From a virus, in the IMG/VR virus record IMGVR_UViG_3300030329_003954, positions 27,107 to 91,106 of that record: a stretch of 64,000 bases of DNA; one strand, written 5' to 3'. Of this stretch, positions 1 through 64,000 are shown one piece after another. The translations under genes were made by a program, and so were the position numbers. A model generated the notes under the pieces. The model saw only the letters and a list, made by a program, of their open reading frames with translations. It did no database searches and was not told where the DNA came from. How positions within the stretch are numbered: the stretch's first letter is position 1; each line of letters begins with the position of its first letter.

Positions 1-1
1 T

Positions 2-1840
2 GAAGAAGAAAACTACGTAGACATTGAAAAAGGTATATCGGAACCCTTTCTATTTGATCCTAATTTAAATTTCTTTAAAACTGAGCCAACCCAGGAAACC
101 ATTATTGTATCCAACAACCTAAATTTAAATGTATTCAAATCTGAAGTGACCGAAGAGGTTGCTAATTTACTTCAATCCAAAAATTCTACTGGTCCTTGGG
201 ATGAGATAACTCTTCAAAATTTATCGGACGATAAGTTGCTAATCAGCTTGAACCCTCTTCTATCAAATACTTTTCAATATTTAAGGTACCCTGGTGGTCA
301 ACCAATCGGTGTTTCTACGTTATTGAATGTCGTAAGAAAACATTTACTTGAGGGCACCATTGATGAATTCGATCCTAATTACTACTTACAAGCTGCTGAG
401 GGGCAACTAAATCAAAAGTTTGATGTGTTGGAAAGACCGAAGGACAAAGAGCTAGCCGACCGTCTAGCCATTAAATTTCTAACTAACGCTGCTAACACCT
501 ACGAGAATAGTAAAAATTCCTCGTGGAGAAACTTTCAAATCAATAGAGTTAGACCCCTTAATGAAGACGTTAAATTACAGGTGGCTGTTACAACTTTAGA
601 CGGCACAGTAAAAGATTTAAATATACCTAATGATGGTTTTGAAGTTAGCACACTTAGTGCGGTGGGTCAGGTAACTATCCCAGCTTTGGGTGCTCCAAAC
701 AAACTAAACATTGGAGATGGTGGCGGTTATTACATTGATGCTTTAAAGTCTGGTAATGAGGCAGACGCTGTGTACACAGGTAATATTATACCTGATTCAT
801 ATTATGCCCCTCCGTCAGTTAGATTGAAAGTTCTAGAGATGCTGGATATAGATCCAGCCATCACTATTACGGCATCATCAATTCCAAATCAACATGAATT
901 TATCGCGGGAGATCTCGGTGCCTCTGCCACAAAGCCTCTGTATTTCATTCTTGACCTAAGTTCTGTTAATGGAAATTATGCTAGCAATTCGTTGGTTGAG
1001 AATTATAGCGGAACTTACACACTGCTCACCGCTTCCGCAGACATTCAAAGACACGTAAACAATAACGCTTTGAATACCCCTATGCTTTCTATTGATTACA
1101 GAGATCCAATATACAGATACATTCTTGATACTTCTGGATTTACGGCATCACTCAACGACTTCAACCTTAATGGATTTAAAGACAAAGGGTTCTCTTCGAT
1201 AGGATCGCGTTTTGTTAAAAATATACCTTTTGGATTTGTAGTAACTCCAGTTGCTGGTGGTAAATATAATCCATTTAACGGAAATTCAAATCTGAAAACT
1301 CACGGTGAGACTCATGTAAGATCTCTCTCTGTACTACCTGCAACAGATGCTTTCATTGACGGAGGTAATCCGCCCATGTTCAGATCTTATAGTTTAAATG
1401 TTGTAAGCGGAGTAAATAGTGTCGGTAATGGTGAAGAGGAGAGTGATCAAAATATTGGGTATCAATATTTGGAAGAAGATTTCACACAAACCTTCTATTC
1501 CGCCAGTTCCGACGAATATGGCACTAGCTCCACGCCTGTATCCGCTCAAGGCACGGCTTACATGCTTAGAGAGGTTATTGATTATTTGTCGTCAACCTAT
1601 AGCACCACAACGCTAACTTGGTATGACGTTTTCAGTAGGATGCCCATTAATAAGATGGGTCAAGTTTTCTACGACAGTGATAAAGATTTAATACTTAAAA
1701 TTGCAAATGGCCTAAGGGGCGGCATCAAAATAGAAAATATCGAGGCGGGATTTAATACCTCGTCTAGGATTATTGCGGAAGACTCTAAAACTATCGTATC
1801 CTCGGAGGATAGGAAGAACGTTAGTAAGATTAGAGTATAA
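2..1840 (+). CDS. 5'-partial large hypothetical protein, probably virion structural
   Basis: Frame is open from base 2, so the true start lies upstream of the window; S/T/G/N-rich; adjacent to the head module. Confidence 0.6.
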   Translation, partial: EEENYVDIEKGISEPFLFDPNLNFFKTEPTQETIIVSNNLNLNVFKSEVTEEVANLLQSKNSTGPWDEITLQNLSDDKLLISLNPLLSNTFQYLRYPGGQPIGVSTLLNVVRKHLLEGTIDEFDPNYYLQAAEGQLNQKFDVLERPKDKELADRLAIKFLTNAANTYENSKNSSWRNFQINRVRPLNEDVKLQVAVTTLDGTVKDLNIPNDGFEVSTLSAVGQVTIPALGAPNKLNIGDGGGYYIDALKSGNEADAVYTGNIIPDSYYAPPSVRLKVLEMLDIDPAITITASSIPNQHEFIAGDLGASATKPLYFILDLSSVNGNYASNSLVENYSGTYTLLTASADIQRHVNNNALNTPMLSIDYRDPIYRYILDTSGFTASLNDFNLNGFKDKGFSSIGSRFVKNIPFGFVVTPVAGGKYNPFNGNSNLKTHGETHVRSLSVLPATDAFIDGGNPPMFRSYSLNVVSGVNSVGNGEEESDQNIGYQYLEEDFTQTFYSASSDEYGTSSTPVSAQGTAYMLREVIDYLSSTYSTTTLTWYDVFSRMPINKMGQVFYDSDKDLILKIANGLRGGIKIENIEAGFNTSSRIIAEDSKTIVSSEDRKNVSKIRV

Positions 1841-1893
1841 TTTTATAAAATTTATTCAGAGAAATTGAGTACATAGTAATACAGGAGTATATT

Positions 1894-2259
1894 ATGCGTT
1901 ACATTAATGTTGAAGATGACTACGTCGGTAAGATTCTTGCCGCCAACCAACTCGTTGAATCGAAAGAGGTGAACGAGGCTCAAGAAGTTGAGACCGTTGA
2001 AGAGGCTTGTGAAGAAGGCCATGTTTGCCCGCTGTGTGAGTCGGAGTTAGATGCCCCGATCTCGGAAGAGGCGATGCAAGAGTGTGTGGACTTCATCCTT
2101 GGCACCATCAACGAAGCCCTTGAGCAAGATGGTGAGTTCCTTGAGGAAGACGAGGACCTCGATGAAGCCGAAGATAACGACGACGAGGACGAGGACGACG
2201 ACAAGAAGAAGAACGGCAAGAAGAAGGACGACGACGAAGATGACGACGACGAAGAGTGA
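1894..2259 (+). CDS. Acidic hypothetical protein with CxxC, probable prohead core/internal protein
   Basis: AGGAG SD; CPLC; D/E-rich tail; LVE/VNE/INE motifs like T4 gp21 cleavage sites. Confidence 0.6.
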   Translation: MRYINVEDDYVGKILAANQLVESKEVNEAQEVETVEEACEEGHVCPLCESELDAPISEEAMQECVDFILGTINEALEQDGEFLEEDEDLDEAEDNDDEDEDDDKKKNGKKKDDDEDDDDEE

Positions 2260-2268
2260 GGTTAAAAG

Positions 2269-2718
2269 ATGAGTGCTAGCACTAAAGATCTTTTAGCCCT
2301 CTCCGAAGGCATCCTAGCTCAAACTCCTCCCGTGAAGGAGGCGTCTGTCCCCACTGTGGAAAGTCCAGTCATGGCGAGTCCTATGGTGGGGAGACCTGTC
2401 GAGGATGGTGGTATAGAGTCTGTCGTTGTACCCAACTCTTATGTTGATCAGATTGTTGGTTTCAGTAACGCTTTAAACGAAAGCTCTGACCCCGAAAAGA
2501 AACAAGAAATGATGCCTGTGTTTGAGCCTATCTCAGAGGCAGGCATACTGAAAGAGAGGCTTGAAACTTTAGTAGAGCATCTTAAGCAATTGTTGAAAGA
2601 AGCGAGAGATGTCATGGAAGAGATGACAACCACTGGCATGATTGGCGTTAACCTAGTTGCTAATAAGAAAAAGAAATATGGATCTCGTAAACGTAATAAA
2701 AGAAACAAGAGCAAGTAA
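2269..2718 (+). CDS. Hypothetical head-module protein
   Basis: GAGG SD; LSE/LNE/ISE motifs. Confidence 0.6.
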   Translation: MSASTKDLLALSEGILAQTPPVKEASVPTVESPVMASPMVGRPVEDGGIESVVVPNSYVDQIVGFSNALNESSDPEKKQEMMPVFEPISEAGILKERLETLVEHLKQLLKEARDVMEEMTTTGMIGVNLVANKKKKYGSRKRNKRNKSK

Positions 2719-3076
2719 AGCTCGGGGGTCTGCTGAAGGTAGATCTAAAATGAAAAAGGGTGGGGCTAAAACCAAAGCCTCTAAATCCCGTGTTAAAGTT
2801 TACGACTCTATTACAACTGCTTTAAAGAAAGGCTTTGTTGGTCAAATCTTCTCTACAAAAAATTCAAACCGTCTTTATGTCATTACTAAGCGTAAGTGGG
2901 GTAAAGATGATGAGCAGGAAGTTGGAGGTCGTGTTGCCAAAGGATTCTCTCCCGGCACCATACCCTCCAAGTTTTCAGATGTGAAGAAATATGCCGTCAG
3001 AACTCTGGTCAGGCATGGTAAGCAAAAATCCAGTAAGTTCAAGAGCAAGAAATACTGGTCTCGCAAGCAGAAATAG
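2678..3076 (+). CDS. Highly basic hypothetical protein, possible internal DNA-binding head protein
   Basis: ATG at 2678 (MDLVNVIKET) preferred; K/R-rich. Confidence 0.55.
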   Translation: MDLVNVIKETRASKARGSAEGRSKMKKGGAKTKASKSRVKVYDSITTALKKGFVGQIFSTKNSNRLYVITKRKWGKDDEQEVGGRVAKGFSPGTIPSKFSDVKKYAVRTLVRHGKQKSSKFKSKKYWSRKQK

Positions 3077-3084
3077 GATTTATT

Positions 3085-4320
3085 ATGTTACTCGTCGAGT
3101 GCAATGTTTTAGAAAAGGTAGAAGTTATTAATGAAGGCAAAGAGGGTAACACCCGCCTTCGTCTGCGAGGCAAGTTCCAACAATGCGATGAGCAGAACAA
3201 TAACGGAAGAATCTATCCTAGAAAGATTCTGGAGGGCCAAGTTAAAGCCATTCAGGAGAAGATCGGTGATCGCTCTTTAGTTGGTGCTCTCGATCACCCA
3301 GCCAATGATGCTATTCACCTTTCGCAGGCTTCCCACCTTATCACTGGTTTGAATGTTGCTAAGGATGGCTCCGTCATAGGTGAGTGTGAGATTCTCTCGA
3401 CTCCCAACGGCAAGATTGTTGAAGCTCTTATTAATGACGGTGTGAAGATTGGGATCTCCAGCCGTGGTGTCGGTAGTGTTACAGAGGGCATCAAGGGTAA
3501 GATTGTCAACGAAGACTTTAAACTTATCACGTTTGACCTTGTATCGGATCCGTCCACACGAGGCGCTTTCCCTGAGCTTTCTGAGTCTATGCGTGAGAAC
3601 AGTCAGCGTGCTCAAGAGATTGTCTCCAAGCACAAGAAAGATCGAGTTCTGCTCACCATGCTGGAGAGCAAGATCAGTGAGGCTTTGAAGGGCAAGCAGA
3701 AGAAGCTTGATAAGAACAAGAATAACAAGATCGATTCCGAAGACTTCAAGATGCTCAGAGGTGAAAAGAAAGATGACGATAGCATGGACGAAAAATCGTT
3801 TCCTGATTTAAGTGGTGACGGCAAGGTCACGATGAAGGACATCCTTATGGGCCGTGGTGTCATTAAGAAAGGTAAGAAGAAAAAGTCTATGGAAGAGGGG
3901 AGTATTAAAGATGATCCAGAAGCTTTCAAGAAAGCTAAGGCTAAAGCGAAAGCTAAAGGCCAGCAAACAGAAATGCCCAAACCCAAAGAAAGCATCGACA
4001 TTGGAGCGGTGGCAGTTGAAGGCCTAAAGAAAGTTTGCTGGGGTGATCGACACGATGAAGGCGAGACGAAAAGAATGAATAAGCGCAGAAGACAAGCCAT
4101 GGATACACGAGCCGGAGCACAGAGGCCAAGTCTTGACACGCCAGATACGGCCCGCTCAAAAGCTTATGATGCTCTCAAAGGTGACTTTAGTCGAGTGGCA
4201 AAATCCTACCTTAAGGCCAAGGAATATGGCAGAAGCGGTGAAGCAGCAGCAGCCAGAGCACGCGCTAGAGCGACCGGAGTGAGAGCACCTGTAAAGCCCA
4301 AAAAACGAAACAATCAATAA
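3085..4320 (+). CDS. gp21: Prohead core protease (T4 gp21-like) with long charged C-terminal extension
   Basis: N.NGRIYP, GALDHP, GISSRGVGS, FDLVSDPS motifs. Confidence 0.93.
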   Translation: MLLVECNVLEKVEVINEGKEGNTRLRLRGKFQQCDEQNNNGRIYPRKILEGQVKAIQEKIGDRSLVGALDHPANDAIHLSQASHLITGLNVAKDGSVIGECEILSTPNGKIVEALINDGVKIGISSRGVGSVTEGIKGKIVNEDFKLITFDLVSDPSTRGAFPELSESMRENSQRAQEIVSKHKKDRVLLTMLESKISEALKGKQKKLDKNKNNKIDSEDFKMLRGEKKDDDSMDEKSFPDLSGDGKVTMKDILMGRGVIKKGKKKKSMEEGSIKDDPEAFKKAKAKAKAKGQQTEMPKPKESIDIGAVAVEGLKKVCWGDRHDEGETKRMNKRRRQAMDTRAGAQRPSLDTPDTARSKAYDALKGDFSRVAKSYLKAKEYGRSGEAAAARARARATGVRAPVKPKKRNNQ

Positions 4321-4336
4321 ACCCAAGGAATGAACC

Positions 4337-4822
4337 ATGTCAAAACATGAAGACTATGACGATTACAACACCGGAAAGCAGACATTTATTGTGAAAGACG
4401 AAAAGGCAGCACTGAAGATGAAGCGGGAGGAGGCGAAAGCCGCCCGTGATAAGTATAAGGCTGTCGTAGCTCGCGAGAGAGAAGAAAAGGCTGCTGAACG
4501 TGCTATTCAAAGAGATAAGATTCAACTTGAATTAACTAAGCTGAAGCTGTCTCAGAGTGCTAGTGAGAAAGCTCGTACTAACATCGCTCTCACAACGCCT
4601 GCTCTTCTTGTTCTGTTGATTGGTGGCTTCATTGCCATGCTTGGCACAGGCTCTATCCCTGATGATCAAGTATCAGTTGCTTCAGCATTGTTAACTCTTG
4701 TAGCAACCGCTTTAATGCAAAACTTACGATCCATCGTGTCTGAAGGTGCTGCTGAAGCATCTGATGCCAATGGCAACGGTAATGGTCGTGATGACAAAAA
4801 GTCTAAGGAATCTAAGAAATGA
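4337..4822 (+). CDS. Membrane protein: coiled coil plus two transmembrane helices
   Basis: Hydrophobic segments PALLVLLIGGFIAMLG and VASALLTLVATALM. Confidence 0.6.
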   Translation: MSKHEDYDDYNTGKQTFIVKDEKAALKMKREEAKAARDKYKAVVAREREEKAAERAIQRDKIQLELTKLKLSQSASEKARTNIALTTPALLVLLIGGFIAMLGTGSIPDDQVSVASALLTLVATALMQNLRSIVSEGAAEASDANGNGNGRDDKKSKESKK

Positions 4823-5376
4823 CCGACAAGTCTAAAGTTTTAGACAAGATTGCAAAGGAGTTGGACAAGGCTGTCGAACTCCATGCCAGTCAAGCTAAAA
4901 GGATTAGAGCATTATTGAATAAAAAAAGCGAAGCCAACGAGTCTCTCATCTACGAAGACTTACGTAAATGGGTTCAACAACGCTGGGTTGATATCGGTGC
5001 TCCTAAGAAAGGTGGCGGTTTTAAACCCTGCGGTCGTCAAAAAGGTGAGAAACGCAAGGGGTATCCAAAGTGTGTGCCCGCTGCGAAAGCTGCTCGTATG
5101 AGCAAAGGTCAGAGAAGATCTGCTGTTAAACGTAAAAGAGCAGCAGGAAATCCAGGAGGTAAACCTACCATGGTTTCTACATTTAAGAATAGAGCTAAGA
5201 AAAGAGAAGCCTTTGAAAGGCTTGGTCAAATAATTGAAGGTAAGTTATGTCCTAAGGGAAAAGCTGCTGCGAAACGTAAGTTCGCTGTCTACCCTTCGGC
5301 ATATGCTAACATGTACGCTTCGGCTGTTTGTAGTGGCAAGGTAACCCCTGGAGGTAAGAAGGGTAAGAAAAAATAA
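4819..5376 (+). CDS. Basic Cys-containing phage protein, probable internal head protein
   Basis: EDLRKW...WVDI, PCGR...YPKCVP, YPSAYAN modules recurrent in T4-like phage hypothetical proteins. Confidence 0.6.
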   Translation: MTDKSKVLDKIAKELDKAVELHASQAKRIRALLNKKSEANESLIYEDLRKWVQQRWVDIGAPKKGGGFKPCGRQKGEKRKGYPKCVPAAKAARMSKGQRRSAVKRKRAAGNPGGKPTMVSTFKNRAKKREAFERLGQIIEGKLCPKGKAAAKRKFAVYPSAYANMYASAVCSGKVTPGGKKGKKK

Positions 5377-5426
5377 TTGGTATTAAAAACATACTAATAC
5401 CCTACATACCTACATAGAGGTTTAAC

Positions 5427-6080
5427 ATGTCGCAACAAAAAGATATTTTAGATTCGGTTGCTGAGTATCTTCCTGAGGGTCTGGATGAAAGCACCCTTGA
5501 AAAGGTATCTGAGCTTGTCGCTGTGATCATTGAACAGCGCGTCGAAGAGCAAGTTAGTGACCTGTCCACGAAGGTCCAATCTTTTATTCGTGGTAACATT
5601 GAGAAGCTGAAAGAGCAAGCCCTTAAAGAGCTTGAACTTGAAAACGAGACGTTCCGTAACGCTCAAATGTTCGAAACCGTCCGCTCGATGTTTGCACTAG
5701 AGAACACCCAGCAAGATGAAATGAACGGCATGGAAGTTCTCGCGTCCCTTGGCGAGCAGCAGGAAGAGAAGAACCAAGCTCTGCTCCGTCAGGTTGATAA
5801 GCTCCTTAAGGAGAACGTTAACCTGAAGCGTCAGTCTAAGGTCGCAAATGATAAGAACCAAAAGTTAGAAGAGGCTTTGCAAACAATCCATGGTGAAATG
5901 GAAAGTCTGCAAGAATCTAATAACGCTGAGAGGCAACTCTCGGAAACGGCACTGGTCATCAGTGAGGATAACTTCAAAGTGAAGGAAGCTGATGAAAAGT
6001 TAAATGAAAACCACGCTGGCCACGGTAATGAGTGGATCAATCAAGGCGTGTTAGCAAAACTCAACAGTTATAGAGGTTAA
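5427..6080 (+). CDS. gp22: Prohead core scaffold protein (gp22-like)
   Basis: Acidic coiled coil directly upstream of capsid gene; many LxE sites. Confidence 0.75.
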   Translation: MSQQKDILDSVAEYLPEGLDESTLEKVSELVAVIIEQRVEEQVSDLSTKVQSFIRGNIEKLKEQALKELELENETFRNAQMFETVRSMFALENTQQDEMNGMEVLASLGEQQEEKNQALLRQVDKLLKENVNLKRQSKVANDKNQKLEEALQTIHGEMESLQESNNAERQLSETALVISEDNFKVKEADEKLNENHAGHGNEWINQGVLAKLNSYRG

Positions 6081-6082
6081 TT

Positions 6083-7774
6083 ATGACCGCAATTGATAGA
6101 AACGATTTACTGAAGCGTTGGGAACCACTCCTTGAAGGTATCGGGGATGATCACATCGCGTACCAGACTGCTCGTCTCTTTGAAAACCAAGCCAAAGAAT
6201 TCACGAAGCAGACTCTGAATGAAGAATTAAGCCCTGCGGCTACGACCACAGGTAAGATCGGCACTTTCCAAAAGTTCGCCTTCCCGCTGATTCGTCGCAC
6301 CTACCCTGAGCTTATGTTCAACAAGATCGGTGCCACGCAAGCGATGGACGGCCCGGTGTCGCAAATCTTCTACATGGGCAACTCGCGTGCTCTGGGTGGT
6401 GATATCGAGCAAACGATGTACTCGAAGTTCAACATCACTCCGCGTAACCTGACTGCCACGAAGATTGGTTCTTACGATGGTTCTGCACCAAGTGAACTGC
6501 TCGATGATTGGACCACTGGTGGCACTTTTGCTAGCGGTTTACAAAACAGAGCTAGCACCAACTCAACCTCTAGCTTTGATAACGTCGCTTCGTCCTTCGA
6601 TCTGTCCAACGTTATCAGTGATGTGAACGGTTCGCCCTCGACCACGATGGGTGGTAAGCTTGCTTCGTTCCCGAGTGGCACCTCGATCCTGGGTTACGCT
6701 GTTTCCGCCGCTGAAAGGTTGAAGAGCAACGAGATTCCTGAGGTCAACCTGCACATCCAAAAGCAAACGGTTCAAGCGCGTGAGCGTAAGATGAGAGCCC
6801 TTTGGACTCTGGAAGCTGCTCAAGACCTGAAGGCTTACCACAACCTGGATATGGAAGCTGAACTCACGGATCTGCTGTCGAAGGAAATGAACCTTGAAAT
6901 CGACCGTGAACTGATCGAAGACATCCGCATGCTTGCTTACGGCCCTGCCGCTGTCGGCTCACTTGGTGGCTGGACTCTCGATTCGCTTTACCAAGGCGGT
7001 GCTGATAACTTCACCGGCATGGGTGGTACGGGAGCTAACAATACTGGCCCTGGTGGCACTTTTGTTGCTGGCGCTTACGAATACGACTTCTCGACGGCTC
7101 TGACCAACGAGGACAAGACTCCTGCTGGTCAAGGCGGTGGTATGGATCGTAAGTACTCGAACATCTTCGTCATGGACCTTAAGCAGTTCATTGAAGGTTC
7201 GCAGACCAACCTTCGTCCGAGACACCTCGGTGAAGTGTACTCGAATGTCCTTGCTCTGATTAACTTCGCGAGCACCGACATCTACAAGACGACCCTACGT
7301 GGGCCGGGTAACGTCCTGGTTTGCTCGCCTGTCATGGCGTCGATGCTGGAGTCGGCTGCGAAGCTTGAGGGTGGTATCGATCGCACTGAAGGTCCGACCA
7401 ACATGGGTGCCAACCAGATCTCTTACGCTGGTAAGTTCGCTGGTAAGTACGACATGATCATCGATCCGATGTTCCCAGAGGACGAAATCATTGTTGGCTA
7501 CAAGGGCAACAACGCGATGGACGCTGGCTACTTCTACTGCCCGTACATCCCGCTGCAAACTCTGGATACCGTTACGGATCCTGAGACCTTCCAGCCGAGA
7601 AAGGGCATCCTGACTCGCTACGGCAAGGTTGCGGTTCAACCCGCCTCGCGCTTCTACCGCGTCATTCGTGTTATCGGTCAAGGTAGTGACTTCCTCACGC
7701 CGCAGATCTTCAGAAACACGGGCCATGGTGGCACGGCGTTCGCTGGTGACTACGCTGTGGGTGGCGATCTCTAA
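6083..7774 (+). CDS. gp23: Major capsid protein (gp23-like)
   Basis: FPLIRR, RKMRALWTLEAAQDLKAYH, EIDRE, YCPYIPL, TFQPRKGILTRYG. Confidence 0.97.
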   Translation: MTAIDRNDLLKRWEPLLEGIGDDHIAYQTARLFENQAKEFTKQTLNEELSPAATTTGKIGTFQKFAFPLIRRTYPELMFNKIGATQAMDGPVSQIFYMGNSRALGGDIEQTMYSKFNITPRNLTATKIGSYDGSAPSELLDDWTTGGTFASGLQNRASTNSTSSFDNVASSFDLSNVISDVNGSPSTTMGGKLASFPSGTSILGYAVSAAERLKSNEIPEVNLHIQKQTVQARERKMRALWTLEAAQDLKAYHNLDMEAELTDLLSKEMNLEIDRELIEDIRMLAYGPAAVGSLGGWTLDSLYQGGADNFTGMGGTGANNTGPGGTFVAGAYEYDFSTALTNEDKTPAGQGGGMDRKYSNIFVMDLKQFIEGSQTNLRPRHLGEVYSNVLALINFASTDIYKTTLRGPGNVLVCSPVMASMLESAAKLEGGIDRTEGPTNMGANQISYAGKFAGKYDMIIDPMFPEDEIIVGYKGNNAMDAGYFYCPYIPLQTLDTVTDPETFQPRKGILTRYGKVAVQPASRFYRVIRVIGQGSDFLTPQIFRNTGHGGTAFAGDYAVGGDL

Positions 7775-7801
7775 GATCTAGCACTCAGCTAACAACGGAA
7801 G

Positions 7802-7833
7802 AAAGGGCTCAGTTTTATACTGAGTCCTTTTTT
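7802..7833 (+). terminator. Rho-independent terminator
   Basis: AAAGGGCTCAGT-TTTAT-ACTGAGTCCTTT stem plus T run after capsid gene. Confidence 0.85.
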
Positions 7834-7844
7834 CATTTCTAGGG

Positions 7845-7850
7845 TAAATA
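7845..7850 (+). promoter_or_regulatory. Putative late promoter (GG)TAAATA
   Basis: TAAATA 8 nt before gp13 ATG; same motif before 10011(+), 21979(-), 45228(-), 52285(-), 53463(-); resembles T4 TATAAATA. Confidence 0.6.
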
Positions 7851-7858
7851 TATTTGTT

Positions 7859-8731
7859 ATGCCTGAGTATGGAGACAAAGTAGTAGTACCAGTCGTTAGA
7901 TCCTACGGATCTTCCTACGGCACATATGGTGGTAATCGCCTTAAAGATTACAAAAGTCCGAAGGATACTGATTTAAATAATAAGGATGCCAAGGACGTAA
8001 ACGAGTTTAAGACCTTTAACAGGACTATAAAAGACTACGTTCTGGCAAAGCTAGGGCATCCAGTCATTGATGTTGAACTTGATGACTTTCAAATTCAAAT
8101 ATGTGTGGATGAAGCCATCTCTAAATTAGAGTATCATGCTCCTGATTGGATGACACAGTACGCTGTCTTTAAGACAGAAGCAAATAAGAATGTTTACGAA
8201 CTTCCTCAAGAGATTGCAGACAACTTAAATGACTGTTGGTATCGCAGAGATTTTTTCAAGTTTGGTGCAAACCCTGGCTCACTTGAGTTTGATTTTGCTA
8301 TCATGTTCTTTACGAATACTGGTTTATTTAACAATTACAATGTTAGCCAGTATCTTCTTATGCAGCAATACCTAAAACAAGTTAAGAATGTTTTAGGTCA
8401 GATGTCTACATGGCAACTCGTTAACAACAAGTTTCTGCATATTTGGCCAGTGCCCGAGAACAACGACGAGGATGTTCTCTTAGAGTTTAGAGCTTTTGAT
8501 CCTAATACTCTACACCATGCGTATAAGAGTTGGTTGCAGAGATACACTTTAGCATTAGCCAAAGAAATTCTAGGTGGTATCAGAGGTAAATATGCGACTC
8601 TTCCTGGCCCTGGCGGTGGCACGAGACTGAATGGTGCTGAATTATCTGCTGAAGCTCAGAGAGAGAAAGAGATGCTTGTAGAGGAACTCAAAACTGAGAT
8701 CGAACCACCTGCGTTATTTGATATCTTCTAA
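7859..8731 (+). CDS. gp13: Neck protein (gp13-like)
   Basis: KLGHPVIDVELDDFQI, WLQRYTLALAK..LG..RGKY, LPG.G.TRLNG. Confidence 0.88.
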   Translation: MPEYGDKVVVPVVRSYGSSYGTYGGNRLKDYKSPKDTDLNNKDAKDVNEFKTFNRTIKDYVLAKLGHPVIDVELDDFQIQICVDEAISKLEYHAPDWMTQYAVFKTEANKNVYELPQEIADNLNDCWYRRDFFKFGANPGSLEFDFAIMFFTNTGLFNNYNVSQYLLMQQYLKQVKNVLGQMSTWQLVNNKFLHIWPVPENNDEDVLLEFRAFDPNTLHHAYKSWLQRYTLALAKEILGGIRGKYATLPGPGGGTRLNGAELSAEAQREKEMLVEELKTEIEPPALFDIF

Positions 8732-9276
8732 TGTCTAGATTTAAGGTAAATACCCCTCCTACAAATTTTCCAACGGAGAGGGACACTAGGTTATCGTTAT
8801 TCAAAAAGAAGAACGATAAGAATCTCTTTAATATGGTGGACTACGAAAACATTAAGTTGTCTGGTTCACGAATTAAAGTGTTTGAATACATACCCTCTAA
8901 TGACATTGATGATGTGTATCAAGAATCCAGACAGAAAACAATTGCTCAAGAACCAGTAACTGTTTGGGCTCACTATGATCCTCGACCAATAGAGGAGAAC
9001 CTTTCTCAATTTGGTGTTGAGATGCAAATAGATCAGGTGTTTGTATTTAATAAATCTTACACGGAAAACTCCTTGGGTAGATCAATCGCTATTGGTGACG
9101 TTCTTCAACCTGAGTTTCAAGAGATGAAGTTTGAAGTGTTTGAGGTTCAAGAGGATAGCTTTGAAGCCTATGGTGTTTATCACTTAATGGTACACGCGAA
9201 ACTCCTCAGAGACTCTCAAGACATTCACAATCAAGATTTCTTTGATCGTCCTGATCAGGTAGGAGGCAGATACTAA
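8731..9276 (+). CDS. gp14: Neck/head completion protein (gp14-like)
   Basis: DDVYQE, LSQFG..QIDQ, GDVL; TAATG-coupled to gp13. Confidence 0.75.
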   Translation: MSRFKVNTPPTNFPTERDTRLSLFKKKNDKNLFNMVDYENIKLSGSRIKVFEYIPSNDIDDVYQESRQKTIAQEPVTVWAHYDPRPIEENLSQFGVEMQIDQVFVFNKSYTENSLGRSIAIGDVLQPEFQEMKFEVFEVQEDSFEAYGVYHLMVHAKLLRDSQDIHNQDFFDRPDQVGGRY

Positions 9277-9959
9277 TGCGTAAGGAATCACTTAAAAGCG
9301 ACTTGAGTGTGCGAAACAAAATAGTTGATCTTACATCAACCAAGCTTTTGCCTGTAATTGATAACGTCTATAAAGAGAGCCTTCGTAGCATGTTACACAT
9401 CTTTGGTAACATGTACTACATTGATGGTAACGGGAATAGAATTAAGATCAATTGCTCGCATGGTAACCCTGAAAGAATAGCGGGTCGCTTAAAGGCAGAT
9501 AATACGTTAATTCTCCCTATGATCACAGTTGTGGAGACTCAAACAGAGAGCGATCAGAATAGGATGAGATATCAAAACATCATAAGTGAGAAAGCTTATG
9601 ATCCTAAAAAACGTAGAGCCACACGAGTCCTCAGCTTACCACCCAGACCAATAAATATTACGTATGAGGTCAATCTGTGGTGTAAGTACAAAGCTGATTT
9701 AGACATGATTAGGTCCAATATCTTCTCGATGTTTAGCCCTGATTTAAACATTGAAACCCTCTATTCGGTCCATAATAAAGCCTTCATAAATAACGAACGA
9801 GAGGTCGGAAATGTTACCGCGTCTGACACTGGGGACAGGATCCTTCAGAAGACCTTGTCCATCACTTTAGAGACCTACATACCCAGTCCTAAGTTTGCGT
9901 TTACAAATACGGGTGAAATTGAGGAGTTTAATTTCAATATCACCCTCGATGAAAGCTGA
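9276..9959 (+). CDS. gp15: Tail terminator / sheath stabiliser (gp15-like)
   Basis: LILPMI, P.PINITYEV motif, synteny. Confidence 0.7.
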   Translation: MRKESLKSDLSVRNKIVDLTSTKLLPVIDNVYKESLRSMLHIFGNMYYIDGNGNRIKINCSHGNPERIAGRLKADNTLILPMITVVETQTESDQNRMRYQNIISEKAYDPKKRRATRVLSLPPRPINITYEVNLWCKYKADLDMIRSNIFSMFSPDLNIETLYSVHNKAFINNEREVGNVTASDTGDRILQKTLSITLETYIPSPKFAFTNTGEIEEFNFNITLDES

Positions 9960-10010
9960 AATTAACTATTTTTAAATCTCTAGGGTAGTAAATATAGTAG
10001 GAGCTTTTAT

Positions 10011-10262
10011 ATGAAAATTGTTAAAAATACAAGTATGCAAGGTTTAAACATACCCTTCGGAACACCGGATGGTACTAAAACTTTTTTCTTGGCTCCTAAG
10101 GATAGGCTTGAAGTTCCTCCTACATGGAAAAGCAAGATTGCGGAGAACTTGGTTCATCGCAGATTAGTAAAAATAATCAACATCGCAGATCCGGCTCCCA
10201 AGCAAGCAGTGCCTGTCCAACCTAACCTTAAGAATAAAAAAACCATCCGTAAAAGTAGTTAA
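10011..10262 (+). CDS. Small hypothetical tail-region protein
   Basis: TAAATA and AGGAG upstream; precedes sheath gene. Confidence 0.6.
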   Translation: MKIVKNTSMQGLNIPFGTPDGTKTFFLAPKDRLEVPPTWKSKIAENLVHRRLVKIINIADPAPKQAVPVQPNLKNKKTIRKSS

Positions 10263-10264
10263 TC

Positions 10265-12307
10265 ATGGCAATTCCAACCAGTCCATCCGTTGTAGTTCTT
10301 GAAAATGATATTTCGATTTTCACCCCGAATATCAACTCAAGCGTTGTAGGCATAGTCGGCTTCGCTAACAAAGGTCCGATCAATAAGCCCACTCTTATTA
10401 CGAGCCAAGAGAATCTCATTAGAAAGTTTGGTAAACCAGACACAACCCTTTTGGGCCAAGGGCTTGAAGGCGCTCTTGAAGTGTTAGAAGCTACTAATCA
10501 ATTGTACTTTGTTAGAGGTATTGATACTGATTCTGCTTCCTCTTATGCCTCAGCCGCTATTACTGTTGGTGCGTCTCCGGCAGTTTTAGTTAGTGGCTAT
10601 GTTCCCAGCGTCAACGCCTCCTCTATCCTGTATCAAACGAAGAGTAACGACGGCACAAAGAGTGCCCAGGGGGTTGTTACTCTCGTAAGCTCGACAGACA
10701 CAGTTGGAGACACCTCTGCGGTTACCCGTGCAAAGATTTTTGAAAAAGCATTTGACCCTGGCATTGTTGGGAATCAGGATGTCTTTGCATTTGTTGATGG
10801 CAATGATGTTTTCTTGGGTTCCCGATTCGCAGGTTCCGGTGCAACTCTTCAATTATCGGCTAACTACCTCGATGGACACGATCAAGAACCTTTAGGTTTC
10901 TCAGGTCTTAATATCATGGGGGTTGCCGATGAAGGCTTCTTACCAGATAATTATGGTGTTAGTGGTAACAATGTGACGGTCAGCGGCTACAGTTCTTCTG
11001 ACGTTGCTCTCAATGCATACTCAATCTACCCTGGCATGGGTTACAACTTTAGTAGCCTTAGGGATGGCTCAACACAAGGAATTTCAATTGAGCTTAACAA
11101 CGTCTCGGTTAGGGATCAGTTGGTGATTAATGACAGCGGCTCTCAAGTTGAATCCTACAATGCGATTGAGCTTGCTGCTTCAAGTGCCAATTCTGTTGAG
11201 TTCTTACTTAATGTTGATGAAGACAATAATGAGTCGGAATACGTGTTTGTGGAGCTTGAGAAAGACACAAGTGATTATGAGGCTCCTTCCTCATTCGGCG
11301 TGACAGCAGCGGCGGGTGGCTTCATAGGTGGTTCAGCCTTGGATAACAGGCCAGACGCTACACCTAGATTCTTGAAACTTGTTGATGGCGACTACAGATT
11401 TATTGACGGGGATAGTGGTGCTACTAATGCAACGTCCTTAATTGGAACGGCTGCAAAGAAAACTGGAATCTATGCTCTCGATGATGATTCTTTAAACATC
11501 TCGATTGGTATTGTTCCTGGTGTTACCGATGATGCTGTTCAAAATGCCTTTATTACTTTGGCTGAGTCTTCCAAAAACTTCTTAGCCTTAGTTGCTCCGC
11601 CGTTTGGGTTGGATGAGGTTCAAGATGCGATTCAATGGATCAACGGTCAAGACGCTGCAACCAGAGCAACTGCACTGAACTCCTCTTACGCTGCCGTTTA
11701 CTGGCCGTGGGTTCAGATCTTCAACGCCTTTGCGGGTGCAGAAGAATACTATGATCCGTCGATCTTTGCTGCTAGACAGTGCGTCTTCACAGATGCTGTC
11801 TCGGAGCCTTGGTTTGCTCCGGCTGGTTTCCGAAGAGGGCGTTTAACTAAGCCTACGGACGTTGAGATCGCTCTTAACCAAGGCGATAGAGATGCCCTTT
11901 ACTCTAACTCGATCAACCCGATCACTAAGGATCCAACCACGGGTATTACAATCTTTGGTCAGAAGACCACGCAAAGAGCACCAACTGCTCTTGACCGAGT
12001 CAACGTCCGCAGATTGATGATCTATACTCGTAAGGTTCTGCTTGAGCTTGGTAAGCCCTTCCAGTTTGAGCCTAACGATCAATTCACATGGGAACTGGTC
12101 GAGGAGTCGATCAACCCGTTCCTCGACGACCTTCTGGCTAGAAGAGCCATCGTTGAAGGTTCTGTTAAGTGCGACTCGACAACGAACACTCCCGCAAGAG
12201 TTGATAGAAATGAGCTTTGGTGCTCGGTGACAATCAAGCCTACGAAGGCTGCTGAAACGATTGTCTTCGAGGTCAACCTCACTAGCCAATCGGCAACCAT
12301 TAACTAG
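10265..12307 (+). CDS. gp18: Tail sheath protein (gp18-like)
   Basis: SPSVVVLEND, GFANKGP, YWPW, PWFAPAG, FGQKT, DRVNVRRL, FEPND. Confidence 0.96.
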   Translation: MAIPTSPSVVVLENDISIFTPNINSSVVGIVGFANKGPINKPTLITSQENLIRKFGKPDTTLLGQGLEGALEVLEATNQLYFVRGIDTDSASSYASAAITVGASPAVLVSGYVPSVNASSILYQTKSNDGTKSAQGVVTLVSSTDTVGDTSAVTRAKIFEKAFDPGIVGNQDVFAFVDGNDVFLGSRFAGSGATLQLSANYLDGHDQEPLGFSGLNIMGVADEGFLPDNYGVSGNNVTVSGYSSSDVALNAYSIYPGMGYNFSSLRDGSTQGISIELNNVSVRDQLVINDSGSQVESYNAIELAASSANSVEFLLNVDEDNNESEYVFVELEKDTSDYEAPSSFGVTAAAGGFIGGSALDNRPDATPRFLKLVDGDYRFIDGDSGATNATSLIGTAAKKTGIYALDDDSLNISIGIVPGVTDDAVQNAFITLAESSKNFLALVAPPFGLDEVQDAIQWINGQDAATRATALNSSYAAVYWPWVQIFNAFAGAEEYYDPSIFAARQCVFTDAVSEPWFAPAGFRRGRLTKPTDVEIALNQGDRDALYSNSINPITKDPTTGITIFGQKTTQRAPTALDRVNVRRLMIYTRKVLLELGKPFQFEPNDQFTWELVEESINPFLDDLLARRAIVEGSVKCDSTTNTPARVDRNELWCSVTIKPTKAAETIVFEVNLTSQSATIN

Positions 12308-12315
12308 TAATAATC

Positions 12316-12903
12316 ATGGTAGATAGTTTTTTAAAGAACGACTACAGAGCGAACTTTGAGCCTGGGAAGAGCCTTCCTAAGATCTCCACGAAGCTCGACG
12401 CTGTAAGATCGTATCAGTTTGAAGTGAAGTTCTTTGGTGTTCCGCCTGAGTTCATCGGTACCCAACAAGTTTTAACTGCTGCTGCGAAGCAAGTCAGTCC
12501 GGTTGGTGGTGCGGTTGATGACATCGTTGTTGATCGTCTTAATGATAAGATGTACTACCCTGGTAAGTTCACGCCTGAGGCTGTCACGATCACCTTTGAT
12601 AATCAGTTATTGACTCAAACCACTCCTGCTCTTTGGAATTGGTTTAAGACAATCTATGATCCGATTTCGGGTGACATGACCAAGCTGGCTGCTCCTGGTG
12701 GTCCTGGGAACAGATCATTCAAGGCTAACAAACTTACTATTCTTGAGCTTGATAACACTAACGAGCCACATGCCTTCATCGAAATGTATGGTGTGTATCC
12801 CACAGGTGTTAGATACTCGGAGAAGAACTACGCCACGAATGATTTCTCCACTGTCGAAGTGACCTTCCGCTACGACTTCGTGGACTACGACAAGATCAAC
12901 TAA
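12316..12903 (+). CDS. gp19: Tail tube protein (gp19-like)
   Basis: Follows sheath; YPGK, GVYP, VTFRYD. Confidence 0.88.
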   Translation: MVDSFLKNDYRANFEPGKSLPKISTKLDAVRSYQFEVKFFGVPPEFIGTQQVLTAAAKQVSPVGGAVDDIVVDRLNDKMYYPGKFTPEAVTITFDNQLLTQTTPALWNWFKTIYDPISGDMTKLAAPGGPGNRSFKANKLTILELDNTNEPHAFIEMYGVYPTGVRYSEKNYATNDFSTVEVTFRYDFVDYDKIN

Positions 12904-12923
12904 CCTCTTAGATCTAATTCGGG

Positions 12924-12957
12924 TAGCCTTCTCCCTAAATAAGGGAGAGGGCTATTT
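12924..12957 (+). terminator. Stem-loop terminator
   Basis: TAGCCTTCTCCCT-AAATA-AGGGAGAGGGCTA. Confidence 0.65.
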
Positions 12958-12971
12958 GTCTATTATAAGTT

Positions 12972-15329
12972 ATGGATAAAAGAGATTTACTAAAAAGGTT
13001 TAGCAAAGTTCACAACAAAAAATTAAGATTGTTGGAACAACAGGATGACCCTCGCATTCAACAGGCTGAGGGTCTTCTCGCAAACATACAATTCTCTCAG
13101 GATCCTACATCGCCCTACTTAAATGTGGGGCAAACCCTAGACGGTAAAACAGTAAAGTACAATCCAAAAAGCGGAAAATTGACAGGGGCAAATAGCTTTC
13201 AAAGGGCTACTTATCTTAATGGGAGGTTAAGTCCCCCAGAGGGTAAAAATCCTGAGGATGCTTTCAATAAAATGATAGGCTACCTTGTTGATGAGGCAAG
13301 CCCTGAAGCAGATCAACCTGTTATTGACCCTGTCTTAGATGAAAAGTTAACTGAATTAGGTGTAGACATAAAAGATCCTGAGTTAGTTCAACCCCTTATA
13401 ACTTTGCTGGATAAAGCAAAGGCTAGCAACGTTGGTCGTGATGGCGGTAAAAACGCTAGAAATCTTGTGAGATCTTTAGTGGCTGATTATCCAGTTGTGG
13501 TAAAAGAAGGGGAATTCTACAGAGTCGAGCCGAGAGAGTCTAGTGTGGAAAGAGCTTTTAATTTAGCTGAGGCTCTCAACGGTATAGGATCCGAAGGTTA
13601 CTGCGAAAGGTTTCAACGCACTGACAAGGGTGACATGGTAGTGTATACTGACTCTGGTGAAGGGCAAGAAGGGACTGTCTTCAGTAAAGGTAAAGCCAGA
13701 GCAATAGCTAACATGATCAGTGATTGCGATGACATTAAGGAGATCAATATAATACAGGAAGCCGCCGAAAGCTTGGGAGGCGAAAGTAATATACGAGGTA
13801 ATACTTTAGAGTATCCCCCAGACTTATTCGCATTAAGTAGAACCTACTTCAAGAATAGAGAATCGCTTACTGAGGAACAACGTAAGAGATCTGAGAAGTT
13901 AATTAAAGACGTAGCACTTAAAATTGAAACAGGGATTAGATCCTTAATCGAAAATCGCGAAACATGGTTAAGGACAGCTAGAGATGCTGCCATCCCACTA
14001 GAGAGCCAAGCTGAGTTTGATAAACTGATGAGTTTGTTGGAAGACAATGGTAGGAATATTCAGGCTTCATTTCATGTGGCTTCCTTATCCAATAAAGAAA
14101 GGCTACCTGATTTATCGGTCAGATCTGGAGAAGTTACTAAAAAAGGTAGGAAGCAAGACTCAGTAGAGATTTGGTATGAGGAGGGTGCAGCTAAAAAAGC
14201 TTTAGATCAGGAGAAGCTAGAAGCTGTTGATGCTAAAGATCTATTCGATAGCCTCAACAAAACAGATTACTACAATGAGTTAGTTGATGCTGGTTACTTA
14301 AAGCCAGGGCAGCAAGTGTATGTGGGTGAGATTAGTTACAAAAACTATATCGCAAATGCTAACACAATTATGGGGAGCTTTTCAGATAATAACACTGGGG
14401 ATTTTATGAGCGGTAACGCTAAAGACAACCCCGTATGGAAAACTTTCACAAAAGAAATAAGTTCGAAGACGATGGCTCAATATCGAGGTGAGTTTGATGC
14501 TATTCACAAAGAGCAGATGCAGATTAGGAAAGAGATTAACTCATTATCGAATAACATAGAGACAGAAGTAAACGGGAAAAAGGTGACAGTTAAAGCTTTA
14601 AACGAGATTATCAAGACCACACTGAACAACATACAGAAGAACTCTACGTTCACAGACACGCAACGAAACCAATTATTCAATAAACTAAGTAAACAAGCTA
14701 CGGCATACAAGAATTCTAAAACTAATAAAGAAAGAAAAAAGATAGAATCTCAAATGAAATCCGCTCTTCTCATGCCTGCGTTAATGAGTAATCTAAAGGA
14801 AAGAGGTCCGCACAATAAGGCTGTGCAGATTTATGCATTAGGCTTAAACTATGCTGCGGGGGCCTCATATAGTAACAACACTGTGTTGCAGACAAACATG
14901 CTCAACGAAGGTATTAGCTACACTACTACTCAGAACAAAGCTTATCAAGAGATTGCAAAGTCTATTAGGCTCAACAATGATTCATGGGATTTAAATATCA
15001 CTCAGAGTGGGTTATCCTTTACTAGGGCGGGTAATAAAAAATCTTCAATCTCTCTAGCGATGACAAGAGGAAACCTACAGTCTAAAAAATCTGACACACT
15101 GACGAGAGAGGGTAAGAAGATAAGATTCCTTGGTGCGGGTGGTGAGAGACGAACTGTTTCAAAAAAACCTAACCCATTAGGAGCAGCAGATACTTCTAAT
15201 CCTGATAGGTTAGCTCCTTATGATAAATTGATCACACCAAGAGAAAGCTTGATGTGGGATGCATTGAACAAACTTCATGAAGCTTTAGGCGTCATCAAGG
15301 AAAAAGTAAGAATCATCAATGTTGACTAG
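12972..15329 (+). CDS. 785-aa hypothetical protein, possible internal protein with PD-(D/E)xK-like motif
   Basis: Long ORF; N-terminal LLE site; KQD...EISYK. Confidence 0.5.
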   Translation: MDKRDLLKRFSKVHNKKLRLLEQQDDPRIQQAEGLLANIQFSQDPTSPYLNVGQTLDGKTVKYNPKSGKLTGANSFQRATYLNGRLSPPEGKNPEDAFNKMIGYLVDEASPEADQPVIDPVLDEKLTELGVDIKDPELVQPLITLLDKAKASNVGRDGGKNARNLVRSLVADYPVVVKEGEFYRVEPRESSVERAFNLAEALNGIGSEGYCERFQRTDKGDMVVYTDSGEGQEGTVFSKGKARAIANMISDCDDIKEINIIQEAAESLGGESNIRGNTLEYPPDLFALSRTYFKNRESLTEEQRKRSEKLIKDVALKIETGIRSLIENRETWLRTARDAAIPLESQAEFDKLMSLLEDNGRNIQASFHVASLSNKERLPDLSVRSGEVTKKGRKQDSVEIWYEEGAAKKALDQEKLEAVDAKDLFDSLNKTDYYNELVDAGYLKPGQQVYVGEISYKNYIANANTIMGSFSDNNTGDFMSGNAKDNPVWKTFTKEISSKTMAQYRGEFDAIHKEQMQIRKEINSLSNNIETEVNGKKVTVKALNEIIKTTLNNIQKNSTFTDTQRNQLFNKLSKQATAYKNSKTNKERKKIESQMKSALLMPALMSNLKERGPHNKAVQIYALGLNYAAGASYSNNTVLQTNMLNEGISYTTTQNKAYQEIAKSIRLNNDSWDLNITQSGLSFTRAGNKKSSISLAMTRGNLQSKKSDTLTREGKKIRFLGAGGERRTVSKKPNPLGAADTSNPDRLAPYDKLITPRESLMWDALNKLHEALGVIKEKVRIINVD

Positions 15330-15806
15330 ATCACTAAGTCTAAACATTGCAACTTTAACATCACCAACAGAACCCACAAAGCTTGGACCCTTAACTGGCA
15401 GGCTTAACTCGTTGGTTATAGCTATTGGCTCCTTTCGATTCTGACCAATAAGCAACAAAAACTTTCTTGAAGATTTCTTGGAATCTCGATGAGATTGAGC
15501 TATCATCTTTGAAATTGTTGATTTAGGATTTAATAAATCACTTACTTGTTCATCATTATATCCTTTCTTACATTCAATAATGAATCTAAACTTTTCAGGA
15601 GTTATTAAGTCTCCATATACTTTCAAGTATTCAGGCAACTTGTGAGTTGTAGCAAAGGCCCCAGATCCTGGGGTGCGACAGAACTCTTTTGTGTCAAATC
15701 TCTCGTTCAGAGTCTTAGCAATCTTGTTCTCGAACCTGTTACCTTTAGCTCTTGAGTTTACCTTTTTCTTTTTTCTTAATGGCGATACATCAAAATCGTC
15801 TTTCAT
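15285..15806 (-). CDS. Holliday junction resolvase (Hjc-like)
   Basis: NSRAKGNRFE, RTPGSGA, GDL, IECK. Confidence 0.85.
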   Translation of the reverse strand: MKDDFDVSPLRKKKKVNSRAKGNRFENKIAKTLNERFDTKEFCRTPGSGAFATTHKLPEYLKVYGDLITPEKFRFIIECKKGYNDEQVSDLLNPKSTISKMIAQSHRDSKKSSRKFLLLIGQNRKEPIAITNELSLPVKGPSFVGSVGDVKVAMFRLSDLVNIDDSYFFLDDA

Positions 15807-15834
15807 TTTAAAACCTCTAGACTATAATAGCTGC

Positions 15835-16197
15835 ATGGATAAAGTATCATTATCGTTTAAGGATACCAAATTTAAATTAGTTGAACGCAGTAGAGGACGT
15901 ATGAAAATTCAGATTAAGTTTTCCAAGGAAGAAGCCGAGGGCTTCAAGAACTTTTGTAAACTCAAGCCACCAGAACTTGAGGATGACACCTTTTATAAGC
16001 AAATCTTCTTTGCTGGTTGTAACGCAATGACTGAGCAGATTCAGTCGTTGGTTGAAGCTCATAAAGCCTCTCAGGAGGAAGGAGTGACTGAGGATGTAGC
16101 AGGGGTTGAACCTCTCAGTCCTGATGGAAAAGATCTTATTCAAGAAGACGATGGTCACCAAGATGAGCAAACAGAAGAACAACTTCAAGACAAATAG
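15835..16197 (+). CDS. Hypothetical protein with acidic tail
   Basis: TATAAT 6 nt before ATG 15835 (leaderless start preferred to 15673). Confidence 0.6.
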   Translation: MDKVSLSFKDTKFKLVERSRGRMKIQIKFSKEEAEGFKNFCKLKPPELEDDTFYKQIFFAGCNAMTEQIQSLVEAHKASQEEGVTEDVAGVEPLSPDGKDLIQEDDGHQDEQTEEQLQDK

Positions 16198-16534
16198 TAT
16201 CCAAAACTCGAAGCATTTGAGTTCTATTGTAACTTCAAATATTGAGAGTAAGCAAAACTCGTACTACCTTATCACCAACACATGGGATAAGGTTTGCAAT
16301 CATTTCAACGATAGGCTTCCGTCAGATGGCACTACGGATTTAAACGTTGTAGACATTTTTAATGTGCCTAATGCCCTGGACGTAATTAAGTCCGCGATTA
16401 AATCTCATAGAGAGACAATATCAACATCCTGTCTCTCGCGTTATGACCAACTACCCATGTTGGTTGTGATTCATAAGTCCTTCCCAAGAGTCGTATCTTA
16501 TAATGGCTCAGTTGGCGCAGAGATTGGAGTCTAG
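16163..16534 (+). CDS. Hypothetical protein, possibly degenerate thioredoxin fold
   Basis: TNTWDKVC in place of W-CxxC; LPMLVV. Confidence 0.4.
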   Translation: MSKQKNNFKTNSIQNSKHLSSIVTSNIESKQNSYYLITNTWDKVCNHFNDRLPSDGTTDLNVVDIFNVPNALDVIKSAIKSHRETISTSCLSRYDQLPMLVVIHKSFPRVVSYNGSVGAEIGV

Positions 16535-16884
16535 ATAGAGCTTGGATCCTTAGGAGTACCCATTTTATGGCTCCTATAGGATTCAAGTTTTTCGTTATAC
16601 TTCTTGTTCTTGGAGTATAGAAGGCGTAGGTTATTCAGTATTACTGTTGTGAAGTAATTGAAAGCCTGCCCAGATTCCCTGTTGAAGTTTTTGAGTACTT
16701 TAAGTATAAGTAGGAAGCATTCCTGTTTAGCTTCTTCATGATCAACATTAAACTTGAAAGACAACATGAGTCTATTGATTAATATGTCGAACATGTTGAA
16801 CAGTTCATCCTCGTTAGTTCGAATATCAAGTTTGAATTCTTGGATCAAATCCTCAAATCTTTTGTTGTCAATATAATAACTCAC
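16531..16884 (-). CDS. gp55: Late transcription sigma factor (gp55-like), short
   Basis: YIDNKRF, KNFN, AFNYFTTVI. Confidence 0.8.
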   Translation of the reverse strand: MSYYIDNKRFEDLIQEFKLDIRTNEDELFNMFDILINRLMLSFKFNVDHEEAKQECFLLILKVLKNFNRESGQAFNYFTTVILNNLRLLYSKNKKYNEKLESYRSHKMGTPKDPSSI

Positions 16885-16889
16885 TTACC

Positions 16890-16896
16890 TATCATA
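16890..16896. promoter_or_regulatory. Overlapping bidirectional -10 element
   Basis: TATCAT(+) 6 nt before ATG 16902; TATGAT(-) 6 nt before GTG 16884. Confidence 0.6.
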
Positions 16897-16901
16897 GTCT
16901 T

Positions 16902-17936
16902 ATGCCACAACTAAGTTTCCAGGGTGTCAACTCCAAGTGTGAGGGTTGCCCTGCGTTGAAGATGAATCTACCGACGCATACGATCTTGGACTATGAGTAC
17001 AAAAACACTCCAGTAGACATCCTCTTCATATCTGATTCAGCAAAGATGTTTGAAGGTGAGTTTACCGCCTTTCGACCGCAAGAGTACAGCATCATCCAGC
17101 GTGAGCTTGCCAGATTTTCAAAGGATTGGGATGTTGGCTATACAACCGCTGTAAAGTGTCCCAATATTACTTCTGAGAATCTCAGCACTGGTATAAAAAA
17201 ATCATGTAAGATTCACCTACATGATACAATCGATCACTACAAGCCTCGACTTGTCTTCGCTTGTGGAAAGGTCGCGACCACCCTTTTATATGGTAAAGCA
17301 AAGGAGGAGAGTAAGATTCGAGGCAAGGTTGATACCTTGGCAACGGAGACTGGGACAGAGTTCCAGGTTGTCCCAGTTATTCACCCGTTCCAAGTCGTGG
17401 CAGAGCCTAAGAACGCTTATCTTTTCAGGACCGACCTAGAGAATGCTCTAAATAACGAGCTATTAGGGAAGGCTACAGACGCTCAAGTGGACCATACTCT
17501 TGCTTTGAGCATAGGGGAATTGGACGAGGTAAGTGGTGATTTTATTGATACCAACATGGATCTTGCTGTGGATATTGAGACTACGGGTCTCAATTTTCTT
17601 GAGGATACAATTCACACAATCTCAATGACGCTTGTCAATCGCGATAGTGGTGAGCTTGGCAGAACCTTAGTATTACCCATTGATCATAAAGAAGCAAAGC
17701 TTGGTTATAAGGTGAAAGGTGCTTTTATGCGATTCATCTGTCAGGCTATGGCGAATAAAAATAACAGAAAGATATTGCAGAATGCGGGTTTCGACCTTAA
17801 GTTCTTGAAGAGGTATGGTGTCGAAGATGTGTATAATGTTTACGACACTAAACTCCTCCAACACCTATACAAAGAGGATGTTCCTAAGTCGCTTGCTGAT
17901 CTCGTGTACTACTACTTCCCAGAAGAAAAGTTCTAA
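16902..17936 (+). CDS. Split family A DNA polymerase part 1: UDG family 4-like domain plus 3'-5' exonuclease ExoI/ExoII
   Basis: CEGCP..AVKC..C and IHP (UDG-like); DIETTGL (ExoI); QNAGFDLKFL (ExoII); YDTKL. Confidence 0.85.
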   Translation: MPQLSFQGVNSKCEGCPALKMNLPTHTILDYEYKNTPVDILFISDSAKMFEGEFTAFRPQEYSIIQRELARFSKDWDVGYTTAVKCPNITSENLSTGIKKSCKIHLHDTIDHYKPRLVFACGKVATTLLYGKAKEESKIRGKVDTLATETGTEFQVVPVIHPFQVVAEPKNAYLFRTDLENALNNELLGKATDAQVDHTLALSIGELDEVSGDFIDTNMDLAVDIETTGLNFLEDTIHTISMTLVNRDSGELGRTLVLPIDHKEAKLGYKVKGAFMRFICQAMANKNNRKILQNAGFDLKFLKRYGVEDVYNVYDTKLLQHLYKEDVPKSLADLVYYYFPEEKF

Positions 17937-18460
17937 TGCTAACAGTTGAAGGTAAGAAGTTTGATTGGAAGAATATCCCATTGATTCAATGCGTTGAGGG
18001 TAATGCAAAGGATACCTATGCCACCGCAAAGGTGTATGTAAAACTACTCGAAGAGGTTCGTCAGAAGAAGTTAGAGCACCTATACGAGAAGTTAATCGCA
18101 CCTCTGACAGTTGCCTTTCGTGACATGGAGTTTGAAGGATTGCTTATCGATGAGGATAAGCTCAACGAGTTGGATCAGCAACTTCAAGACAAGCTCAAAC
18201 TGGCTGACATTGCTTTGCGAGACGCTGCTGGTTTGGAGGAGGACGCCAACCTTAATTCCACTAATCAGCTTGTGAAAATTATCTATTCATTTGAGAAGAA
18301 TGATGAAGGTGAATGGATTCAAGTTGACGACTTCGGTCTTGGACTGTATCCTTTCGAGTTTACTAAAAAGGGCGCACCTTCTACCAACGAAGAAACGTTG
18401 ACTAAGGTGAAAGCCATGGTTGAAGAAGAGTTCACAGCGAGAGGCTTGAAGGTTGAATAA
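17936..18460 (+). CDS. Split DNA polymerase part 2: ExoIII plus thumb
   Basis: NAKDTYAT (ExoIII), MEFEGLLID, NLNSTNQL, TKKGAPSTNEETL. Confidence 0.85.
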   Translation: MLTVEGKKFDWKNIPLIQCVEGNAKDTYATAKVYVKLLEEVRQKKLEHLYEKLIAPLTVAFRDMEFEGLLIDEDKLNELDQQLQDKLKLADIALRDAAGLEEDANLNSTNQLVKIIYSFEKNDEGEWIQVDDFGLGLYPFEFTKKGAPSTNEETLTKVKAMVEEEFTARGLKVE

Positions 18461-19517
18461 CGAAGAAGTAAGCATCGCCAAGGCAGTCCTGAACAACATG
18501 TCGAATGACCAGTTGAAGGCTGCTAAGAAGTTCTTTGATCGTTTCTCGGAGTATAAAAAGCTGACCAAGCTTCACTCTGTTTACATTGAAGGTGCTCGCA
18601 CCGCACTACAGAATACTGGTAACAGTAGAATGTATGTGAAGTATAACATCGATGGTACGGTTACAGGGCGAATCTCAAACTCTGGTGCCAACGTTGGTAG
18701 GAAGAAGACTGATAAAATTGGAGTGTCCTTCCACACTCTTCCTCGTGAGTCACTTGATGTAAATATTCGTGATTACGTGGTAGCCCCAGAGGGTCACGAC
18801 TTTATCACGATCGACATGAAAGCCATGGAGCTAAGAGTTCTCGCTCATGTTGCCAATGAGGAGAACATGATTCACGCCTTTAAATCTGGCGTGGACTTGC
18901 ACAGCTATTCTGCTGGATTGACGTTCAATAAGGACCCCAAAGATGTGAGTAAACTTGAACGACAGATCGCGAAAGAAGTGAGCTTCTTAACAGTGTATGG
19001 CGGAACTGCATACACTCTTGCTTCGAAGCGTAACATTCCAGAGGATCGCGCTGAGGAGATTATCAATAGTTGGCTAGCGGCTTTCCCAGGTGTAGGCCGA
19101 TACATGAACACTATCGACGAATACATTAAACAGTTTGGTTACGCTAAGACCATCTTCGGTCGTTATCGCCACCTCCCTAATGTCCGCTCACCATTCAAGG
19201 GCGTCCGTCGCGAGGCGTTCCGACAAGGTTTGAACTTTACAATTCAATCTGCCGCCAGCGATATCCTACTGTGCGGTATGCTTGGTGTGATTGAGAAGCT
19301 TAAGGGTATGAAGGCTAAAGTTGTAGCCACTGTTCACGACTCAATTGAACTCATAGCTCCTAAAGAAGAGACTAGGAGGGTCGTTGAAATTGTTAGCGAC
19401 GAGCTTGAAAACTACCACTATCTAAAAGACAACTTCAACATTCACTTGAAGGTACCGCTGGGTGTTGATGTTGAAGTTGGTTCTAGCTTTGGTAATGGTG
19501 TTGAGTATGAACTTTAA
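18453..19517 (+). CDS. Split DNA polymerase part 3: family A palm/fingers
   Basis: GTVTGRIS; motif A DMKAMELRVLAH; motif B RQIAKEVSFLTVYG; motif C VHDS. Confidence 0.92.
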   Translation: MNNEEVSIAKAVLNNMSNDQLKAAKKFFDRFSEYKKLTKLHSVYIEGARTALQNTGNSRMYVKYNIDGTVTGRISNSGANVGRKKTDKIGVSFHTLPRESLDVNIRDYVVAPEGHDFITIDMKAMELRVLAHVANEENMIHAFKSGVDLHSYSAGLTFNKDPKDVSKLERQIAKEVSFLTVYGGTAYTLASKRNIPEDRAEEIINSWLAAFPGVGRYMNTIDEYIKQFGYAKTIFGRYRHLPNVRSPFKGVRREAFRQGLNFTIQSAASDILLCGMLGVIEKLKGMKAKVVATVHDSIELIAPKEETRRVVEIVSDELENYHYLKDNFNIHLKVPLGVDVEVGSSFGNGVEYEL

Positions 19518-21007
19518 CGACCTAGGTAATCCATCACTCCTAGCCATTTAGGGGCAGTGCTCTTGTGTTGAGTTTGCCATTCTAAAAGACCGAAAGAGCC
19601 GTATCTCCCAAAGTCTCCTGTGAGCCTATACAGCATAAAGAGATCGGCTCCCTCACTAAACCACTCATCGAGATCGATGTAGTAAAGCTGCCGCATACCT
19701 GGATCTCTGTTGGCTGCTACAAATAAGTTTGTAAGCGTTTGATTGTTTTGTGCGGCACCTACACCTACAAGATGCTGACCCCCTTCGTAGGCAAGCAATC
19801 TCAAGCCTCTTTGGTTTGTGTCAATTTTATTTTGCCTAGTGAACACATGGTGATTATTGACTATGTTTGCCTGACAGAGGGTGAGAAGATAGGGTATCGA
19901 AAAGGTCGGAGCTAGCGGAACGTTGTTTAGATTCCCAAAACCACCGCCAAAGTAAGGGGCGACCGCAAATGCATCAGCACTTTCATATGCATTCTGCCAG
20001 TCCATGATCTGCCTATTAATCCAAGGGTTAACACTCTGACCTGCAAGCACTCGTACAAGTCTCCTGTCATTTAACTGATTATACATGTTAGAGAACAGGT
20101 TGAAAACTTCCACTGATCTTTGAGAATAAAATAACCAGCCAGCGTGCCAAGGCTGTGGATTAAGCCCCAAAGCCATGCCTTCATTTTGTGCGTAAGTATT
20201 TTGATCGAAGATTCCGTTCCATACTTCATTACTATATTCCAAATAAATTGTAAGTGATGGGTCTAGAGCGATTCGACATAATAAAGCAAGATACTGAACA
20301 TATAGGTCGTTTGCCATGTGAGGCACACAGATCCACATGTTCTTACATGTCTTGTTGCACAGATCAATCATGTACAACGGGTGGACACCTTCTGATGTAG
20401 CCTGCGTGTAATTATAAAAGTTGGTAGCATCATACCAATTGATCACAGGATTATCGTTGGTCCTACCCCAATTCATGAACCTAATCGTATCGAAAGGCTC
20501 CAAGCTCTTCATGAAATCAGGATGAAATATTCTTTGTGAGTTATCATATCCAGGTAAGTAGACTCTAATATTTTCAATGGGCTGGACGATGTCAGTAATT
20601 CTAAGTGTAAAATACCCATCGCTTGGGACCTGTAAATTAATTTTAATGTGGCCTTGAGTCTGTTGAACTATTGTAACAGAACCATTACCTCCTGCTAAGG
20701 GTTGGACAGTTCCGACACCGTCGTATCGAATATTGTAGATGCCGTCAGGGTAGTTGGGAGAACCATTGGAGAATATGATAGATTCAATCCACTGATTAGA
20801 CTGAAGACTCTGAGGCCATCCCAACTCATCTGTAATGACTGTTGGGCCTGTGCCCCATGAGAATGGACTTGCTTGGTGGCTTATCCATTCACGGGAGCTT
20901 TTAAAAGCGTCTACGAAGGGAGTCTGCTGGTGCCAGTCAGTGACTGTCTCTAAATTAATACCAACAGGGCCTTGTGGGGCGAGAGCGAGCAGCATTGAAA
21001 GTAGCAT
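19514..21007 (-). CDS. Secreted putative glycoside hydrolase / carbohydrate-active protein
   Basis: Signal peptide; IRFMNW, YLEYSNEVWN, AYEGGQH. Confidence 0.65.
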   Translation of the reverse strand: MLLSMLLALAPQGPVGINLETVTDWHQQTPFVDAFKSSREWISHQASPFSWGTGPTVITDELGWPQSLQSNQWIESIIFSNGSPNYPDGIYNIRYDGVGTVQPLAGGNGSVTIVQQTQGHIKINLQVPSDGYFTLRITDIVQPIENIRVYLPGYDNSQRIFHPDFMKSLEPFDTIRFMNWGRTNDNPVINWYDATNFYNYTQATSEGVHPLYMIDLCNKTCKNMWICVPHMANDLYVQYLALLCRIALDPSLTIYLEYSNEVWNGIFDQNTYAQNEGMALGLNPQPWHAGWLFYSQRSVEVFNLFSNMYNQLNDRRLVRVLAGQSVNPWINRQIMDWQNAYESADAFAVAPYFGGGFGNLNNVPLAPTFSIPYLLTLCQANIVNNHHVFTRQNKIDTNQRGLRLLAYEGGQHLVGVGAAQNNQTLTNLFVAANRDPGMRQLYYIDLDEWFSEGADLFMLYRLTGDFGRYGSFGLLEWQTQHKSTAPKWLGVMDYLGR

Positions 21008-21025
21008 ACCTTTATATAGGCATGG

Positions 21026-21979
21026 CTACTTTCTTATTCTTCTACCTTGTTTGTCGAATTTGAGCACGCCCATATCCTTCATCAATTGAATGTTGGCTGC
21101 CCCGGTCTTTTTACCCATCGCTCTCTTCTTAGCAGCGATCTTAGACTCCTGACCTCTGACACCCATTTTGTTGACATTCTTTTTGGACATAGGCTTCTCA
21201 CTAGTGCCTTTCTTAAAGTTTTCTTTACCGCCCTTTACATCCTTTTTTACCGGGATTTGACGAGTCGGAGCACTTGGGCCTTCCGCACCTTTAGCAGGTT
21301 GAATTCTTTCTCTGCGGAACTTGCCACCGCTTCTTCCAATAGCGGCTCTGCGGCTAGGGTTCTTCTTCTTTGACACAGGCTTAGGATCTTTTTTAGCCTT
21401 TTCCTTCTTGTATGCCTCGGGATCACCTCCAGCCTGCTGAATTGAAGCAGGTGTGGTTTTCATTCGAGGATCGTTTTCTTCTTTAACACAGTTGGGGACC
21501 ATCTTTTTACCCTTCTTCTTTAATCCTTTCTGAGTCCAGCCGACCCAACACCTTTCAGCTAAATCTAATCTTGCATTTTTCACACGACGAAGCATTGCCT
21601 TGGGAACAACTTTAGGCTTTCCTTCGTTGAGTAACTTATTCACGATCATTTCACTCATTCTGTCTAAAGCGTCAGAGTTTATATCGGTTGAACAATTCCA
21701 TCTACGACGAGCCGCCTTACCACGCTCACCTGTCCATCCTCTACTTCTAGCACAGAATGACTTCCGACGTTTAGCCGCTTTGCTGCCGGGTTTCAGTTTG
21801 GAGGGAGGTGTGGTCACAGCAGTCTTCAGTTTAGAGCCTGGGTTTTGACGACGATACTTCTCAACACCTTTCTGTGTCAACCCAGCACCGCTTTTAGTAG
21901 ACCTCTTGTGCCCACCCTTCTGTGTCATACCAGACATATCACCTTTTTCTAGCAAAGCTTGCTTAAACTTTCCAACCAT
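21026..21979 (-). CDS. Basic modular protein, probable internal head protein
   Basis: GLTQKGV..YRR.NPGSKLK, RRKSFCAR, CW.G..KKKGKKMVPNCV; LLE/LNE sites; upstream TAAATA. Confidence 0.6.
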   Translation of the reverse strand: MVGKFKQALLEKGDMSGMTQKGGHKRSTKSGAGLTQKGVEKYRRQNPGSKLKTAVTTPPSKLKPGSKAAKRRKSFCARSRGWTGERGKAARRRWNCSTDINSDALDRMSEMIVNKLLNEGKPKVVPKAMLRRVKNARLDLAERCWVGWTQKGLKKKGKKMVPNCVKEENDPRMKTTPASIQQAGGDPEAYKKEKAKKDPKPVSKKKNPSRRAAIGRSGGKFRRERIQPAKGAEGPSAPTRQIPVKKDVKGGKENFKKGTSEKPMSKKNVNKMGVRGQESKIAAKKRAMGKKTGAANIQLMKDMGVLKFDKQGRRIRK

Positions 21980-22009
21980 GGCTATAATACTCCTATCCTA
22001 TTTACCCCT

Positions 22010-22786
22010 ATGATAGACTTTCTTCAAGATAAAAAGAGTTCCGTTTCTTTGGTTGATCGCATGATGGCTGACTCAGCCCTTAAAACTGTCAACGCAGCTA
22101 GATGTTCTTATGATAATGAGAAAGACCTATTTGATGATAGAGATAGGAAGCTTACAAATTTTCTGTGGAAACATGAGCACACATCTCCCTTCCGTCACAG
22201 CTACTATACATTTCAATTGAAGCTGCCAATTTTTGTGGCTAGGCAGTTAATGAAATATCAGGTTGGTTCGGGGTTTAGGTCAGTAGAGGCTGACGGAAGG
22301 GAGATATTTATTGAGGAGTTTGATCATTTGTATGATATTGACAAGGGCTGCTCCTGGAATGAAGTCAGCGGTAGATACACTAGGACATCGGATGATTATT
22401 ATCTCCCGACAGAGTTGAGATCTAATCCTCCTCATGGAAACAAGCAATCATCTGAGGAATATGAAAACCCCATGGATGAGAATACCATGGGTTATATGTA
22501 TCCAGGTGAGATTATTGAATATATGGATCAGCTATGCACTAATTCCCTACACATGTATAATCGAATGATTAAAAACGGTGTAGCTAAAGAGCAAGCAAGA
22601 GGCATCCTTCCCCAATGCATGTATACCAAGGCATACTGGACTCTCAGCCTGCAAAGTGTTATTTGGTTCTTGCATCAACGTCTAAAGCCAGACGCTCAGT
22701 ATGAGATTAGGATGCTGGCTGAAGGCATCTACGAATTGATGAGAGATGATCTTTGCAAACTAGGCATTACAAAGGAGAGTCTGTGA
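22010..22786 (+). CDS. thyX: Flavin-dependent thymidylate synthase
   Basis: AARCSY, H.SPF.H, PIFVARQ, WNEVSGRY, EQARGILP, AQYEIR. Confidence 0.92.
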   Translation: MIDFLQDKKSSVSLVDRMMADSALKTVNAARCSYDNEKDLFDDRDRKLTNFLWKHEHTSPFRHSYYTFQLKLPIFVARQLMKYQVGSGFRSVEADGREIFIEEFDHLYDIDKGCSWNEVSGRYTRTSDDYYLPTELRSNPPHGNKQSSEEYENPMDENTMGYMYPGEIIEYMDQLCTNSLHMYNRMIKNGVAKEQARGILPQCMYTKAYWTLSLQSVIWFLHQRLKPDAQYEIRMLAEGIYELMRDDLCKLGITKESL

Positions 22787-23835
22787 AGAAATGCCTGATC
22801 ATTGGAGACACTCACTATGATACCAAATGTGAAGGCTATCTCCAAAGCCAAATAGAATCTACGATTAGGCTTGTCAATGAGCACAAGCCAACTCATATTG
22901 TTTTCCTTGGTGACATCTATCACCATCGAAAGCCTTCACCTGATGTGATCGTAGAAACTCATAAGATGTTTCAGAAACTGGCTCTTATCCCAGGTCTAAA
23001 ACTCATGTATGTGCTTAGAGGGAACCATGATTCGCAAAATAGAAACGATGACGGGTTGACTGCGCTGGAAACACTTTGCTACCCAGGGTCAAAAGTGCGG
23101 CTTGTCCAGCAGACTCACGTTGATACTAATCTTAAGTTATTACTAATACCACACTATGAAAATGAAGAAACGATTAAGGAACACTTACGTAGAGGACCTG
23201 ATGATAATTATATCGCTTTCGGCCATTTCAGCTACTGTCCTGATCACCTTGGCATTCGTGGCTTTAACTCTAGCCTTACGCTGAAAGACTTTGAATGTCG
23301 TACAATTCTTGGTCACATTCATAAGTATTTAGAGGATGAGCACGTAACTATTCTCGGAACTCCCTGGTCTACAAACTTCGGAGAAGCTGATAATGAACAT
23401 TACGTTGGCATCCTAGAGGAAACTCCTAACGGCTGGGGGCCACTTAATAAATTTAAAGTAGGATTTGGACCTCGCTTCTACGAGGCCCCCTACGATGCTC
23501 TTGAGGCAATGGAAGAGGAGATCTCAGATCCGAGCTACTTTACTCTTCTGCGCGTTACTATTGACAAGTTCTCAGAGGATCCACCTTCTCTTCTTCGCGC
23601 TGACATTGCTAATAAATTTAAAGTGGCTTATGTCGATTTAAAGTTTCAACCCGTTTATGATGATACTTTGAACGAGAGATTGTCGGGCTATGATCCTAAT
23701 GTGCCTTTAACTGTAATTGATGCAGATATCATTGGGAAGTATATCGAAGAGCAATGCTCCACAATACCTAAGGAGAGATTAGAGGAAGGGCTAAACCTTA
23801 TCAAAGATTATGCAGATCAAGAAGATCACAGCTAA
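22783..23835 (+). CDS. gp47: Recombination nuclease subunit (gp47/SbcD/Mre11)
   Basis: GDTH, LGDIY, GNHD, GHIH. Confidence 0.9.
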   Translation: MKKCLIIGDTHYDTKCEGYLQSQIESTIRLVNEHKPTHIVFLGDIYHHRKPSPDVIVETHKMFQKLALIPGLKLMYVLRGNHDSQNRNDDGLTALETLCYPGSKVRLVQQTHVDTNLKLLLIPHYENEETIKEHLRRGPDDNYIAFGHFSYCPDHLGIRGFNSSLTLKDFECRTILGHIHKYLEDEHVTILGTPWSTNFGEADNEHYVGILEETPNGWGPLNKFKVGFGPRFYEAPYDALEAMEEEISDPSYFTLLRVTIDKFSEDPPSLLRADIANKFKVAYVDLKFQPVYDDTLNERLSGYDPNVPLTVIDADIIGKYIEEQCSTIPKERLEEGLNLIKDYADQEDHS

Positions 23836-25411
23836 AAACTTCTACTCATTCAAACATTTAGACCTAAACTTCTCGGACCTCGATGGGATAACCAGGATCC
23901 TGGGTCGGAACAAAGATAGTGGAGGATCCAATGGCGCTGGCAAGAGTGCTCTGTTTGAGGCTGTCACCTGGGGCATCTATGGCACCACGATTCGCAAGTC
24001 TACCGAGGCGGCTCTAGTTAACGCTCAGGCTGGCAAGGATTGCTCTGTATGCGTTGAAATTGAAAAGAAGGGTATTGGGACCATCGTAATTACGAGGTCT
24101 AAGAGACCCACTGGTTTGGACGTAGAAGTTAACGGCACCTTGGTAAACAAGTCTAATGCGACTCAAACTCAAGAGGCATTAGAGGAATTGCTTGAGAGCG
24201 ACTACAAATCTTTCCTTGCATCAGTGGTGTTTGGTCAACACTCTACATTCACCTTTCTCGATTCGACCCCAGAAGATAAGCGTAAGATTATTAAGAACTG
24301 TTTTAACCTTGATGACATTTTCTCAAAGCGTGCATCCGTTAAGCAATTAAAGTCTTCGTACCAAGGCGAGTTAAAGGTAATTGGAACTCTGTTAGCTAAT
24401 CTTATCAACGAGAGAGATAAGTTGCAGGCTGAAGTCCCTGATGAGAAGTATAAGCTCATGAAGCTCCCAAGCCTGGAGAATATTCTAAAAGATGAATCCA
24501 AGATCGCTGAAAATGAGAAACACATACGAGAGTATCAACGAGCGATAAAAAAAGAACGTGACCGTCTTCGTAGAGTTAACGATGCAATTAAGGAAGGAGT
24601 CTACGAGGAAGAAAAAGAATGCCATGTCTGTAAAAGCACTTACTCCAAGTCTCAAACAAAAAAGGACATAGCGGAACTTAAGAAAGAAGCGAAAGAGTTA
24701 ACAAGCCAACTTAAAGATAAGGAGATCTTGGTAAAGGACCTCAGAGACATTAATGACACATCAAAGCCGAAGATTTCTTCGTCTGAGTGGGCAAAATACA
24801 ATAAGAAAAATAAACAGATTGAGAATGCTCAAAGTAGCATACATAGATTATCCCAAGTGTCAGCGCAGTTAGAGGAATATGAAGCCAAAAGACTTGAGCT
24901 TGATTCTTTACTTGAGGTTATGAAGTTCTGGGAGATTGCTTTCTCAGAAAAGGGGCTTATTCGTTACATCATTAGGAACATTTTGGATTACTTTAACTTA
25001 CGATCTAACGAGTATGCTTCAATCCTTACTGGTGGACAGTTCTCTTTGGAGTTCAACGATGAACTGTCAGAAACCATTTGTAACAACAACGTAGAGACCA
25101 AGTATATTTCTTTATCTGGGGGTGAGAAAAGGAAGGTCAACCTAGCTATAATGCTTGCCCTTCAAGATCTTAGCTCTAAGATTTCGAGAACTGATTGCAA
25201 CCTCTTGTTCTTTGATGAGGTTTGTGATAACATCGACAATCCTGGTATCTTGGCCGTTAACAGTCTTCTTCGCACTTTAGAATCCCAGAACCCTGAGAAG
25301 AAGGTCTTAGTGATTACACATAATAACTATTTACAGGAACTTCTGGGGGATACGAACGCAATTACAGTTAGAAAACACAAAGGTATTAGCAAGATTAGCA
25401 ATGGCAATTAA
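23810..25411 (+). CDS. gp46: Recombination ATPase subunit (gp46/SbcC/Rad50)
   Basis: NGAGKS, CHVC hook, LSGGE, FFDE, ITH. Confidence 0.93.
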   Translation: MQIKKITAKNFYSFKHLDLNFSDLDGITRILGRNKDSGGSNGAGKSALFEAVTWGIYGTTIRKSTEAALVNAQAGKDCSVCVEIEKKGIGTIVITRSKRPTGLDVEVNGTLVNKSNATQTQEALEELLESDYKSFLASVVFGQHSTFTFLDSTPEDKRKIIKNCFNLDDIFSKRASVKQLKSSYQGELKVIGTLLANLINERDKLQAEVPDEKYKLMKLPSLENILKDESKIAENEKHIREYQRAIKKERDRLRRVNDAIKEGVYEEEKECHVCKSTYSKSQTKKDIAELKKEAKELTSQLKDKEILVKDLRDINDTSKPKISSSEWAKYNKKNKQIENAQSSIHRLSQVSAQLEEYEAKRLELDSLLEVMKFWEIAFSEKGLIRYIIRNILDYFNLRSNEYASILTGGQFSLEFNDELSETICNNNVETKYISLSGGEKRKVNLAIMLALQDLSSKISRTDCNLLFFDEVCDNIDNPGILAVNSLLRTLESQNPEKKVLVITHNNYLQELLGDTNAITVRKHKGISKISNGN

Positions 25412-27305
25412 ACAATTGGATAGTATAGGTCAAGAAATTTTCATGTCTCGTTACGCTTACCCAGGCGAAACGAAATATTCAGAGAGATGTAAGGCGATGG
25501 CGAAGCACATCGCATCTGTTGAAGGTGATGAAGAAATTGAAAAGTATGAGAAGAAGTTCTACGACGCCCTCAGCACTGGTGATCTTGTACCTGGGGGTCG
25601 TATTATTTATGGTGCTGGCCGTAGTCAGCAAAATCTTCTCAATTGTTACGCTATTGAGCCTGACGACAGTGTAGAATCTATCGGTAAGACCATTCAAGAT
25701 ATGTATCGCATCTCCTGTGGGGGTGGTGGCATTGGTTTTAACTTCTCTAAGATTCGCCCGAAGGGCGATGACATTGGTAACGTGAAGAACTCTGCTCCTG
25801 GCTCTGTGTCGGTGATGCAAATGATTAACGAGGTAGGAAATCATGTTAAAGCAGGTAAAAACAGACGAACAGCACTTATGGCAGAACTTAATGTGGATCA
25901 CCCTGATCTACTGGACTTTTTGCATATTAAGCTGGATCTTTCTCAGTTAACAAACTTCAACATCTCAGTTGCGATTACTGATAAGTTTATTGAAGCATGT
26001 GAAAATGATGACACTTGGCAGTTTAAGTTTGGCAACCGGGATTACAAGGTGTACTCGGCAAACAGAATCTCCAGTGATGGACACAGTGAGGTTATCAACA
26101 TTGTCGCACTGTCTGAAGAGGATGCTCTTGGTCGTGCGAAGCAACACCATCTTCGTGGCTGGGATGACCAATTTGAGGATGTTCAGGAAGTTCAATTCAA
26201 GGCTATTGACCTGTGGAATCGACTGTGGAAGAATGCTGTGAAGTCTGGTGAGCCGGGTATCTTTAACCTGTCGCTGACAAATCGTTACACCAACATGTCC
26301 TACTTCCTTCGCATGAATGCCACTAACCCTTGTGGTGAGATTCCATTAGACTCTTACGCCAATTGCTGCTTGGGTCATATCAATCTGTCCAACATGGTGA
26401 ACGAGGATTCTAGCGATTTGGATTGGAATCGGCTTGCTAGGACTATTCGCACTGGCATTCGATTCCTCGACAATACTCTAACTGCAAATCACTACCCTAT
26501 TGAAGAGTGTAAGATTGCAGGTGATCGCTCCCGCCGTATTGGTTTGGGCACGATGGGTTTGCACCACATGCTTATCAAACTTGGCATCAAGTATGGCACG
26601 GACAAATGCATTGAGTTTATTGATCGACTCTATACCACGATTCGTAACGAGTCTTACCTTGCGTCGGTTTACATCGCCCGTGAGCGTGGCTCTTTCCCCG
26701 AGTTCAATGCTCGCAAATACCTGAACGAAGAGTTCGCTAAGACGCTTCCGGCTCGTATCAGGATGCTTATTAAGGAGCATGGCATTCGTAATGCTGTCAT
26801 GCTTACTGCCGCTCCCACGGGTACTGTCGGTATGATTCACGGTGCGTCTACGGGTATTGAACCCATCTTTGCCCCGATGTATGATCGCCGCTACCGTGAG
26901 GGTAATACTTGGAAGTCTCAGATGGTTCTCGATCCTCTGTTCAAAAAAGATCTAGAATCTGGTGGCAATGGTCGTCACATTGTAGGATCCTATGATATTA
27001 CTCCTGAGCAACACATGGCTGTTCAGGCATGTATTCAAAAGTATGTGGACAATGCAATCAGTAAGACTATCAATCTCCCTGAAGATGCTGATTACGAAGT
27101 TGTTTCCAAAATGGCTTTGAAGTATGCTCCTTATCTTAAGGGCATGACTGTCTATCGTGCGGGTTCGAAGGGCATGGAGCCACTCAAAGCCCTGCCACTT
27201 ACTGACGAAAATATTGCCAAGGCTAAGGAACTTATTGCAAGCGATCAAGCTGAATCAGAAATGGCTGTGGAAGCCTGCAAGATTGGTGGGGAGTGTGGAG
27301 CCTAA
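25401..27305 (+). CDS. nrdJ: Ribonucleotide reductase, probably class II (B12-dependent)
   Basis: PGGRI, NCY, NPCGEI, RRIGLG, APTGT, C-terminal CKIGGEC; no nrdB in window. Confidence 0.8.
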   Translation: MAIKQLDSIGQEIFMSRYAYPGETKYSERCKAMAKHIASVEGDEEIEKYEKKFYDALSTGDLVPGGRIIYGAGRSQQNLLNCYAIEPDDSVESIGKTIQDMYRISCGGGGIGFNFSKIRPKGDDIGNVKNSAPGSVSVMQMINEVGNHVKAGKNRRTALMAELNVDHPDLLDFLHIKLDLSQLTNFNISVAITDKFIEACENDDTWQFKFGNRDYKVYSANRISSDGHSEVINIVALSEEDALGRAKQHHLRGWDDQFEDVQEVQFKAIDLWNRLWKNAVKSGEPGIFNLSLTNRYTNMSYFLRMNATNPCGEIPLDSYANCCLGHINLSNMVNEDSSDLDWNRLARTIRTGIRFLDNTLTANHYPIEECKIAGDRSRRIGLGTMGLHHMLIKLGIKYGTDKCIEFIDRLYTTIRNESYLASVYIARERGSFPEFNARKYLNEEFAKTLPARIRMLIKEHGIRNAVMLTAAPTGTVGMIHGASTGIEPIFAPMYDRRYREGNTWKSQMVLDPLFKKDLESGGNGRHIVGSYDITPEQHMAVQACIQKYVDNAISKTINLPEDADYEVVSKMALKYAPYLKGMTVYRAGSKGMEPLKALPLTDENIAKAKELIASDQAESEMAVEACKIGGECGA

Positions 27306-27862
27306 TGCCTTACTATAACTATTACTGCGTGGAGTGTGACAAAGAAGAAATGCGTCACATTCCTTTGGTGGATGACGTATTCACTGAACAAGTTTTAGTT
27401 AGTAGCCTCAGTCAGGAAGAGATTGATGCTCTCCCTGACTGGGACGATCCTAGGGATTATGAAGTTTATAAGGAAGTTAAGTATGGAGATATGCCACCTG
27501 ATGTGGTAGACTGTCTCTGTGGAGGCAAAGGCGAGCGTCTGGTTGACGGAGCACCAATGATTAAGCATGGTAGAAACTCTTACCAAGCAATGAAGGAACG
27601 TCAACGCTACCACACTGAAGGTATGGATAAAGTGCAAGCAGAAAAGTTCTATAAAGAATCTTGCGAAGCAACAAAAGAAAGAATTAAAACAGGCGATCAG
27701 CACTACAAGAGGGTGGTTCCTAATTGGAAAGTCCTTGAGAAGGAAGGAGTCGTCAAAAGAACTAGCTCTGATCAAGCCACAAAGAACAGAGAAATTTTAA
27801 AGCAAGCAAACATTCAAGCAACAAAAGACGGTACCATCGGAAAAGCAGCTAGGAAAAAGTAG
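27305..27862 (+). CDS. FmdB-like zinc-ribbon protein
   Basis: MPYYNYYCVEC...CLCGG; TAATG coupling. Confidence 0.6.
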   Translation: MPYYNYYCVECDKEEMRHIPLVDDVFTEQVLVSSLSQEEIDALPDWDDPRDYEVYKEVKYGDMPPDVVDCLCGGKGERLVDGAPMIKHGRNSYQAMKERQRYHTEGMDKVQAEKFYKESCEATKERIKTGDQHYKRVVPNWKVLEKEGVVKRTSSDQATKNREILKQANIQATKDGTIGKAARKK

Positions 27863-27883
27863 ACCCTGACCCTATCATAAACT

Positions 27884-29194
27884 ATGCCCTACCATATTAG
27901 CGACAACACCAAGCGTGGTTGTCTGTACCTTCTCAAGAAGGACATTGAGTTCTTCTCTGAGATCGTTCCACTTCTAAAGGCTGATTACTTCGACTTTCCT
28001 GCTTACAAGAATGTTTTCTTGGGGGTAAGGAATTACTACGATAAGTATCGAAAGCTGCCCTCTGACTCAGTTCTGCCAGACTACATTAATGCTAGCGTCT
28101 CTGGTGCGGCTGACACTGGTATTGATTACGAGAATACCATTGCAGAGATCAACACTATCGACAAGTCTTGCCTTGGTGACCGTGAATTCCTTCTCGACAC
28201 CGTAGAAGAGTTCGCTCGCCAAAAGGCAATGGACGGTGCGGTTCGTAAAGCGATGGTCATCCTAAACGAAGAGGGTGAAATCGCAGAGGTTGAGGAGCTT
28301 GTAAAGAACGCGCTACTCGTAAATCGCAACGTAGACGTTGGCCAGGACTACTTTGAAGAAGTTAACGCTCGCCTATACAGATCTTACCAGGATAACAACC
28401 AGCGAAAAATTTCTACAGTCTTCGCTACCCATGATAGGCACCTTGAAGGTGGTTTAGCAGCTAAAGAGCTTGCCATTGTGGTCGCACCTCCAGGTGTTGG
28501 TAAGTCACTATACCTTGTGAACCAGGGTGCTCATGCCATCTATGAGGGTAAGAATGTCTTGTATCTCTCATTGGAGATGAGCCAAGATAAGATCGCAGGA
28601 CGATTCGACTCTGTGCTCACAGAGATTCGTAATGCTGATCTCAAGAAGCCTCATGCTCAGTTGAAACTTAAGGATCGCCTTAAAGAAGTTCAGAAGAAAA
28701 CCAACGGCAGGCTGATTATTAAAGAATTCCCAACGGGTGCATCTAATGTAAATCAGTTGCGAGCCCTGCTGGTACAGTTGCGACTTCACAAGGACTTCGT
28801 ACCTGATCTGATTATTGTAGACTACCTGGAGCTTCTACGTCCAAACCGTATTATTGATTCTGAGTATCAAGCTCAACAGAGAATCGCAGAGGAGCTTCGA
28901 GGGCTTGCGGTCGAGCATAATTGCCTTGTCTGGACAGCCTCTCAAACCAACCGTCAGGCACGCCGTGTCAACATTATCACAGACGCAGAGCTTGGCGACT
29001 CCTATGGAAAAATCCGCCCTGCTGACTGGGTCATCTCTTTGAATCAGACTCAAGAGGAGTATGATGAGGGTCAAATGCGGGTCTTCGTTATTAAGGCTCG
29101 TGACTCGAAACAGCACTATCTAATTAATATTGGGATCGACTACACGACCCTTCAGATGAGAGAACCATCACATGAAGAACAGCAAGCCGAGTGA
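27884..29194 (+). CDS. gp41: Replicative helicase (gp41/DnaB-like)
   Basis: APPGVGKS, SLEMS, IVDYLEL, WTASQTNR. Confidence 0.93.
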   Translation: MPYHISDNTKRGCLYLLKKDIEFFSEIVPLLKADYFDFPAYKNVFLGVRNYYDKYRKLPSDSVLPDYINASVSGAADTGIDYENTIAEINTIDKSCLGDREFLLDTVEEFARQKAMDGAVRKAMVILNEEGEIAEVEELVKNALLVNRNVDVGQDYFEEVNARLYRSYQDNNQRKISTVFATHDRHLEGGLAAKELAIVVAPPGVGKSLYLVNQGAHAIYEGKNVLYLSLEMSQDKIAGRFDSVLTEIRNADLKKPHAQLKLKDRLKEVQKKTNGRLIIKEFPTGASNVNQLRALLVQLRLHKDFVPDLIIVDYLELLRPNRIIDSEYQAQQRIAEELRGLAVEHNCLVWTASQTNRQARRVNIITDAELGDSYGKIRPADWVISLNQTQEEYDEGQMRVFVIKARDSKQHYLINIGIDYTTLQMREPSHEEQQAE

Positions 29195-29573
29195 TTTCCC
29201 TTTTATAAAAGACAAAAAACATATCTACAATAAATTTGTAGATAAAGAAATCGGTGAGATAGAACTGGGGTGGGCCACGTTCACCTTTGAGCTTCACTCA
29301 GACTTGCATCAGGACGATCAGAAAGTTGACGGCGTATGCTGTTGGGATGAGCGTGCAATAAAATTAGAGATGAATCTCTCTGATTTCGATGCTCGTGAGA
29401 CTATAATTCATGAAATCTACCACTGTATGCTAGAAGGTGTAGGATTAGACGAGAAAAACTTTGACCAGCAGAGGATGTTTATGTCTAATGAGCAGCTTGT
29501 GGTAGCCCTCACTAAACAGACCATGTTAATTCAAAAGTTTAACCCCAAATTATTCGCAACAATTTATGCTTGA
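29172..29573 (+). CDS. HExxH metallopeptidase-like protein
   Basis: ETIIHEIYH...E. Confidence 0.7.
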   Translation: MKNSKPSDFPFIKDKKHIYNKFVDKEIGEIELGWATFTFELHSDLHQDDQKVDGVCCWDERAIKLEMNLSDFDARETIIHEIYHCMLEGVGLDEKNFDQQRMFMSNEQLVVALTKQTMLIQKFNPKLFATIYA

Positions 29574-29988
29574 TCCAGAAAACATTACGCAGGAATCCTA
29601 CGAAACCGCTATTAGGGACGTAGGGCAAGTGGCCCGTGATCCAAACGAGGTCGCCAACCAGCTTCGTGAAATCTCAGCACTCTACGGCTATTATTATGGT
29701 GTCATGATTAAGGTCAAAAGACTCCTAGACAACGCTGAGGATGCTTTGGAGAACTATAAGGCATCTGCTCGTACCGCCAAAAGAAGCGAAGGCGTTAAGC
29801 TGACTGCTGTCGCCGCTGAAGATTACGTTCAGTCGCTTGAGGTGACTGGAGAATTAAACAACGAATTTCGTCGTCTCAAGGAAAGCTACGGCTATGCTAA
29901 GGGTATCTGTAGCACCTTGGAGATGAAGAAAGATATGCTTGTCCAGCTTTCCGCTAACAGTCGGCAGGAATCCAAGCTTTACCAGTAA
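29566..29988 (+). CDS. UvsY-like recombination mediator
   Basis: Helical, 140 aa, KKDMLVQL; between helicase and SSB. Confidence 0.6.
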   Translation: MLDPENITQESYETAIRDVGQVARDPNEVANQLREISALYGYYYGVMIKVKRLLDNAEDALENYKASARTAKRSEGVKLTAVAAEDYVQSLEVTGELNNEFRRLKESYGYAKGICSTLEMKKDMLVQLSANSRQESKLYQ

Positions 29989-30034
29989 CTTGTTAGAACT
30001 CGATTGCAAACCAACAGCCTAAAGGAGAAATAAA

Positions 30035-30859
30035 ATGGCAAAAACACTAGCAGAACTTCGCGAGATGCACAAGAAGATTATGAACGACGACAAGCCACAA
30101 GGTGGTGGCGGTGGTCAGGGCGTATCTAACTGGGCTACGTTCCAGGAAGGCGATAACTTCGTCCGGTTCCTTCCCGGTAAGGATGACCCGTTGGAATTCT
30201 TTGTGGAAGGCGCTGTCCACAAATATCAAAACAGCGAGGGTCAATGGCGGAACTTTAAGTGTCGTAAGACTCAGGGTGAAAAGTGCCCTGTGTGCGACTT
30301 CTACTTTGACCTGTGGCGTCGTCACAAGGAACTGAACCTGGGTAAGGATGCGACTGGCAAGAACGTCAAGTCGAAGTTTGGTGACCTTGCAACTCAACTC
30401 AAGGCAAAGCCGAGATTTTACTCGATCGGTGTAGTGCGTGCTCTTGAGGAGGCTGATGAGGATCCAGTCAAGTACATCGCCATGAGCAAGCAATTGTTTG
30501 ATCGTGTGATGTCGGCCATGATTAACGAGGACTTCCAAGATGAGGATGATCCTGATAACAGCACGATCATTGATTTGGAGCGTGGTAACGACTTCAACAT
30601 CCGCATCACCAAGCAAGGTCAATGGCCTAGCTTCATCGAGTCTAATGCTAAGTACAAGAAGACTCGCGCTGGAACACCCGCTCAGGTTGCTGAGTGGATG
30701 GATAATGAATTGAACCTCCAATCTCTTGTTGAGATTGGTAGCTATGAGGAGGGCAGGGAACTTGTAATGAACCTTGAAGCCTCTCTCAACCCCGTTAAGA
30801 CCGAGACCACCTCGGACGCTCCACCTTGGAGTGATGACAAGGGAGATTTGCAAGTATGA
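30035..30859 (+). CDS. gp32: Single-stranded DNA-binding protein (gp32-like)
   Basis: VRFLP, H..C..CPVC, G.DF, acidic C-terminus. Confidence 0.85.
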   Translation: MAKTLAELREMHKKIMNDDKPQGGGGGQGVSNWATFQEGDNFVRFLPGKDDPLEFFVEGAVHKYQNSEGQWRNFKCRKTQGEKCPVCDFYFDLWRRHKELNLGKDATGKNVKSKFGDLATQLKAKPRFYSIGVVRALEEADEDPVKYIAMSKQLFDRVMSAMINEDFQDEDDPDNSTIIDLERGNDFNIRITKQGQWPSFIESNAKYKKTRAGTPAQVAEWMDNELNLQSLVEIGSYEEGRELVMNLEASLNPVKTETTSDAPPWSDDKGDLQV

Positions 30860-31413
30860 TGAATAAGAAATTTTGGTTGACAGGCTTTTTCGTTACAGTA
30901 TTTGGCCTTCTGTGTACTGGTTGTGCGTTAGCGGAGAGTCTCTTCTCTGATAAAGTGGTTACCACCATTGGAAACGTGCGTCCCGAAGCTCGCGCTGAAG
31001 CCGTTCCGGCTGATTTAGGTATGCTTCCTCCAGAGGTTGCAGGCAAGATGGCAGCTAAAGGTGAGACTTTAGTTCTCGTAGACAAGGCCCACGTTTTGGA
31101 CCCCACAGGGGATGTCGTGGATGTGATGGATCCTGGTTCGGAGGCTTTGGACTCTGCAATCAGCATGGCTCTTGGGGGTCTGAATACAGTCTTCCCGGGT
31201 GTTGCTGCTCTTGAGGGTCTTGGCCTTCTCTTCTCAAAGAGAAAGCGTAAACACTACGGTGCTGCTGTTAAGGCTGCTGTTCCTGGCAATGGCAAGATGG
31301 AGTTGAAAGATGCCGTGATGTCGCTTGGTAAGGCTATTGGTGCGGCTCACAGTTCGGATGGTTCGAAGAAGGTCTTCGAAGAAGAAGATAAGAAACCTAC
31401 GGCTTCAGCATAA
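30856..31413 (+). CDS. Putative lipoprotein
   Basis: Signal peptide ending LLCTGC; second hydrophobic segment. Confidence 0.6.
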   Translation: MMNKKFWLTGFFVTVFGLLCTGCALAESLFSDKVVTTIGNVRPEARAEAVPADLGMLPPEVAGKMAAKGETLVLVDKAHVLDPTGDVVDVMDPGSEALDSAISMALGGLNTVFPGVAALEGLGLLFSKRKRKHYGAAVKAAVPGNGKMELKDAVMSLGKAIGAAHSSDGSKKVFEEEDKKPTASA

Positions 31414-31438
31414 AAAAACAAAGGGCGAACCAATGTTT

Positions 31439-31473
31439 CTAACCCAGGTCCTTGGATCTGGGTTAGTTTTTTT
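31439..31473 (+). terminator. Rho-independent terminator
   Basis: CTAACCCAGGTCC-TT-GGATCTGGGTTAG then T run. Confidence 0.8.
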
Positions 31474-31498
31474 ATACTCATAGGACTATTATGTCCCT

Positions 31499-32662
31499 AT
31501 GCGTAAACTGAAGATACTAGTTGTATTCGCAAACCACGGAGGGTGTAGTTACTATAGGCAATTAAGTCCCATAGGAATGATGTCTCAGGAATTAAGTGAT
31601 AAGGTTGAAGTTAGATTCAACGACAACCCTTTAGAGGTGGACCCTGAAAAGAACTACGCTCCTCCAGCAGAGAAGCTCAATGACATGAATTGGGCTGACA
31701 TTGTCTTTGTCGCAAACATTCTAAAGTATGGAGGCCCCTATACCGCTCGTGTTGTTGGGATCGCTAAAGAATTAAAGAAGTTTGTTCACTTTGACACAGA
31801 TGACTTGCTGACCGATCTTTATGAAGAGCATCACTTATTTGAAACCTACAGAGACAACAAGCTTGGTGAAGTTACAAAGTATTGCTATTACAACGCTGAC
31901 CTAGTGACTGTTACGTCTGCTAAGTTTGCTAATAGAATTAGACCTTTCATAGGTAGATGTTTAGCTGTAGTTAAGAACAACCTAGATTACCAGCTACCTG
32001 CGTGGAACCACCCAAAAACCAAAGCGAAGTTTACAAGAATTGGTTACGCGGCAGGTATTCACCACCGGGGTGATGTTAAGGTCTTCAACGCCATCCCTCA
32101 CCTTGTCAATCAAAAGGTTGGCAAGGAAAATGTGCAATGGAATTTCTATGGCCACCCACCCCCAGACCCCAAGAAGCCTAAGGATAGTTGGGAGGCTAAG
32201 GTCTGGCCTGAGTACCTCTCACAGCTTCTGAGGGGCTTCAAGGGGCACAAAAACTATAACATCCACTACGCGCTACCTCCTGATGCTTACGGACGTTATT
32301 ACGCGGATATGGACGTTGCGATAGCACCCTTGCAGATGAACAACTTTAACGATTCTAAATCAGATATTAAGGTGGCTGAATGCTCTCGGTACAAGATTCC
32401 GCTGGTTGCCAGTAACGTTGGCTGCTATGAAGATACAATTATTAACGGTGAGACAGGCTATTTGATTGATCCTGATGCTCCTAAGAGTGAATGGATAAGG
32501 ATACTTACTAAACTTTGCAAGGATAAAAAGCATCGTATTGAATTGGGTAGAAACTTACATGAACGAACAAAGGATTTGTTTGATGGGCGAAAGTCGTGCC
32601 AGGGGAGGTATGACTTGTACATGCAAGCAATGCAGCAAGTGGGGTATAAATTAAATGATTAA
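31499..32662 (+). CDS. GT-B glycosyltransferase (phage GT4-like)
   Basis: GCSYYR, DTDD, IAPL..N.FN..KSDIK..E. Confidence 0.85.
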   Translation: MRKLKILVVFANHGGCSYYRQLSPIGMMSQELSDKVEVRFNDNPLEVDPEKNYAPPAEKLNDMNWADIVFVANILKYGGPYTARVVGIAKELKKFVHFDTDDLLTDLYEEHHLFETYRDNKLGEVTKYCYYNADLVTVTSAKFANRIRPFIGRCLAVVKNNLDYQLPAWNHPKTKAKFTRIGYAAGIHHRGDVKVFNAIPHLVNQKVGKENVQWNFYGHPPPDPKKPKDSWEAKVWPEYLSQLLRGFKGHKNYNIHYALPPDAYGRYYADMDVAIAPLQMNNFNDSKSDIKVAECSRYKIPLVASNVGCYEDTIINGETGYLIDPDAPKSEWIRILTKLCKDKKHRIELGRNLHERTKDLFDGRKSCQGRYDLYMQAMQQVGYKLND

Positions 32663-33422
32663 ATTTGTTAGTGGTTGGGGTGGTCCTGGCGGTTCCACCA
32701 TCGCTTTTAATAGTCTTGTAAACGCTCTTAATGCGAAGGGTATCAAGTCTTGTTTTTACACTCCGCATAAGTGGGAGGGTATAACCTGTGAATGGAAGCA
32801 TCATGATGAGGTGTCTCCTTTAAAAGAAGATGTGTTTGTATACCACTACATGCGTGTGACTGACAAGTTGCCTGTTAAGAAACAGATACTATCTTGCCAT
32901 GAGACAGAGATCTTCCCGATCAAAGAGATGAATGACTTGGTGTTTGATGACGTTCACTTTGTCTCTAACTTTCAAAGAGATTGGCACGGTATCGATGGGC
33001 ATGTTATCCCGAACATTGTTCAAAAATACACGCCCAAAGATAATAAATTTAAAGTGGCTGGTATTATTGGTAGCGTAGATGAGAACAAAAGAACTCACGA
33101 ATCTATCGAGAGAGCCCTAAAGCATGGGCACGACGATGTTAGAATTTATGGAGCGGTTACCTCTCCTGAATATTTTAACGATAAGGTGTTGCCTTTGCTT
33201 GGTAACAAAGTCTCCTACAGAGGCGTCTCCACGGACATGCAGTCAGTGTATGATGTATTAACTGATGTCTTCCACTCTCCAAAGCTTGAGACCTTTAACT
33301 TAATCAAGCCTGAGTGTAAGAGTGCAGGAGTGAAATACCACGGCAACGAGGGTAATGACACCCAGGCTGAGTACTGGGAAGACGATAAGGTTCTTGAAGC
33401 ATGGATCGACTTATTGAACTAA
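32655..33422 (+). CDS. Glycosyltransferase (GT4-like)
   Basis: GGS, FVS..Q, IPN, ETFNL. Confidence 0.7.
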   Translation: MIKFVSGWGGPGGSTIAFNSLVNALNAKGIKSCFYTPHKWEGITCEWKHHDEVSPLKEDVFVYHYMRVTDKLPVKKQILSCHETEIFPIKEMNDLVFDDVHFVSNFQRDWHGIDGHVIPNIVQKYTPKDNKFKVAGIIGSVDENKRTHESIERALKHGHDDVRIYGAVTSPEYFNDKVLPLLGNKVSYRGVSTDMQSVYDVLTDVFHSPKLETFNLIKPECKSAGVKYHGNEGNDTQAEYWEDDKVLEAWIDLLN

Positions 33423-34015
33423 CTAAAACTAAGAACTACGTCATCAATGTAGACTCATCAAAGGAGTCCATGGCAGAGTGTAAAAATGTCTTGGACCAGC
33501 TTGGTGTGCCTTTTGAGAGATCATCTGCTAACACTACGTCTTCACCATCAAATCCCTACGGTAATCACTTTGTGGGTTGTGGCTTGTCTCACTTGCATCT
33601 TCTGAAAAACATGAAGCCGGGGACTGTAGTGTTTGAGGATGATATTGTGCCAACAGACGCTTTCAAGTTAAAGTTTTCAGTGCCTGAATATACTGACGCT
33701 GTCTATTTAGGGGTGTCTAATCATGGCACAATTAGGAATAATAATTTTGGATATCCTGGTATCGTGATGGCTACTCAAGAGACACCAGAATTTAAAAGAG
33801 TGTATAACATGTGCGGAACTCATGCCATGTTGTTCTTGAGTCAGAGATACATCGACGCTGCTGCTGAAGTTATTGAATCTTATCTTAATGACTTCATTCC
33901 TTGCGATGTGGCGTTAGCTTCCATACACAAGGACTTCAAGGTTCTAACGCCAAATAGCCCTTACTTCTACCAAAAAGATCAACCAGATCTTACTAACTTC
34001 ACATTGAAAGTATGA
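33401..34015 (+). CDS. GT25-like glycosyltransferase
   Basis: YVIN, GCGLSH, FEDD, THAM. Confidence 0.8.
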   Translation: MDRLIELTKTKNYVINVDSSKESMAECKNVLDQLGVPFERSSANTTSSPSNPYGNHFVGCGLSHLHLLKNMKPGTVVFEDDIVPTDAFKLKFSVPEYTDAVYLGVSNHGTIRNNNFGYPGIVMATQETPEFKRVYNMCGTHAMLFLSQRYIDAAAEVIESYLNDFIPCDVALASIHKDFKVLTPNSPYFYQKDQPDLTNFTLKV

Positions 34016-34797
34016 GTAATATAATCACTTCAGATGTTATTGGGCCATCACCTGGATGTGCAGGTATTGGCAATCAGCTATTTCAAATAGCCTCAGTTCT
34101 AAGTTACTCAAAAGACAATGGACACAAGGCAATCTTCCCAATCATAAAGAGTCCAAACCATGGGGGCTACTTCAATAACTTCTTAAGGAGATTATGCACC
34201 GACGAGTCCGAGGGTCATGCCTTCGTATTCACCGAGTCTTCATTTGAGTTCGAACCTATTCCAGTGGTTAATAACTCAGTTTTTATTAAGAATAGTTACC
34301 TTCAAAGTCATCGCTACTTTCAACACAATAGAGACCACATTCTAAAAATGTTTGAGATGACCGATGAGGATTTAAACTATCTGAAGAGCAAGTATAAGGT
34401 AGATGAGTTTACGACTGGAATGCACATCCGCAGAGGAGATTACCTAGAGCTTCCTTATTCAAACTATCATGCTGATCTGACGAGCACAGACTACTATGAG
34501 AGAGCCTTAGACTTGCTCAAGCCATCCAACCTACTCATCTTCACTAACGATAAGGAGTGGGCAAGAGAGAGGTACCCAGGCCATGTAATAGCTGATGAGG
34601 ATAAGGATTATATGGAGATTTACCTCATGTCCTTGTGTCAGAACAATATAATTGCTAACTCTAGCTTCTCTTGGTGGGGAGCTTGGTTAAACAATAATCA
34701 AGGTAGGAAGATTGTTGCTCCCACCAAATGGTTCGGGCCTTTAAACGCTCATTTATCAACAAAGGATATGCATCCGAAGGATTGGATTTTAATATGA
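34012..34797 (+). CDS. GT11 alpha-1,2-fucosyltransferase-like
   Basis: GIGNQLFQ, HIRRGDY, IIANSSFSWWGAWL. Confidence 0.92.
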   Translation: MSNIITSDVIGPSPGCAGIGNQLFQIASVLSYSKDNGHKAIFPIIKSPNHGGYFNNFLRRLCTDESEGHAFVFTESSFEFEPIPVVNNSVFIKNSYLQSHRYFQHNRDHILKMFEMTDEDLNYLKSKYKVDEFTTGMHIRRGDYLELPYSNYHADLTSTDYYERALDLLKPSNLLIFTNDKEWARERYPGHVIADEDKDYMEIYLMSLCQNNIIANSSFSWWGAWLNNNQGRKIVAPTKWFGPLNAHLSTKDMHPKDWILI

Positions 34798-35492
34798 AAA
34801 TAGCTTTCGTAATTGTAGCGACCAATGACTATGTGAAGTTTGTTAACCCCCTGTTAGACTCTATTCACAAGTACTTTCTAAAGAATCACGATAGAGATTT
34901 CTTCGTGTTCACGGATAACGTGAATCATCCTTTGAATCACGATGCTGTCGCATTAAAGATTGAGCCGAGGGGTTGGCCTGGAGATTCCTACTATCGTTAT
35001 CACTACTTCCTAACAATAAAGGATAAGCTAAAGGACTACGATTACATTTACTATTTAGATGCAGATATGCTTGTCGTTGATCATGTTGGCGAAGAAGTCC
35101 TTACTGATCTTTTAGGAGTTCAGCATCCCGGCTTTATAGTTAACAAGCAAGGTACACCAGAGGATGTACAGACAGAATCCACAGCCTATCTTAAGAAGGA
35201 AGAGGTGTCACAATACTGTTGTGGAGGCTTCCAAGGAGGTTCCGCTGACGAGTATCTTAAGCTTTGTGAAGTGGTGTCAAAAAATATTGACAAGGATGAC
35301 TCTAAGGGCATATTAGCAATATACCATGATGAATCACATGTTAATAGGTATTTCGCGGATAATCCTCCAACGAAAATCTTAGATGCAGGTTATTGTGCTC
35401 CTGAATCAGCTTGGTCGATACCATTCCCCAGCATGATATTAGCGTTGGATGTTTCTGTAGATCAGATATTAAAGAAGGATTCCCGTGGATAA
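34794..35492 (+). CDS. GT6 family glycosyltransferase
   Basis: VFTD, DAD, HPG, CGGFQGG, HDESHVNRY. Confidence 0.88.
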   Translation: MKIAFVIVATNDYVKFVNPLLDSIHKYFLKNHDRDFFVFTDNVNHPLNHDAVALKIEPRGWPGDSYYRYHYFLTIKDKLKDYDYIYYLDADMLVVDHVGEEVLTDLLGVQHPGFIVNKQGTPEDVQTESTAYLKKEEVSQYCCGGFQGGSADEYLKLCEVVSKNIDKDDSKGILAIYHDESHVNRYFADNPPTKILDAGYCAPESAWSIPFPSMILALDVSVDQILKKDSRG

Positions 35493-36126
35493 TTATCTAA
35501 AAGGAAAGAGAGTAGCCTTGGTTGGCCCTGCTAAATCGATTGAAGGGAGCAACAATGGTGCTTACATAGATTCTCATGATGTGGTCGTTAGATTGAATCA
35601 TGCTAAAATTGGTAATCCGTTAGACTCAGGAACCAGAACAGACATCATCTATTATGATGGTTCCTACCATGATTATGGAGATACAAAGCTTAAATATCTC
35701 GTTTGCTCTTATCCTCCTTCGGAATGGTTCTTCAATGAACGATGTCTGGAAACTTGCCATGTGTATGGTTACACTTATTTAAACAAGCACGAGATAATAG
35801 ATTCGGATCTGTATTCTAATATTAAAACAAGCTTGAATGAAAACAATAAGAGCAGACCTAATACTGGCCTAATTGCCATGGTGGATTTGCTGAACTATGA
35901 TATCGATAGCTTATTTATCACTGGATTGGACTTCTACCGCACCAGTTACGCTAAAGAGCATCCTGATTACGGGGATACCGATTTGGAGAGAATAAGCGAA
36001 ATATTCAAAATTGGAGACAATGGGGACTATCATGATATCGAAGGTCAATTTCAATACTTTTTAAACAACGTAGCGACTGACAAACGTTTGAAGGTGGATG
36101 ACTTTCTTAGCGATTATTTACCGTAA
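35485..36126 (+). CDS. GT29 sialyltransferase-like
   Basis: VALVGP...IDSHDVVVRLN...GTRTD; PNTG; GLDFY; H...Q. Confidence 0.8.
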   Translation: MDNYLKGKRVALVGPAKSIEGSNNGAYIDSHDVVVRLNHAKIGNPLDSGTRTDIIYYDGSYHDYGDTKLKYLVCSYPPSEWFFNERCLETCHVYGYTYLNKHEIIDSDLYSNIKTSLNENNKSRPNTGLIAMVDLLNYDIDSLFITGLDFYRTSYAKEHPDYGDTDLERISEIFKIGDNGDYHDIEGQFQYFLNNVATDKRLKVDDFLSDYLP

Positions 36127-36128
36127 AC

Positions 36129-37118
36129 ATGTTAGACATTGAACACTTTGATCACAAGTTTAGAACTATAATATCAACTCCTGAGTTTGACGAGTTGAAG
36201 AAGTTATACAGTGAGGCAACCCATGTTTTTTACTTTGGACACGGTGGCAACATGTCAATCGCGGAGCACGCTGCAATTGACGCTTCACGCCTGACGGATA
36301 AAAATATCGTGGCACCTGCGGGTGGAGTTTTATGCACCTCAATTCAGAGCGATACTAATTTTAATGATTGGTTGATGCACTGGTTGGATATGCGTACTCG
36401 TGGTTTAGATAAGAGTAAATGCCTTGCAATAGGTATGTCTTGCTCAACCAGCGGCAAGTCCTCAGACTGTTTAGCTACTGCCTTAAACTGGGCATCTAAT
36501 AACGGTATAAAATCTTGCTTGTGGGCGGCTCAACCGAAAGAAAAAGACATCAATTCAGATGTTCTTCAAATTATACAGAACGTGAAGTATTATCATACTT
36601 CTGAGTTAATGTCATTAGCACTAACTTACGAGCTTATTCACGGTGCGGGACATACGTGCCCCAGCATATCCAAGAAAGCTAAAAGCAGACGTTTTGATTG
36701 CTTAGGTATTAAATCAGAAGTTGAAGAGGGTACATTATACAATCAGCAGGTGCCCCCAGGTCTTGAAGAAGAACTTGATACATTGGCCATCGACTTTGAT
36801 GGAGTCATTCATACCTTTGATAAAGGGTGGCATGATGGCACTTGCTACGGTGATCCAATAGAGGGCTCGTTAGAAGCTATTAAGGAGCTAGCTAAAGATT
36901 GGAGGATAGTGATATTCTCAGCAAAAGTAAAGCCAGACCGCCCCCTAGTAAACGGTAAATCTGGTTATGAACTTGTGGATGAGTGGTTACGTGATCATGG
37001 TATTCGAGATCTTATTGATGAGATAACTTTTGAAAAGCCGCGAGCCGATTATTACATTGACGATAAGGCCATAGAATTCAAGGGAGATTGGTCTGATGTA
37101 ATTAGGAGATTAGCATAA
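36129..37118 (+). CDS. SIS sugar isomerase fused to HAD phosphatase
   Basis: FGHGGNMSIAEH, S.SGKS; C-terminal IDFDGV...KP..YIDD. Confidence 0.75.
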   Translation: MLDIEHFDHKFRTIISTPEFDELKKLYSEATHVFYFGHGGNMSIAEHAAIDASRLTDKNIVAPAGGVLCTSIQSDTNFNDWLMHWLDMRTRGLDKSKCLAIGMSCSTSGKSSDCLATALNWASNNGIKSCLWAAQPKEKDINSDVLQIIQNVKYYHTSELMSLALTYELIHGAGHTCPSISKKAKSRRFDCLGIKSEVEEGTLYNQQVPPGLEEELDTLAIDFDGVIHTFDKGWHDGTCYGDPIEGSLEAIKELAKDWRIVIFSAKVKPDRPLVNGKSGYELVDEWLRDHGIRDLIDEITFEKPRADYYIDDKAIEFKGDWSDVIRRLA

Positions 37119-37771
37119 TGAAAAAGGTAACTGCCATAGTTCCTGTAAGAAAAGGATCTCAACGAGTTAAGAATAAAAACATAAAGCCTTTTGGAGGTTC
37201 TTCCCTCTTAGAAATTAAGCTTGATAAGTTACTGAAACTTAAGTCTAGGTTACAGGACATCGTGGTGACCTCAGATTGTCCTGAAATGTTGCAAAAAGCT
37301 AAAGACATGGGGGTGACCACCCATGAAAGAGACCCTTATTTTGCTGGATCTCAAGCGAGTAATTCAGAGTTTTTTGATAATTTGAGCACGATTACTGATT
37401 GCGAAAATATCATGTATAGTCCTGTTACTTGCCCCTTCATCTCTCTGGAAACCTATGAGGAGTGCCTAAAGGAATTTGAGAGATCAGAAAGTGTGGTTAC
37501 CGTCAAGCCAGTAAAACATCACTTGTGGTTGAACGGTAAGCCCCTTAATTATAATTTAACTAATTCACCAAATAGCCAAGATCTGCCAGATATTTACCAG
37601 ATCACATATGGTGTTTGCTTACTAAGCAGAAAACAGATGAAAACTCATAGGAATGTTGTCACTAAGAATCCAACATTTAAAGTTTTAAATGAGATAGAGT
37701 CAATGGATATTGATACCGAGTTTGATTTCATGATGGCAGAGACTCTTTATGATAAGGTGAGAGGGCACTAA
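37118..37771 (+). CDS. Acylneuraminate/KDO-type cytidylyltransferase
   Basis: IVPVRKGSQRVKNKN, TCPF, DIDT..DF. Confidence 0.88.
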   Translation: MKKVTAIVPVRKGSQRVKNKNIKPFGGSSLLEIKLDKLLKLKSRLQDIVVTSDCPEMLQKAKDMGVTTHERDPYFAGSQASNSEFFDNLSTITDCENIMYSPVTCPFISLETYEECLKEFERSESVVTVKPVKHHLWLNGKPLNYNLTNSPNSQDLPDIYQITYGVCLLSRKQMKTHRNVVTKNPTFKVLNEIESMDIDTEFDFMMAETLYDKVRGH

Positions 37772-37772
37772 G

Positions 37773-38213
37773 TTGAAAAGAATTCACGAGGGCGAGCGAT
37801 CTCAGAGCTTGTACCTACCCCCAGGGTATGGAGTTAGATCGGCAGAAATAAGAACAGTGAAGCTTGAGAATATAGTAGATCAGATCTGGGGGTCTCAGGT
37901 TGCTATAAGCATTAAAGAAACTCCTCACTTCAAATACCTTACTGAGGATAAGCAGCCACTGAGAGAATACTTTGAATCGTGTAGAGGACACACATGGGCA
38001 AGGAAGGGAACTCCTAATGAGAACATGACTGTCGAAGAACTTCTTGAAGAATTTGAAGATGTCATAAACTCTGATAAAGATTACTTGGAGCCACCATATG
38101 AGAGCTATTATATCATCGTGAGAGATAATTGGCACTGTGTAGATGGCTTAAGAAGAGCTTGCACCTTGTTAGCAAACGGAGTGGAGGAAGCACCAGTTGC
38201 TTGGGTTAGTTGA
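37773..38213 (+). CDS. ParB/Srx-like domain protein
   Basis: VDGLRRA motif. Confidence 0.5.
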   Translation: MKRIHEGERSQSLYLPPGYGVRSAEIRTVKLENIVDQIWGSQVAISIKETPHFKYLTEDKQPLREYFESCRGHTWARKGTPNENMTVEELLEEFEDVINSDKDYLEPPYESYYIIVRDNWHCVDGLRRACTLLANGVEEAPVAWVS

Positions 38214-38214
38214 T

Positions 38215-38769
38215 ATGAGTGATATAAAATTACACTTGGGCTGTGGGCCTCGTCACTTAGAGGGATTTATTCACATTGATAAGGACACTCTGCCGCACAT
38301 AGATCATCCAAATACAGACTTGGGCGATTTGTCCATGTTTAAGGATAACTCCGTGGACATGATTTACACTTGCGGGTCCTTCGAATATTATGACAGGCAA
38401 GAGGCTGTAATCATTTTAAAAGAATGGTTGAGAGTGCTGAGAAAGGGAGGTGTGCTTAAAGTATCAGTTCCTAATTTTAAATCCGTTGTTAAGGCTTATC
38501 AAGAACATGGAGACGTTGACGGCATCGGAATTCTTGGACCCTTGTATGGTAAGTGGAAACTCAACAGTGAAGAGCACCTTTACCATAGAACAATTTACGA
38601 TAACGATTCCTTAACGAAGCTTCTCTTTGAACAAGGATTTACTGAGGTGCAGGAGTATGACGCGCATGAGTTCTTGCCAGAAAACTACGATGACTTCTCA
38701 TTAGCTTACGTGCCTCATATGGACAAGACTGGTATTCAGATGCACTTAAATCTGGAATGTAAAAAATGA
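38215..38769 (+). CDS. SAM-dependent methyltransferase
   Basis: LHLGCG, EWLRVL..GG.L...VPN. Confidence 0.85.
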   Translation: MSDIKLHLGCGPRHLEGFIHIDKDTLPHIDHPNTDLGDLSMFKDNSVDMIYTCGSFEYYDRQEAVIILKEWLRVLRKGGVLKVSVPNFKSVVKAYQEHGDVDGIGILGPLYGKWKLNSEEHLYHRTIYDNDSLTKLLFEQGFTEVQEYDAHEFLPENYDDFSLAYVPHMDKTGIQMHLNLECKK

Positions 38770-39941
38770 AAACCATAATTAAATTAGGGATGCATCCCTT
38801 TGCAGACACCTTTATTTCTGAGGATCAGTATCACTTATCAGAGCCCACCTACCCGTTGGAGTGTGGCTTAAATAAGGAGACTGGTGAGATACGTCTGAAG
38901 TTTGAAACAAAGGATGATGATAGGTACAACCTTTACAATTATTCTTACACATCTTCAAACTCAAAAGTGTCGCGCAAGCATTGGGAGGATTACGCTCATG
39001 ACGTGAGCGACCTATTGCCTGCTGGCTCTAAAATTCTTGAAGTAGGGTCTAATGATGGCTTCCTAACTAAGCAGTTCATAGATAAAGGCTATCAAGCGGA
39101 GGGTGTTGATCCGTCCAAGTCGATGGCGAATATTGCTAGCCAGAACGGAGTGAAGACACATAATGTTCTTTTTGGTCTAGATTCTCTTGATCAGTTGAGG
39201 AGCGACTTTGGTATTGCAGACGTTGTCATTGCAAATAATGTCTTCAATCATGCCAATGACACTTCAGCTTTTACAAAAGCTGTTTCCGAAATCCTTAGTG
39301 ACGACGGAGTCTTTATCTTTGAATTGCCTTACTGGCTCTACACTATTCAAGATAAGAAGTTTGATCAAGTTTATCACGAGCATGTTACTTACTTTACGGT
39401 TAAGTATGCTTTCAATTTATTGAAAGAACATGGTTTGGAAATATTCAAAGTTCAAATAGTTGATTATCATGGAGGTTCAATCAGAGTTTTCTCTCGAAAG
39501 AAAGACAATGTTCAAATGATTAAGCAGGTTGAGAACTTAATAATTGAAGAGGAGGACTTTGGACTCTTTAAAGAAGAAACCTATCAAAATTTCATGAATG
39601 AAATTACAAAGGATAGGAATAAAGTTATGTCCAAGCTGTATGAGATTAAAAACGAAGGATACCCTATCATAGGAATCGGAGCAGCCGCTAAGACAAATAC
39701 ATTCTTAAACTTCTACAACATAGATAACACACTGCTGGATTGTATCACGGACGCTTCTGAGCACAAGAAAGGTAAGTATACACCTCTTACCAGAATACCT
39801 ATCGTGGGCGACGAAGCTCTCTCTAGTTACGGTAAGTTTTATGCTTTGATACTGTCCTGGAATATCTCATCAATGTTGAAGGAAAAGATTGAGCAGATAA
39901 ACAGTAACGTAGAGTTTTTGTGCTTGGAGGAATTATCATGA
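38766..39941 (+). CDS. NDP-hexose C-methyltransferase-like
   Basis: LEVGSNDG, NVFNH, YHEH, HGGSIR, GAAAK, LSWN. Confidence 0.85.
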   Translation: MKTIIKLGMHPFADTFISEDQYHLSEPTYPLECGLNKETGEIRLKFETKDDDRYNLYNYSYTSSNSKVSRKHWEDYAHDVSDLLPAGSKILEVGSNDGFLTKQFIDKGYQAEGVDPSKSMANIASQNGVKTHNVLFGLDSLDQLRSDFGIADVVIANNVFNHANDTSAFTKAVSEILSDDGVFIFELPYWLYTIQDKKFDQVYHEHVTYFTVKYAFNLLKEHGLEIFKVQIVDYHGGSIRVFSRKKDNVQMIKQVENLIIEEEDFGLFKEETYQNFMNEITKDRNKVMSKLYEIKNEGYPIIGIGAAAKTNTFLNFYNIDNTLLDCITDASEHKKGKYTPLTRIPIVGDEALSSYGKFYALILSWNISSMLKEKIEQINSNVEFLCLEELS

Positions 39942-40357
39942 ATATAAAAAACGTTTGGCGTGACGTTGAGGCCCCGTTAGAATTATTTGAAGATGCTAGA
40001 GGTAGCATATCAGATATCTTCTATAAGAAGAATATAGATCATGTCGCTATAATTAACTCAGAGCCAAATGTAATGAGGGGTAATCACTACCACAAGGTAA
40101 GCACTCAGCACATGCTCATAACTAAAGGATCATTAGAATACTGGTATAAGCCTCTCGATTCAGAAGATGAGCCTAAGATGGTTGTAGCTAAGGTTGGCGA
40201 TCTTGTCTCTACTCCTCCTTTTGAGGTACACACTTTGATAGTGAGAGAAGATGGGAATGAGTTTGTCGTCTTTAGCGAGGGAGTTCGTGGTGGCTGTGAC
40301 TACGAGTCCGACACGTTCAGAGTTGATTGTATAGTTCCTGAGGAGAAATTAGTGTGA
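39938..40357 (+). CDS. Cupin, sugar isomerase/epimerase-like
   Basis: DARG, RGNHYH, P...H. Confidence 0.7.
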   Translation: MNIKNVWRDVEAPLELFEDARGSISDIFYKKNIDHVAIINSEPNVMRGNHYHKVSTQHMLITKGSLEYWYKPLDSEDEPKMVVAKVGDLVSTPPFEVHTLIVREDGNEFVVFSEGVRGGCDYESDTFRVDCIVPEEKLV

Positions 40358-40767
40358 AAGAAATTTACTCAAAGCTAAACAGTGAGAAGTTGCTTCACAT
40401 GCTTTATCGGTTTGATGAGTTCACTGAGGCAAGGACAGAACTGGTTGCAGCAGACAATTTCATTCAGTGCGCTCATCTTAAGATGAAAAAAGGTTTAACC
40501 TTTAGACCACATCAGCATATCTGGAAAAAGCCAAACTATGATTCATGCATAGCTCAGGAGAGTTGGGTTGTAATGAGAGGTAGCATCTTGGTTACTTATT
40601 ATGATACCGATGGTACTTTGCTAGAAAAAGTAATTTTGAACACTGGAGATATATCTTTCACTTTAGAGGGTGGACACACCTACGAGATAATGGAGGATGA
40701 TACATTAGTGTACGAATACAAGACTGGTCCGTATGAAGGCCAGGGGAAGGATAAGGTATTTCTGTGA
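40354..40767 (+). CDS. Cupin (WbuC-like)
   Basis: PHQH, QE, GGH, E.KTGPY. Confidence 0.7.
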   Translation: MKEIYSKLNSEKLLHMLYRFDEFTEARTELVAADNFIQCAHLKMKKGLTFRPHQHIWKKPNYDSCIAQESWVVMRGSILVTYYDTDGTLLEKVILNTGDISFTLEGGHTYEIMEDDTLVYEYKTGPYEGQGKDKVFL

Positions 40768-41294
40768 AACTTCACTTAGGTTGTGGTAAGAGAGATTTTG
40801 GTAAAGACTGGCACCACATCGATTACGTGGATTATCCTCATGTAGTCTCTAATGATGTTGTTAAGCTTCCTTACGATGATGATAGTTGCGACTTACTGTA
40901 TGCCTCCCATTTATTGGAGTACTTCGACAGAGACGAAGCTGCACATGTGCTTAAGGAATGGCGAAGAGTTCTGAAAAAAGATGGCATCCTTCGCTTGGCT
41001 GTTCCTAATTTTGCCGTTCTTACTGGTCTTTATGATCAGGGTGAAATAACGTTAGATCAAGTCTTAGGTCCTCTTTATGGTAAGTTTAATGATCCTGCAA
41101 TTTACCACAAAACAACTTACGACTTTCTCTCAATTCAAAGAATATTAGTCGATGCTGGTTTTAGATTCGTGAAAGCTTATGACTGGAGAACCACCGAGCA
41201 CGCTAATTTTGATGATCACTCACAAGCTTACATCCCTCACATGGACAAGGATAATGGTGTTTTAATTAGCTTGAATGTTGAGGCGATAAAATGA
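40764..41294 (+). CDS. SAM-dependent methyltransferase, paralog of 38215
   Basis: LHLGCG, SHLLEY, DDHSQAYIPHMDK. Confidence 0.85.
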   Translation: MKLHLGCGKRDFGKDWHHIDYVDYPHVVSNDVVKLPYDDDSCDLLYASHLLEYFDRDEAAHVLKEWRRVLKKDGILRLAVPNFAVLTGLYDQGEITLDQVLGPLYGKFNDPAIYHKTTYDFLSIQRILVDAGFRFVKAYDWRTTEHANFDDHSQAYIPHMDKDNGVLISLNVEAIK

Positions 41295-41893
41295 GTTTTG
41301 ATGATGTAGCAAAATTCGAGACTGAGGTGGCCAGATTCTATGGCGCACCTTACGCGGTCGCTACAGATTGTTGTACTCACGCCATTGAACTATGTTTGAG
41401 ACACACAAAGGCTGATGACATTGTCATTCCTTGTAGAACTTATATCTCAGTTCCCTTTACGGCAGAGAAGCTGAAACTTAACTGGTCCTTTGACGACTGG
41501 GACTGGAAGAACTACTACACTCTTGGGAATACATATATCATAGACGCTGCCGTTCATTGGCAAGAGAATGGCTATGTTCCTGGAAGTCTCATGTGCCTAA
41601 GTTTTCAATTTCAAAAACATTTAAGCTTAGGTAAGGGGGGTATGATACTAACTGATAGCCTATCGGATGCAGTGGCACTTAAGAAGATGTCTTATGATGG
41701 TAGACTTCCCAACATTCCCTGGAGGAAGCAAGACATAGCATCAACCGGATACCACTATTACATGACACCTGAAACGGCAAGAGCAGGCATCGAAAAACTC
41801 AAAGAAGCAAAGCAGCGCACTCCTCGTGAATGGGTTGTTACTGATTGGCCAGATCTCAGGAATATGACCGTTTTTAAAGATAAGAGACTATAA
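41291..41893 (+). CDS. Short DegT/DnrJ-family PLP aminotransferase
   Basis: AVATDCCTHAI, IDAA, SFQFQKHL..GKGG. Confidence 0.8.
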   Translation: MSFDDVAKFETEVARFYGAPYAVATDCCTHAIELCLRHTKADDIVIPCRTYISVPFTAEKLKLNWSFDDWDWKNYYTLGNTYIIDAAVHWQENGYVPGSLMCLSFQFQKHLSLGKGGMILTDSLSDAVALKKMSYDGRLPNIPWRKQDIASTGYHYYMTPETARAGIEKLKEAKQRTPREWVVTDWPDLRNMTVFKDKRL

Positions 41894-41901
41894 TAGGTCA
41901 T

Positions 41902-42612
41902 ATGCTTGATAGAATCCTAGTAAGTAACCAGCACAAGTTCATGCTCGTCTGGAACGCTAAGTGCGCTTGCGCTACGGCTAAAGTTTGGTTCTTAAATACT
42001 CATGGTGTTTTTGAGTGGGCTAAGTCTCCTCATGCAGAGTGTAATAATCGTGGTTATGCTTTAAGTAATCCATACATCTTAATGGAGGAACCCTACAAGG
42101 ACTTTTATAAATTCATAGTTGTAAGAAATCCATGGAAACGACTGGTGTCTTACTATGTGAATAAGAAGATCTTGATGAGGGATAAGAATCTGAACTTCCC
42201 CATAGAACTTGGGAATAACTCCTACAGTGGTGACATGACGTTCACCGATCTCGTAAACCTTTTAGAGAATGTTCATCCGTCTAGAATGGAAGAGCATGTG
42301 AAGTGTTACTCTTACGGAAATGTAGGACTACAATTCGATAGAGTGGTAAAGGTTGAGTCTCTTGCAACTGACATGAAGAAAGTTCAAGAAGACTTAGGTT
42401 TGAGTGATATCATTAACTTTGAGGATTTTTATTACCAGCCCCCATCCCCCTATACTGACACAACTCAGAATGTTTCAGACAAGAAACCCTTAGACTTCGA
42501 CAAAGATGATATTCCTTCTTACGAATATTTCTACACAGATGAGTTGATAGAGAAGGTTGGCAAGATCTACAAGCAAGATATAGATTTGTTTGATTACAAG
42601 TTTGAGGATTAG
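41902..42612 (+). CDS. Sulfotransferase (family 2-like)
   Basis: KCACAT, VRNPWKRLVSYY, Y..D..LFDY. Confidence 0.8.
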   Translation: MLDRILVSNQHKFMLVWNAKCACATAKVWFLNTHGVFEWAKSPHAECNNRGYALSNPYILMEEPYKDFYKFIVVRNPWKRLVSYYVNKKILMRDKNLNFPIELGNNSYSGDMTFTDLVNLLENVHPSRMEEHVKCYSYGNVGLQFDRVVKVESLATDMKKVQEDLGLSDIINFEDFYYQPPSPYTDTTQNVSDKKPLDFDKDDIPSYEYFYTDELIEKVGKIYKQDIDLFDYKFED

Positions 42613-42614
42613 GT

Positions 42615-43445
42615 ATGTACAAACACACCATAGGATTTCATCATGATTTCCTGTCTCCAGACATAACAGGAGCAGAAAATCAATGCTCTAACCACATTAC
42701 CCTTGTGAGAGGTAAAAGCTCAAACATGACAATCTATGTTGATTCGCTCATACCTCAAGTGAGTGATGTAAGCAAGTACAAGGTTGCCATGCTTGTAGAG
42801 CCGATCACAATACTACCAGGGATATATTCTTGGGTGGCTGAGAATTACGATAAATTCGACATGATTCTTACGCACCATAAGCCTTTACTTTCTCTAAGTA
42901 GTAAGTTTAGATACTATCCTGTGTGGCCCAGAATAAAGATGGACAAGACTAACTTTGGGTGGAAGGAACCCAAGAGTAAAAACATGTCCGTAATCTTTTC
43001 TAACAAAAGAGAGACTGCTGCACAAAAGTATAGGCACGACATAGTTGAAAAGTTTTCCAAACACTTTGATTTGTATGGCACAGGTTATCAACCTATAGAG
43101 GATAAGTCCACAGGCACGAAGCCTTACAGGTATCAAGTGGTTGTTGAGAATATATTCAGCGGATACACCTCTGAAAAAGCTAATGACTGTTTTGCTTGTG
43201 GAACAGTGCCTATTTATTATGGTGATAAGAATTCTAACATACATGACTATTATGATTCGAGAGGTGTGATCATTTTTGAAACGTTAGATGAGTTGTCCCA
43301 CATCATAAACAACGTCGCCAATGAGTCCTGGTATAACTCTAATTTAAAGGCGGTGGTAACTAATTACGAACTCGCAATCAACAATAGTGTCCATAAGGTT
43401 TTATGGGATCACGGAATTAGTGAGTTCTTTGAAAAGAGCGTATGA
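42615..43445 (+). CDS. GT10 alpha-1,3-fucosyltransferase-like
   Basis: YRYQVVVEN, YTSEK..DCF..GTVPIYYG. Confidence 0.8.
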   Translation: MYKHTIGFHHDFLSPDITGAENQCSNHITLVRGKSSNMTIYVDSLIPQVSDVSKYKVAMLVEPITILPGIYSWVAENYDKFDMILTHHKPLLSLSSKFRYYPVWPRIKMDKTNFGWKEPKSKNMSVIFSNKRETAAQKYRHDIVEKFSKHFDLYGTGYQPIEDKSTGTKPYRYQVVVENIFSGYTSEKANDCFACGTVPIYYGDKNSNIHDYYDSRGVIIFETLDELSHIINNVANESWYNSNLKAVVTNYELAINNSVHKVLWDHGISEFFEKSV

Positions 43446-44413
43446 CTATGAGTAATAAGAAAGCTTTAATAACTGGCATCGCAGGCCAAGACGGTAGTTA
43501 CTTGGCAGAACTTCTTCTGTCCAAGGGGTATGAGGTTCACGGCATTGTGCGTCGTAACTCTGTGTCTGAAAATCAAGACAGCAGAATTAGAGATCTTGAT
43601 CTTACGTTGCACTACGGGGATCTTTTAGATGTCCCATCACTGACCAGAATTATATCAGAGGTTAAGCCTGATGAGGTTTACAACTTAGGCGCTCAAAGCC
43701 ATGTTAGAGTCAGCTTTGATGTCCCCTCCTTCACGATTCAAACAAACGCATTAGGTGTTCTAAATCTATTGGAGGTTTGCCGACAAGTTGTCCCCAACGT
43801 CAAGTTCTATCAAGCGAGTTCCTCTGAGATGTTTGGAAACTCTGTTGATGACGATGGGCATCAAAGAAAAACCACACCCATGACACCAACCTCGCCTTAC
43901 GGCTGTGCTAAGGTAATGGGCTACAACTTAGTTAGACACTATCGAGCAGCTTACAATATGCACGCTTGTAACGGTATTCTGTTTAATCACGAGTCTCCAA
44001 GACGAGGTTCAAACTTTGTTACTAACAAGATTGTAAAGGGTGCTGTGGAGATTAAGAAAGGTAAGAGAAAGAAGCTTGCCTTAGGCAATCTGAATGCTTC
44101 AAGAGATTGGGGGCACTCTAAGGATTACGTTCGAGCGATGCATATGATTGTAAACAATGACAAAGCCGGAGACTGGGTTGTGGCGACAGGTGAAAGCCGA
44201 ACGATTAGAGACATGTGCAAAGTTACTTTCGAAAAGCTTGGACTTAACTACGAAGACTACGTTGAAGTAGACCCCAAGTATTTTAGGGCTCAAGAGCTTG
44301 ATTTCTTAAAAGGAGATTCCTCTGAGATTAGAGAGGTGTTAGGCTGGAAACCTGAATATACTTTTGAAAGTATGGTTGAAGAGATGGTTGACCACTGGAT
44401 GGAGATTGTGTAA
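43442..44413 (+). CDS. gmd: GDP-mannose 4,6-dehydratase
   Basis: GIAGQDGSYL, AQSHV, QASSSE, FNHESPRRG, RDWGH. Confidence 0.96.
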   Translation: MTMSNKKALITGIAGQDGSYLAELLLSKGYEVHGIVRRNSVSENQDSRIRDLDLTLHYGDLLDVPSLTRIISEVKPDEVYNLGAQSHVRVSFDVPSFTIQTNALGVLNLLEVCRQVVPNVKFYQASSSEMFGNSVDDDGHQRKTTPMTPTSPYGCAKVMGYNLVRHYRAAYNMHACNGILFNHESPRRGSNFVTNKIVKGAVEIKKGKRKKLALGNLNASRDWGHSKDYVRAMHMIVNNDKAGDWVVATGESRTIRDMCKVTFEKLGLNYEDYVEVDPKYFRAQELDFLKGDSSEIREVLGWKPEYTFESMVEEMVDHWMEIV

Positions 44414-44781
44414 TGGATCCTCGAAAGACAATAAAGTTTAATGAATATCAGGTAGCATGTAAGCGAACAGCCAACCCTGATATGTCTTGGGACGAAGCTA
44501 ATCTTAACTGGGCTTTAGGTATTGCTGGTGAGGCTGGTGAATACTGTGAATTAATTAAGAAAAAACATTTCCATGCAAAGCCACTGAATCGTCAAGATGC
44601 TAAGAAAGAACTTGGTGATATTCTTTACTATGTTGCAATGGCTGCTGCGAATCTTCAACTTGACCTCAGTGAAATTGCAGAGGCTAATGTAGAAAAATTA
44701 CTTGCTCGCTATCCTAATGGCTTTGTAAAGGGTGGTGGCGTTCGTCAAAGAAATAATGATCACGAAGACGATGGCTGCTAA
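44413..44781 (+). CDS. mazG: MazG-like nucleotide pyrophosphohydrolase
   Basis: GEAGE, ELGDILYY, N..KL..RYP. Confidence 0.88.
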   Translation: MDPRKTIKFNEYQVACKRTANPDMSWDEANLNWALGIAGEAGEYCELIKKKHFHAKPLNRQDAKKELGDILYYVAMAAANLQLDLSEIAEANVEKLLARYPNGFVKGGGVRQRNNDHEDDGC

Positions 44782-44785
44782 CCAA

Positions 44786-44950
44786 CTAAGCGATTCGACT
44801 TTTAAGCTTCTCAATCTCATCCTCCAGCATTACTGAAGCATCGGCTAGCGTTTTTTTGTAGGTGTCTGTATCTTCGTAGGAAGAGCAAGGTCTCTCATCA
44901 CTTTGAATAGTGTTGATTTTATCAAGAAGCTGCCTGTGAGTATCAGTCAT
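44786..44950 (-). CDS. Small hypothetical protein
   Basis: ATG at 44950 TAATG-coupled to upstream gene. Confidence 0.5.
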   Translation of the reverse strand: MTDTHRQLLDKINTIQSDERPCSSYEDTDTYKKTLADASVMLEDEIEKLKSRIA

Positions 44951-45228
44951 TAGCTTGCCTTTGTCATTAGAGTCGCGGCTGTGGTTATTAGTGAAAATAT
45001 CATACCCCAAAAAAGCCACCCCTGCTTCCACGTTCTTCTTTCTAGGGTCTCCAAAGCTCTTTTAATTCTTTTATGATCTTCAACGCAATTGGACAACTCT
45101 TCTAGTATTTCCTCCTGCTGTTTAGATAACAGTATTTGAAGCTCAATAGTTTTAGCGTGAACTTCAAGCTGTTGATTGAGGTCCGCTCTGGTGACCGTGT
45201 CGTTAGGGTTTTCAGGCACGATGGGCAT
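44950..45228 (-). CDS. Coiled coil plus C-terminal TM protein (holin-like architecture)
   Basis: TAAATA upstream; WLFWGMIFSLITTAATL. Confidence 0.5.
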   Translation of the reverse strand: MPIVPENPNDTVTRADLNQQLEVHAKTIELQILLSKQQEEILEELSNCVEDHKRIKRALETLERRTWKQGWLFWGMIFSLITTAATLMTKAS

Positions 45229-45283
45229 GGTATATAAGTATTTAGTGCTGGTAAAAATAGAACTGGTTGGTATAATTTAAGCC

Positions 45284-45706
45284 ATGCAAACGTTCCTGCC
45301 GTATCCCGATTTCCTGTCCTCCGTCAAAGCTCTAGACTACCGCCGTCTTGGCAAGCAGCGCGTTGAGGCTATGCAACTAGTTAATAGCACCAATAAGCTC
45401 GCCGCTAACCCTAGTGCTAAGGTTGGTTGGGCTAATCACCCTGCCCGTACCATGTGGCGTGGTTACCTGCCTGCTCTCAAGCTGTACCATAATGTCTGCA
45501 TCCAGGAGTGGATTGACCGTGGTTACAACAACACCATGAAGTATTATGATCTTCCTGATGATATTCAAATGCCCGACTGGATTGGCGACGACCGAGTCCA
45601 CGCTAGCCATCGTTCTAACCTTCTTCGTAAGGATCCTGATTATTACGCTGTGCATGGCTGGACTGAGCCAGATAATATTGAGTATTTCTGGCCTGTAGAG
45701 CTATAA
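45284..45706 (+). CDS. Pyrimidine-dimer DNA glycosylase family (DenV/MSMEG_6728-like)
   Basis: MQTFLP, LD.RRLGKQRVE, HPA..MW.G, SHRSNLLRK. Confidence 0.85.
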   Translation: MQTFLPYPDFLSSVKALDYRRLGKQRVEAMQLVNSTNKLAANPSAKVGWANHPARTMWRGYLPALKLYHNVCIQEWIDRGYNNTMKYYDLPDDIQMPDWIGDDRVHASHRSNLLRKDPDYYAVHGWTEPDNIEYFWPVEL

Positions 45707-45712
45707 TACTAC

Positions 45713-46690
45713 ATGAACAAAGACGTTTTAGCGAAGCTTAAGAATGCCTCTATGCTCTCGGAGCAGGAGCTTACACCAGACTTAATCTCTACGGGCTCGT
45801 ATGCTCTTAACAAAGTTATATCTGGTAAGTATAACGGTGGTGTGCCTATCGGCATGATCACGCAATTCATTGGTAAAGCATCCACGGCAAAGACCGTGTT
45901 TGGAACTCACATTTTACGTGAGGCTCAGAGAAAGGGCTACCACTCTGTCATCATAGATTCTGAGAACGCATACAATCCTAAGTTTGCAAAAACTCTGGGT
46001 GTAGATCCTGAGAAGTTGATCTATGCTGCACCGCCTACCGTTGAAGATTGCTTTGATACAATTGAGAAGATCATCAAAGCCATTCGTAGTGAGGACATGG
46101 GTACTCACCCTATCGTGATCTTCTACGATAGCTTGGCAGTGTCTCCCTCCAAGGCTGAGATGGATTCCGAGGGTTACGAGGGTAACAACATGCAAGGTGC
46201 GACTAGGGCCAAGCAGATAGGTGCAGCACTTCGTAAGCTTAACCCTACCTTGCGGCCAAATAACGTGGCTCTGGTTCTTGTGAATCAGATTAGAACAAAG
46301 GTCGGTGTCATGTATGGAGACCCCAGAACCTCTGCCGCAGGAGGCAATGCTCTTGAATATTATCTTGGAGTGAATCTAGAAACCTCAAAGACAGACCTAG
46401 TGGGTGATAAGGATAGTCCTACTGGGATTAGAGGTAAGGTCGTAAACAAGAAGAATAAGCTGATTGAGCCTTTCAAGACTTGTGAGTATGAGTTGATGTT
46501 CAACGAAGGTCTGAATCCCTACTATGGACTCTTGCCACACCTAGAACGCGACGGTATTGTAGAGCGTGGTGGATCCTGGTACACTGTCAAATCGACAGGT
46601 AAGAAATTCCAGTCTGCTCACCTCAAGGATCTTATTGAATCCGGTGATGAGGGAGTTGAACCTATTATTAATCTTCTAAATGAAGATTAG
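45713..46690 (+). CDS. uvsX: RecA/UvsX recombinase
   Basis: ISTGS, G.ASTAKT, DSE, DSLA, NQIR, GG.AL. Confidence 0.92.
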   Translation: MNKDVLAKLKNASMLSEQELTPDLISTGSYALNKVISGKYNGGVPIGMITQFIGKASTAKTVFGTHILREAQRKGYHSVIIDSENAYNPKFAKTLGVDPEKLIYAAPPTVEDCFDTIEKIIKAIRSEDMGTHPIVIFYDSLAVSPSKAEMDSEGYEGNNMQGATRAKQIGAALRKLNPTLRPNNVALVLVNQIRTKVGVMYGDPRTSAAGGNALEYYLGVNLETSKTDLVGDKDSPTGIRGKVVNKKNKLIEPFKTCEYELMFNEGLNPYYGLLPHLERDGIVERGGSWYTVKSTGKKFQSAHLKDLIESGDEGVEPIINLLNED

Positions 46691-46708
46691 TATATACTAT
46701 AATAACGT

Positions 46709-46924
46709 ATGGCAATCGAAGATAGACTTAGCATCATCATTGACGAGGCGTTGAAAAAGCAGTTATCTAACAGTAACGATATAAACGCCCCGTTTATTGA
46801 TATCGAGGACTACAAAAAGAAAACAGGCAAAAGATTTAGAATGACCAAAGCTCAACGTGAGTCTGGCCTTACACGAGAGCAAGCATTCCAGGAATTCATG
46901 GAAAATATGGTTGAAAAAGCATGA
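46709..46924 (+). CDS. Hypothetical protein
   Basis: TATAAT 5 nt before ATG. Confidence 0.6.
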   Translation: MAIEDRLSIIIDEALKKQLSNSNDINAPFIDIEDYKKKTGKRFRMTKAQRESGLTREQAFQEFMENMVEKA

Positions 46925-47133
46925 GTTTTATTCTTAAACGCATTGGGTTAATCATCTATGGTAATATATCAATATGGGAGTCGCTGGCAAATTTCGCCCT
47001 TTACGTCACACATCTCGATATCATTATCAAGCCTGTGGACTGGTCTATACCTTTTTATTTTTGGTATACAAACAAATTTATCAAAGGTAGCTACATCGCT
47101 AATCTTAAAACTAAACATGGGCAAGACATTTAG
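46921..47133 (+). CDS. Hypothetical hydrophobic protein
   Basis: ATGA overlap with previous gene. Confidence 0.45.
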   Translation: MSFILKRIGLIIYGNISIWESLANFALYVTHLDIIIKPVDWSIPFYFWYTNKFIKGSYIANLKTKHGQDI

Positions 47134-47323
47134 AAAAGAGAAAAGTTACGGACCCAGGCGTCCAAGACTAAATAGTCATAGAGATCTACCTGATTATCAA
47201 GATGACATCTTGGATGATGAGGACTTGTTTTATAACGACGAGGAATTATTAAATGGCAAACTACATTCTGAAGAACAAGATGTGGTCGGATCAGAAGATG
47301 AACCGACTCGTCAAGGAAATTAA
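47117..47323 (+). CDS. Small hypothetical protein (MGKTFRK...)
   Basis: Basic N-terminus, acidic C-terminus. Confidence 0.45.
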   Translation: MGKTFRKEKSYGPRRPRLNSHRDLPDYQDDILDDEDLFYNDEELLNGKLHSEEQDVVGSEDEPTRQGN

Positions 47324-47654
47324 AGACAACGCAAAGTCTGATCGTGATGCAGCACAACAGTTGTTTGAGGACTGTAAAGATGCAATGCAGGATCTAGGTC
47401 AGGCTCGTGTTAACTTTGATGATAACGGCAATCCAAATGTGGATGCGTTCACAAAAATTATAGCTGCATCTACTAACGCACTTGGTCAGATGGGCACCGC
47501 AAACGAAAAACTTCTCAAATTGGCACAGACCATGCAGAAGTATCAACTTAAAGAGATGGATTTAGAGGGTAAAGCTGGCCCATCTCAGCAGGAGTTGAAT
47601 GGTTCACTATTTAGTAACTTAAATGCGATGCTCAACAAGGACAAAGATGCCTAG
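47253..47654 (+). CDS. Hypothetical helical protein
   Basis: GAGG SD; overlaps neighbours. Confidence 0.6.
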   Translation: MANYILKNKMWSDQKMNRLVKEIKDNAKSDRDAAQQLFEDCKDAMQDLGQARVNFDDNGNPNVDAFTKIIAASTNALGQMGTANEKLLKLAQTMQKYQLKEMDLEGKAGPSQQELNGSLFSNLNAMLNKDKDA

Positions 47655-49029
47655 AAAGACTAACAGTATTAAAGCGTTCTCTGCCGAGTTAAACTCCATC
47701 ATTCACGTTAAGCGTTTGACCGAGCGTCAAGGCAAAATCTTGTTTAATAAGTTGACAAAATTTATTAAGCAAACCGCCTCTGGTGAATTCGATTTCGTTA
47801 AGTATGTGAAGCTAGTCATCGCTGACTCGGTGACTACTGATGAGAAGAAAACTTTCATCTCAAGAATGGAGGAGGCTTCTAATGTAAAGGAGACAGTGAA
47901 TGATCCTTTGCTGGAGTATAAGCTGTTGGGTGCCTACTACAGTGCCATTGTCGAATACTACCCAGACTTTAGAATAGAGTATGTATGCTATGAGATCAAT
48001 GAAGTACTGCCTGAATCTTTCATCTTCGAAACTCTTGTTAATGATGCAAAAAAAGACGAAGAGTTTAAAAAGAAATTAGAAGAAAAGACAAACAAAAAGA
48101 AGAAGAAGAAAGAAAAGCCTCTAAGTTCTCTACAATCTATTGAATCTTTAGAGATTTTTTTAAAGAAAAATATCATAGGTCAGAACGAAGCCATTCGTGC
48201 AGTTCGCGATGCTGTGAAGCTTAAAGCTGCTGACTTTAGCACTCACATGAATCTTTTTTTTATTGGCAAGACGGGTCGTGGGAAGACTCAATTAGCTAGA
48301 AAGCTCGGCGAAAAATACTCAAAACATTTTTGGGTTATTAACTGTGCTGAGTTCACGAATGGACATGAAGTCAGCAGGCTTCTTGGCTCACCCCCTGGCT
48401 ATATTGGGCACTCTGAAAGTTCTTTGATAAAGGAGAAAGCAGACAAATCTAACAGATGGACAATTGTATTTGATGAAATCGAAAAAGCACATCCCAAGCT
48501 ATACAACATCCTGCTTAGTCTGCTGGATACAGGTACTCTTACTGATAATTCTGGCAATGAAATTGATCTCACAGACTCAATTTTTATTATGACATCGAAT
48601 TGTGGTCTTAAAGATTTAAAGACTGAAGCTGTGGGATTTAGGAGTGGCATCAGTTCGGCTGGTGACAAGGAGCAGATCATGAAATCTATTGAGACTACTT
48701 TCTCACCTGAGTTTCGTGGTCGCGTTGATGAATTTGTTTTCTTTAACGATTTAACACAAGATGACATTAAAGAAATAGCTAAACTGGCTCTTGCAAAATA
48801 TCCAATCAAAGCAACCCCAGAAATAGTTGATTACGTAATTAAACATGGTTATTCAGAAGAATTTGGAGCTAGAGATATTCAGCGCGTTCTTAAAAGACTC
48901 GTGGGCCTACCGCTTGCTGACGAAATCTTGGCTAATCGACAACCTGAGAACGGCACAGGTAAGTATGATGCAGAGGTTAGAGAAAATAAGTTAGAAATCA
49001 TTAACACTTTTGGCGGCTCATCACTATAA
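47647..49029 (+). CDS. Clp-family AAA+ ATPase (single D2-type module)
   Basis: IIGQNEA, GKTGRGKT, LLGSPPGYIG, FDEIEKAH, MTSN, VGF, PEFRGRVD, GAR. Confidence 0.9.
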   Translation: MPRKTNSIKAFSAELNSIIHVKRLTERQGKILFNKLTKFIKQTASGEFDFVKYVKLVIADSVTTDEKKTFISRMEEASNVKETVNDPLLEYKLLGAYYSAIVEYYPDFRIEYVCYEINEVLPESFIFETLVNDAKKDEEFKKKLEEKTNKKKKKKEKPLSSLQSIESLEIFLKKNIIGQNEAIRAVRDAVKLKAADFSTHMNLFFIGKTGRGKTQLARKLGEKYSKHFWVINCAEFTNGHEVSRLLGSPPGYIGHSESSLIKEKADKSNRWTIVFDEIEKAHPKLYNILLSLLDTGTLTDNSGNEIDLTDSIFIMTSNCGLKDLKTEAVGFRSGISSAGDKEQIMKSIETTFSPEFRGRVDEFVFFNDLTQDDIKEIAKLALAKYPIKATPEIVDYVIKHGYSEEFGARDIQRVLKRLVGLPLADEILANRQPENGTGKYDAEVRENKLEIINTFGGSSL

Positions 49030-49036
49030 CTAAAAC

Positions 49037-49294
49037 ATGACATCTCAACAAACAGAACTCACTGCATATCTTATTGATGTGATGAGCCAGCTTAAAATAT
49101 TACAGTCTCGTGCTTCAAGAAGAAACAAGACTAAAAAGTTTAAAGCCATAGCCTCCATGCTCACTATCACATGGAGTCGAGCCAATGCAACATACAACTA
49201 TGTTAAAGCTGGCGGTCATGATGACTTCTCGGTGGTTATACAGCAGCAAATGTATGATCCCATTATTCAGTGGCTGGAGGGTGAGATTGCGTAA
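49037..49294 (+). CDS. Hypothetical protein
   Basis: ORF with upstream TATAAC. Confidence 0.55.
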   Translation: MTSQQTELTAYLIDVMSQLKILQSRASRRNKTKKFKAIASMLTITWSRANATYNYVKAGGHDDFSVVIQQQMYDPIIQWLEGEIA

Positions 49295-49478
49295 GCTTGC
49301 TGAGATAGGTAAATGCCAGTCTTGCGGAGACAAGGCTGAACTATACCTATACAACAAGGCTAAAACTTGCGCTACTTGTCTAGGAAGAGATGTTAGAGGA
49401 GTTACAAGACTAAGTATCTTAAAGAAGAATACAGGAAAGAAACATGAATTACGAAGACCTAGGAAAAGGAGTTGGTAA
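49287..49478 (+). CDS. Small zinc-finger protein
   Basis: GGAGG SD plus TTG; CQSC...CATC. Confidence 0.5.
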   Translation: MRKLAEIGKCQSCGDKAELYLYNKAKTCATCLGRDVRGVTRLSILKKNTGKKHELRRPRKRSW

Positions 49479-49755
49479 GTTAGTGGCTGAAAAGCAGGCT
49501 GCTTACGGGGATTCTTTTGGAAAAGCTCATAAGATTCTTAAGGTATTGTTCCCAGATGGGATTAAGCCTGAGCAATATTTAGATGTGCTTACTATTTGTA
49601 GGGTAGTTGACAAACTCTTTAGATTGGCAACAGACCCAACTTATGGTGATGAATCTCCTTGGCGAGATATCTGTGGATACAGCCTTCTTAGTATGGGTAA
49701 GGATGCACGCGAATCTTCTAGAGAAGAATCTATCAGATTAGATGAAAATTCGTAA
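49444..49755 (+). CDS. Nucleotide-modification-associated (DUF1599/Nmad-like) protein
   Basis: KQAAYGDSF, DKLFR, E.PWRDICGY. Confidence 0.7.
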   Translation: MNYEDLGKGVGKLVAEKQAAYGDSFGKAHKILKVLFPDGIKPEQYLDVLTICRVVDKLFRLATDPTYGDESPWRDICGYSLLSMGKDARESSREESIRLDENS

Positions 49756-49778
49756 CGTCCTGTGCTATAATGTCTTAC

Positions 49779-50372
49779 ATGGTAGAATTAACTGATAAAG
49801 AGTGGGCTCTCTATGAGGAGCGTTATGGCAAGCTGATGCACACCATCGCTATGAAGATTTCTGGCGATGATACCATCGCCAGCCACGAAGATAACTATGC
49901 GGACTTGTGTATCGCTGCCCTTGAATCAATAGAGGGCTTTGAAAAGAAAACGGGAGAAAAGTTTAAGGCAGCTATAAATAATAAGCTTTTTGATCAGTAT
50001 ACCAAAACTGTTCTTTGGAATCGTAAGGCAAAGAAGGGAATCCCTCTTTCCAAGAAGATGGACTTTAGGAACAAGCATTATTCAATCGATCAAGACCATG
50101 CCAACGGGGAGACCCAGGGCTTACATGATAGAATTGAAGACTCAAGGGCTCAATACGGACTGTCTGCCATCGAATTAGAGGACTTCACCAATGAGCAGCC
50201 TGAAGATGTTAAGAAAGTGATCAACGCGATCATGGGTAACCCTGGAATTCTTTCAAAAGATGGTAGCCTTAATCACTCGGCGTTAAGAAGTAGCACCGGA
50301 CTTTCAGTCCACTTCACTAACAAAGCGGTTAAAAAGCTTAGGCAGTCCATCAGGAGAGACTATGAGGTCTGA
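49779..50372 (+). CDS. Sigma70-like transcription factor (putative middle sigma)
   Basis: Region-2-like D...AALESIEGF...F..Y...WN; C-terminal HTH-like; TATAAT 7 nt before ATG 49779. Confidence 0.6.
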   Translation: MVELTDKEWALYEERYGKLMHTIAMKISGDDTIASHEDNYADLCIAALESIEGFEKKTGEKFKAAINNKLFDQYTKTVLWNRKAKKGIPLSKKMDFRNKHYSIDQDHANGETQGLHDRIEDSRAQYGLSAIELEDFTNEQPEDVKKVINAIMGNPGILSKDGSLNHSALRSSTGLSVHFTNKAVKKLRQSIRRDYEV

Positions 50373-50571
50373 GCACTTAGAAGACATCATTAATAATGCT
50401 GTCCATAAAGTAGTGTGGGGAGATATGAAGCCCACAGAGTATGTGGCAGATTATGTGCATGGCACCATGCTTAGTCCTGAATGGGATGCTCTAGAAATGC
50501 TTCAATATGAGCTTATGGCTTTAAACATGCGTAAGCAATATGGCTTCGACCAACCTCCTGAACAGGATTGA
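50362..50571 (+). CDS. Hypothetical protein
   Basis: AGGAG SD. Confidence 0.55.
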   Translation: MRSEHLEDIINNAVHKVVWGDMKPTEYVADYVHGTMLSPEWDALEMLQYELMALNMRKQYGFDQPPEQD

Positions 50572-51235
50572 CTCCTACGTCCAAGCTCTCTTAGTTGATA
50601 ACAAGGAGAGAATTTGGACCTGTGCCACTGAGATTGCAAATAAATTTAAATTGCAAGTTGTTGAAACCACTGGCAGCACACGAATTGTTTTAAAGAAAAA
50701 AGGGTCTCGCACCGTAATCAAGGTGGGTTATCCAAACCACAATAAGGCTGAATATGCTGCCTACAAAGCCCTAGAATGCTCTGTGTTGGGTGATCTCCTT
50801 GCTCCCTGCCTCGGAGTAAGCAGCGGAGGTTACGCTCTTGAGATGCAATTTATACCGCGTGCCTTCCCTCAAGCGAGAGGAGAATATTACTGGTTCAACT
50901 CAGACTTTTCAAAGATGCGGGATCGACTTGAAAGCCACTTCTCCTTCATTAAGGAGTATAATAATTACGCATGGGGCGCAGACTTTCACGAGGAGAACAT
51001 GCGTGTTATGCGTAAAGGTAATGTAAAGATCATTGACTACAGCAACTTATTGGCTGACATGTTTTCTCGTAGATCTCAGACAACTGTGCAAGGAGCTATC
51101 AAAGGTGTTCTTAAGCTAAACTTCCCTAAGGTTAATATTCAACTGACGATGAAGGATCGTATCATCTCTTATCAGGATAATGACGTTTCTTACAAGGTTC
51201 CTGTTTATCCTCAACGATCAAAAGCTATAATCTAA
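50540..51235 (+). CDS. Protein-kinase-like fold protein
   Basis: GSTR, VIKV, N..E, DFHEEN, IIDY. Confidence 0.75.
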   Translation: MASTNLLNRIDSYVQALLVDNKERIWTCATEIANKFKLQVVETTGSTRIVLKKKGSRTVIKVGYPNHNKAEYAAYKALECSVLGDLLAPCLGVSSGGYALEMQFIPRAFPQARGEYYWFNSDFSKMRDRLESHFSFIKEYNNYAWGADFHEENMRVMRKGNVKIIDYSNLLADMFSRRSQTTVQGAIKGVLKLNFPKVNIQLTMKDRIISYQDNDVSYKVPVYPQRSKAII

Positions 51236-51242
51236 GCATCAC

Positions 51243-51319
51243 GGGGTGATAGCTCAGTTGGTTAGAGCAGGGGTCTTATATACCTCAGGTCCCAGGTTCA
51301 AGTCCTGGTCACCCTACCA
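51243..51319 (+). tRNA. tRNA-Ile(UAU)
   Basis: Cloverleaf; GGGGT-CTTATAT-ACCTC; encoded CCA. Confidence 0.88.
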
Positions 51320-51320
51320 T

Positions 51321-51408
51321 GACAGTGTGGTGGAATTGGCATACACGACAGACTTAAAATCTGTTGACCATATCGGTCTTGCGGGTTCGAGTCCCGCCAC
51401 TGTTACCA
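51321..51408 (+). tRNA. tRNA-Leu(UAA)
   Basis: ACAGA-CTTAAAA-TCTGT; long variable arm; CCA. Confidence 0.93.
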
Positions 51409-51494
51409 TTAAGGAGGACTGTTGCGTGACTGCTGGATTTCCCTGGTCGTCAATCACAGGATACCTAAGCATGTATTCAAACTGCTTATTTTAT

Positions 51495-51570
51495 GCCTTC
51501 GTAGCTCAGTTGGTAGAGCAATCGGCTTTTAACCGATTGGTCCAAGGTTCGAGTCCTTGCGAGGGTACCA
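51495..51570 (+). tRNA. tRNA-Lys(UUU)
   Basis: ATCGG-CTTTTAA-CCGAT; CCA. Confidence 0.95.
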
Positions 51571-51591
51571 TACAATCAAGGAGTAAGTATT

Positions 51592-51792
51592 ATGAAGTTC
51601 ACACTATTAAGTGGAGTTAGAAAGTATGCTGAAGGCAACATTGCAAAGCATAGAGCAAATGTGCAAGCTTACCTCGATCACAGCGTAGCCATCGCAGAGC
51701 ACACTGACATCATTGAGTCGGTGGAAACTGAGTTGAAAAAGATTGCTGAGTATGAGGATATGCTAGACGTACTTGATAAATATTTCAGCTAA
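51592..51792 (+). CDS. Small T4-like phage hypothetical protein
   Basis: AAGGAG SD; G.I.KH.ANV..YL...V.I.EH.DI. Confidence 0.7.
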   Translation: MKFTLLSGVRKYAEGNIAKHRANVQAYLDHSVAIAEHTDIIESVETELKKIAEYEDMLDVLDKYFS

Positions 51793-51798
51793 CAACAA

Positions 51799-51874
51799 TC
51801 CTCAATAGCTCAGTTGGTAGAGCAGATGACTGTTAATCATCGGGTCGTAGGTTCGAGTCCTACTTGAGGAGCCA
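51799..51874 (+). tRNA. tRNA-Asn(GUU)
   Basis: GATGA-CTGTTAA-TCATC; GCCA end. Confidence 0.95.
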
Positions 51875-51877
51875 TTT

Positions 51878-51953
51878 GCCCGTCTAGCTCAACTGGCAGA
51901 GCAACGGTTTTGTAAACCGTAGGTTACAGGTTCAAGTCCTGTGATGGGCACCA
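51878..51953 (+). tRNA. tRNA-Thr(UGU)
   Basis: ACGGT-TTTGTAA-ACCGT; CCA. Confidence 0.95.
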
Positions 51954-52285
51954 CCTAATAAATAACTAAATAATTCAGGATTCAAGGTAGCAAGCTGCTG
52001 AATCATGTTGGATGTCATCGTGGTTAGATATTCGTTTGTCATCTGAGGGATTTGATCGTCGTGACCAAGTCCATAGATATCAAACCCAACGTGGCAGATT
52101 TCGTGTAGCAAAGTGCCCTTGTAATCCTCTATACTTTGGTTAGGATCGATAGTAATTAGTCCTTTGTGCATTTCCACACAACCGTGTAGTTCATCCTTCT
52201 CCAAGGACTGGAGCTTGATTTTGAAGGTTTTTATTCCAGTATGGAGTTCTAAAGGGTGAAGACGGTCCTTTGGCTTAACAGGCAT
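51932..52285 (-). CDS. HExxH metallopeptidase-like protein, paralog of 29172
   Basis: TLLHEICH...NE; upstream GTAAATA. Confidence 0.7.
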   Translation of the reverse strand: MPVKPKDRLHPLELHTGIKTFKIKLQSLEKDELHGCVEMHKGLITIDPNQSIEDYKGTLLHEICHVGFDIYGLGHDDQIPQMTNEYLTTMTSNMIQQLATLNPELFSYLLGGAHHRT

Positions 52286-52302
52286 ACATATATTTACCTC
52301 AT

Positions 52303-52408
52303 GGCAGTATCGTATAACAGTTATTACACCTCTCGTATTGACCGTCCAATGGCCTAATTACCTTAGACTAGAGAGGAGATGAAGGTGCGAATCCTTCTAC
52401 TGCCGCAA
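52303..52408 (+). ncRNA. tRNA-like RNA with 36-nt insert at the anticodon loop
   Basis: Acceptor GGCAGTA/TACTGCC; stem CCTCTC/GAGAGG; T arm GAAGG-TGCGAAT-CCTTC; ends G-CAA. Confidence 0.7.
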
Positions 52409-52567
52409 CCTTTTTTGCTCATTAAACCACTTTTGATTCCTTTTGACAGGAATTTGTGGTTCTGGCTGAATCTCAACCTTGGGCTCAGGCGTAGGTTTAG
52501 GCGTGGGCTTTATGACCTTTTTAGGAGGCTCACGCCTGAGCACAGTCTCTTCAACGTTGATTCGCAT
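52397..52567 (-). CDS. Small Pro/Lys-rich protein (56 aa, not in ORF track)
   Basis: TAATG-coupled; MRINVEETVLRREPPKKVIKPTPKPTPEPK... Confidence 0.5.
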   Translation of the reverse strand: MRINVEETVLRREPPKKVIKPTPKPTPEPKVEIQPEPQIPVKRNQKWFNEQKRLRQ

Positions 52568-53463
52568 TATGCGTGACGGTTTTTGTCGTATTCCGGCAGA
52601 CCCTCATCTTCTATAGGGTATCCAACGAAATATTGGGCCGTGGTGGGGAAACCATTGGGTAGGGGCGAAGCAAATTGACTCTCATTAGTAATCAAAGTGG
52701 CTACCTGATCAATAAAGGTATTCACTGGTAAGAACTCCTTGTTTGTGGCGTATACTCCTGGAATTTGGTAGGCGAGGTGAGACATCGTGGCGAACTCATC
52801 CCTAATTGAGGCGTTCCCGATAACATTAAAGGGAGCATTTTGCTGAGAAAAGAAGTTAAGATCCGTAAAGTAATTTGTGTTGTCATACCTCTCGTATTCC
52901 CGACCGAAGGCGGATGGAGTCGCACTACTCGTAATTTCTTTGAAAATTGCAAACGATGCTCCGTTAGATACCTTTGAGAATAATGGTTGAGAAGACACTC
53001 CTGTGTATGGGGTTCTTCTGATGAAGGGCTTAGTTGTGACAATACTACCCATTGGACCCATCGTAGATGCAGCGAGCGATCCGTAAGTTACACCGTTTGG
53101 ATCGCCAGACGTTGCGATGAGTGAAAACTCTTGCGATTGCTGAACACTAGATGAATTGAAGTTTTGATAAACGACTGCTGCATCTACAGTCGCATTGTAT
53201 TTATAGACTAGCTTAGTTGACTGTATGTTGCCGTGAGTGGTGGTGAGACCACTTAGTGTGGCATCACAAACGTTGTTAAATGACTGCTCCGAGGGGACTC
53301 TAACATACTGAATGTCTAACGTTTGAGTCTCGACATACCAAGGACCAGCGAACGCACTGATAGCGCCCGAGGCGATATTACCACTTGCCGCGACGAAGTC
53401 GTTGGTTCCGGCGGCAACCGTGTTCGATTGAGTTTGAGTATCTGCTGCTCCCTTGGATGACAT
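52567..53463 (-). CDS. Probable virion structural protein
   Basis: S/T/A/G-rich; upstream GGTAAATA. Confidence 0.55.
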   Translation of the reverse strand: MSSKGAADTQTQSNTVAAGTNDFVAASGNIASGAISAFAGPWYVETQTLDIQYVRVPSEQSFNNVCDATLSGLTTTHGNIQSTKLVYKYNATVDAAVVYQNFNSSSVQQSQEFSLIATSGDPNGVTYGSLAASTMGPMGSIVTTKPFIRRTPYTGVSSQPLFSKVSNGASFAIFKEITSSATPSAFGREYERYDNTNYFTDLNFFSQQNAPFNVIGNASIRDEFATMSHLAYQIPGVYATNKEFLPVNTFIDQVATLITNESQFASPLPNGFPTTAQYFVGYPIEDEGLPEYDKNRHA

Positions 53464-53553
53464 AATAAAATATAGATTGTTGGTTACTAATATTTACCCC
53501 CGAAAACAGGAACTAGATATTAAAAATATCCCATATGACGCTATAATACGAAC

Positions 53554-53715
53554 ATGAAGACTAGATACCGAAACCACAAGACAGTTCGCGATCAGGCAAA
53601 GGCCAAGAAGCTCATGGAAAAGCTTCAAAAGGAGATGCCTGATCGCACTTTTTCCATCAAGCGTCGTAAGTTCTGGCGCAAGGATAAGGTTAGATACACA
53701 GTGAGGAGCATATAA
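53554..53715 (+). CDS. Small basic protein (53 aa)
   Basis: TATAAT 6 nt before ATG; TAATG-coupled to next gene. Confidence 0.55.
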   Translation: MKTRYRNHKTVRDQAKAKKLMEKLQKEMPDRTFSIKRRKFWRKDKVRYTVRSI

Positions 53716-53876
53716 TGGACGATTTATCAAAAGATTATCTCTATCAAACCATGGAGTCTTTAAAGGATCTCTGTGATGCGGTTAATACTCAGGGGGCAAG
53801 AGACATCAAGTCTAGGCTTACTGACCTTCAGACCGATCTTAACAATCAAGACAATCCAAGACCGGAGGGCGGGTAA
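53715..53876 (+). CDS. Small hypothetical protein (53 aa)
   Basis: TAATG coupling at both ends. Confidence 0.55.
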   Translation: MDDLSKDYLYQTMESLKDLCDAVNTQGARDIKSRLTDLQTDLNNQDNPRPEGG

Positions 53877-54142
53877 TGAATGGCAAAGGTGACAATCGTA
53901 GAGAGAATGAGAAGGTAAACAACAAGAAGTTTGTGGACAATTGGGATCGCATCTTTGGGGGCAAGGAAGACGAAGTAGATACCTCTGACGTTGAACCATT
54001 CCACATCAGAAATGCTAGGCACCTGAAAATGCAAGATCTGGAGTTCAGGGAAAAGCTGGCAGAGGAGAAGCGTAGAAGAGAGCAAGAACTGTTCGATCGT
54101 CTCGATAAAGAAGTAGAGGAGGAGAACAATGATGAGAACTAG
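53876..54142 (+). CDS. Hypothetical protein
   Basis: GKGD..R...F.DNWDRIFG motif. Confidence 0.65.
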   Translation: MNGKGDNRRENEKVNNKKFVDNWDRIFGGKEDEVDTSDVEPFHIRNARHLKMQDLEFREKLAEEKRRREQELFDRLDKEVEEENNDEN

Positions 54143-54446
54143 TTTAATGACTGCGGTGTATGGTATTTTCATTGCCACCACTACATGGAACATAGTAAAA
54201 GCACCTCCATCCCGGCCACCAAATGAATTCTTCTACACTGAGGAGAAGACCAAAGATATTGAGGAAGTTCTGAACATGCGTCAGATCCTTAAAATGCAGC
54301 CTGCTTGGGACCCTACGATCCCCAATTCAAAAAGAACAAAGAAGAACGCAAAATGGACCTCGATCAAGCTTACAGATGGCTCTGTGGTGACTTTGAAGGA
54401 AGAGATGAAGAATGTCTTGAACAGGATGAGGAATGCACAACAATGA
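54129..54446 (+). CDS. Hypothetical protein with N-terminal TM
   Basis: GGAG SD. Confidence 0.5.
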   Translation: MMRTSLMTAVYGIFIATTTWNIVKAPPSRPPNEFFYTEEKTKDIEEVLNMRQILKMQPAWDPTIPNSKRTKKNAKWTSIKLTDGSVVTLKEEMKNVLNRMRNAQQ

Positions 54447-54634
54447 CTGGTGTGAAACCTGTAAAAATTGATGATGTAGTTGAATCATTGAATGAGCTTA
54501 AGTCTAAGCATGGGAACCTAGAAGTGCGTAGATTTGAGTTTCGTTACTCTCAAGAACCTTGCCCAGATGCCTACCCGAAGTTTTGTACAGTGCCTACAGA
54601 TAAGGGCAACACTAAAATAGTGGTGATACTATGA
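54443..54634 (+). CDS. Hypothetical protein
   Basis: ATGA overlaps at both ends. Confidence 0.5.
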   Translation: MTGVKPVKIDDVVESLNELKSKHGNLEVRRFEFRYSQEPCPDAYPKFCTVPTDKGNTKIVVIL

Positions 54635-54984
54635 CAACACAACTAAAGCCTTGGGGCACTCACAAAGTAGTTTTTGATAGAACTAACTTTAAAGTTAAAT
54701 ACATTTGCATTCAGAGGGGGCAAAGAATATCCCTCCAAAGACACAATAAACGTAGTGAGAATTGGGTGGTTGTGGAGGGTCACCCTATCGTCACCAAAGG
54801 TAAATCAACGGTCCTCTTAAATCCAGAGGATAGCATCTATATACCCTTGGGTGAGGTCCACAGGATTGAGGCTGATAGAGATGATGTGCATATTATTGAA
54901 GTTCAACACGGAATCTGTGATGAGAACGACATCGAAAGATTACACGATGATTACTCTAGGAGAATCAGCGGAGGGATAGCCTAA
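54631..54984 (+). CDS. Mannose-6-phosphate isomerase type II C-terminal cupin
   Basis: KPWG, SLQRH..RSE.W, HRI, IEVQ.G...ENDIER..DDY. Confidence 0.85.
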   Translation: MTTQLKPWGTHKVVFDRTNFKVKYICIQRGQRISLQRHNKRSENWVVVEGHPIVTKGKSTVLLNPEDSIYIPLGEVHRIEADRDDVHIIEVQHGICDENDIERLHDDYSRRISGGIA

Positions 54985-55346
54985 TGTATGAGTACCGGAT
55001 TAAGGAAATTACTCACTTTGTAGACGGTGATACATTCGATTGTATCATCGATCTAGGCTTCGATATCTTTCATGAGGTCCGAGTCCGAATGTATGGAATG
55101 AACACACCTGAGAGCCGTACAAGGGACTTGGAGGAGAAGAAAAAGGGCCTCGCGAGCAAGGCTAGGCTGATAGAGATTCTCACTGAAGAAGATGCGTATG
55201 ATCTTGTACTTAGAACTAAAGAGAAAGGTAAGTTCGGTCGGTGGCTTGGCACTGTGATAAAGCAGTACAAGCATCATGTTCAAGATGTCAACGAGCAGAT
55301 GATTGAAGAGGGCTACGCTGTTCCATATTTCGGGGGCAAGCGATGA
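54984..55346 (+). CDS. Thermonuclease (SNase-like)
   Basis: VDGDT, R.YG.NTPE, GKFGR.LG, N..MI.EG.A. Confidence 0.88.
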   Translation: MYEYRIKEITHFVDGDTFDCIIDLGFDIFHEVRVRMYGMNTPESRTRDLEEKKKGLASKARLIEILTEEDAYDLVLRTKEKGKFGRWLGTVIKQYKHHVQDVNEQMIEEGYAVPYFGGKR

Positions 55347-55570
55347 GCAAAGAGCCTGCAATGTTTGATGGGAAAGGTACCTGTCAGTATTGCGGTAAGC
55401 CCACCAGAGCCAAAGCTACCAGTTTGTGTAATGCCTGCTATAAATTAGATCTTGCTATCAAGAATAATCCCATTGCAGCGCAAAAAATTCTGAGAAATTA
55501 CACGGGTGATCCTATCATTGTAGGGTGGAAGAAGCCTTACCTAGGTATTAAACCCAAAGAGAATTCATGA
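55343..55570 (+). CDS. Zinc-finger protein
   Basis: CQYC...CNAC. Confidence 0.55.
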   Translation: MSKEPAMFDGKGTCQYCGKPTRAKATSLCNACYKLDLAIKNNPIAAQKILRNYTGDPIIVGWKKPYLGIKPKENS

Positions 55571-56124
55571 ACATATCAACAGTAACAGGACAACTCCCAA
55601 GACATCAATACGTTTGGATTGATACAAACTTCACACATAAAGAACCTCACGGATTTATTCCGGCTGTATGGTTTGGACTGGTAAGTATGCCAGCAAGAGT
55701 ATGGGGATGTACAGTAATGTTAGAGTGTGGAGCCATATACAGGAACCTACCACCACATGCAATCTCATTCGCAGAAGTGCCAAAGGAAAAGCAGTGGACA
55801 GAGAAAGATGCACAGAGATGGGACTGTTACGGACAGCAATTCCATGCTCACACATATGATTACCTGGATGAATTAGAATGCAAGGTAAGGACTAATGACA
55901 AGGAATTAGAGGGTGAATATATCTTTTCGGTAGCACCTGTAGGGGATGCATTCAGTCACTACCCAGATCAGGCAAAGGAGTTCACATTCATTAAGTTGAA
56001 GAACAATAGACTAACCATACAACCAACAGACTTCATAGTATTCCGCGAGAGAAGCTTCACAGACAACAAGATGGAATTCCCTAAAGGAATAAAGAGACAG
56101 AACAAGGTATACTACTGTGAGTAG
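55567..56124 (+). CDS. Hypothetical phage protein
   Basis: 185-aa ORF, ATGA overlap. Confidence 0.65.
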   Translation: MNISTVTGQLPRHQYVWIDTNFTHKEPHGFIPAVWFGLVSMPARVWGCTVMLECGAIYRNLPPHAISFAEVPKEKQWTEKDAQRWDCYGQQFHAHTYDYLDELECKVRTNDKELEGEYIFSVAPVGDAFSHYPDQAKEFTFIKLKNNRLTIQPTDFIVFRERSFTDNKMEFPKGIKRQNKVYYCE

Positions 56125-56160
56125 CAGTGTATAAATGAAAAAGGATACGTATATAAGATT

Positions 56161-56508
56161 ATGAAACGTTTACTAATTGGTATGATCACCGCACTTGTAC
56201 TTGCTGCACCGTCACAAGCACAAAAGCCTCAACGCCCTTCACCTAAAACAAGCTATGAGTTAATAATTGAGTGGAGAAAGGCTATGTCTGACCTCAAACA
56301 AGAGGTTGCTACCCTGAGAAAGGAAGTCGATATGCTTAAGCAAATGGCTCGTAGACTTCGTATGGAGAAGGGTAAAGAAGAAGGAAACAAAGAGAGATCT
56401 AGGAGAGGTCGTAGAGGTTCTAGAGGATCAGAGTCTAAGCCTGATATGAGAAGGAGAGGTATGCCTGAGATGCGTAAAAAGGGACCTATTAAGAGCAAAA
56501 AGGGCTAA
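56161..56508 (+). CDS. Signal-peptide coiled-coil protein with basic tail
   Basis: MKRLLIGMITALVLAAPSQA. Confidence 0.6.
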   Translation: MKRLLIGMITALVLAAPSQAQKPQRPSPKTSYELIIEWRKAMSDLKQEVATLRKEVDMLKQMARRLRMEKGKEEGNKERSRRGRRGSRGSESKPDMRRRGMPEMRKKGPIKSKKG

Positions 56509-56574
56509 GAAAGGTGCAATTAAGGATATAATCCCATTTGTAAGACTATTTCCCATATTTGAGATATAGTCAAT

Positions 56575-56612
56575 AAAAAAGACTTCCTATTCAATTACGA
56601 ATAGGAAGTCTT
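56575..56612. terminator. Terminator hairpin at strand convergence
   Basis: AAGACTTCCTATTC-AATTAC-GAATAGGAAGTCTT with A run on the left. Confidence 0.75.
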
Positions 56613-56962
56613 ATCATTTCTAGGGGGATGTGATTAGTTATATGTATGGCGCAAAGCTAATTACAACATTATTGCATAAAAGTCAAGCTAATTAAATGCC
56701 CTTGTAAGAAAAGTCAAGGTACAATTATTCGCAATCTTTTACAAATAAACTAAAAATGTATAGAATTAGGAGTACAATTGCTGCACACCTGTAAAATAGT
56801 TCCATGGTAATAAAAGTCAAGGTTTAATTATCACTTGAAACTCTGCAAAGGGACCATATTATAACAGCAATTGTAATCCACAATAAAATTGCAATTAAAA
56901 GACCGTATGGCATAAAAGTCAAGGTAAAAATAACCCCTTGCAAGAAAAGTCAAGGTATAAAA

Positions 56963-57039
56963 TGGTACACCCTATAGGAATCGAACCTATAACCTACGGC
57001 TTAGAAGGCCGTTGCTCTATCCAATTGAGCTAAGGGTGC
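56963..57039 (-). tRNA. tRNA-Arg(UCU)
   Basis: ACGGC-CTTCTAA-GCCGT; CCA. Confidence 0.95.
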
Positions 57040-57057
57040 CTATGCAGAAAAGTCAAG

Positions 57058-57288
57058 CTATAATAGCCTGCCCTGGGAGTAGATTTTACCCCTATCTGAG
57101 GGGGTTCCACACTTATCTAATGCTGTTACGGTCACCTCGTACCCATACTCACCGTATTTTTTCTTACCCATCCTACGAGCAAGAGAGATAGCTTGCGGAA
57201 AAGTCAAGCTCCAATCTTTCTCAACCTCCTCGAAGAGGACAGAGATGTTATTCTTGGCAAGGTAACACCATTCTATGTGATATCTCAT
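57058..57288 (-). CDS. Hypothetical protein
   Basis: GGAGG SD before ATG 57288. Confidence 0.5.
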   Translation of the reverse strand: MRYHIEWCYLAKNNISVLFEEVEKDWSLTFPQAISLARRMGKKKYGEYGYEVTVTALDKCGTPSDRGKIYSQGRLL

Positions 57289-57293
57289 AAAAG

Positions 57294-57458
57294 TCAAGCC
57301 TCCTCAAAAGCTTCTGATAGGGTTTGAGCGAGAGCGTAAACATGGTCCTCTACAGAGTCACCATCCTCAAGACGCTCGTAATAATCAGACTCCTCAGATT
57401 GTATCACATACTCTAAGAGTAAGTCAAGAGCCTGTTGCTGCTTGTAGTTTAATCTCAT
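57294..57458 (-). CDS. Small acidic protein (54 aa)
   Basis: TTGACT-N16-TATGAT-N6-ATG; MRLNYKQQQALDLLLEYV... Confidence 0.55.
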   Translation of the reverse strand: MRLNYKQQQALDLLLEYVIQSEESDYYERLEDGDSVEDHVYALAQTLSEAFEEA

Positions 57459-57500
57459 AGCTACATCATAACAAAGAAAAGAGAAAAGTCAAGGATAAAG

Positions 57501-57597
57501 GGTGGGGTCGGGATCAATGCTAGCCGATGCATCCTACTGAAAGATGCCCACCGTCATCTCGCCTCACTTTATTTTTATTCGTGTGAGACCTAACCGC
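57501..57597 (-). ncRNA. Putative structured ncRNA
   Basis: TTGACT-N15-TAGCTT upstream; hairpins GTCTCAC/GTGAGGC and AGATG/CATCT; loop GGTGGG complementary to 3' CCCACC. Confidence 0.45.
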
Positions 57598-57714
57598 TAG
57601 AAAGCTACGAAGAAAAGAGAAAAGTCAAGCCTTTTAGTGACATGCTCAGGTCTCAAGTGGACGCATAGCGCCGTGAACAGTTTTGGACATGTCGAGGTCC
57701 GTTAGAATGAGAAA

Positions 57715-57781
57715 CCCGACAGCGTAGCAGACACCAACTCTTTTAGCCTGATTTGTTGCAACGTGGTTATACGCTACCGGG
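57715..57781 (-). ncRNA. Putative structured RNA downstream of the mini-tmRNA
   Basis: 12-bp closing stem CCCGGTAGCGTA/TACGCTGTCGGG. Confidence 0.45.
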
Positions 57782-57784
57782 TAA

Positions 57785-57868
57785 TGGTGGAGCCGGTGGG
57801 AATCGAACCCACGTCCAGGATTGGCCCACATTGAGGTTTTCCATCCTGTCGAAACCATAAACAGCCCC
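57785..57868 (-). ncRNA. Mini-tmRNA (tRNA-like domain only, 84 nt)
   Basis: GGGGCTG-TTTATGGTTTCGAC-AGGAT-(21 nt)-ATCCT-GGAC-GTGGG-TTCGATT-CCCAC-CGGCTCC-ACCA; G3:U70. Confidence 0.85.
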
Positions 57869-57878
57869 ATAAAAAGTA

Positions 57879-58172
57879 ACACCCCACCGGACTTGACCCA
57901 GGCACGCACTACTGCTTACTCATGTAAGACTCCCACTTACAAGACTGGCACTTCGGCAGCGACGCTAGTCTTTTTAGTAGCTCTCTCGGCTACCCCGGAG
58001 TATGTCCCCGGTGAGGTGTTGGATTGTGAAAGAACTACGCCCCCATATACTGCTCACCGGGCTACGATTTCATCGGTTTGGTGAGAGACCCGAGAGGAGT
58101 ATCAGGCTGCGGCAGTTCTGGCTTCCAAAGGATTCATACGCTCCGCGCTTGCCTGTCCTACCCCTCTCGGGT
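57879..58172 (-). ncRNA. Putative structured ncRNA(s) upstream of the mini-tmRNA
   Basis: 14-bp stem (58088-58172), 9-bp stem (58007-58061), multi-stem junction (57879-58005); no credible ORF. Confidence 0.55.
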
Positions 58173-58181
58173 ATGTCTTCC

Positions 58182-58208
58182 ATTATACATATCTCACAGG
58201 GCTGTCAA
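58182..58208 (-). promoter_or_regulatory. Sigma70-like early promoter
   Basis: TTGACA-N15-TATAAT. Confidence 0.75.
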
Positions 58209-58233
58209 CCCAGGGAATCGAATCTTTTCTAAA

Positions 58234-58313
58234 TTGATGTAAGTGCTTGTGAATAAAGGACTTATGGCCGTCGCGGCGGCCCGCCCCAAACCCTTTATTT
58301 GCAAGGGTTTACG
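58234..58313. repeat. Double-palindrome cassette repeat R1
   Basis: 25-bp TAAGT-N15-ACTTA, 22-bp GC spacer, second 25-bp imperfect palindrome. Confidence 0.85.
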
Positions 58314-58338
58314 GCTGGCAGTTAAAAGTTAGAGCGGA

Positions 58339-59139
58339 CTAGTTCATCCGCGAGGCCCAGTCCTGGGTGATGGCCCAGAGTCCTTGGTTCCAGTCCGTGT
58401 CGGCCACGATGTTCCGACGCTCACGCACACGGCGCAGGCGGTTGTTGGCATCGGGCACCTTGAAGCCTCCACGGGTGCCGTTCTCCTGCACACGGTTGAA
58501 CACCGACCACAGATCGTTGGGCATGTCGTCACGACGACGAACCTGGAGCAGACCCGAGACGATGCGATCGTCTACGTTCTCCTCGGGATCAAGCCCGAAG
58601 CGCAGACGACCAGCCTCGCGGGCAAACTGGCGAACGTCACCGTCCGACAGGCTGGTGCCTTGGCACGTCTCAGCGAAGCCAAACAGGCCAGGAGCCGCAT
58701 CGATCGCACGCTGCACAGCAGCTTGCGTGTCCTCGTTGATACGGTCGTGCCGGATCTTGATCGTCTCGTTGGCAGCACCGAAAGGTGCGATCATGCCGTT
58801 CTCGCACACGAGACGGTAGAGGCCGACAGCCATGATGAACGTCGATGACCAGTTGCCCGAGTTCACGATGTTAACCGTGGGGAAGATCGACCCGAGCTTA
58901 CGGGTGTCGCCATTGTCCGTAGGCATACGCATGGTGATGCGGTGCTTTTGGAAAGCCTCGTTGCCAGCGGTGCGCTTCTGCGTCTTCTGCTGGCTTGCAG
59001 ACTTGATGGTGAACCCGTCGCTCATCATCTGCTCGACGATGTCGGCAGTGCGGACGTGCTGGTATCGGTCGCTGACGTGAGGAGCAGGCGAATCGGAGAA
59101 GGCCGCAGGGGCCACAACTTGCAGTTCTTGGAGATCCAT
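58339..59139 (-). CDS. DUF932/DUF945-family protein
   Basis: VSDRYQHVRT, KHRI..R, GLYRLVCENGM, LWSVFNRVQEN. Confidence 0.85.
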   Translation of the reverse strand: MDLQELQVVAPAAFSDSPAPHVSDRYQHVRTADIVEQMMSDGFTIKSASQQKTQKRTAGNEAFQKHRITMRMPTDNGDTRKLGSIFPTVNIVNSGNWSSTFIMAVGLYRLVCENGMIAPFGAANETIKIRHDRINEDTQAAVQRAIDAAPGLFGFAETCQGTSLSDGDVRQFAREAGRLRFGLDPEENVDDRIVSGLLQVRRRDDMPNDLWSVFNRVQENGTRGGFKVPDANNRLRRVRERRNIVADTDWNQGLWAITQDWASRMN

Positions 59140-59201
59140 GATGCGTAAATTATAGCTATCTGATTTGCAATTGCAACAAAAGTAATCGATATTTTCTTCA
59201 A

Positions 59202-59285
59202 TTGACGTAAGTGTCTATCAGTAAAGGACTTAGGGCTCGCGGGGCGGGCCGCCACGCCGTAAACCCTTTATTGACGGCAGGTTAG
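59202..59285. repeat. Cassette repeat R2
   Basis: Palindromes 59208-59232 and 59260-59284. Confidence 0.9.
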
Positions 59286-60070
59286 AACGCCAACCCCATT
59301 TCTTCGCACATTTCGTCGAAGTCTGCGAGATTTAGAACCTCGACTTGCCGTTCGGTGAGCTTGAACGGGGAATCCTCGCGCCGAAGCTTGCCCTTGGCAG
59401 TAAGCCCAACGTAAACACCGATAGGGTCCATGAAGCGCAGGTCGCTATCATCGCCATTATAAACGGGACGACCACGAAAAGTATTAGGAACACGATCAAA
59501 AACAATAGCAACATTGCCTCCATGGCGCAGGACTTTATCGCATTTATCATCGTTTAGCTCCGAACGGGAAAAGGTGAGGTGGTAGTTATCAGGGAAAGTA
59601 GGGTTGGTGAGGTATTCCATCATCAGCCCGTAGTCTTTGGTGTAATCGTAAAACTGGATATCTGAGAAACGATCGAACAGCGATGCACGGTATGCAGTAG
59701 CTCGGCACCAGTCAATATCGCTCGTGCCATTAAGACGCACGCACGCATTTAGCCCGAGCTTGGTAGCTTTCTTTTTGTGGGCTGTGATCTCCTTATATAG
59801 GTCTCCTAGGAAGGTCGCCCGATCATTTACATAGCGAGCCGTGCGAGCCTTGCGGGCTTCCTGGATCGCGTTAGTGGTCTCGCCCTTCCTGAAGATGCCA
59901 CCACGCCCCGCCTCATTCAGGCAGAAACGGATGCACTCTTTCGAGGCGTGCTTACAGACGTTGATCAGGCCCGACGCTTTGGACGGTGCAAGGTGCATGA
60001 TGGCAGACAGCCAGCCATACTTGACGCCCTTTTGAGTCTTGGGATTCGATGTTGTTAGCAGCTTAGGCAT
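59282..60070 (-). CDS. Gp88-like phage protein
   Basis: C..AS..C...CL...GRG, VRLNGTSDI, FYDYTK, YHLTFS, GDDSDLRF.D. Confidence 0.8.
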   Translation of the reverse strand: MPKLLTTSNPKTQKGVKYGWLSAIMHLAPSKASGLINVCKHASKECIRFCLNEAGRGGIFRKGETTNAIQEARKARTARYVNDRATFLGDLYKEITAHKKKATKLGLNACVRLNGTSDIDWCRATAYRASLFDRFSDIQFYDYTKDYGLMMEYLTNPTFPDNYHLTFSRSELNDDKCDKVLRHGGNVAIVFDRVPNTFRGRPVYNGDDSDLRFMDPIGVYVGLTAKGKLRREDSPFKLTERQVEVLNLADFDEMCEEMGLAF

Positions 60071-60120
60071 AGCCCGTAATTATAGCAACCCTCCGGCAGA
60101 TTGCAAGCGATAGTTTTCGA

Positions 60121-60205
60121 TTGACGTAAGTGTCTATCAGTAAAGGACTTAGGGCATCGCGGGCGGCCCGCCCGCCCGTAAACCCTTTATTCACGGGGGT
60201 TTACG
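60121..60205. repeat. Cassette repeat R3
   Basis: Palindromes 60127-60151 and 60179-60203. Confidence 0.9.
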
Positions 60206-60263
60206 ACGGCGAACGGATTTGGGGGGTTGGGCAGTTTTTCAGCGTGCCCAGGCTGTTCCGATG

Positions 60264-60470
60264 TTAGGCGGTAGCGACCCGCGTAAGGCGGTTGAAGACC
60301 TCGCGGCAGTGCTTGTAGCTGCCACGGTGCTTCACCTTACCACCAACCATCACGAAGTAGACCGGAGTCTGGTTAGGGCGATCCATGTAGAGGTGGATCT
60401 GGCCGGTCGAGTCGATGCAACGGATGTTGCGGGAAAAGAAGCCAGCAAACTGGCCTTGCGAAACTGTCAT
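60264..60470 (-). CDS. Hypothetical early protein
   Basis: GAGGAG SD. Confidence 0.55.
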   Translation of the reverse strand: MTVSQGQFAGFFSRNIRCIDSTGQIHLYMDRPNQTPVYFVMVGGKVKHRGSYKHCREVFNRLTRVATA

Positions 60471-60472
60471 AA

Positions 60473-60751
60473 TTACTCCTCAGAGTCGGAAGGGATACTG
60501 GTGTCCCACTCCAAGGGAGTGACACCCAGCTTGAGAAACTCCCGCCCTTCGGGCGAGAGGTTGGGGAAAGCATCTTGGATGCTAGCCCCGTTGACCCAAT
60601 CATACACCTGGGCCTCGGTGATTTCAAGTGGCATGGCGTGTTTTACGCCAGTAAACGCAGAGATAGCGCAGACGACCATCTGGTAGTCACCCAGCTTGTG
60701 AGCGCGGGTGATGTGAGGCTTGTTAGCGAATAGTGCGGTTACGTTTGCCAT
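60473..60751 (-). CDS. Hypothetical early protein
   Basis: TTGACA-N16-TATACT-N6-ATG; IQDAFPNLS...REFL..G.TP.EW motif. Confidence 0.7.
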   Translation of the reverse strand: MANVTALFANKPHITRAHKLGDYQMVVCAISAFTGVKHAMPLEITEAQVYDWVNGASIQDAFPNLSPEGREFLKLGVTPLEWDTSIPSDSEE

Positions 60752-60781
60752 GTCTCTAGTATATCAATCGGTATCGAAATG

Positions 60782-60880
60782 TCAATCGCGGCCAGTGGGA
60801 TTTTCAGGTTCAACCCTGAGTAGGCCATCCCGTTTGTCTGTCGGGCCTGCGCGAATTGGGGGGGTTAGTGCCTCTCTCAT
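60782..60880 (-). CDS. Possible 32-aa leaderless peptide
   Basis: TTGACG-N15-TATAAT-N7-ATG; MREALTPPIRAGPTDKRDGLLRVEPENPTGRD. Confidence 0.35.
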   Translation of the reverse strand: MREALTPPIRAGPTDKRDGLLRVEPENPTGRD

Positions 60881-60939
60881 GCTATCAATTATACATACTC
60901 TGAGGGGCCGTCAACCCCTGTATTCGTGTTTTTCTTTAA

Positions 60940-61023
60940 TCGACGTAAGTGTCTGTCAGTAAAGGACTTAGGGCTCGCGGGGCGGCCCGCCCGCCCGTAA
61001 ACCCTTTAATTACAGAGAGTTAG
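60940..61023. repeat. Cassette repeat R4
   Basis: Palindromes 60946-60970 and 60998-61022. Confidence 0.9.
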
Positions 61024-61340
61024 GACGGGAAGGGTTGATCGAATTGCATAATGGTACCCAATCCCGTTTTGGGATCGGCCATTTCCATATTGCGGATCTC
61101 GCCCTGCATTGCAAAGTATGCAGCACGGGCACCGAATCGTTTACCGTTCTCGTCTCGCGTTTGGATGGCACGCCTAGTATTCACGTAGGCTTGCATGAGG
61201 TCATCGGCCACATTTAGCGGACAGTTGTCCTTGTGCGAACTATGCCACGCCAGAGCGAGTTGCAGAGAAGTCTTGTGTAAAAGCGCATCGGTGTGATGTT
61301 GCCCCTGGTAGAGTTCTTCGGACCATTTAGGCTCAGGCAT
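61020..61340 (-). CDS. Hypothetical early protein
   Basis: GGAG SD before ATG 61340; stop codon within R4. Confidence 0.55.
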   Translation of the reverse strand: MPEPKWSEELYQGQHHTDALLHKTSLQLALAWHSSHKDNCPLNVADDLMQAYVNTRRAIQTRDENGKRFGARAAYFAMQGEIRNMEMADPKTGLGTIMQFDQPFPS

Positions 61341-61515
61341 AGTAATACGGTGCTCCCATGTGTTGCATAAGGTCATTCTCGTAACAGGAAATCAGATCCT
61401 GCAAAACGGGATAAGGGATACTCTCGTCAAAGTGCTCGTAGATGTCATCTACGTCCAGCCCTTGATCGTAATACCCAATCGCCGCGTCAATTTCTTCGTC
61501 AGTCATGTTGGTCAT
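61333..61515 (-). CDS. Small acidic protein
   Basis: In operon. Confidence 0.5.
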   Translation of the reverse strand: MTNMTDEEIDAAIGYYDQGLDVDDIYEHFDESIPYPVLQDLISCYENDLMQHMGAPYYYA

Positions 61516-61519
61516 TATA

Positions 61520-61744
61520 CTAGTTCCTTCTGTGTTGTAAAGGGGTAAACCCGAAATCGTCGATCACCTCATCTTCGGATATGCGATGCTCTCCAAACCA
61601 AATCTCTAGGGTGTGATTTAGCATACCATCCCATCCATGCTGGCAGATCTCCTCGTAGAGGTCTTGATCCTCATCATGATCGAAATACCTAGCGATGCGG
61701 TTCTGGTTCGCATCGTCGTTCAGGTCGTCCGAGCTATGTAGCAT
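61520..61744 (-). CDS. Small acidic protein
   Basis: GGAGG SD. Confidence 0.55.
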   Translation of the reverse strand: MLHSSDDLNDDANQNRIARYFDHDEDQDLYEEICQHGWDGMLNHTLEIWFGEHRISEDEVIDDFGFTPLQHRRN

Positions 61745-62225
61745 TGTTGGCCTCCTTCTTCGCCTCCTTAGCTACCTTATCCTGGTAGTCCTCGCAGATG
61801 TTGCGGAAGATCCTGCAACGGGCACGCAGGGTCTTTTCGAAGACTTCGACCGCGAAACGGCGAGCAGCCGCAACATCACCCGGTAGATCGGGTTCCTCAC
61901 CCGTGAACTTCGGTCGCACATCCCAGAACTTGAGAGCCGAGATCAGCAGCGGCAGAGCACTAGCCGGAACCCACCCGATGACTTGATCGGTCCACTCGTT
62001 GTCGTCATTGCGGACGAGGTCCACGATATCGCCGTTCGGCTCGAATACGGCCACCTCGAAGTCCGAAGACTCGTAGCCAGTCTCGTCCTCATGGTATGGC
62101 GCATTCTTGTTTTCGCAGTAGTTGCCAGGACCGAATGATACCGACAGCTTGTAGCCGTTGGAGATCGTGTACTGGAAACCACGCTGCCAGACGAAGAGCT
62201 TCGCGTTGTTGTGCTTGTGAACCAT
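61734..62225 (-). CDS. Hypothetical early protein
   Basis: TTGACA-N15-TATAAT-N7-ATG 62225; NGYKLSVSFGPGNYC, EVAV. Confidence 0.7.
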   Translation of the reverse strand: MVHKHNNAKLFVWQRGFQYTISNGYKLSVSFGPGNYCENKNAPYHEDETGYESSDFEVAVFEPNGDIVDLVRNDDNEWTDQVIGWVPASALPLLISALKFWDVRPKFTGEEPDLPGDVAAARRFAVEVFEKTLRARCRIFRNICEDYQDKVAKEAKKEANNAT

Positions 62226-62283
62226 GCTATCCATTATACCTATTCTCAGGGGCTGTCAACTAGGGAACTACACTTTTTTTAAA

Positions 62284-62367
62284 TCGACGTAAGTGTCTGT
62301 CAGTAAAGGACTTAGGGCTCGCGGGGCGGCCCGCCACGCCGTAAACCCTTTAATTGCAGCGGGTTAG
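62284..62367. repeat. Cassette repeat R5
   Basis: Palindromes 62290-62314 and 62342-62366. Confidence 0.9.
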
Positions 62368-62370
62368 CTA

Positions 62371-62835
62371 CTACCAAGAACTTTGGTAGTAGGCTTCGCT
62401 CCATAGGCTGTCATTGGATTCCAGGTGATGGATCAGACTAGTACAGACTTTGATTGTCCGTCGCAGTTCGTCCGCGTAATAGGAATCGTAGTCAGTAGAG
62501 CCAAAGAAAAAGCCACTGACGGTAGGCATTGTCTCATGACAGGTTTTGTGGTCTCCTTCGTTGTAGGCATCCAGAGCGAACATACAATCCGCACGGAGTT
62601 CGTGCAGGTGTTCAGGCTTCACGTTGTACTGCCCGCAGTCATCATTGCCATCCTGCACATGCTCGACGAACCACTGATGAATGTGGTTTGCCTTGCGCCA
62701 ATATGCGACAGCATATTCTTTGGTGACGCACACCCAATCATTGGGATCGCGATGCATGGTATCACCATCACCGCCAAATCCCTTGATGCTACACTTGGAA
62801 TGCTCTTTGAGCCTGAGGTACATGTCTAGTCCCAT
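62371..62835 (-). CDS. Conserved-type phage hypothetical protein
   Basis: MGLDMYL, YWRKANHIH.WF, GFFFGS..YD, YQSSW. Confidence 0.8.
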   Translation of the reverse strand: MGLDMYLRLKEHSKCSIKGFGGDGDTMHRDPNDWVCVTKEYAVAYWRKANHIHQWFVEHVQDGNDDCGQYNVKPEHLHELRADCMFALDAYNEGDHKTCHETMPTVSGFFFGSTDYDSYYADELRRTIKVCTSLIHHLESNDSLWSEAYYQSSW

Positions 62836-62844
62836 AGCGGTATT

Positions 62845-63123
62845 CTACTCCTCTTCGCCTTCGGTGTCACTAAAAATCTCGCCAGCGTAGATGCTTTCGA
62901 GGTCCAAGATCAGAGTGATCATCTCCCAGATCATGGGATAGTTCTTTTTGAACTCATCCGCAGCCTGATCATTCATCCATGCCACCCCATGTTCTAGGTC
63001 GGCTTGTATAGCGTAGGATAGACGCTCCTGTAGCTCACTTAGTCTCACTTGTCTGTGCCTCTTCTTGGGCGTGCAATCACGGTAGCTGATGAGTTCAACT
63101 AGACGCTCGAATGGGTTGTCCAT
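62845..63123 (-). CDS. Hypothetical early protein
   Basis: TAATG coupling. Confidence 0.6.
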   Translation of the reverse strand: MDNPFERLVELISYRDCTPKKRHRQVRLSELQERLSYAIQADLEHGVAWMNDQAADEFKKNYPMIWEMITLILDLESIYAGEIFSDTEGEEE

Positions 63124-63314
63124 TAGGATCGGATGGGGTCAATGAGGTAATAGATTTCGGAGGTAGTGAGACCCCAGTTGAGGTTCTGCATGTTGATGCG
63201 GAAGTAGGGTTCGCCCTGGAGTTCCATCTCGCTCACGATGTCCCGCATACGGGCGACATCCATCTTCGGGTCGATGCGTTGGACGATGGCGAGGAGTTCT
63301 TGCTTACTCTTCAT
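63123..63314 (-). CDS. Hypothetical early protein
   Basis: TTGACG-N15-TATAAT-N7-ATG. Confidence 0.6.
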   Translation of the reverse strand: MKSKQELLAIVQRIDPKMDVARMRDIVSEMELQGEPYFRINMQNLNWGLTTSEIYYLIDPIRS

Positions 63315-63371
63315 GCTATCAATTATACCTATTCTGGGGAGCCGTCAACTAGCTATCCCATCTTTTTTTAA

Positions 63372-63455
63372 TTGACGTAAGTACCTGTCAGTAAAGGACT
63401 TACGGCCCGCGCCCCGGCCCGCTCGATCATAAGTGCCTTATTTGAAGCGACTTAC
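63372..63455. repeat. Cassette repeat R6
   Basis: Palindromes 63378-63402 and 63430-63454. Confidence 0.85.
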
Positions 63456-63872
63456 AAACTTGGAAACATTGCGAATCCAGTGGACATTTAGTCCCTTGGG
63501 GTCATTCTTTGCGCCAACAGGACAATAAACACGCCCCAGAAAAATAATGAACTTGCCATGCTTACCAGCCTTCACCCAACGGTCGTAGTTCTTTTGAACG
63601 GTTGCAGCACACCAGCCAGCCTGCGAGCGATACGTAGGCTTCACACGAGGGTGCAGGATGCCATACTCACGACCCTTTCCACCATTCTCTGCATACCGAA
63701 TGGCAGCAACGATAGGAGCAAGCTCATTACGCATCTCGGGCCTGATGTTGGCACGTATGGCCTGATCGAATAGCTGAGAGCAACGGATACCGTCCTTCTG
63801 AAGGACCGCATCGTGGGCTTTGGTCTGAGCGTTGCAGGTGATGCAGAGGAGGAGAGCTACAAGGAATCGCAT
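63438..63872 (-). CDS. Secreted lysozyme-like/glucosaminidase-like protein
   Basis: TATAAT-N7-ATG 63872; signal peptide; AI..AENG; YCPVGAKNDP.GLN.HW..NV. Confidence 0.6.
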   Translation of the reverse strand: MRFLVALLLCITCNAQTKAHDAVLQKDGIRCSQLFDQAIRANIRPEMRNELAPIVAAIRYAENGGKGREYGILHPRVKPTYRSQAGWCAATVQKNYDRWVKAGKHGKFIIFLGRVYCPVGAKNDPKGLNVHWIRNVSKFVSRFK

Positions 63873-64000
63873 GGTTACCATTATACCAATACTATCGACC
63901 AGCGCAAGCACCTTTCTTTAGCATGGCACCGGAATATTTCGCGGGACTCCGATGGAACGATGCGTCGCCTCCGCCCCATACCTTGTGTCTCATGAATTTA

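Follow-up and report, generated by a model that had tools for sequence, protein, structure and literature searches.

The window analysed here is a 64,000-nt stretch of a metagenome-assembled viral contig (91 kb) with a CheckV completeness of 77%. On its plus strand, three adjacent open reading frames, referred to here as g1, g2, and g3, match consecutive stretches of one family A DNA polymerase (PolA). The features of this locus, all on the plus strand, are as follows:

16902-17936, + strand: g1, ATG start, 344 aa; a UDG-like family-4 domain at approximately residues 1-185 (PF03167) and the first two thirds of a 3'-5' exonuclease domain at approximately residues 200-344 (PF01612)
17571-17579, + strand: ExoI motif of g1, D224-I-E226, read from the sequence
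17793-17795, + strand: ExoII aspartate of g1, D298 (NAGFD), read from the sequence
17934-17938, + strand: junction 1, TAATG, in which the g1 stop shares one base with the g2 start
17936-18460, + strand: g2, ATG start, 174 aa; the bridging piece, with the last exonuclease helices and ExoIII, the exo-pol connector, and the first half of the thumb
17999-18013, + strand: ExoIII motif of g2, G22-N-A-K-D26, with the aspartate retained and the usual tyrosine replaced by glycine
18440-18444, + strand: AGAGG, Shine-Dalgarno-like, within the 3' end of g2 and 8 nt ahead of the g3 start
18453-18460, + strand: junction 2, an 8-nt overlap of the g3 TTG start and the g2 TAA stop (TTGAATAA), read from the raw sequence
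18453-19517, + strand: g3, TTG start, 354 aa; the second half of the thumb (helix I side), the palm, and the fingers (PF00476)
Within g3, + strand: T71-G-R73; motif A, D121; motif B, R170, K174, F178, and Y182; motif C, H295-D296; all invariant among relatives

The gene positions, the TAATG junction, and the 8-nt overlap with a TTG start agree exactly with the initial annotation of this sequence when compared with the ORF list and the raw sequence. We found that the three genes match the phrog_17 profile collinearly, at positions 546-785 for g1 (E 2.5e-26), 796-920 for g2 (E 1.7e-10), and 929-1237 for g3 (E 8.4e-71). An ordered triple match of this kind to one PHROG polymerase profile is far above chance level. 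The genes are also collinear with one-piece relatives such as P0100, a 778-aa protein of UDG, exonuclease, and polymerase domains. To compare the locus with its relatives, we used 79 IMG/VR loci that hold all three parts and come from approximately 60 datasets. Exonuclease and polymerase do not lie on a single polypeptide in these 79 loci, as stop and start codons are found at both junctions.

Our data indicate that the first break falls inside the exonuclease fold. The PF01612 match covers g1 residues 220-339, which correspond to model positions 22-128 of 173 only, so that g1 is without the last approximately 45 positions of the model, while the one-piece P0100 spans positions 2-172. ExoI and ExoII had been assigned to gene 1, and indeed D224, E226, and D298 are read there and are invariant in an alignment of 32 relatives. 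The break lies approximately 25 residues ahead of ExoIII, which is carried by g2. The g2 family profile matches Klenow residues 481-617 (E 5e-21) and places the GNAxD motif opposite Y497-AAE-D501. Both G22 and D26 are invariant in 79 sequences, meaning that all four exonuclease carboxylates (D224, E226, D298, and D26) are kept and the ExoIII tyrosine is an invariant glycine; one-piece relatives have Y-x3-D at the position where the split clade has glycine. This substitution may mean that proofreading is altered, weakened, or done another way. The initial annotation also placed the thumb in gene 2, which holds for the first half only, since the second half opens g3.

The polymerase domain is contained in g3, which matches PF00476 with an E value of 4.7e-72 at model positions 57-380 of 381. 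The g3 profile aligns to Bst Pol I at chain positions 266-571 (E 6e-66), with E values for Bst and Klenow ranging from 1e-56 to 6e-66, and begins at approximately Klenow 626 or Bst 562. Motifs A, B, and C lie in g3, as had been claimed, and the TGR motif of family A polymerases is there too. The second break thus corresponds to approximately Klenow 617-626, within the thumb, and roughly 27-30 residues are found around it in addition to those of unsplit PolAs.

Upstream of the exonuclease, g1 contains a UDG-like domain of which the initial annotation made no mention. PF03167 matches residues 69-180 with 30.6 bits against a Pfam cut-off of 24.3, and four cysteines (C13, C16, C86, and C102) are invariant in the 32 relatives, which together give g1 the domain expected of a UDG-PolA. 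Of the UDG motif HPS, residues H161-P162 are kept in relatives of g1. At what we take to be the position of the family-4 GE(A/G)PG motif, aligned by eye, g1 reads S-D-S-A-K; because the canonical motif is absent, activity of the UDG-like domain is uncertain. The best matches of g1 among cultured phages are SPO1-group Bacillus phages, with 22-31% identity.

We found that both breaks are present in 79 of 79 loci, so that near and remote relatives are split at the same two sites. Identity among these loci extends from 99% down to 49% for g3 and down to 31-42% for g1 and g2. The ratio dN/dS is 0.014-0.037 per piece, which indicates purifying selection on each of g1, g2, and g3. The clade comprises approximately 100 clusters at 50% identity, and IMG/VR contains 388 related stretches. 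In an exhaustive search of 1.84 billion proteins with g2, approximately 95 of the best 100 cluster representatives were stand-alone proteins of 157-181 aa that align end to end. Cultured phages gave no match for the region by blastn or for g2 by tblastn, and the top identity of g1, g3, and the two-piece forms to any cultured phage is approximately 31-33%. Two-piece relatives that have the first break only, with g1 and a fused g2-g3, exist and were confirmed in the DNA, as do one-piece UDG-exo-pol relatives. In a midpoint-rooted tree of limited sampling, split forms fall in one clade (support 100/99), and the three-piece forms all belong to a 98/97 clade outside which three two-piece forms diverge, while the two-piece P0034 nests within the three-piece clade.

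The phage itself is T4-like, as had been stated, with respect to its capsid, tail, and recombination genes. PHROG matches include a gp23-like capsid protein, a gp21-like prohead protease, a sheath protein, gp46/47-like proteins, a UvsX-like protein, a DnaB-type helicase, and an SSB. Its capsid protein is 28-33% identical to gp23 of KVP40 and cyanomyoviruses, and 52-54% identical to the gp23-like capsid protein of four CheckV-complete relatives. These relatives have genomes of 111-131 kb with one PolA polymerase domain each. No family B polymerase (PF00136) was found in the 91-kb contig or in five relatives, four of them complete, in keeping with the earlier suggestion that PolA stands in place of the expected family B gp43. 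The split PolA is the sole recognisable DNA polymerase of these phages. A profile search for the gp45 clamp (PF02916), the control of which was silent, gave no information on the clamp, and the only clamp-loader-like match was a generic AAA+ match in a protease-like ORF.

The junctions vary among relatives. Junction 1 is TAATG in 63 of the 79 loci; the remaining forms include TGATG, TAGTG (a paired change from TAATG), TAAtATG, other overlaps, and inserts of 274-634 nt in 9 loci. At junction 2, g3 starts with TTG, GTG, or ATG, the genes overlap by 4, 8, 11, 14, 17, 20, or more nucleotides or are separated by short spacers, and one locus contains an insert of 585 nt. Every junction combines a stop codon with an in-frame ATG, GTG, or TTG. 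The AGAGG ahead of the g3 start is retained in all junction sequences displayed and is a putative ribosome-binding site for g3; the same bases code for R-G of the g2 tail, which makes this role inseparable from protein constraint. In 10 loci the pieces are separated by unrelated genes; some of these run in the opposite direction, and they include 2OG-Fe(II) oxygenases and one HNH endonuclease. The latter is an HNH_3 gene at junction 1 of the relative L102 (E 4.9e-10), which suggests a possible origin of the fission or an insertion hot spot and is not a trait of the locus described here. The initial annotation had excluded introns, inteins, and homing endonucleases. This is correct for the window, where an Rfam scan found no intron at the locus, the ORF list and Pfam showed no endonuclease gene between the pieces, and Pfam gave no endonuclease domain and no Hint/intein match (E≤0.1) in g1, g2, or g3; it does not extend to relatives, given their inserted genes. 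Strong matches to internal promoters or terminators were not found at the locus. No RNA dataset was among the sequencing runs listed as carrying it.

We consider it very probable that a translationally coupled operon yields an obligate heterotrimeric PolA. Three cistrons of one operon would produce a single family A replicative polymerase as three polypeptides. Ribosomes that terminate on g1 would re-initiate on g2 at TAATG, and g3 would initiate at the TTG that lies 8 nt inside g2, behind AGAGG. Such coupling would supply g1, g2, and g3 in roughly equal amounts, and the pieces would assemble non-covalently into one enzyme. Here g1 would provide three of the four catalytic exonuclease carboxylates, along with the larger part of that fold and the UDG-like domain; g2 the remaining exonuclease helices, the fourth carboxylate (D26), the polymerase connector, and the first half of the thumb; and g3 the remaining thumb, the palm, and the fingers. 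We reasoned that g2 would then be an obligatory bridge that completes the folds of both neighbours, and that the proofreading site would be composite, lying across a subunit interface. A prediction of the three-chain complex with g2 as partner scored 0.91 and a control in which chain 3 was swapped scored 0.73, a result that counts neither for nor against assembly. A heterotrimer made from coupled genes had been proposed from the sequence, and independent starts, kept breaks, and inserted genes support it; the physical assembly of the pieces is our inference. The enzyme very probably descends from a one-piece UDG-exo-pol ancestor by two successive fissions, break 1 first and break 2 later, and the tree is compatible with such a stepwise course. 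Both breaks have become fixed across a large group of marine myoviruses, all uncultured, that carry T4-type capsid, tail, and recombination genes.

Beyond assembly, the fission might be exploited, with g1 docking on a g2-g3 core as an exchangeable editing subunit, so as to switch or dose proofreading or base editing during infection, an extension to which we assign an outside chance. If true, a family A replicase would here have the build of the multi-subunit enzymes (Pol III alpha/epsilon, PolD DP1/DP2), and the ExoIII Tyr-to-Gly change and the additional residues at the thumb break would be adaptations of subunit interfaces.

A related and somewhat less probable view, which we regard as doubtful, is that g2 and g3 alone form the working polymerase, with g1 as a dissociable or separate editing factor or with an exonuclease that is inactive and only structural. 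The first break is older and commoner than the second, the two-piece forms consist of g1 and a fused g2-g3, and genes can be inserted between g1 and g2, loosening translational coupling. Loss of the ExoIII tyrosine points the same way, and the exonuclease fold is reportedly required for the stability of PolA even if inactive (PMC10201439). However, none of the four carboxylates varies within the clade, a point in favour of a live active site for which g1 and g2 are both required. Furthermore, g1 by itself is short of the end of the exonuclease model that P0100 retains, and selection on g1 is as strong as on g2 and g3.

The obligate heterotrimer of coupled genes may also be set against recoding, in which a -1 shift at junction 1 and a +1 shift at junction 2, or readthrough, would give a single chain of approximately 870 aa. 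The arrangement in the window lends itself to this idea, given that g2 lies one position out of the frame common to g1 and g3, its reading frame extends without a stop for 36 nt ahead of the ATG, and an A-AAG string precedes the g1 stop. Yet no slippery sequence is conserved, and relatives differ freely in the bases that precede the g1 stop. Frame relations are not fixed either, as L030 has TAAtATG, L032 and L034 have spaced starts, others differ as well, and the overlap at junction 2 can be 4 or 8 nt. A valid start codon is present at each junction, and the M1-L2 start of g2 is invariant in 79 sequences. The ten loci with genes of 274-634 nt between the pieces are a further obstacle to a programmed frameshift. 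Taken together, interchanging starts, shifting frames and overlaps, and inserted genes indicate independent initiation rather than frameshifting. Readthrough is ruled out by a second in-frame stop two codons past the g1 TAA. Recoding, which the initial annotation had left as its second option, is thus effectively excluded and retains only a very small probability.

We give almost no credence to the view that the breaks are sequencing or assembly indels, or that the locus is a pseudogene of a defective phage. The assembly of the window from metagenomic reads and its incomplete contig would allow for this; however, the same breaks recur across the 79 loci and their many datasets, each piece is under purifying selection, and the split enzyme is the only polymerase of the four complete relatives. 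Contigs from four other runs are identical, span both junctions, and are free of indels, so that at 17936 and 18453, where indel errors had been considered, independent contigs do not restore a single ORF. Joining of the broken ends by split inteins or their remnants, as in the "fractured genes" of marine metagenomes, which carry split inteins and endonucleases (PMC2677866), is just as negligible despite the additional residues at break 2, which are far below intein size, as no piece has a Hint/intein match, junction 1 has no added length (35 residues versus 31 in P0100), and a Cys/Ser/Thr nucleophile pattern was not seen at the ends by eye. The three-piece arrangement is real, old, and selected.

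Family A polymerases are textbook single-chain enzymes, and to our knowledge the natural PolA splits published so far have one cut, at or near a domain boundary. The S-SBP1-like PolA of T7-like cyanophages, "clade B" in PMC12695635, is encoded by two genes and was predicted to reassemble, and frameshifting was dismissed there (Czernecki et al. 2023, PMC10201439). It resembles the present locus in its fission into adjacent, overlapping, and separately translated genes without intron or intein. Unlike the S-SBP1-like enzymes, which are divided in two at the exo/pol boundary and come from T7-like podoviruses (cluster #5), the enzyme described here comprises three pieces cut between ExoII and ExoIII and inside the thumb, occurs in T4-like myoviruses, belongs to the UDG-PolA lineage, and has phenylalanine, not tyrosine, at motif B position 762. 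Membership in the S-SBP1-like group was rejected, since the breaks lie elsewhere and the nearest relatives are UDG-PolAs and not T7-like enzymes.

Split replication enzymes are also found in T4-type phages. In Aeromonas phages 25 and 44RR, gp43 consists of two pieces (43A/43B) that purify together and have activity, and the NrdA of phage Aeh1 is functional in split form (PMC2988022). In these cases, as we infer here, pieces of an essential replication enzyme assemble into an active enzyme. Their breaks are associated with homing endonuclease genes, of which the HNH gene at junction 1 of L102 is reminiscent. The enzyme concerned there is a family B polymerase or a ribonucleotide reductase, made as two pieces by a few cultured phages, whereas the present case is a family A polymerase in three pieces in a large uncultured clade, most members of which, including the window, are without an endonuclease. 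The UDG-PolA fusions of SPO1-, SP-15-, and N4-like phages (PMC10201439, PMC13697223) share the order of family-4 UDG-like domain, 3'-5' exonuclease, and PolA, as do one-piece metagenomic relatives such as P0100, but are single polypeptides; here these domains are spread over three proteins and UDG motif A is non-canonical. The PolA of MEP401-type OM43 phages (PMC10580990) is likewise marine and conserved in related metagenomic genomes; its two ORFs flank a small unknown ORF. In contrast, it has one break, inside the polymerase domain, with the exonuclease domain unbroken, occurs in 43-kb podovirus-like phages, and was thought possibly to involve an intron. In the literature searched, with subscription journals outside its scope, we found no relevant report of a three-part PolA. 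Two-gene PolA splits and split gp43 are already published, and the three-piece split goes beyond them.

Here, one PolA bears two cuts, the first in the proofreading fold and the second in the thumb, and has been kept in this form. The arrangement predicts a catalytic exonuclease site formed across a protein interface, and its two breaks, already proven in nature, could serve as split points in the design of split or conditionally assembled polymerases. The series of one-, two-, and three-piece forms provides a means to study the fission of an essential gene and the colonisation of new intergenic sites by mobile genes. Surveys that use full-length polA as a marker gene will mis-score this clade. 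Our data document T4-type myoviruses that replicate with PolA in place of gp43; in a large clade of marine phages with a global distribution, no replicase other than the split enzyme is recognisable.

The initial annotation had described, from sequence, a family A DNA polymerase (PolA) divided among three genes of a T4-like phage. We found this description to be correct since the ORF coordinates, the order of PHROG matches, and the placement of Pfam domains agree. The three adjacent ORFs (g1, g2, and g3) and their two boundaries are as follows.

16902-17936 (+), g1, 344 aa
17936-18460 (+), g2, 174 aa
18453-19517 (+), g3, 354 aa, TTG start
17934-17938 (+), TAATG at junction 1 (g1-g2), read from the sequence
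18440-18444 (+), AGAGG motif, read from the sequence
18453 (+), TTG start of g3 at junction 2 (g2-g3), 8 nt inside g2, whose TAA stop ends at 18460

The PHROG profile phrog_17 was matched in order by g1 (546-785), g2 (796-920), and g3 (929-1237). In g1, Pfam matched a uracil-DNA glycosylase-like (UDG) domain followed by a 3'-5' exonuclease domain that is truncated (model positions 22-128 of 173), and in g3 it matched a polymerase domain (model positions 57-380 of 381). The UDG-like N-terminal domain (16902-17456, g1 residues 1-185), an addition to the earlier description, contains four invariant cysteines (C13, C16, C86, and C102) that look like those of a family-4 Fe-S cluster, as well as a conserved H161-P162. 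Family-4 UDGs are expected to carry a GE(A/G)PG motif; aligned by eye, this position is occupied by S-D-S-A-K. In the literature, UDG-PolAs are associated with genomes that carry modified thymine (PMC13697223). The phage studied here also has a glycosyltransferase cluster and a thymidylate-synthase-like gene (21959-22786). The polymerase genes are flanked by a divergent 117-aa ORF (16531-16884, -), approximately 17 bp from g1, and a convergent 497-aa ORF (19514-21007, -) whose 3' end runs into g3 by 4 nt, covering the g3 stop codon and one base; neither ORF had a PHROG match.

We next compared the breaks with the polymerase fold. ExoI (D224, E226) and ExoII (D298) lie in g1, all invariant, while ExoIII lies in g2, and therefore break 1 cuts through the exonuclease fold approximately 25 residues before ExoIII, so that the four catalytic carboxylates are shared 3:1 between two proteins. 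A profile built from 79 g2-like proteins matched Klenow residues 481-617 (E 5e-21), aligning an invariant G-N-A-x-D with Klenow Y497-A-A-E-D501. An invariant glycine thus stands in place of the ExoIII tyrosine (Klenow Y497) throughout the 79 stand-alone members of the g2 family (G22 to D26, window 17999-18013); one-piece relatives keep the canonical Y-x3-D, and the Tyr-to-Gly change coincides with the split clade. Since g2 ends at about Klenow 617-630 and the g3 profile alignment begins at approximately Klenow 626 or Bst 562, break 2 falls inside the thumb. The g2 tail and g3 head (18400-18530) contain approximately 27-30 extra residues compared to Klenow, Bst, and two-piece relatives, which could form a docking element from the g2 C-terminus and g3 N-terminus.

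An assembly artefact is ruled out by the conservation of the breaks, by independent contigs, and by selection. The window lies in a 91-kb IMG/VR contig (CheckV completeness 77%), and related loci were collected from approximately 60 datasets by IMG/VR searches with g3 and alignments. Both breaks were kept, in close and distant relatives alike, in 79 of the 79 loci carrying all three parts, while g3 identity dropped from 99% to 49% and g1 and g2 identity to 31-42%. In four further marine runs, Logan contigs bridged both junctions with substitutions only and no indels, which speaks against an indel error as the source of the split. Pairwise dN/dS was 0.014-0.037 for each of g1, g2, and g3. When 1.84 billion cluster representatives were scanned exhaustively with HMMER, g2 had 182 matches; of the best 100, approximately 95 were proteins of 157-181 aa that stand alone and align over their full length. 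Metagenome data from JGI, ENA, Logan, Tara, and NCBI contain the g2 family, either unnamed or under the generic name 'DNA polymerase I-like'.

The initial annotation had also proposed recoding at the junctions as an alternative to a heterotrimer. We reject recoding: a stop and an in-frame start are present at every junction of the 79 loci, the frame relation varies, and no conserved slippery sequence precedes the g1 or g2 stop among related loci. Junction 1 is TAATG in 63 of the 79 loci; its variants are TGATG, TAGTG (a paired change of stop and start), TAAtATG (in which the frame relation differs), and overlaps of greater length. At junction 2, g3 starts with TTG, GTG, or ATG, and the two genes either overlap (by 4, 8, 11, 14, 17, or 20 nt, or by more) or are separated by a short spacer. 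Furthermore, unrelated genes lie between the pieces in 10 loci, which makes a frameshift-fused product incompatible as a conserved mechanism; these genes include the following.

L102:2853-3470, HNH_3 endonuclease
L118:2961-3515 (-), ORF resembling a membrane protein
L126 and L131, opposite strand, ORFs resembling membrane proteins
L128:3013-3441 (-), another ORF; also L130, opposite strand
L139:3217-3492, 91-aa membrane-like ORF
L141:2274-2831, 2OG-Fe(II) oxygenase at junction 1, and 3360-3986, DUF6445 protein at junction 2

Both break points behave as insertion sites in relatives. There was no Rfam intron match in the window and no Pfam Hint/intein match in g1, g2, or g3; an intein at junction 1 is dismissed as there is no spare length there. 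No strong internal promoter or terminator was found between the cistrons, which fits one operon with translational coupling, as we infer.

Relatives occur in one-piece (UDG-exo-pol, e.g., P0100, 778 aa), two-piece, and three-piece states. Two-piece relatives (P0034, P0108, P0113, and P0138) combine g1 with a fused g2-g3 that begins with a g2-type MLTV...GNAxD head. The two-piece state was confirmed at the DNA level for L144 and L145, in both of which the fused gene is preceded by a g1-like gene; at L144 a 92-aa ORF lies between them. Maximum-likelihood analysis of the pol region grouped every split form in one clade (support 100/99), and all three-piece forms fall within a 98/97 clade with three two-piece forms outside. 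P0034 (L144:3001-4692) nests inside the three-piece clade, and it keeps a methionine at the exact position of the g3 start (…KDKN-M-ADLVIQSL…), so that g2 and g3 may have been re-fused secondarily. The simplest history, given a midpoint-rooted tree and limited sampling, is that break 1 came earlier and break 2 later.

Genes of the window code for a gp23-like major capsid protein (28-33% identity to KVP40 and cyanomyovirus gp23), a prohead protease, tail sheath, gp46/47-like nuclease subunits, NrdA, thymidylate synthase, a DnaB-type helicase, SSB, and a UvsX-like recombinase. The Rfam scan also found five tRNAs in an array (51243-51950, +), one further tRNA (56966-57039, -), and a tmRNA match (RF00023, 57785-57868, -; 75.1 bits) of only 84 nt spanning model positions 1-374, a mini-tmRNA with a tRNA-like domain and no tag-coding region. 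Among the cultured phages of the August 2025 collection, none was close. No family B polymerase was found in the 91-kb contig or in contigs of five relatives sharing the capsid protein at 52-69% identity (four are CheckV 99-100% complete, 111-131 kb), each of which contains a single PolA pol domain. Consequently, no replicase other than the split enzyme is recognisable in the clade, which argues strongly that this enzyme is functional.

These data support the heterotrimer proposed initially: three cistrons have independent starts, each piece is under strong selection with conserved catalytic residues, and no other polymerase is recognisable. We propose that g1 termination would be followed by g2 re-initiation at TAATG, that g3 initiation at TTG may be SD-assisted, and that the products would assemble non-covalently, with g2 completing both the g1 exonuclease fold and the g3 thumb.

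The three-gene PolA belongs to a known phenomenon of split enzymes. Among T7-like phages, those of the S-SBP1 type have PolA divided into two genes at exo|pol; this was reported as the first split seen in PolAs, in a study that also described UDG-PolA fusions (Czernecki et al. 2023, PMC10201439). This split has been used to define cyanopodovirus clade B (PMC12695635), and a PolA in two ORFs has been reported from OM43 phages (PMC10580990). Split gp43A/B, Aeh1 NrdA split by mobE, and T4 topoisomerase have been reviewed; for gp43A/B and Aeh1 NrdA, it was demonstrated that the pieces come together again as an active enzyme (PMC2988022). Our literature searches, which covered few subscription journals, found no publication on a three-gene PolA. 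Compared to published splits, the enzyme described here is in three pieces, both cuts fall inside folded units with one through a catalytic site, it belongs to the UDG-PolA lineage, and a large uncultured T4-like clade has it fixed as its only recognisable replicase.

Follow-up and report, generated by a model that had tools for sequence, protein, structure and literature searches.

A tRNA-shaped RNA gene in which a 36-nt insert takes the place of the anticodon loop lies at positions 52303–52408 of the 64,000-nucleotide stretch of phage DNA analysed here (the window). Comparison of its sequence variants indicates that the element is a real, discrete and selected gene, which rules out simple decay, and that its scaffold is best described as one of the tRNA-His type. 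In our estimation there is about an even chance that the gene product is a matured, non-decoding mimic derived from tRNA-His. A preliminary description of this DNA had proposed a non-decoding tRNA mimic, and that reading is the best supported; the chances of any particular target of the mimic are much lower. tRNA genes of phages are commonly interpreted as codon supplements or as spares that resist nucleases. The element has no usable anticodon and would therefore be neither. It is kept more strictly than the surrounding genes, and it forms a well-bounded addition to the poorly understood tRNA look-alikes of phages (T4 RNA C and RNA D, tag-less tmRNAs), in this case from uncultured phages in TARA and other marine metagenomes.

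The whole gene, delimited from the sequence and by ARAGORN in its intron mode, extends on the plus strand from G1 to the discriminator base G73 (position 52405) and is followed by CAA. The 5′ strand of the acceptor stem, GGCAGUA (52303–52309), pairs with UACUGCC (52398–52404) in 7 Watson–Crick pairs that are invariant in 7/7 variants. U8, C9 and the D arm together form an 18-nt segment (52310–52327; UCGUAUAACAGUUAUUAC), which is likewise invariant among the variants; the D arm, GTAT-AACAGTTA-TTAC in DNA and GUAU-AACAGUUA-UUAC in RNA, where it is preceded by UC, comprises 3 pairs plus a U.U. The anticodon stem (5–6 bp) pairs CCUCUC (52329–52334) with GAGAGG (52371–52376), and 36–38 nt separate its two strands, compared with the 7 nt of a normal anticodon loop. 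The 36-nt insert (52335–52370) is predicted to form a three-way junction with the anticodon stem through two hairpins: hairpin 1 (52337–52350), which is invariant, has the stem AUUG/CAAU and the loop ACCGUC, and hairpin 2 (52351–52369) has the stem GG(C)CUAA/UUAG(A)CU and the loop UUACC. With the stem counted as five pairs, CUCUC, preceded by AC, faces GAGAG, and GAGAU follows before the T arm, which is GAAGG-UGCGAAU-CCUUC (52381–52397). RNAalifold, run on seven variants with no structure supplied, returned the same cloverleaf, in which the two abutting insert hairpins and the end of the anticodon stem meet in a compact three-way junction. The parts listed in the preliminary description (the 7-bp acceptor, the D arm, the CCTCTC/GAGAGG stem, the T arm with its loop TGCGAAT and the G-CAA end) are all present in the sequence, as are the insert hairpins ATTG/CAAT (loop ACCGTC) and CTAA/TTAG, both of which RNAalifold returned.

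The window makes up the final 64 kb of an IMG/VR record of 91,106 bp, the completeness of which is estimated at ~77%. The phage is contractile-tailed and encodes a tail sheath, a ribonucleotide reductase and a ClpB-like ATPase. Its sheath protein has at most 35% identity to that of any cultured phage, with Pelagibacter phage HTVC008M among the best matches, and judged by this protein the phage is related only distantly to cultured phages. The element is the last plus-strand gene after the tRNA cluster of the phage, which consists of tRNA-Ile(UAU), tRNA-Leu(UAA), tRNA-Lys(UUU), tRNA-Asn(GUU) and tRNA-Thr(UGU) (51243–51953, plus strand); among the related contigs long enough to show this region, most have the same five-tRNA cluster ahead of the element. 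A sixth standard tRNA, Arg-UCU, lies to the right of the element on the minus strand. The 350-nt spacer between tRNA-Thr and the element holds an antisense gene for a 117-aa HExxH protein (Peptidase_M78/IrrE-like; 51932–52285, minus strand), which neighbours the element in most variants. A T run just 3′ of the element (52411–52416, plus strand) may mark the end of a plus-strand transcript, and the terminator scan made no call there; a consensus scan gave no promoter beside the element on either strand. As the preliminary description had it, the window holds a second anticodon-less mimic, namely a tag-less mini-tmRNA of 84 nt (57785–57868, minus strand). The neighbouring genes gave no RNA-related matches except for one SNase-like protein. 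No candidate for a dedicated protein binding the element RNA was found in the 91-kb record, and the neighbour genes are not consistently linked to the element. The idea of an aminoacyl carrier was dropped because the record contains no FemAB-type transferase.

The element and its insert are present on six IMG/VR contigs, found via the neighbouring HExxH gene and exact words, and on at least eight marine metagenome contigs (TARA, JGI); the insert is thus not unique to one genome, a possibility that, coupled with an unexpressed RNA, would have made the element a pseudogene in the preliminary description. These contigs yielded seven different element sequences, which lie in nine different flank contexts. 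Their comparison, a check that had been proposed beforehand, revealed that the cloverleaf with its acceptor, D, anticodon and T stems is maintained by covariation: 96% of the pair cells hold standard pairs, compared with 34–48% after a shift of the partners by one to three columns, and compensatory changes occur in four pairs, three in the T stem and one in the anticodon stem. The covariation score was reached by 0/500 shuffles. In the T stem, GAAGG/CCUUC of the window is replaced by AUUGG/CCAAU in other variants, with 3 of the 5 pairs swapped together, and in the anticodon stem one U-A pair is changed to C-G, with a C.A intermediate in one variant (L043). Conservation runs exactly from G1 to position 73, while the flanks differ between variants. 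The sequence upstream of the element is unrelated in L005 and L071; downstream, L003 and L007 encode ACCA and then, where the window has its T run, a strong terminator made up of a hairpin and a T run, five variants have a plus-strand gene start of the CTATAAT-N6-ATG type of this phage right after the element, and the window copy has G73, CAA without ACCA and the T run. Position 73 is A in 6/7 variants and G in the window copy only.

Only two sites of the insert vary among the seven variants. At one of them, a G.U pair of hairpin 2 becomes G-C in L005 and L007; the change affects one side only and agrees with pairing. The insert is identical to that of the window at 36/36 or 34/36 positions in comparisons in which the tRNA body is identical at 56–64 of 67 positions and the third codon positions of the HExxH gene at 55–56%; the HExxH gene of the more distant variants is 79–80% identical to that of the window overall. 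Stop codons occur in all frames on both strands of the insert, so overlapping coding does not explain its conservation. None of the insert hairpin pairs has a two-sided change, compared with 3 of 5 pairs in the T stem; near-invariant and with no compensatory pairs, the insert therefore behaves like the invariant loops and not like the stems. Hairpin 1, being invariant, offers no covariation test, and neither do the insert hairpins as a whole, because the family is limited to seven close variants, with no distant homologue. The sequence comparison suggests that the insert is under selection at the sequence level, a conclusion that is tempered by the narrow family and by visible recombination between variants, which could exaggerate the apparent conservation of the insert.

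The element was found on every contig that carries the tRNA-Thr of the phage. Searches with a 231-aa neighbour and with the tRNA-Thr sequence returned the same close clade only and no distant homologue. Blastn of the element and of the host-type tRNA-His (described below) against 50,697 records of cultured phages gave no match, and the covariance model of the element (R1) had no match in HTVC008M. The 26 loci encoding HExxH relatives at 57–69% identity contained no tRNAs, and the four of their whole records that were searched had no R1 match.

To trace the kinship of the scaffold, the 18 nt of the D arm served as the query word against 241 million metagenome records and against the GTDB species, each represented by one genome. 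Among the GTDB-species genomes, tRNA-His was the only tRNA returned; seven Pelagibacteraceae species (loci L077–L085) have a chromosomal tRNA-His(GUG) whose D arm matches that of the element at 18/18 positions. In the metagenomes, the insert-free tRNAs sharing this D arm were tRNA-His(GUG) in many contigs, one tRNA-Pro(GGG) and one phage tRNA-Gln(CUG), and insert-free tRNAs with the same D arm had the T loop UGCGAUU. The T loop of the element, UGCGAAU, is identical at 6/7 positions to that of the host tRNA-His, UGCGAUU. In four Pelagibacteraceae genomes, tRNA-His was the top match of model R1 (47–51 bits), with tRNA-Phe next (36 bits), and it was the sole tRNA with a matching D arm when up to three mismatches were allowed; a search of four Pelagibacteraceae genomes for a tRNA with the acceptor stem of the element gave none. 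The D arm was absent, with 1–2 mismatches allowed, from 60 other genomes of the family and from 60 genomes of the genus. The host tRNA-His gene adjoins those for tRNA-Phe, a HisRS-family protein, hisD, rnpA and yidC.

These results replace two earlier views of the scaffold. The body had been likened to tRNA-Asp, in part for its G73; all other variants have A73, the D arm is that of tRNA-His and the best R1 match is tRNA-His. The T loop had been called atypical and could be taken as a sign of degeneration, but the same D arm and nearly the same T loop occur in a working tRNA-His, from which they are separated by one base in the T loop; the "atypical" D and T loops are therefore a trait of the lineage, found in real tRNAs. 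Judged by the tRNA arm alone, a small subgroup of the Pelagibacteraceae (SAR11) is the likely host group.

Most SAR11 strains fall in a clade whose tRNA-His lacks G-1 and has A73 (PMC3937112), and the Pelagibacteraceae tRNA-His genes found here have G1.U72 and A73 and no G-1. Structural comparison between the element and this tRNA-His (delta-G-1, RRCH/SAR11 type) revealed that the two share (i) the 18-nt segment from U8 to C25; (ii) A73, in most variants of the element; (iii) a 4-nt variable loop ending in AU; and (iv) G and A where G37 and A38 would be. By contrast, the acceptor, anticodon-stem and T-stem sequences of the element are all different, its first pair is G1-C72 and not G1.U72, and 36 nt replace five bases of the anticodon loop, so that the GUG anticodon is missing. 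A delta-G-1 tRNA-His is characterized by the GUG anticodon, G1.U72 and A73, and Caulobacter HisRS has the anticodon and U72 as its major determinants, with charging reduced ~90- to 1000-fold by U72C or by any change in the anticodon (PMC3064791). The element has A73 in 6/7 variants, the first pair G1-C72 and no GUG in its loop region. Because of C72 and the missing GUG, the element would, by analogy with the Caulobacter enzyme, be a poor HisRS substrate, and its histidylation is unlikely.

Standard tRNA finders do not recognize the element: ARAGORN in its default mode made no call there, and the Rfam tRNA model RF00005 had no match at the element, either at the gathering score or at E values up to 10. 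ARAGORN with introns allowed, as had been recommended in advance, reported a tRNA(att) with a full cloverleaf and a 29-nt intron at 52341–52369, and made 0 calls in the same mode on 1.82 Mb of locally shuffled genome. A covariance-model alignment places the anticodon stem of the host tRNA-His on columns 27–31 and 70–74; by this alignment the innermost C-G pair of the element corresponds to positions 32 and 38, and the 36 nt replace bases 33–37. In the tRNA-His register U33 cannot be obtained by any excision, given that C32 is followed by G and that the 36 nt end in ACUA. To place the insert at 37/38, the ARAGORN solution has to extend the stem to six pairs, one more than in the homologous tRNA-His, and the loop that remains is GUAUUGA, with G32, the wobble base A34, and G37 after U36. 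tRNAs for codons starting with A carry A37. The resulting anticodon AUU would duplicate the tRNA-Asn(GUU) of the phage itself. Neither of the insert hairpin loops is a 7-nt loop with U33, and the element does not have the canonical arrangement, in which a 5-bp stem bears an anticodon loop of 7 nt with U33 and a purine as base 37. The earlier remark that no clean splice gives a canonical loop thus holds true. From its sequence, GUAUUGA does not appear to be a credible decoding loop, and a decoding role is implausible; with a 36-nt domain in place of the anticodon loop, the RNA is probably unable to present a normal anticodon to the ribosome.

The main rival reading is nevertheless that of an intron-containing tRNA, from which the 29 nt at 52341–52369 would be excised by a route that is neither group I nor bulge-helix-bulge, to leave a 77-nt tRNA with the loop GUAUUGA and the anticodon AUU. 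We regard this as unlikely, and as decidedly improbable that the insert is a new kind of true intron, excised and rejoined in SAR11 cells. The full cloverleaf called by ARAGORN, the formal fit of the insert to the classical site 37/38, which leaves U33, the purine G37 and A38, and the lack of any intron-mode call in 1.8 Mb of shuffled sequence speak for an intron, as does the fact that G37 and A38 are also residues of the host tRNA-His. In addition, the predicted hairpin 1 matches AUU, the anticodon, to AAU of the insert, a pairing that can be likened to the anticodon–intron helices of eukaryal pre-tRNAs. Near-invariant phage tRNA introns have also been published: the "enigmatic" tRNA introns of the Lak megaphages are short and of near-invariant sequence (Devoto et al. 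2019, PMC6784885), and it is because of them that an unconventional intron remains the main rival. Both they and the present insert are short non-group-I insertions in the anticodon loop of a phage tRNA and nearly identical across samples; however, once a Lak intron is removed, a standard tRNA that can be assigned results, and Lak alleles occur both with the intron and without it, whereas the element would give a non-canonical product, and none of the contigs with the D arm held an insert-free allele of this gene. Such a product would depart from the norm in four respects (G32, the A34 wobble base, G37 after U36 and the six-pair anticodon stem) and would be redundant with the tRNA-Asn(GUU). 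Excision also lacks an evident machinery. By inspection there is no bulge-helix-bulge, as UAGA or AGAC before the 3′ bulge has no complement in GUAUUGA; no known ribozyme family was matched at E values up to 10; and a group I intron, which the preliminary description had set aside as well, was rejected, the insert measuring 29–36 nt compared with the ~200 nt or more of an intron with a P3–P9 core, and having no Intron_gpI match at E values up to 10. The predicted three-way junction, which is not one long hairpin, would be a poor substrate for RNase III. The 91-kb phage record had no match to RtcB, Rnl2, RNase III or EndA, nor to Rnl1, for which the search gave no signal in any control genome either and so carries no information, and RtcB was found in 1/61 genomes of the host family; since the record is ~77% complete, the missing enzymes may lie in its missing part. 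If the insert were a true intron, it would reveal an undescribed tRNA-splicing route, and with it an unknown bacterial one, in the most abundant bacteria of the ocean, and the product, a His-bodied tRNA with the anticodon AUU, could recode AAU codons during infection. In the spliced form, 52340 would be joined to 52370, that is, CUCGUAUUG to AGAGAGG.

Two further readings bear on the strand and on the state of the gene. The functional unit could lie on the minus strand, as a structured leader or intergenic element of the HExxH mRNA or as a protein-binding or recombination site in the DNA, with the tRNA likeness a fossil; we hold this to be highly improbable. This reading draws on the minus-strand orientation of the flanking genes in the window, on an HExxH ribosome-binding site that begins 3 nt away from the element, on a minus-strand fold that equals or betters that of the plus strand (−32.9 kcal/mol, z = −2.3), on the C.A mismatch of L043, which would be a G.U pair on the minus strand, and on a scan that gave no sigma-70-like promoter for the plus strand. 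Against this, the conserved stretch is bounded precisely by G1 and N73, the ends of a tRNA, the sequences of the T loop and the D loop, which are meaningful only in the tRNA sense, are invariant, the U.G pair of hairpin 1 would become A.C, and the downstream contexts described above (the ACCA and plus-strand terminator in two variants, the plus-strand gene start right behind the element in five) suit the plus strand. Moreover, the link to the HExxH gene is loose: in L005 this gene is not directly adjacent but ~340 nt away from the element, in L071 the upstream flank is unrelated, and HExxH relatives at 57–69% identity have no such element nearby. A plus-strand RNA, the last gene of the tRNA cluster, is therefore favoured on these sequence grounds, namely the discrete boundaries, the downstream contexts and the T and D loops that are sensible only in the tRNA orientation. 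It is scarcely credible that a tRNA-His was captured, broken by a small insertion and has since travelled with the tRNA cluster as a decaying pseudogene. Such a history would account for the rejection by the default tRNA finders, for the loss of the anticodon and for the window copy being without an encoded CCA, unlike the six tRNAs around it. Decay is contradicted, however, by the four compensatory pair changes without any stem-breaking substitution in seven variants, by an insert and loops that are invariant while synonymous sites next to them are near saturation, and by the presence of the element on every contig with the tRNA-Thr of the phage.

An Rfam scan of 50800–58400 at E values up to 10 gave no ribozyme, riboswitch, YrlA or tmRNA match at the element; the sole match over it, to SpF41 (25.6 bits, E 1.2), was at chance level. 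The element shares with the tRNA-like domain of tmRNA and with the mini-tmRNA of the phage an acceptor and T arm, a replaced anticodon arm and a phage-borne location, whereas, in contrast to tmRNA, it has a real D stem and lacks the Rfam match, the G3.U70 pair (its third pair is C3-G70) and a conserved tag frame, and a tmRNA was rejected on the latter three grounds. A mini-ORF or tag was rejected too: the insert holds AUG-GCC-UAA and a 9-codon frame with no Shine-Dalgarno sequence, and the longer frame, the only one of the element that ends in a stop, loses this stop in L005 and L007. YrlA (Rfam RF02553; tLRNA motifs) is, like the element, a non-coding mimic of a tRNA body that does not decode; YrlA has a permuted topology, with both ends located in the Ro-binding stem, whereas the element has normal tRNA ends. 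T4 RNA C and RNA D have tRNA-like ends. The nearest classical parallel, by analogy, would be these two RNAs (species 1 and 2 RNAs), along with the tag-less mini-tmRNA of the phage itself. Both they and the element, which is known here from its gene alone, are encoded in the tRNA region of a T4-like phage; in a comparison made by description and not by sequence, the element differs in having a complete cloverleaf and the host-specific arm of tRNA-His. The tRNA region of T4 gives rise to RNA C and RNA D, two small RNAs whose biological role is unknown (PMC3014915), and the place of the element at the end of its tRNA cluster would suit an RNA of this kind.

For the preferred reading, a matured and non-decoding mimic, we propose the following course. 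The gene would probably be transcribed on the plus strand, as the last one behind the tRNA cluster of the phage, and the RNA would presumably be released by RNase P together with the 3′ processing enzymes, with a CCA end added or retained. The product would be a stable, tRNA-shaped, non-decoding RNA, derived from the unusual tRNA-His scaffold of a small Pelagibacteraceae subgroup, which would keep the L-shaped body (the acceptor stem, the D arm, the T arm and the elbow between D loop and T loop) and carry the 36-nt, sequence-constrained three-way-junction domain in place of the anticodon loop. By molecular mimicry, the tRNA body would secure tRNA-like maturation and recognition, and the new domain may bind a specific partner or block a step that requires the anticodon. 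The outcome might be the titration or redirection of a tRNA-handling factor of the host or of the phage.

That the element reproduces a rare tRNA-His arm exactly provides a testable host prediction, the small Pelagibacteraceae subgroup, and suggests a handling step specific to tRNA-His as a point of conflict between phage and host. The insert showed no complementarity to the phage genome beyond chance (9–10-mers only), and its longest Watson–Crick runs with Pelagibacteraceae 16S and 23S rRNA, 6 and 8, were matched by 149–200 of 200 shuffles. A 7-mer common to the insert and the 16S 3′ end (AUUACCU) was rejected as a candidate contact, being at chance level and lost in two variants. A 17-mer of the insert has one match in an unrelated coding sequence (L035).

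The 18-nt D arm of the element recurs in the tRNA-His(GUG) genes of a small subgroup of Pelagibacteraceae, the family of the likely hosts (L078:984–1058; also in the loci L077, L079, L081, L082, L084, and L085). In all 7 loci, the D arm of this tRNA reads GUAU-AACAGUUA-UUAC and does not have G18G19, and the T loop of the tRNA-His in the same subgroup is UGCGAUU, with a G at position 55. The unusual tRNA-His is directly followed by a gene of the HisRS family and then by hisD. A sample of 120 other genomes from this family and genus did not yield the D arm.

Comparison between the tRNA-Phe genes adjoining tRNA-His (L049:298–372 versus L054:33–107) revealed that the D-loop GUAGUAG accompanies the T loop UGCGAUU, whereas the D-loop GUGGUAG accompanies UUCAAUU. 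Judged from these sequences, position 18 seems to change from G to A together with a change of position 55 from U to G, which may point to an elbow contact that covaries. The D arm of the element is also found, identical over its 18 nt, in the tRNA-Gln(CUG) of an unrelated 107-kb viral contig (L042, IMGVR_UViG_3300025838_000023; region 3370–7716). This contig includes oversized tRNAs for Asn (93 nt), Thr (88 nt), Met (86 nt), and Ala (80 nt), and 3 of these 4 have a G55-type T loop.

The other anticodon-less tRNA mimic that the preliminary description placed in the window was confirmed and corresponds to an 84-nt tRNA-like domain of the tmRNA type (57785–57868, minus strand). The Rfam tmRNA match (75.1 bits) covers model positions 1–374 within these 84 nt; the tag-coding part is absent, and both G3·U70 and an encoded CCA are present.

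Of the 61 genomes sampled from the host family, one gave an RtcB match, at G016:C1:135791–137023 (135.7 bits). This genome is an exception, and the rest of the sampled group is RtcB-free.

On 2 related contigs carrying variants of the element (L037, from the contig of L003, and L040, from the contig of L007), the element is directly followed by an A run, a GC-rich hairpin (GGCUCCC...GGGAGCC), and a T run, in this order. This arrangement looks like a bidirectional intrinsic terminator located right behind the encoded ACCA. In L005, L038, L039, L043, and L055, the motif CTATAAT-6 nt-ATG is located on the plus strand approximately 25–45 nt 3′ of the element. Upstream of the element in the window, a gene encoding a 117-residue HExxH protein (51932–52285, minus strand; weak Pfam match, Peptidase_M78/IrrE-like) lies antisense in the spacer that separates the element from tRNA-Thr; the final 22 nt of tRNA-Thr are shared with the 3′ end of this gene. 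A plus-strand transcript of the tRNA cluster, if it extends to the element, would be antisense to the whole HExxH gene.

Follow-up and report, generated by a model that had tools for sequence, protein, structure and literature searches.

An 84-nucleotide tag-less tmRNA gene in an uncultured marine T4-like phage

Analysis of the window, a 64,000-nt stretch of viral DNA, identified an 84-nt gene for a tag-less tmRNA that consists of the tRNA-like domain (TLD) only, here called mini-tmRNA, on the minus strand at positions 57785-57868 in the genome of an uncultured marine T4-like phage. The window forms the last 64 kb of a 91,106-bp IMG/VR record (linear class, 77% complete by CheckV). This record encodes a T4-type major head protein, tail sheath, protease, DnaB-like helicase, ribonucleotide reductase, and SbcC-like nuclease, which bears out the original prediction that the element is carried by a phage. 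The capsid protein shares only 28 to 30% identity with its counterparts in cultured phages (KVP40, for example), so the phage is without a close cultured relative. DNA similarity searches against cultured phages left a 701-bp region unmatched, and the 84 nt themselves produced just two partial 31-nt matches, to an ordinary tRNA-Ala(UGC) and to a weak fragment.

Trans-translation is the main bacterial pathway of ribosome rescue and quality control and a target of antibiotics. With moderate confidence, we interpret the locus as a functional phage gene for a TLD-only tmRNA of the type known from mycobacteriophage DS6A, whose product would act as an SmpB-dependent, charged competitor of host tmRNA and suppress ssrA tagging. 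The mini-tmRNA probably interferes with the rescue-and-tagging system of the host. A compact natural RNA with which phages blunt or redirect trans-translation would serve as a tool as it stands and would point to the limits on phage protein synthesis.

Identity and anatomy of the element

A scan of all Rfam families matched positions 57785-57868 to the tmRNA family RF00023 with 75.1 bits (E 2.4e-27), far beyond chance and above the gathering score of 47; the scan lists the best match per clan only, here RF00023, which would hide any weaker mt-tmRNA match. The alignment runs from model position 1 to 374 with 304 positions deleted and 13 nt inserted, and our own covariance model (R1) scores the window element at 84.9 bits. 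ARAGORN, applied to the window, called six ordinary tRNAs and missed the mini-tmRNA. Of the two kinds of search proposed with the original prediction, Infernal with Rfam returned a tmRNA and ARAGORN returned no call. A tRNA-Ala gene, with a D stem and an anticodon arm bearing an alanine anticodon, was considered and rejected, as ARAGORN made no such call and the tmRNA model beats the tRNA model in the Rfam clan competition; a genuine tRNA-Ala(UGC), that of phage Bobbio, reaches only 35 bits on R1.

The minus-strand reading given in the original prediction is exact to the letter, and the alanine acceptor that it described (G3:U70 with discriminator A73) is present, with all seven acceptor pairs formed (Table 1). 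The segments sum to 84 nt: acceptor strand (7 nt), D-loop analogue (14 nt), AGGAU, 21 central nt, AUCCU, GGAC, T arm, acceptor strand (7 nt), and ACCA. The central 21 nt stand where a full tmRNA has about 300 nt of pseudoknots and tag ORF. The UUCGAC motif is as far from the 5′ end as its counterpart in E. coli tmRNA, and the last C of the motif pairs with the first G of GGAC. U17, C18, and G19 are named by E. coli numbering, cross-checked against the Rfam consensus line.

The mRNA-like domain of standard tmRNA (resume codon, tag ORF, and stop codon) was not found in the element, nor was the pseudoknot ring PK1-PK4 in its Rfam alignment. The triplets TAA, TAG, and TGA are absent from all frames of the 84 nt, so that no terminated tag frame is possible. 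An intact tRNA-like domain with no tag-encoding domain and in unpermuted order, as originally proposed, agrees with both the Rfam match and the gene order. A two-piece (permuted) tmRNA is ruled out by the order of 5′ strand, helix 2a, T arm, and 3′ strand. A T-arm-like hairpin located upstream was also rejected as a permuted piece; it closes its own 14-bp stem and shows no pairing with the 5′ strand of the element.

The single-sequence minimum free energy fold of the 84 nt recovers the acceptor stem, helix 2a, and T arm, with a folding energy that is unremarkable against controls (z -0.52). Because folding energy alone is not unusual, the case for the element rests on the covariance model and on comparison.

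Table 1. Features of the mini-tmRNA locus, in order of transcription on the minus strand (positions are those of the window)
Feature	Position	Strand	Basis or remark
Palindrome TAAGT-N15-ACTTA, just upstream of the promoter	58240..58264	.	Last of seven exact copies
Sigma-70-like promoter (TTGACA, 15 nt, TATAAT), ~315 nt upstream of the mini-tmRNA	58182..58208	-	Promoter-pattern match
Structured RNA rod, 143 nt, between promoter and mini-tmRNA	57878..58020	-	14-bp closing stem; z -2.49
U-tract after the rod	57871-57877	-	Sequence
Mini-tmRNA (TLD-only tmRNA) gene, 84 nt	57785..57868	-	RF00023; R1; identical allele in 4 contigs
Acceptor stem, 5′ strand, nt 1-7, including G3 of G3:U70	57862..57868	-	7/7 pairs with 57789-57795
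D-loop analogue, nt 8-21, stemless, ending in UUCGAC; U17, C18, G19	57848..57861	-	Sequence; SmpB contacts per PMC8363625
Helix 2a, 5′ strand AGGAU	57843..57847	-	Pairs with 57817-57821; family covariation
Central 21 nt: two extra pairs with a bulged A, A-rich stretch, 3-bp hairpin	57822..57842	-	Folding and family comparison
Helix 2a, 3′ strand AUCCU	57817..57821	-	Family pairing counts
GGAC linker with the A334 equivalent	57813..57816	-	Sequence; PMC8363625
T arm: 5-bp stem, 7-nt UUCGAUU loop	57796..57812	-	Rfam match; helix 100% paired in family
Acceptor stem, 3′ strand with U70, discriminator A73, and encoded CCA	57785..57795	-	Sequence; acceptor pairing
Hairpin with 13-bp stem, then U-rich tract, after the CCA end	57706..57781	-	z -1.44, weak

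Conservation, the wider family, and known systems

A metagenome scan with a pattern that only a short form with the T arm and acceptor of the window element can satisfy matched 15 contigs. The identical 84-nt allele is present in four of them, all from independent marine assemblies and two being Tara Oceans scaffolds, which indicates that the short length is not an assembly deletion and that the phage is marine. Across the clade of the window phage, the element is 82 to 84 nt long in 16 metagenome or viral contigs. A full-length tmRNA in relatives, which would have spoken against the original prediction, was sought, and independent assemblies and relatives returned these short forms; the one longer form found among relatives is a 123-nt variant, described below.

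In relatives whose DUF932 protein is 98% identical (L047 type), the allele at this position is 82 nt long. It matches the window element exactly in acceptor stem and T arm, while helix 2a is wholly replaced and yet paired (UUGCU/AGCAA versus AGGAU/AUCCU). Where the window element pairs the final C of UUCGAC with the opening G of GGAC, both partners have changed, from C-G to U-A, and L047-type variants have an inner 3-bp hairpin under a GCAA loop whose middle pair is flipped from C-G to G-C. Three of these relatives' alleles gave end-to-end Rfam tmRNA matches of 82 to 83 nt with 60 to 67 bits.

The 123-nt variant (L048:10553-10675) belongs to a more distant relative with a DUF932 protein 60% identical to that of the window phage. 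It retains ACCA, the acceptor stem including G3:U70, and a helix 2a of 7 bp. An insert of 59 nt contains several stop triplets, the second position of the T loop is altered, and the variant scores 37 bits on R1 and below the Rfam cutoff. This variant may be degenerating or may represent a distinct longer form.

IMG/VR was scanned with a looser pattern (UUCGAC, 20 to 50 nt, GGAC, and T arm) that left the acceptor stem unspecified. The scan matched 43 contigs; by our own estimate, well under one chance match is to be expected from about 25 fixed bases in such a collection. A perfect 7-bp acceptor stem is found in 35 of 44 loci, counting the copy in the window, which leaves 34 further short forms. 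All 35 have G3:U70 and A73, even though the pattern ignored the acceptor stem. As the alanine determinants are universal in a sample not selected for them, we argue that charging is under selection.

The 35 loci (window included) comprise 28 distinct sequences of 76 to 94 nt. In alignment-free counts based on anchors, positions 1 to 5 of helix 2a are paired in 27, 28, 27, 26, and 22 of the 28 sequences, and a single position has as many as six pair types. Covariation with pairing in 28/28 is also seen at acceptor positions 4 to 7 and, with four pair types, at T-stem position 2. An alignment of 36 sequences, which is fitted to the model and so biased toward structure in a way that the anchor-based counts are not, has 97% of its cells pairing, changes on both sides in 12 of 17 pairs including all five of helix 2a, and a T-stem helix that is 100% paired. 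The covariation score of this alignment is 0.557, compared to 0.124 for shuffles and at most 0.126 for slid partners, and none of 500 shuffles reached the observed value. The short length and the covariation that the original prediction proposed to look for in homologs were both found. These sequence comparisons show purifying selection on the gene for structure and alanine identity.

The interior that family members have in common is an A-rich stretch followed by a hairpin of 3 to 4 bp. The encoded CCA is missing in 15 of the 35 copies. At about 8 of 29 other carrier loci (L005, L006, L025, L030, L039, L045, and L065 among those with adjoining tRNAs), the mini-tmRNA is beside or within a tRNA array, with gaps down to 7 to 13 nt; ARAGORN called none of the mini-tmRNAs at the carrier loci. 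A stop triplet (UAA, UAG, or UGA) follows UUCGAC in 25 of the 28 distinct sequences, mostly where helix 2a meets the A-rich loop, and is absent in the window allele, L025, and L041. An "alanine then stop" mini-message was rejected as a general feature on account of these three members, and the stop triplets of the family are probably a by-product of the A-rich loop.

A literature term search returned no description of the family beyond DS6A. Tag-less tmRNAs had been regarded in the original prediction as known mainly from protist mitochondria, which overrated the novelty of the element, as a phage precedent exists: mycobacteriophage DS6A is listed with a "TLD only" tmRNA (Hudson, Lau and Williams 2014, PMC4131195; tmRNA Website tmID 11587 / Phage__Mycobacterium.9), and a 2025 tmRNA database paper repeats the case and adds plastid forms without a coding sequence (CDS) (PMC11915505). 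We located the DS6A element at JN698994 ~28478-28560 (L053:979-1061), an 83-nt stretch between gp33 and gp34 that is unannotated in GenBank. It scores 67 bits on R1, which was built without DS6A, over model positions 1 to 83 of 83, and falls below the Rfam tmRNA gathering score, which the window element passes (75 bits).

The two elements are alike in length (83 and 84 nt), G3:U70 and A73 acceptor, D-loop analogue, short helix 2a, A-rich stretch, small hairpin, T arm, and lack of a tag frame. Both are carried by phages and both are missed by standard annotation. They differ in that DS6A has GCAC and no encoded CCA, whereas the window element has GGAC and an encoded CCA, and the two share no related sequence beyond the conserved core. 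The carriers differ as well: DS6A, a temperate siphovirus of actinobacteria, uses tRNA-Lys as its integration site (PMC10865867), whereas the window phage is a marine myovirus, uncultured, that has a T4-type capsid and yielded no integrase. Since DS6A integrates at tRNA-Lys and not at ssrA, its element is not an attP. On sequence grounds, we assign the window RNA to the TLD-only phage tmRNAs of the DS6A type. The kind is thus already known from DS6A and barely studied, and the present case opens no new category and is confirmatory in value; with it, the DS6A type reaches beyond a temperate actinophage and includes an abundant marine T4-like lineage found repeatedly in Tara Oceans assemblies. 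The case also adds to the evidence for a widespread family that ARAGORN does not detect and annotation lacks.

Standard bacterial tmRNA (RF00023) shares with the window element a complete tRNA-like domain in the standard order. The 32-nt 3′ end of the window element is identical to that of eight full-length tmRNAs (346 to 362 nt) from Proteobacteria, Mycoavidus, and Clostridia metagenome-assembled genomes (MAGs), which the first 21 nt at the 5′ end also resemble closely. The strands of helix 2a are 21 nt apart in the window element and about 300 nt apart in standard tmRNA, whose PK1-PK4, resume codon, tag ORF, and stop codon it lacks. A host assignment from the 3′ end was rejected as ambiguous, identical ends being found in both Proteobacteria and Clostridia.

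Organellar tmRNAs without a CDS, of the jakobid mitochondrial type and the ~65-bp form of Mallomonadaceae plastids (PMC11915505), also have a TLD without a tag frame and presumed SmpB partners. They are products of organelle reduction, whereas the window element is a phage gene, and the likeness is known for the shared TLD only. Laboratory TLD-only fragments (Shimizu and Ueda 2006; ribosome crystal structure, PMC8363625) comprise the same part of the molecule; in the accounts given in PMC3895274 and PMC8363625, they are bound by SmpB and EF-Tu, move into the A site, and take over the nascent peptide in vitro. These are engineered truncations that imply no role in vivo, in contrast to the natural gene of the window. 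Full-length phage tmRNAs are likewise derived from ssrA, are carried by large or marine myoviruses, and often lie near tRNA genes or early promoters (PMC4131195, PMC9004378). Those of Bxz1-type mycobacteriophages and Bacillus phage G keep the tag-coding domain and are recognized by ARAGORN, neither of which holds for the window element. The two-piece tmRNA of OM43 phage Melnitz and pelagimyophages (PMC9004378) also keeps the tag-coding domain and is recognized by ARAGORN, unlike the window element.

Proposed function and competing explanations

Anatomy, conservation, covariation, and family membership were observed above; expression, charging, SmpB binding, and a benefit to the phage are inferred in the mechanism that we propose. 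The mini-tmRNA would be transcribed from the cassette promoter about 315 nt upstream, or by read-through, and then cut out like a tRNA, with RNase P acting at G1 and the 3′ end trimmed to the encoded CCA. G3:U70 is the main determinant for alanyl-tRNA synthetase (AlaRS), and host AlaRS would charge the RNA with alanine via G3:U70 and A73. Host SmpB would bind at the UUCGAC/GGAC elbow. SmpB was found neither in the 91-kb record nor in five large carrier phages (four of them at least 90% complete), so the mini-tmRNA must use the SmpB of the host. Together with EF-Tu, the charged RNA would compete with host tmRNA for SmpB and stalled ribosomes. Having no resume codon, tag frame, or stop codon, it would donate at most one alanine, and the net effect would be that host trans-translation, especially ssrA tagging for proteolysis, is suppressed during infection.

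The SmpB surface of the TLD is present in the element. In the known structure, the TLD elbow is contacted by SmpB: A15, U17, and A334 form the pocket that holds Trp122, G19, stacked on C18, packs against a hydrophobic patch of the protein, and the G19C change abolishes binding (PMC8363625). U17, C18, G19, and the A of GGAC are present in the window element at the E. coli spacing. Position 15 is a U, which is also the base found there in the eight full-length bacterial tmRNAs whose 3′ end is identical.

The two functions put forward in the original prediction, inhibition through sequestration of SmpB and rescue without tagging, are also the two leading explanations here. According to the summaries of Mao et al. 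2009 in PMC4131195 and PMC11915505, a DS6A-like molecule strongly inhibits tmRNA in E. coli whether or not it can be charged, perhaps by titrating SmpB; in these accounts, this inhibition is the sole in vivo result for a similar RNA, and the assay behind it was the plating of a tmRNA-dependent phage hybrid (PMC11915505). Because that inhibition needed no chargeability (Hudson 2014, PMC4131195), the strict alanine identity is left unexplained by a pure sponge. As far as sequence conservation can tell, entry into the ribosome is favored over a pure SmpB sponge, since alanine identity is strictly kept among loci that were not chosen for it.

In the main rival reading, which we consider rather unlikely, the selected function is productive rescue without a tag, in which the alanyl-mini-tmRNA and SmpB take the nascent chain from a stalled ribosome. 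Release would follow by drop-off, peptidyl-tRNA hydrolase, ArfB-type release, or repeated rounds, and the phage would gain by recycling ribosomes amid phage-induced mRNA decay while its proteins stay unmarked for ClpXP or Lon. Without a stop codon, however, the ribosome would hold the peptidyl-mini-tmRNA, and we know of no mechanism of release after the transfer of alanine. In favor of tag-free rescue, G3:U70, A73, the 7-bp acceptor, and an EF-Tu-compatible T arm occur in 35/35 loci from a search that did not ask for the acceptor stem, and the gene lies among tRNA genes here and beside tRNAs at the other loci listed above, as would be expected of a translation helper. It also agrees with the peptidyl transfer to TLD-only tmRNA in vitro (Shimizu and Ueda 2006, as cited in PMC3895274) and with the persistence of CDS-less tmRNAs together with SmpB in some organelles (PMC11915505), whereas the in vivo result summarized above was inhibition and nothing in our data separates rescue from an inhibitor. 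Unlikely in our view is an extended form of tag-free rescue, in which the mini-tmRNA is no mere SmpB sponge but an alanine-charged, ribosome-entering RNA from a co-regulated promoter cassette that frees ribosomes stalled on decaying mRNAs. The phage would thereby run a trans-translation of its own, with the ssrA degron replaced by a single alanine, or by a short tail of alanines if the RNA enters repeatedly. If this were true, the complete turnover of helix 2a between near-identical phages would represent tuning to, or escape from, host factors.

A tRNA-like role outside trans-translation, as a decoy for a nuclease or defense that targets tRNA or tmRNA or as a processing or stability element of a noncoding RNA, is quite improbable. 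The element does lie in a 1.3-kb ORF-poor stretch with conserved blocks and a structured 143-nt RNA, and a helix 2a that is wholly different in near-identical phages could reflect an arms race. The conserved nucleotides, on the other hand, are exactly those that define the tmRNA TLD and the SmpB surface, the upstream RNA and the mini-tmRNA are separable (see below), and a tmRNA-targeting defense system was not identified in this analysis. A nonfunctional remnant, be it a decayed full-length tmRNA, an attP or imprecisely excised ssrA fragment, or an assembly deletion, is very improbable and already largely refuted. Such an origin would fit the use of tmRNA genes as common integration sites with fragments left in prophages (PMC4131195, PMC9004378), the 32-nt 3′ end shared with bacterial tmRNAs, and a step in GC content from ~0.42 to 0.53-0.60 beside the element (~57.9 kb). 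Against it, both gene ends are present and paired, whereas an attP carries the 3′ part only, and no match to the tyrosine integrase family PF00589 was found in the 91-kb record (77% complete). The high-GC side carries the phage families GP88 and DUF932 and several PHROG matches, and the order of DUF932 gene, 400 to 470 nt of noncoding DNA, mini-tmRNA, small ORFs, and tRNA-Arg(UCU) is shared by L046, L047, and L048 from three other samples, by which a prophage/host junction at ssrA and a chimeric assembly were both rejected. The identical allele in four independent contigs dismisses an assembly deletion; the compensatory changes between close alleles and across 36 homologs, and the lack of a long form in relatives other than the 123-nt variant, also speak against decay.

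Upstream region and flanking sequences

A simple scan found no sigma-70-type promoter directly upstream of the mini-tmRNA. The nearest one (Table 1) follows a pattern with three matches in the window versus none expected, and the stretch of ~300 nt from it to the gene contains no ORF of at least 40 amino acids on the same strand. This promoter is the probable start of a transcript that reaches the mini-tmRNA, a role that its position suggests. A hairpin and U-tract lie between the two; with no adjacent promoter and this intervening structure, transcription of the mini-tmRNA is uncertain. The hairpin that follows the CCA end is a possible terminator of the unit and is absent from the relative L047.

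Seven exact copies of the palindrome TAAGT-N15-ACTTA, with a near-constant core, are confined to 58240-63454. Every copy precedes a promoter of the form TTGAC-NN-CCC...TATAAT on the minus strand. The block that they span has a GC content of 0.50 to 0.60, compared to 0.42 elsewhere, and holds GP88, DUF932, and small ORFs. The array of palindromes and promoters looks like a set of co-regulated cassettes with an operator.

The rod-shaped RNA between promoter and mini-tmRNA differs from that of L047 by three both-side changes in the closing stem. The module of promoter and rod recurs in L054 (~12690-12995), where a small hydrophobic ORF comes next and no mini-tmRNA is present, and a 17-mer scan showed that other mini-tmRNAs occur without the rod; the two are therefore separable. 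The rod could be a small RNA, an attenuator, or a terminator. Its use as a message supplied in trans was rejected, as the tag-like frame is deleted or diverged in L047 and L054 has the rod without a mini-tmRNA.

The 1.3-kb stretch around the element has no convincing ORFs and several conserved blocks. One block of about 75 nt (~57625-57700, minus strand) is near-identical in L047, with flanks that have diverged or been deleted. Short inverted repeats that exclude one another lie within this block, which may be another small RNA or a regulatory element. A second block of about 65 nt (~57540-57605, minus strand) forms a hairpin around an A-rich loop, is conserved with L048 (~10690-10760), and is absent from the close relative L047. 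At 56900-57700 on the minus strand, a box of TTGACT plus a T-run is repeated before the starts of several small ORFs and the tRNA-Arg gene, and sigma-70-like promoters with this TTGACT box as the -35 element are found at 57492, 57427, and 57297. The same TTGACT and T-run box is also present inside the 59-nt insert of the 123-nt element of L048.
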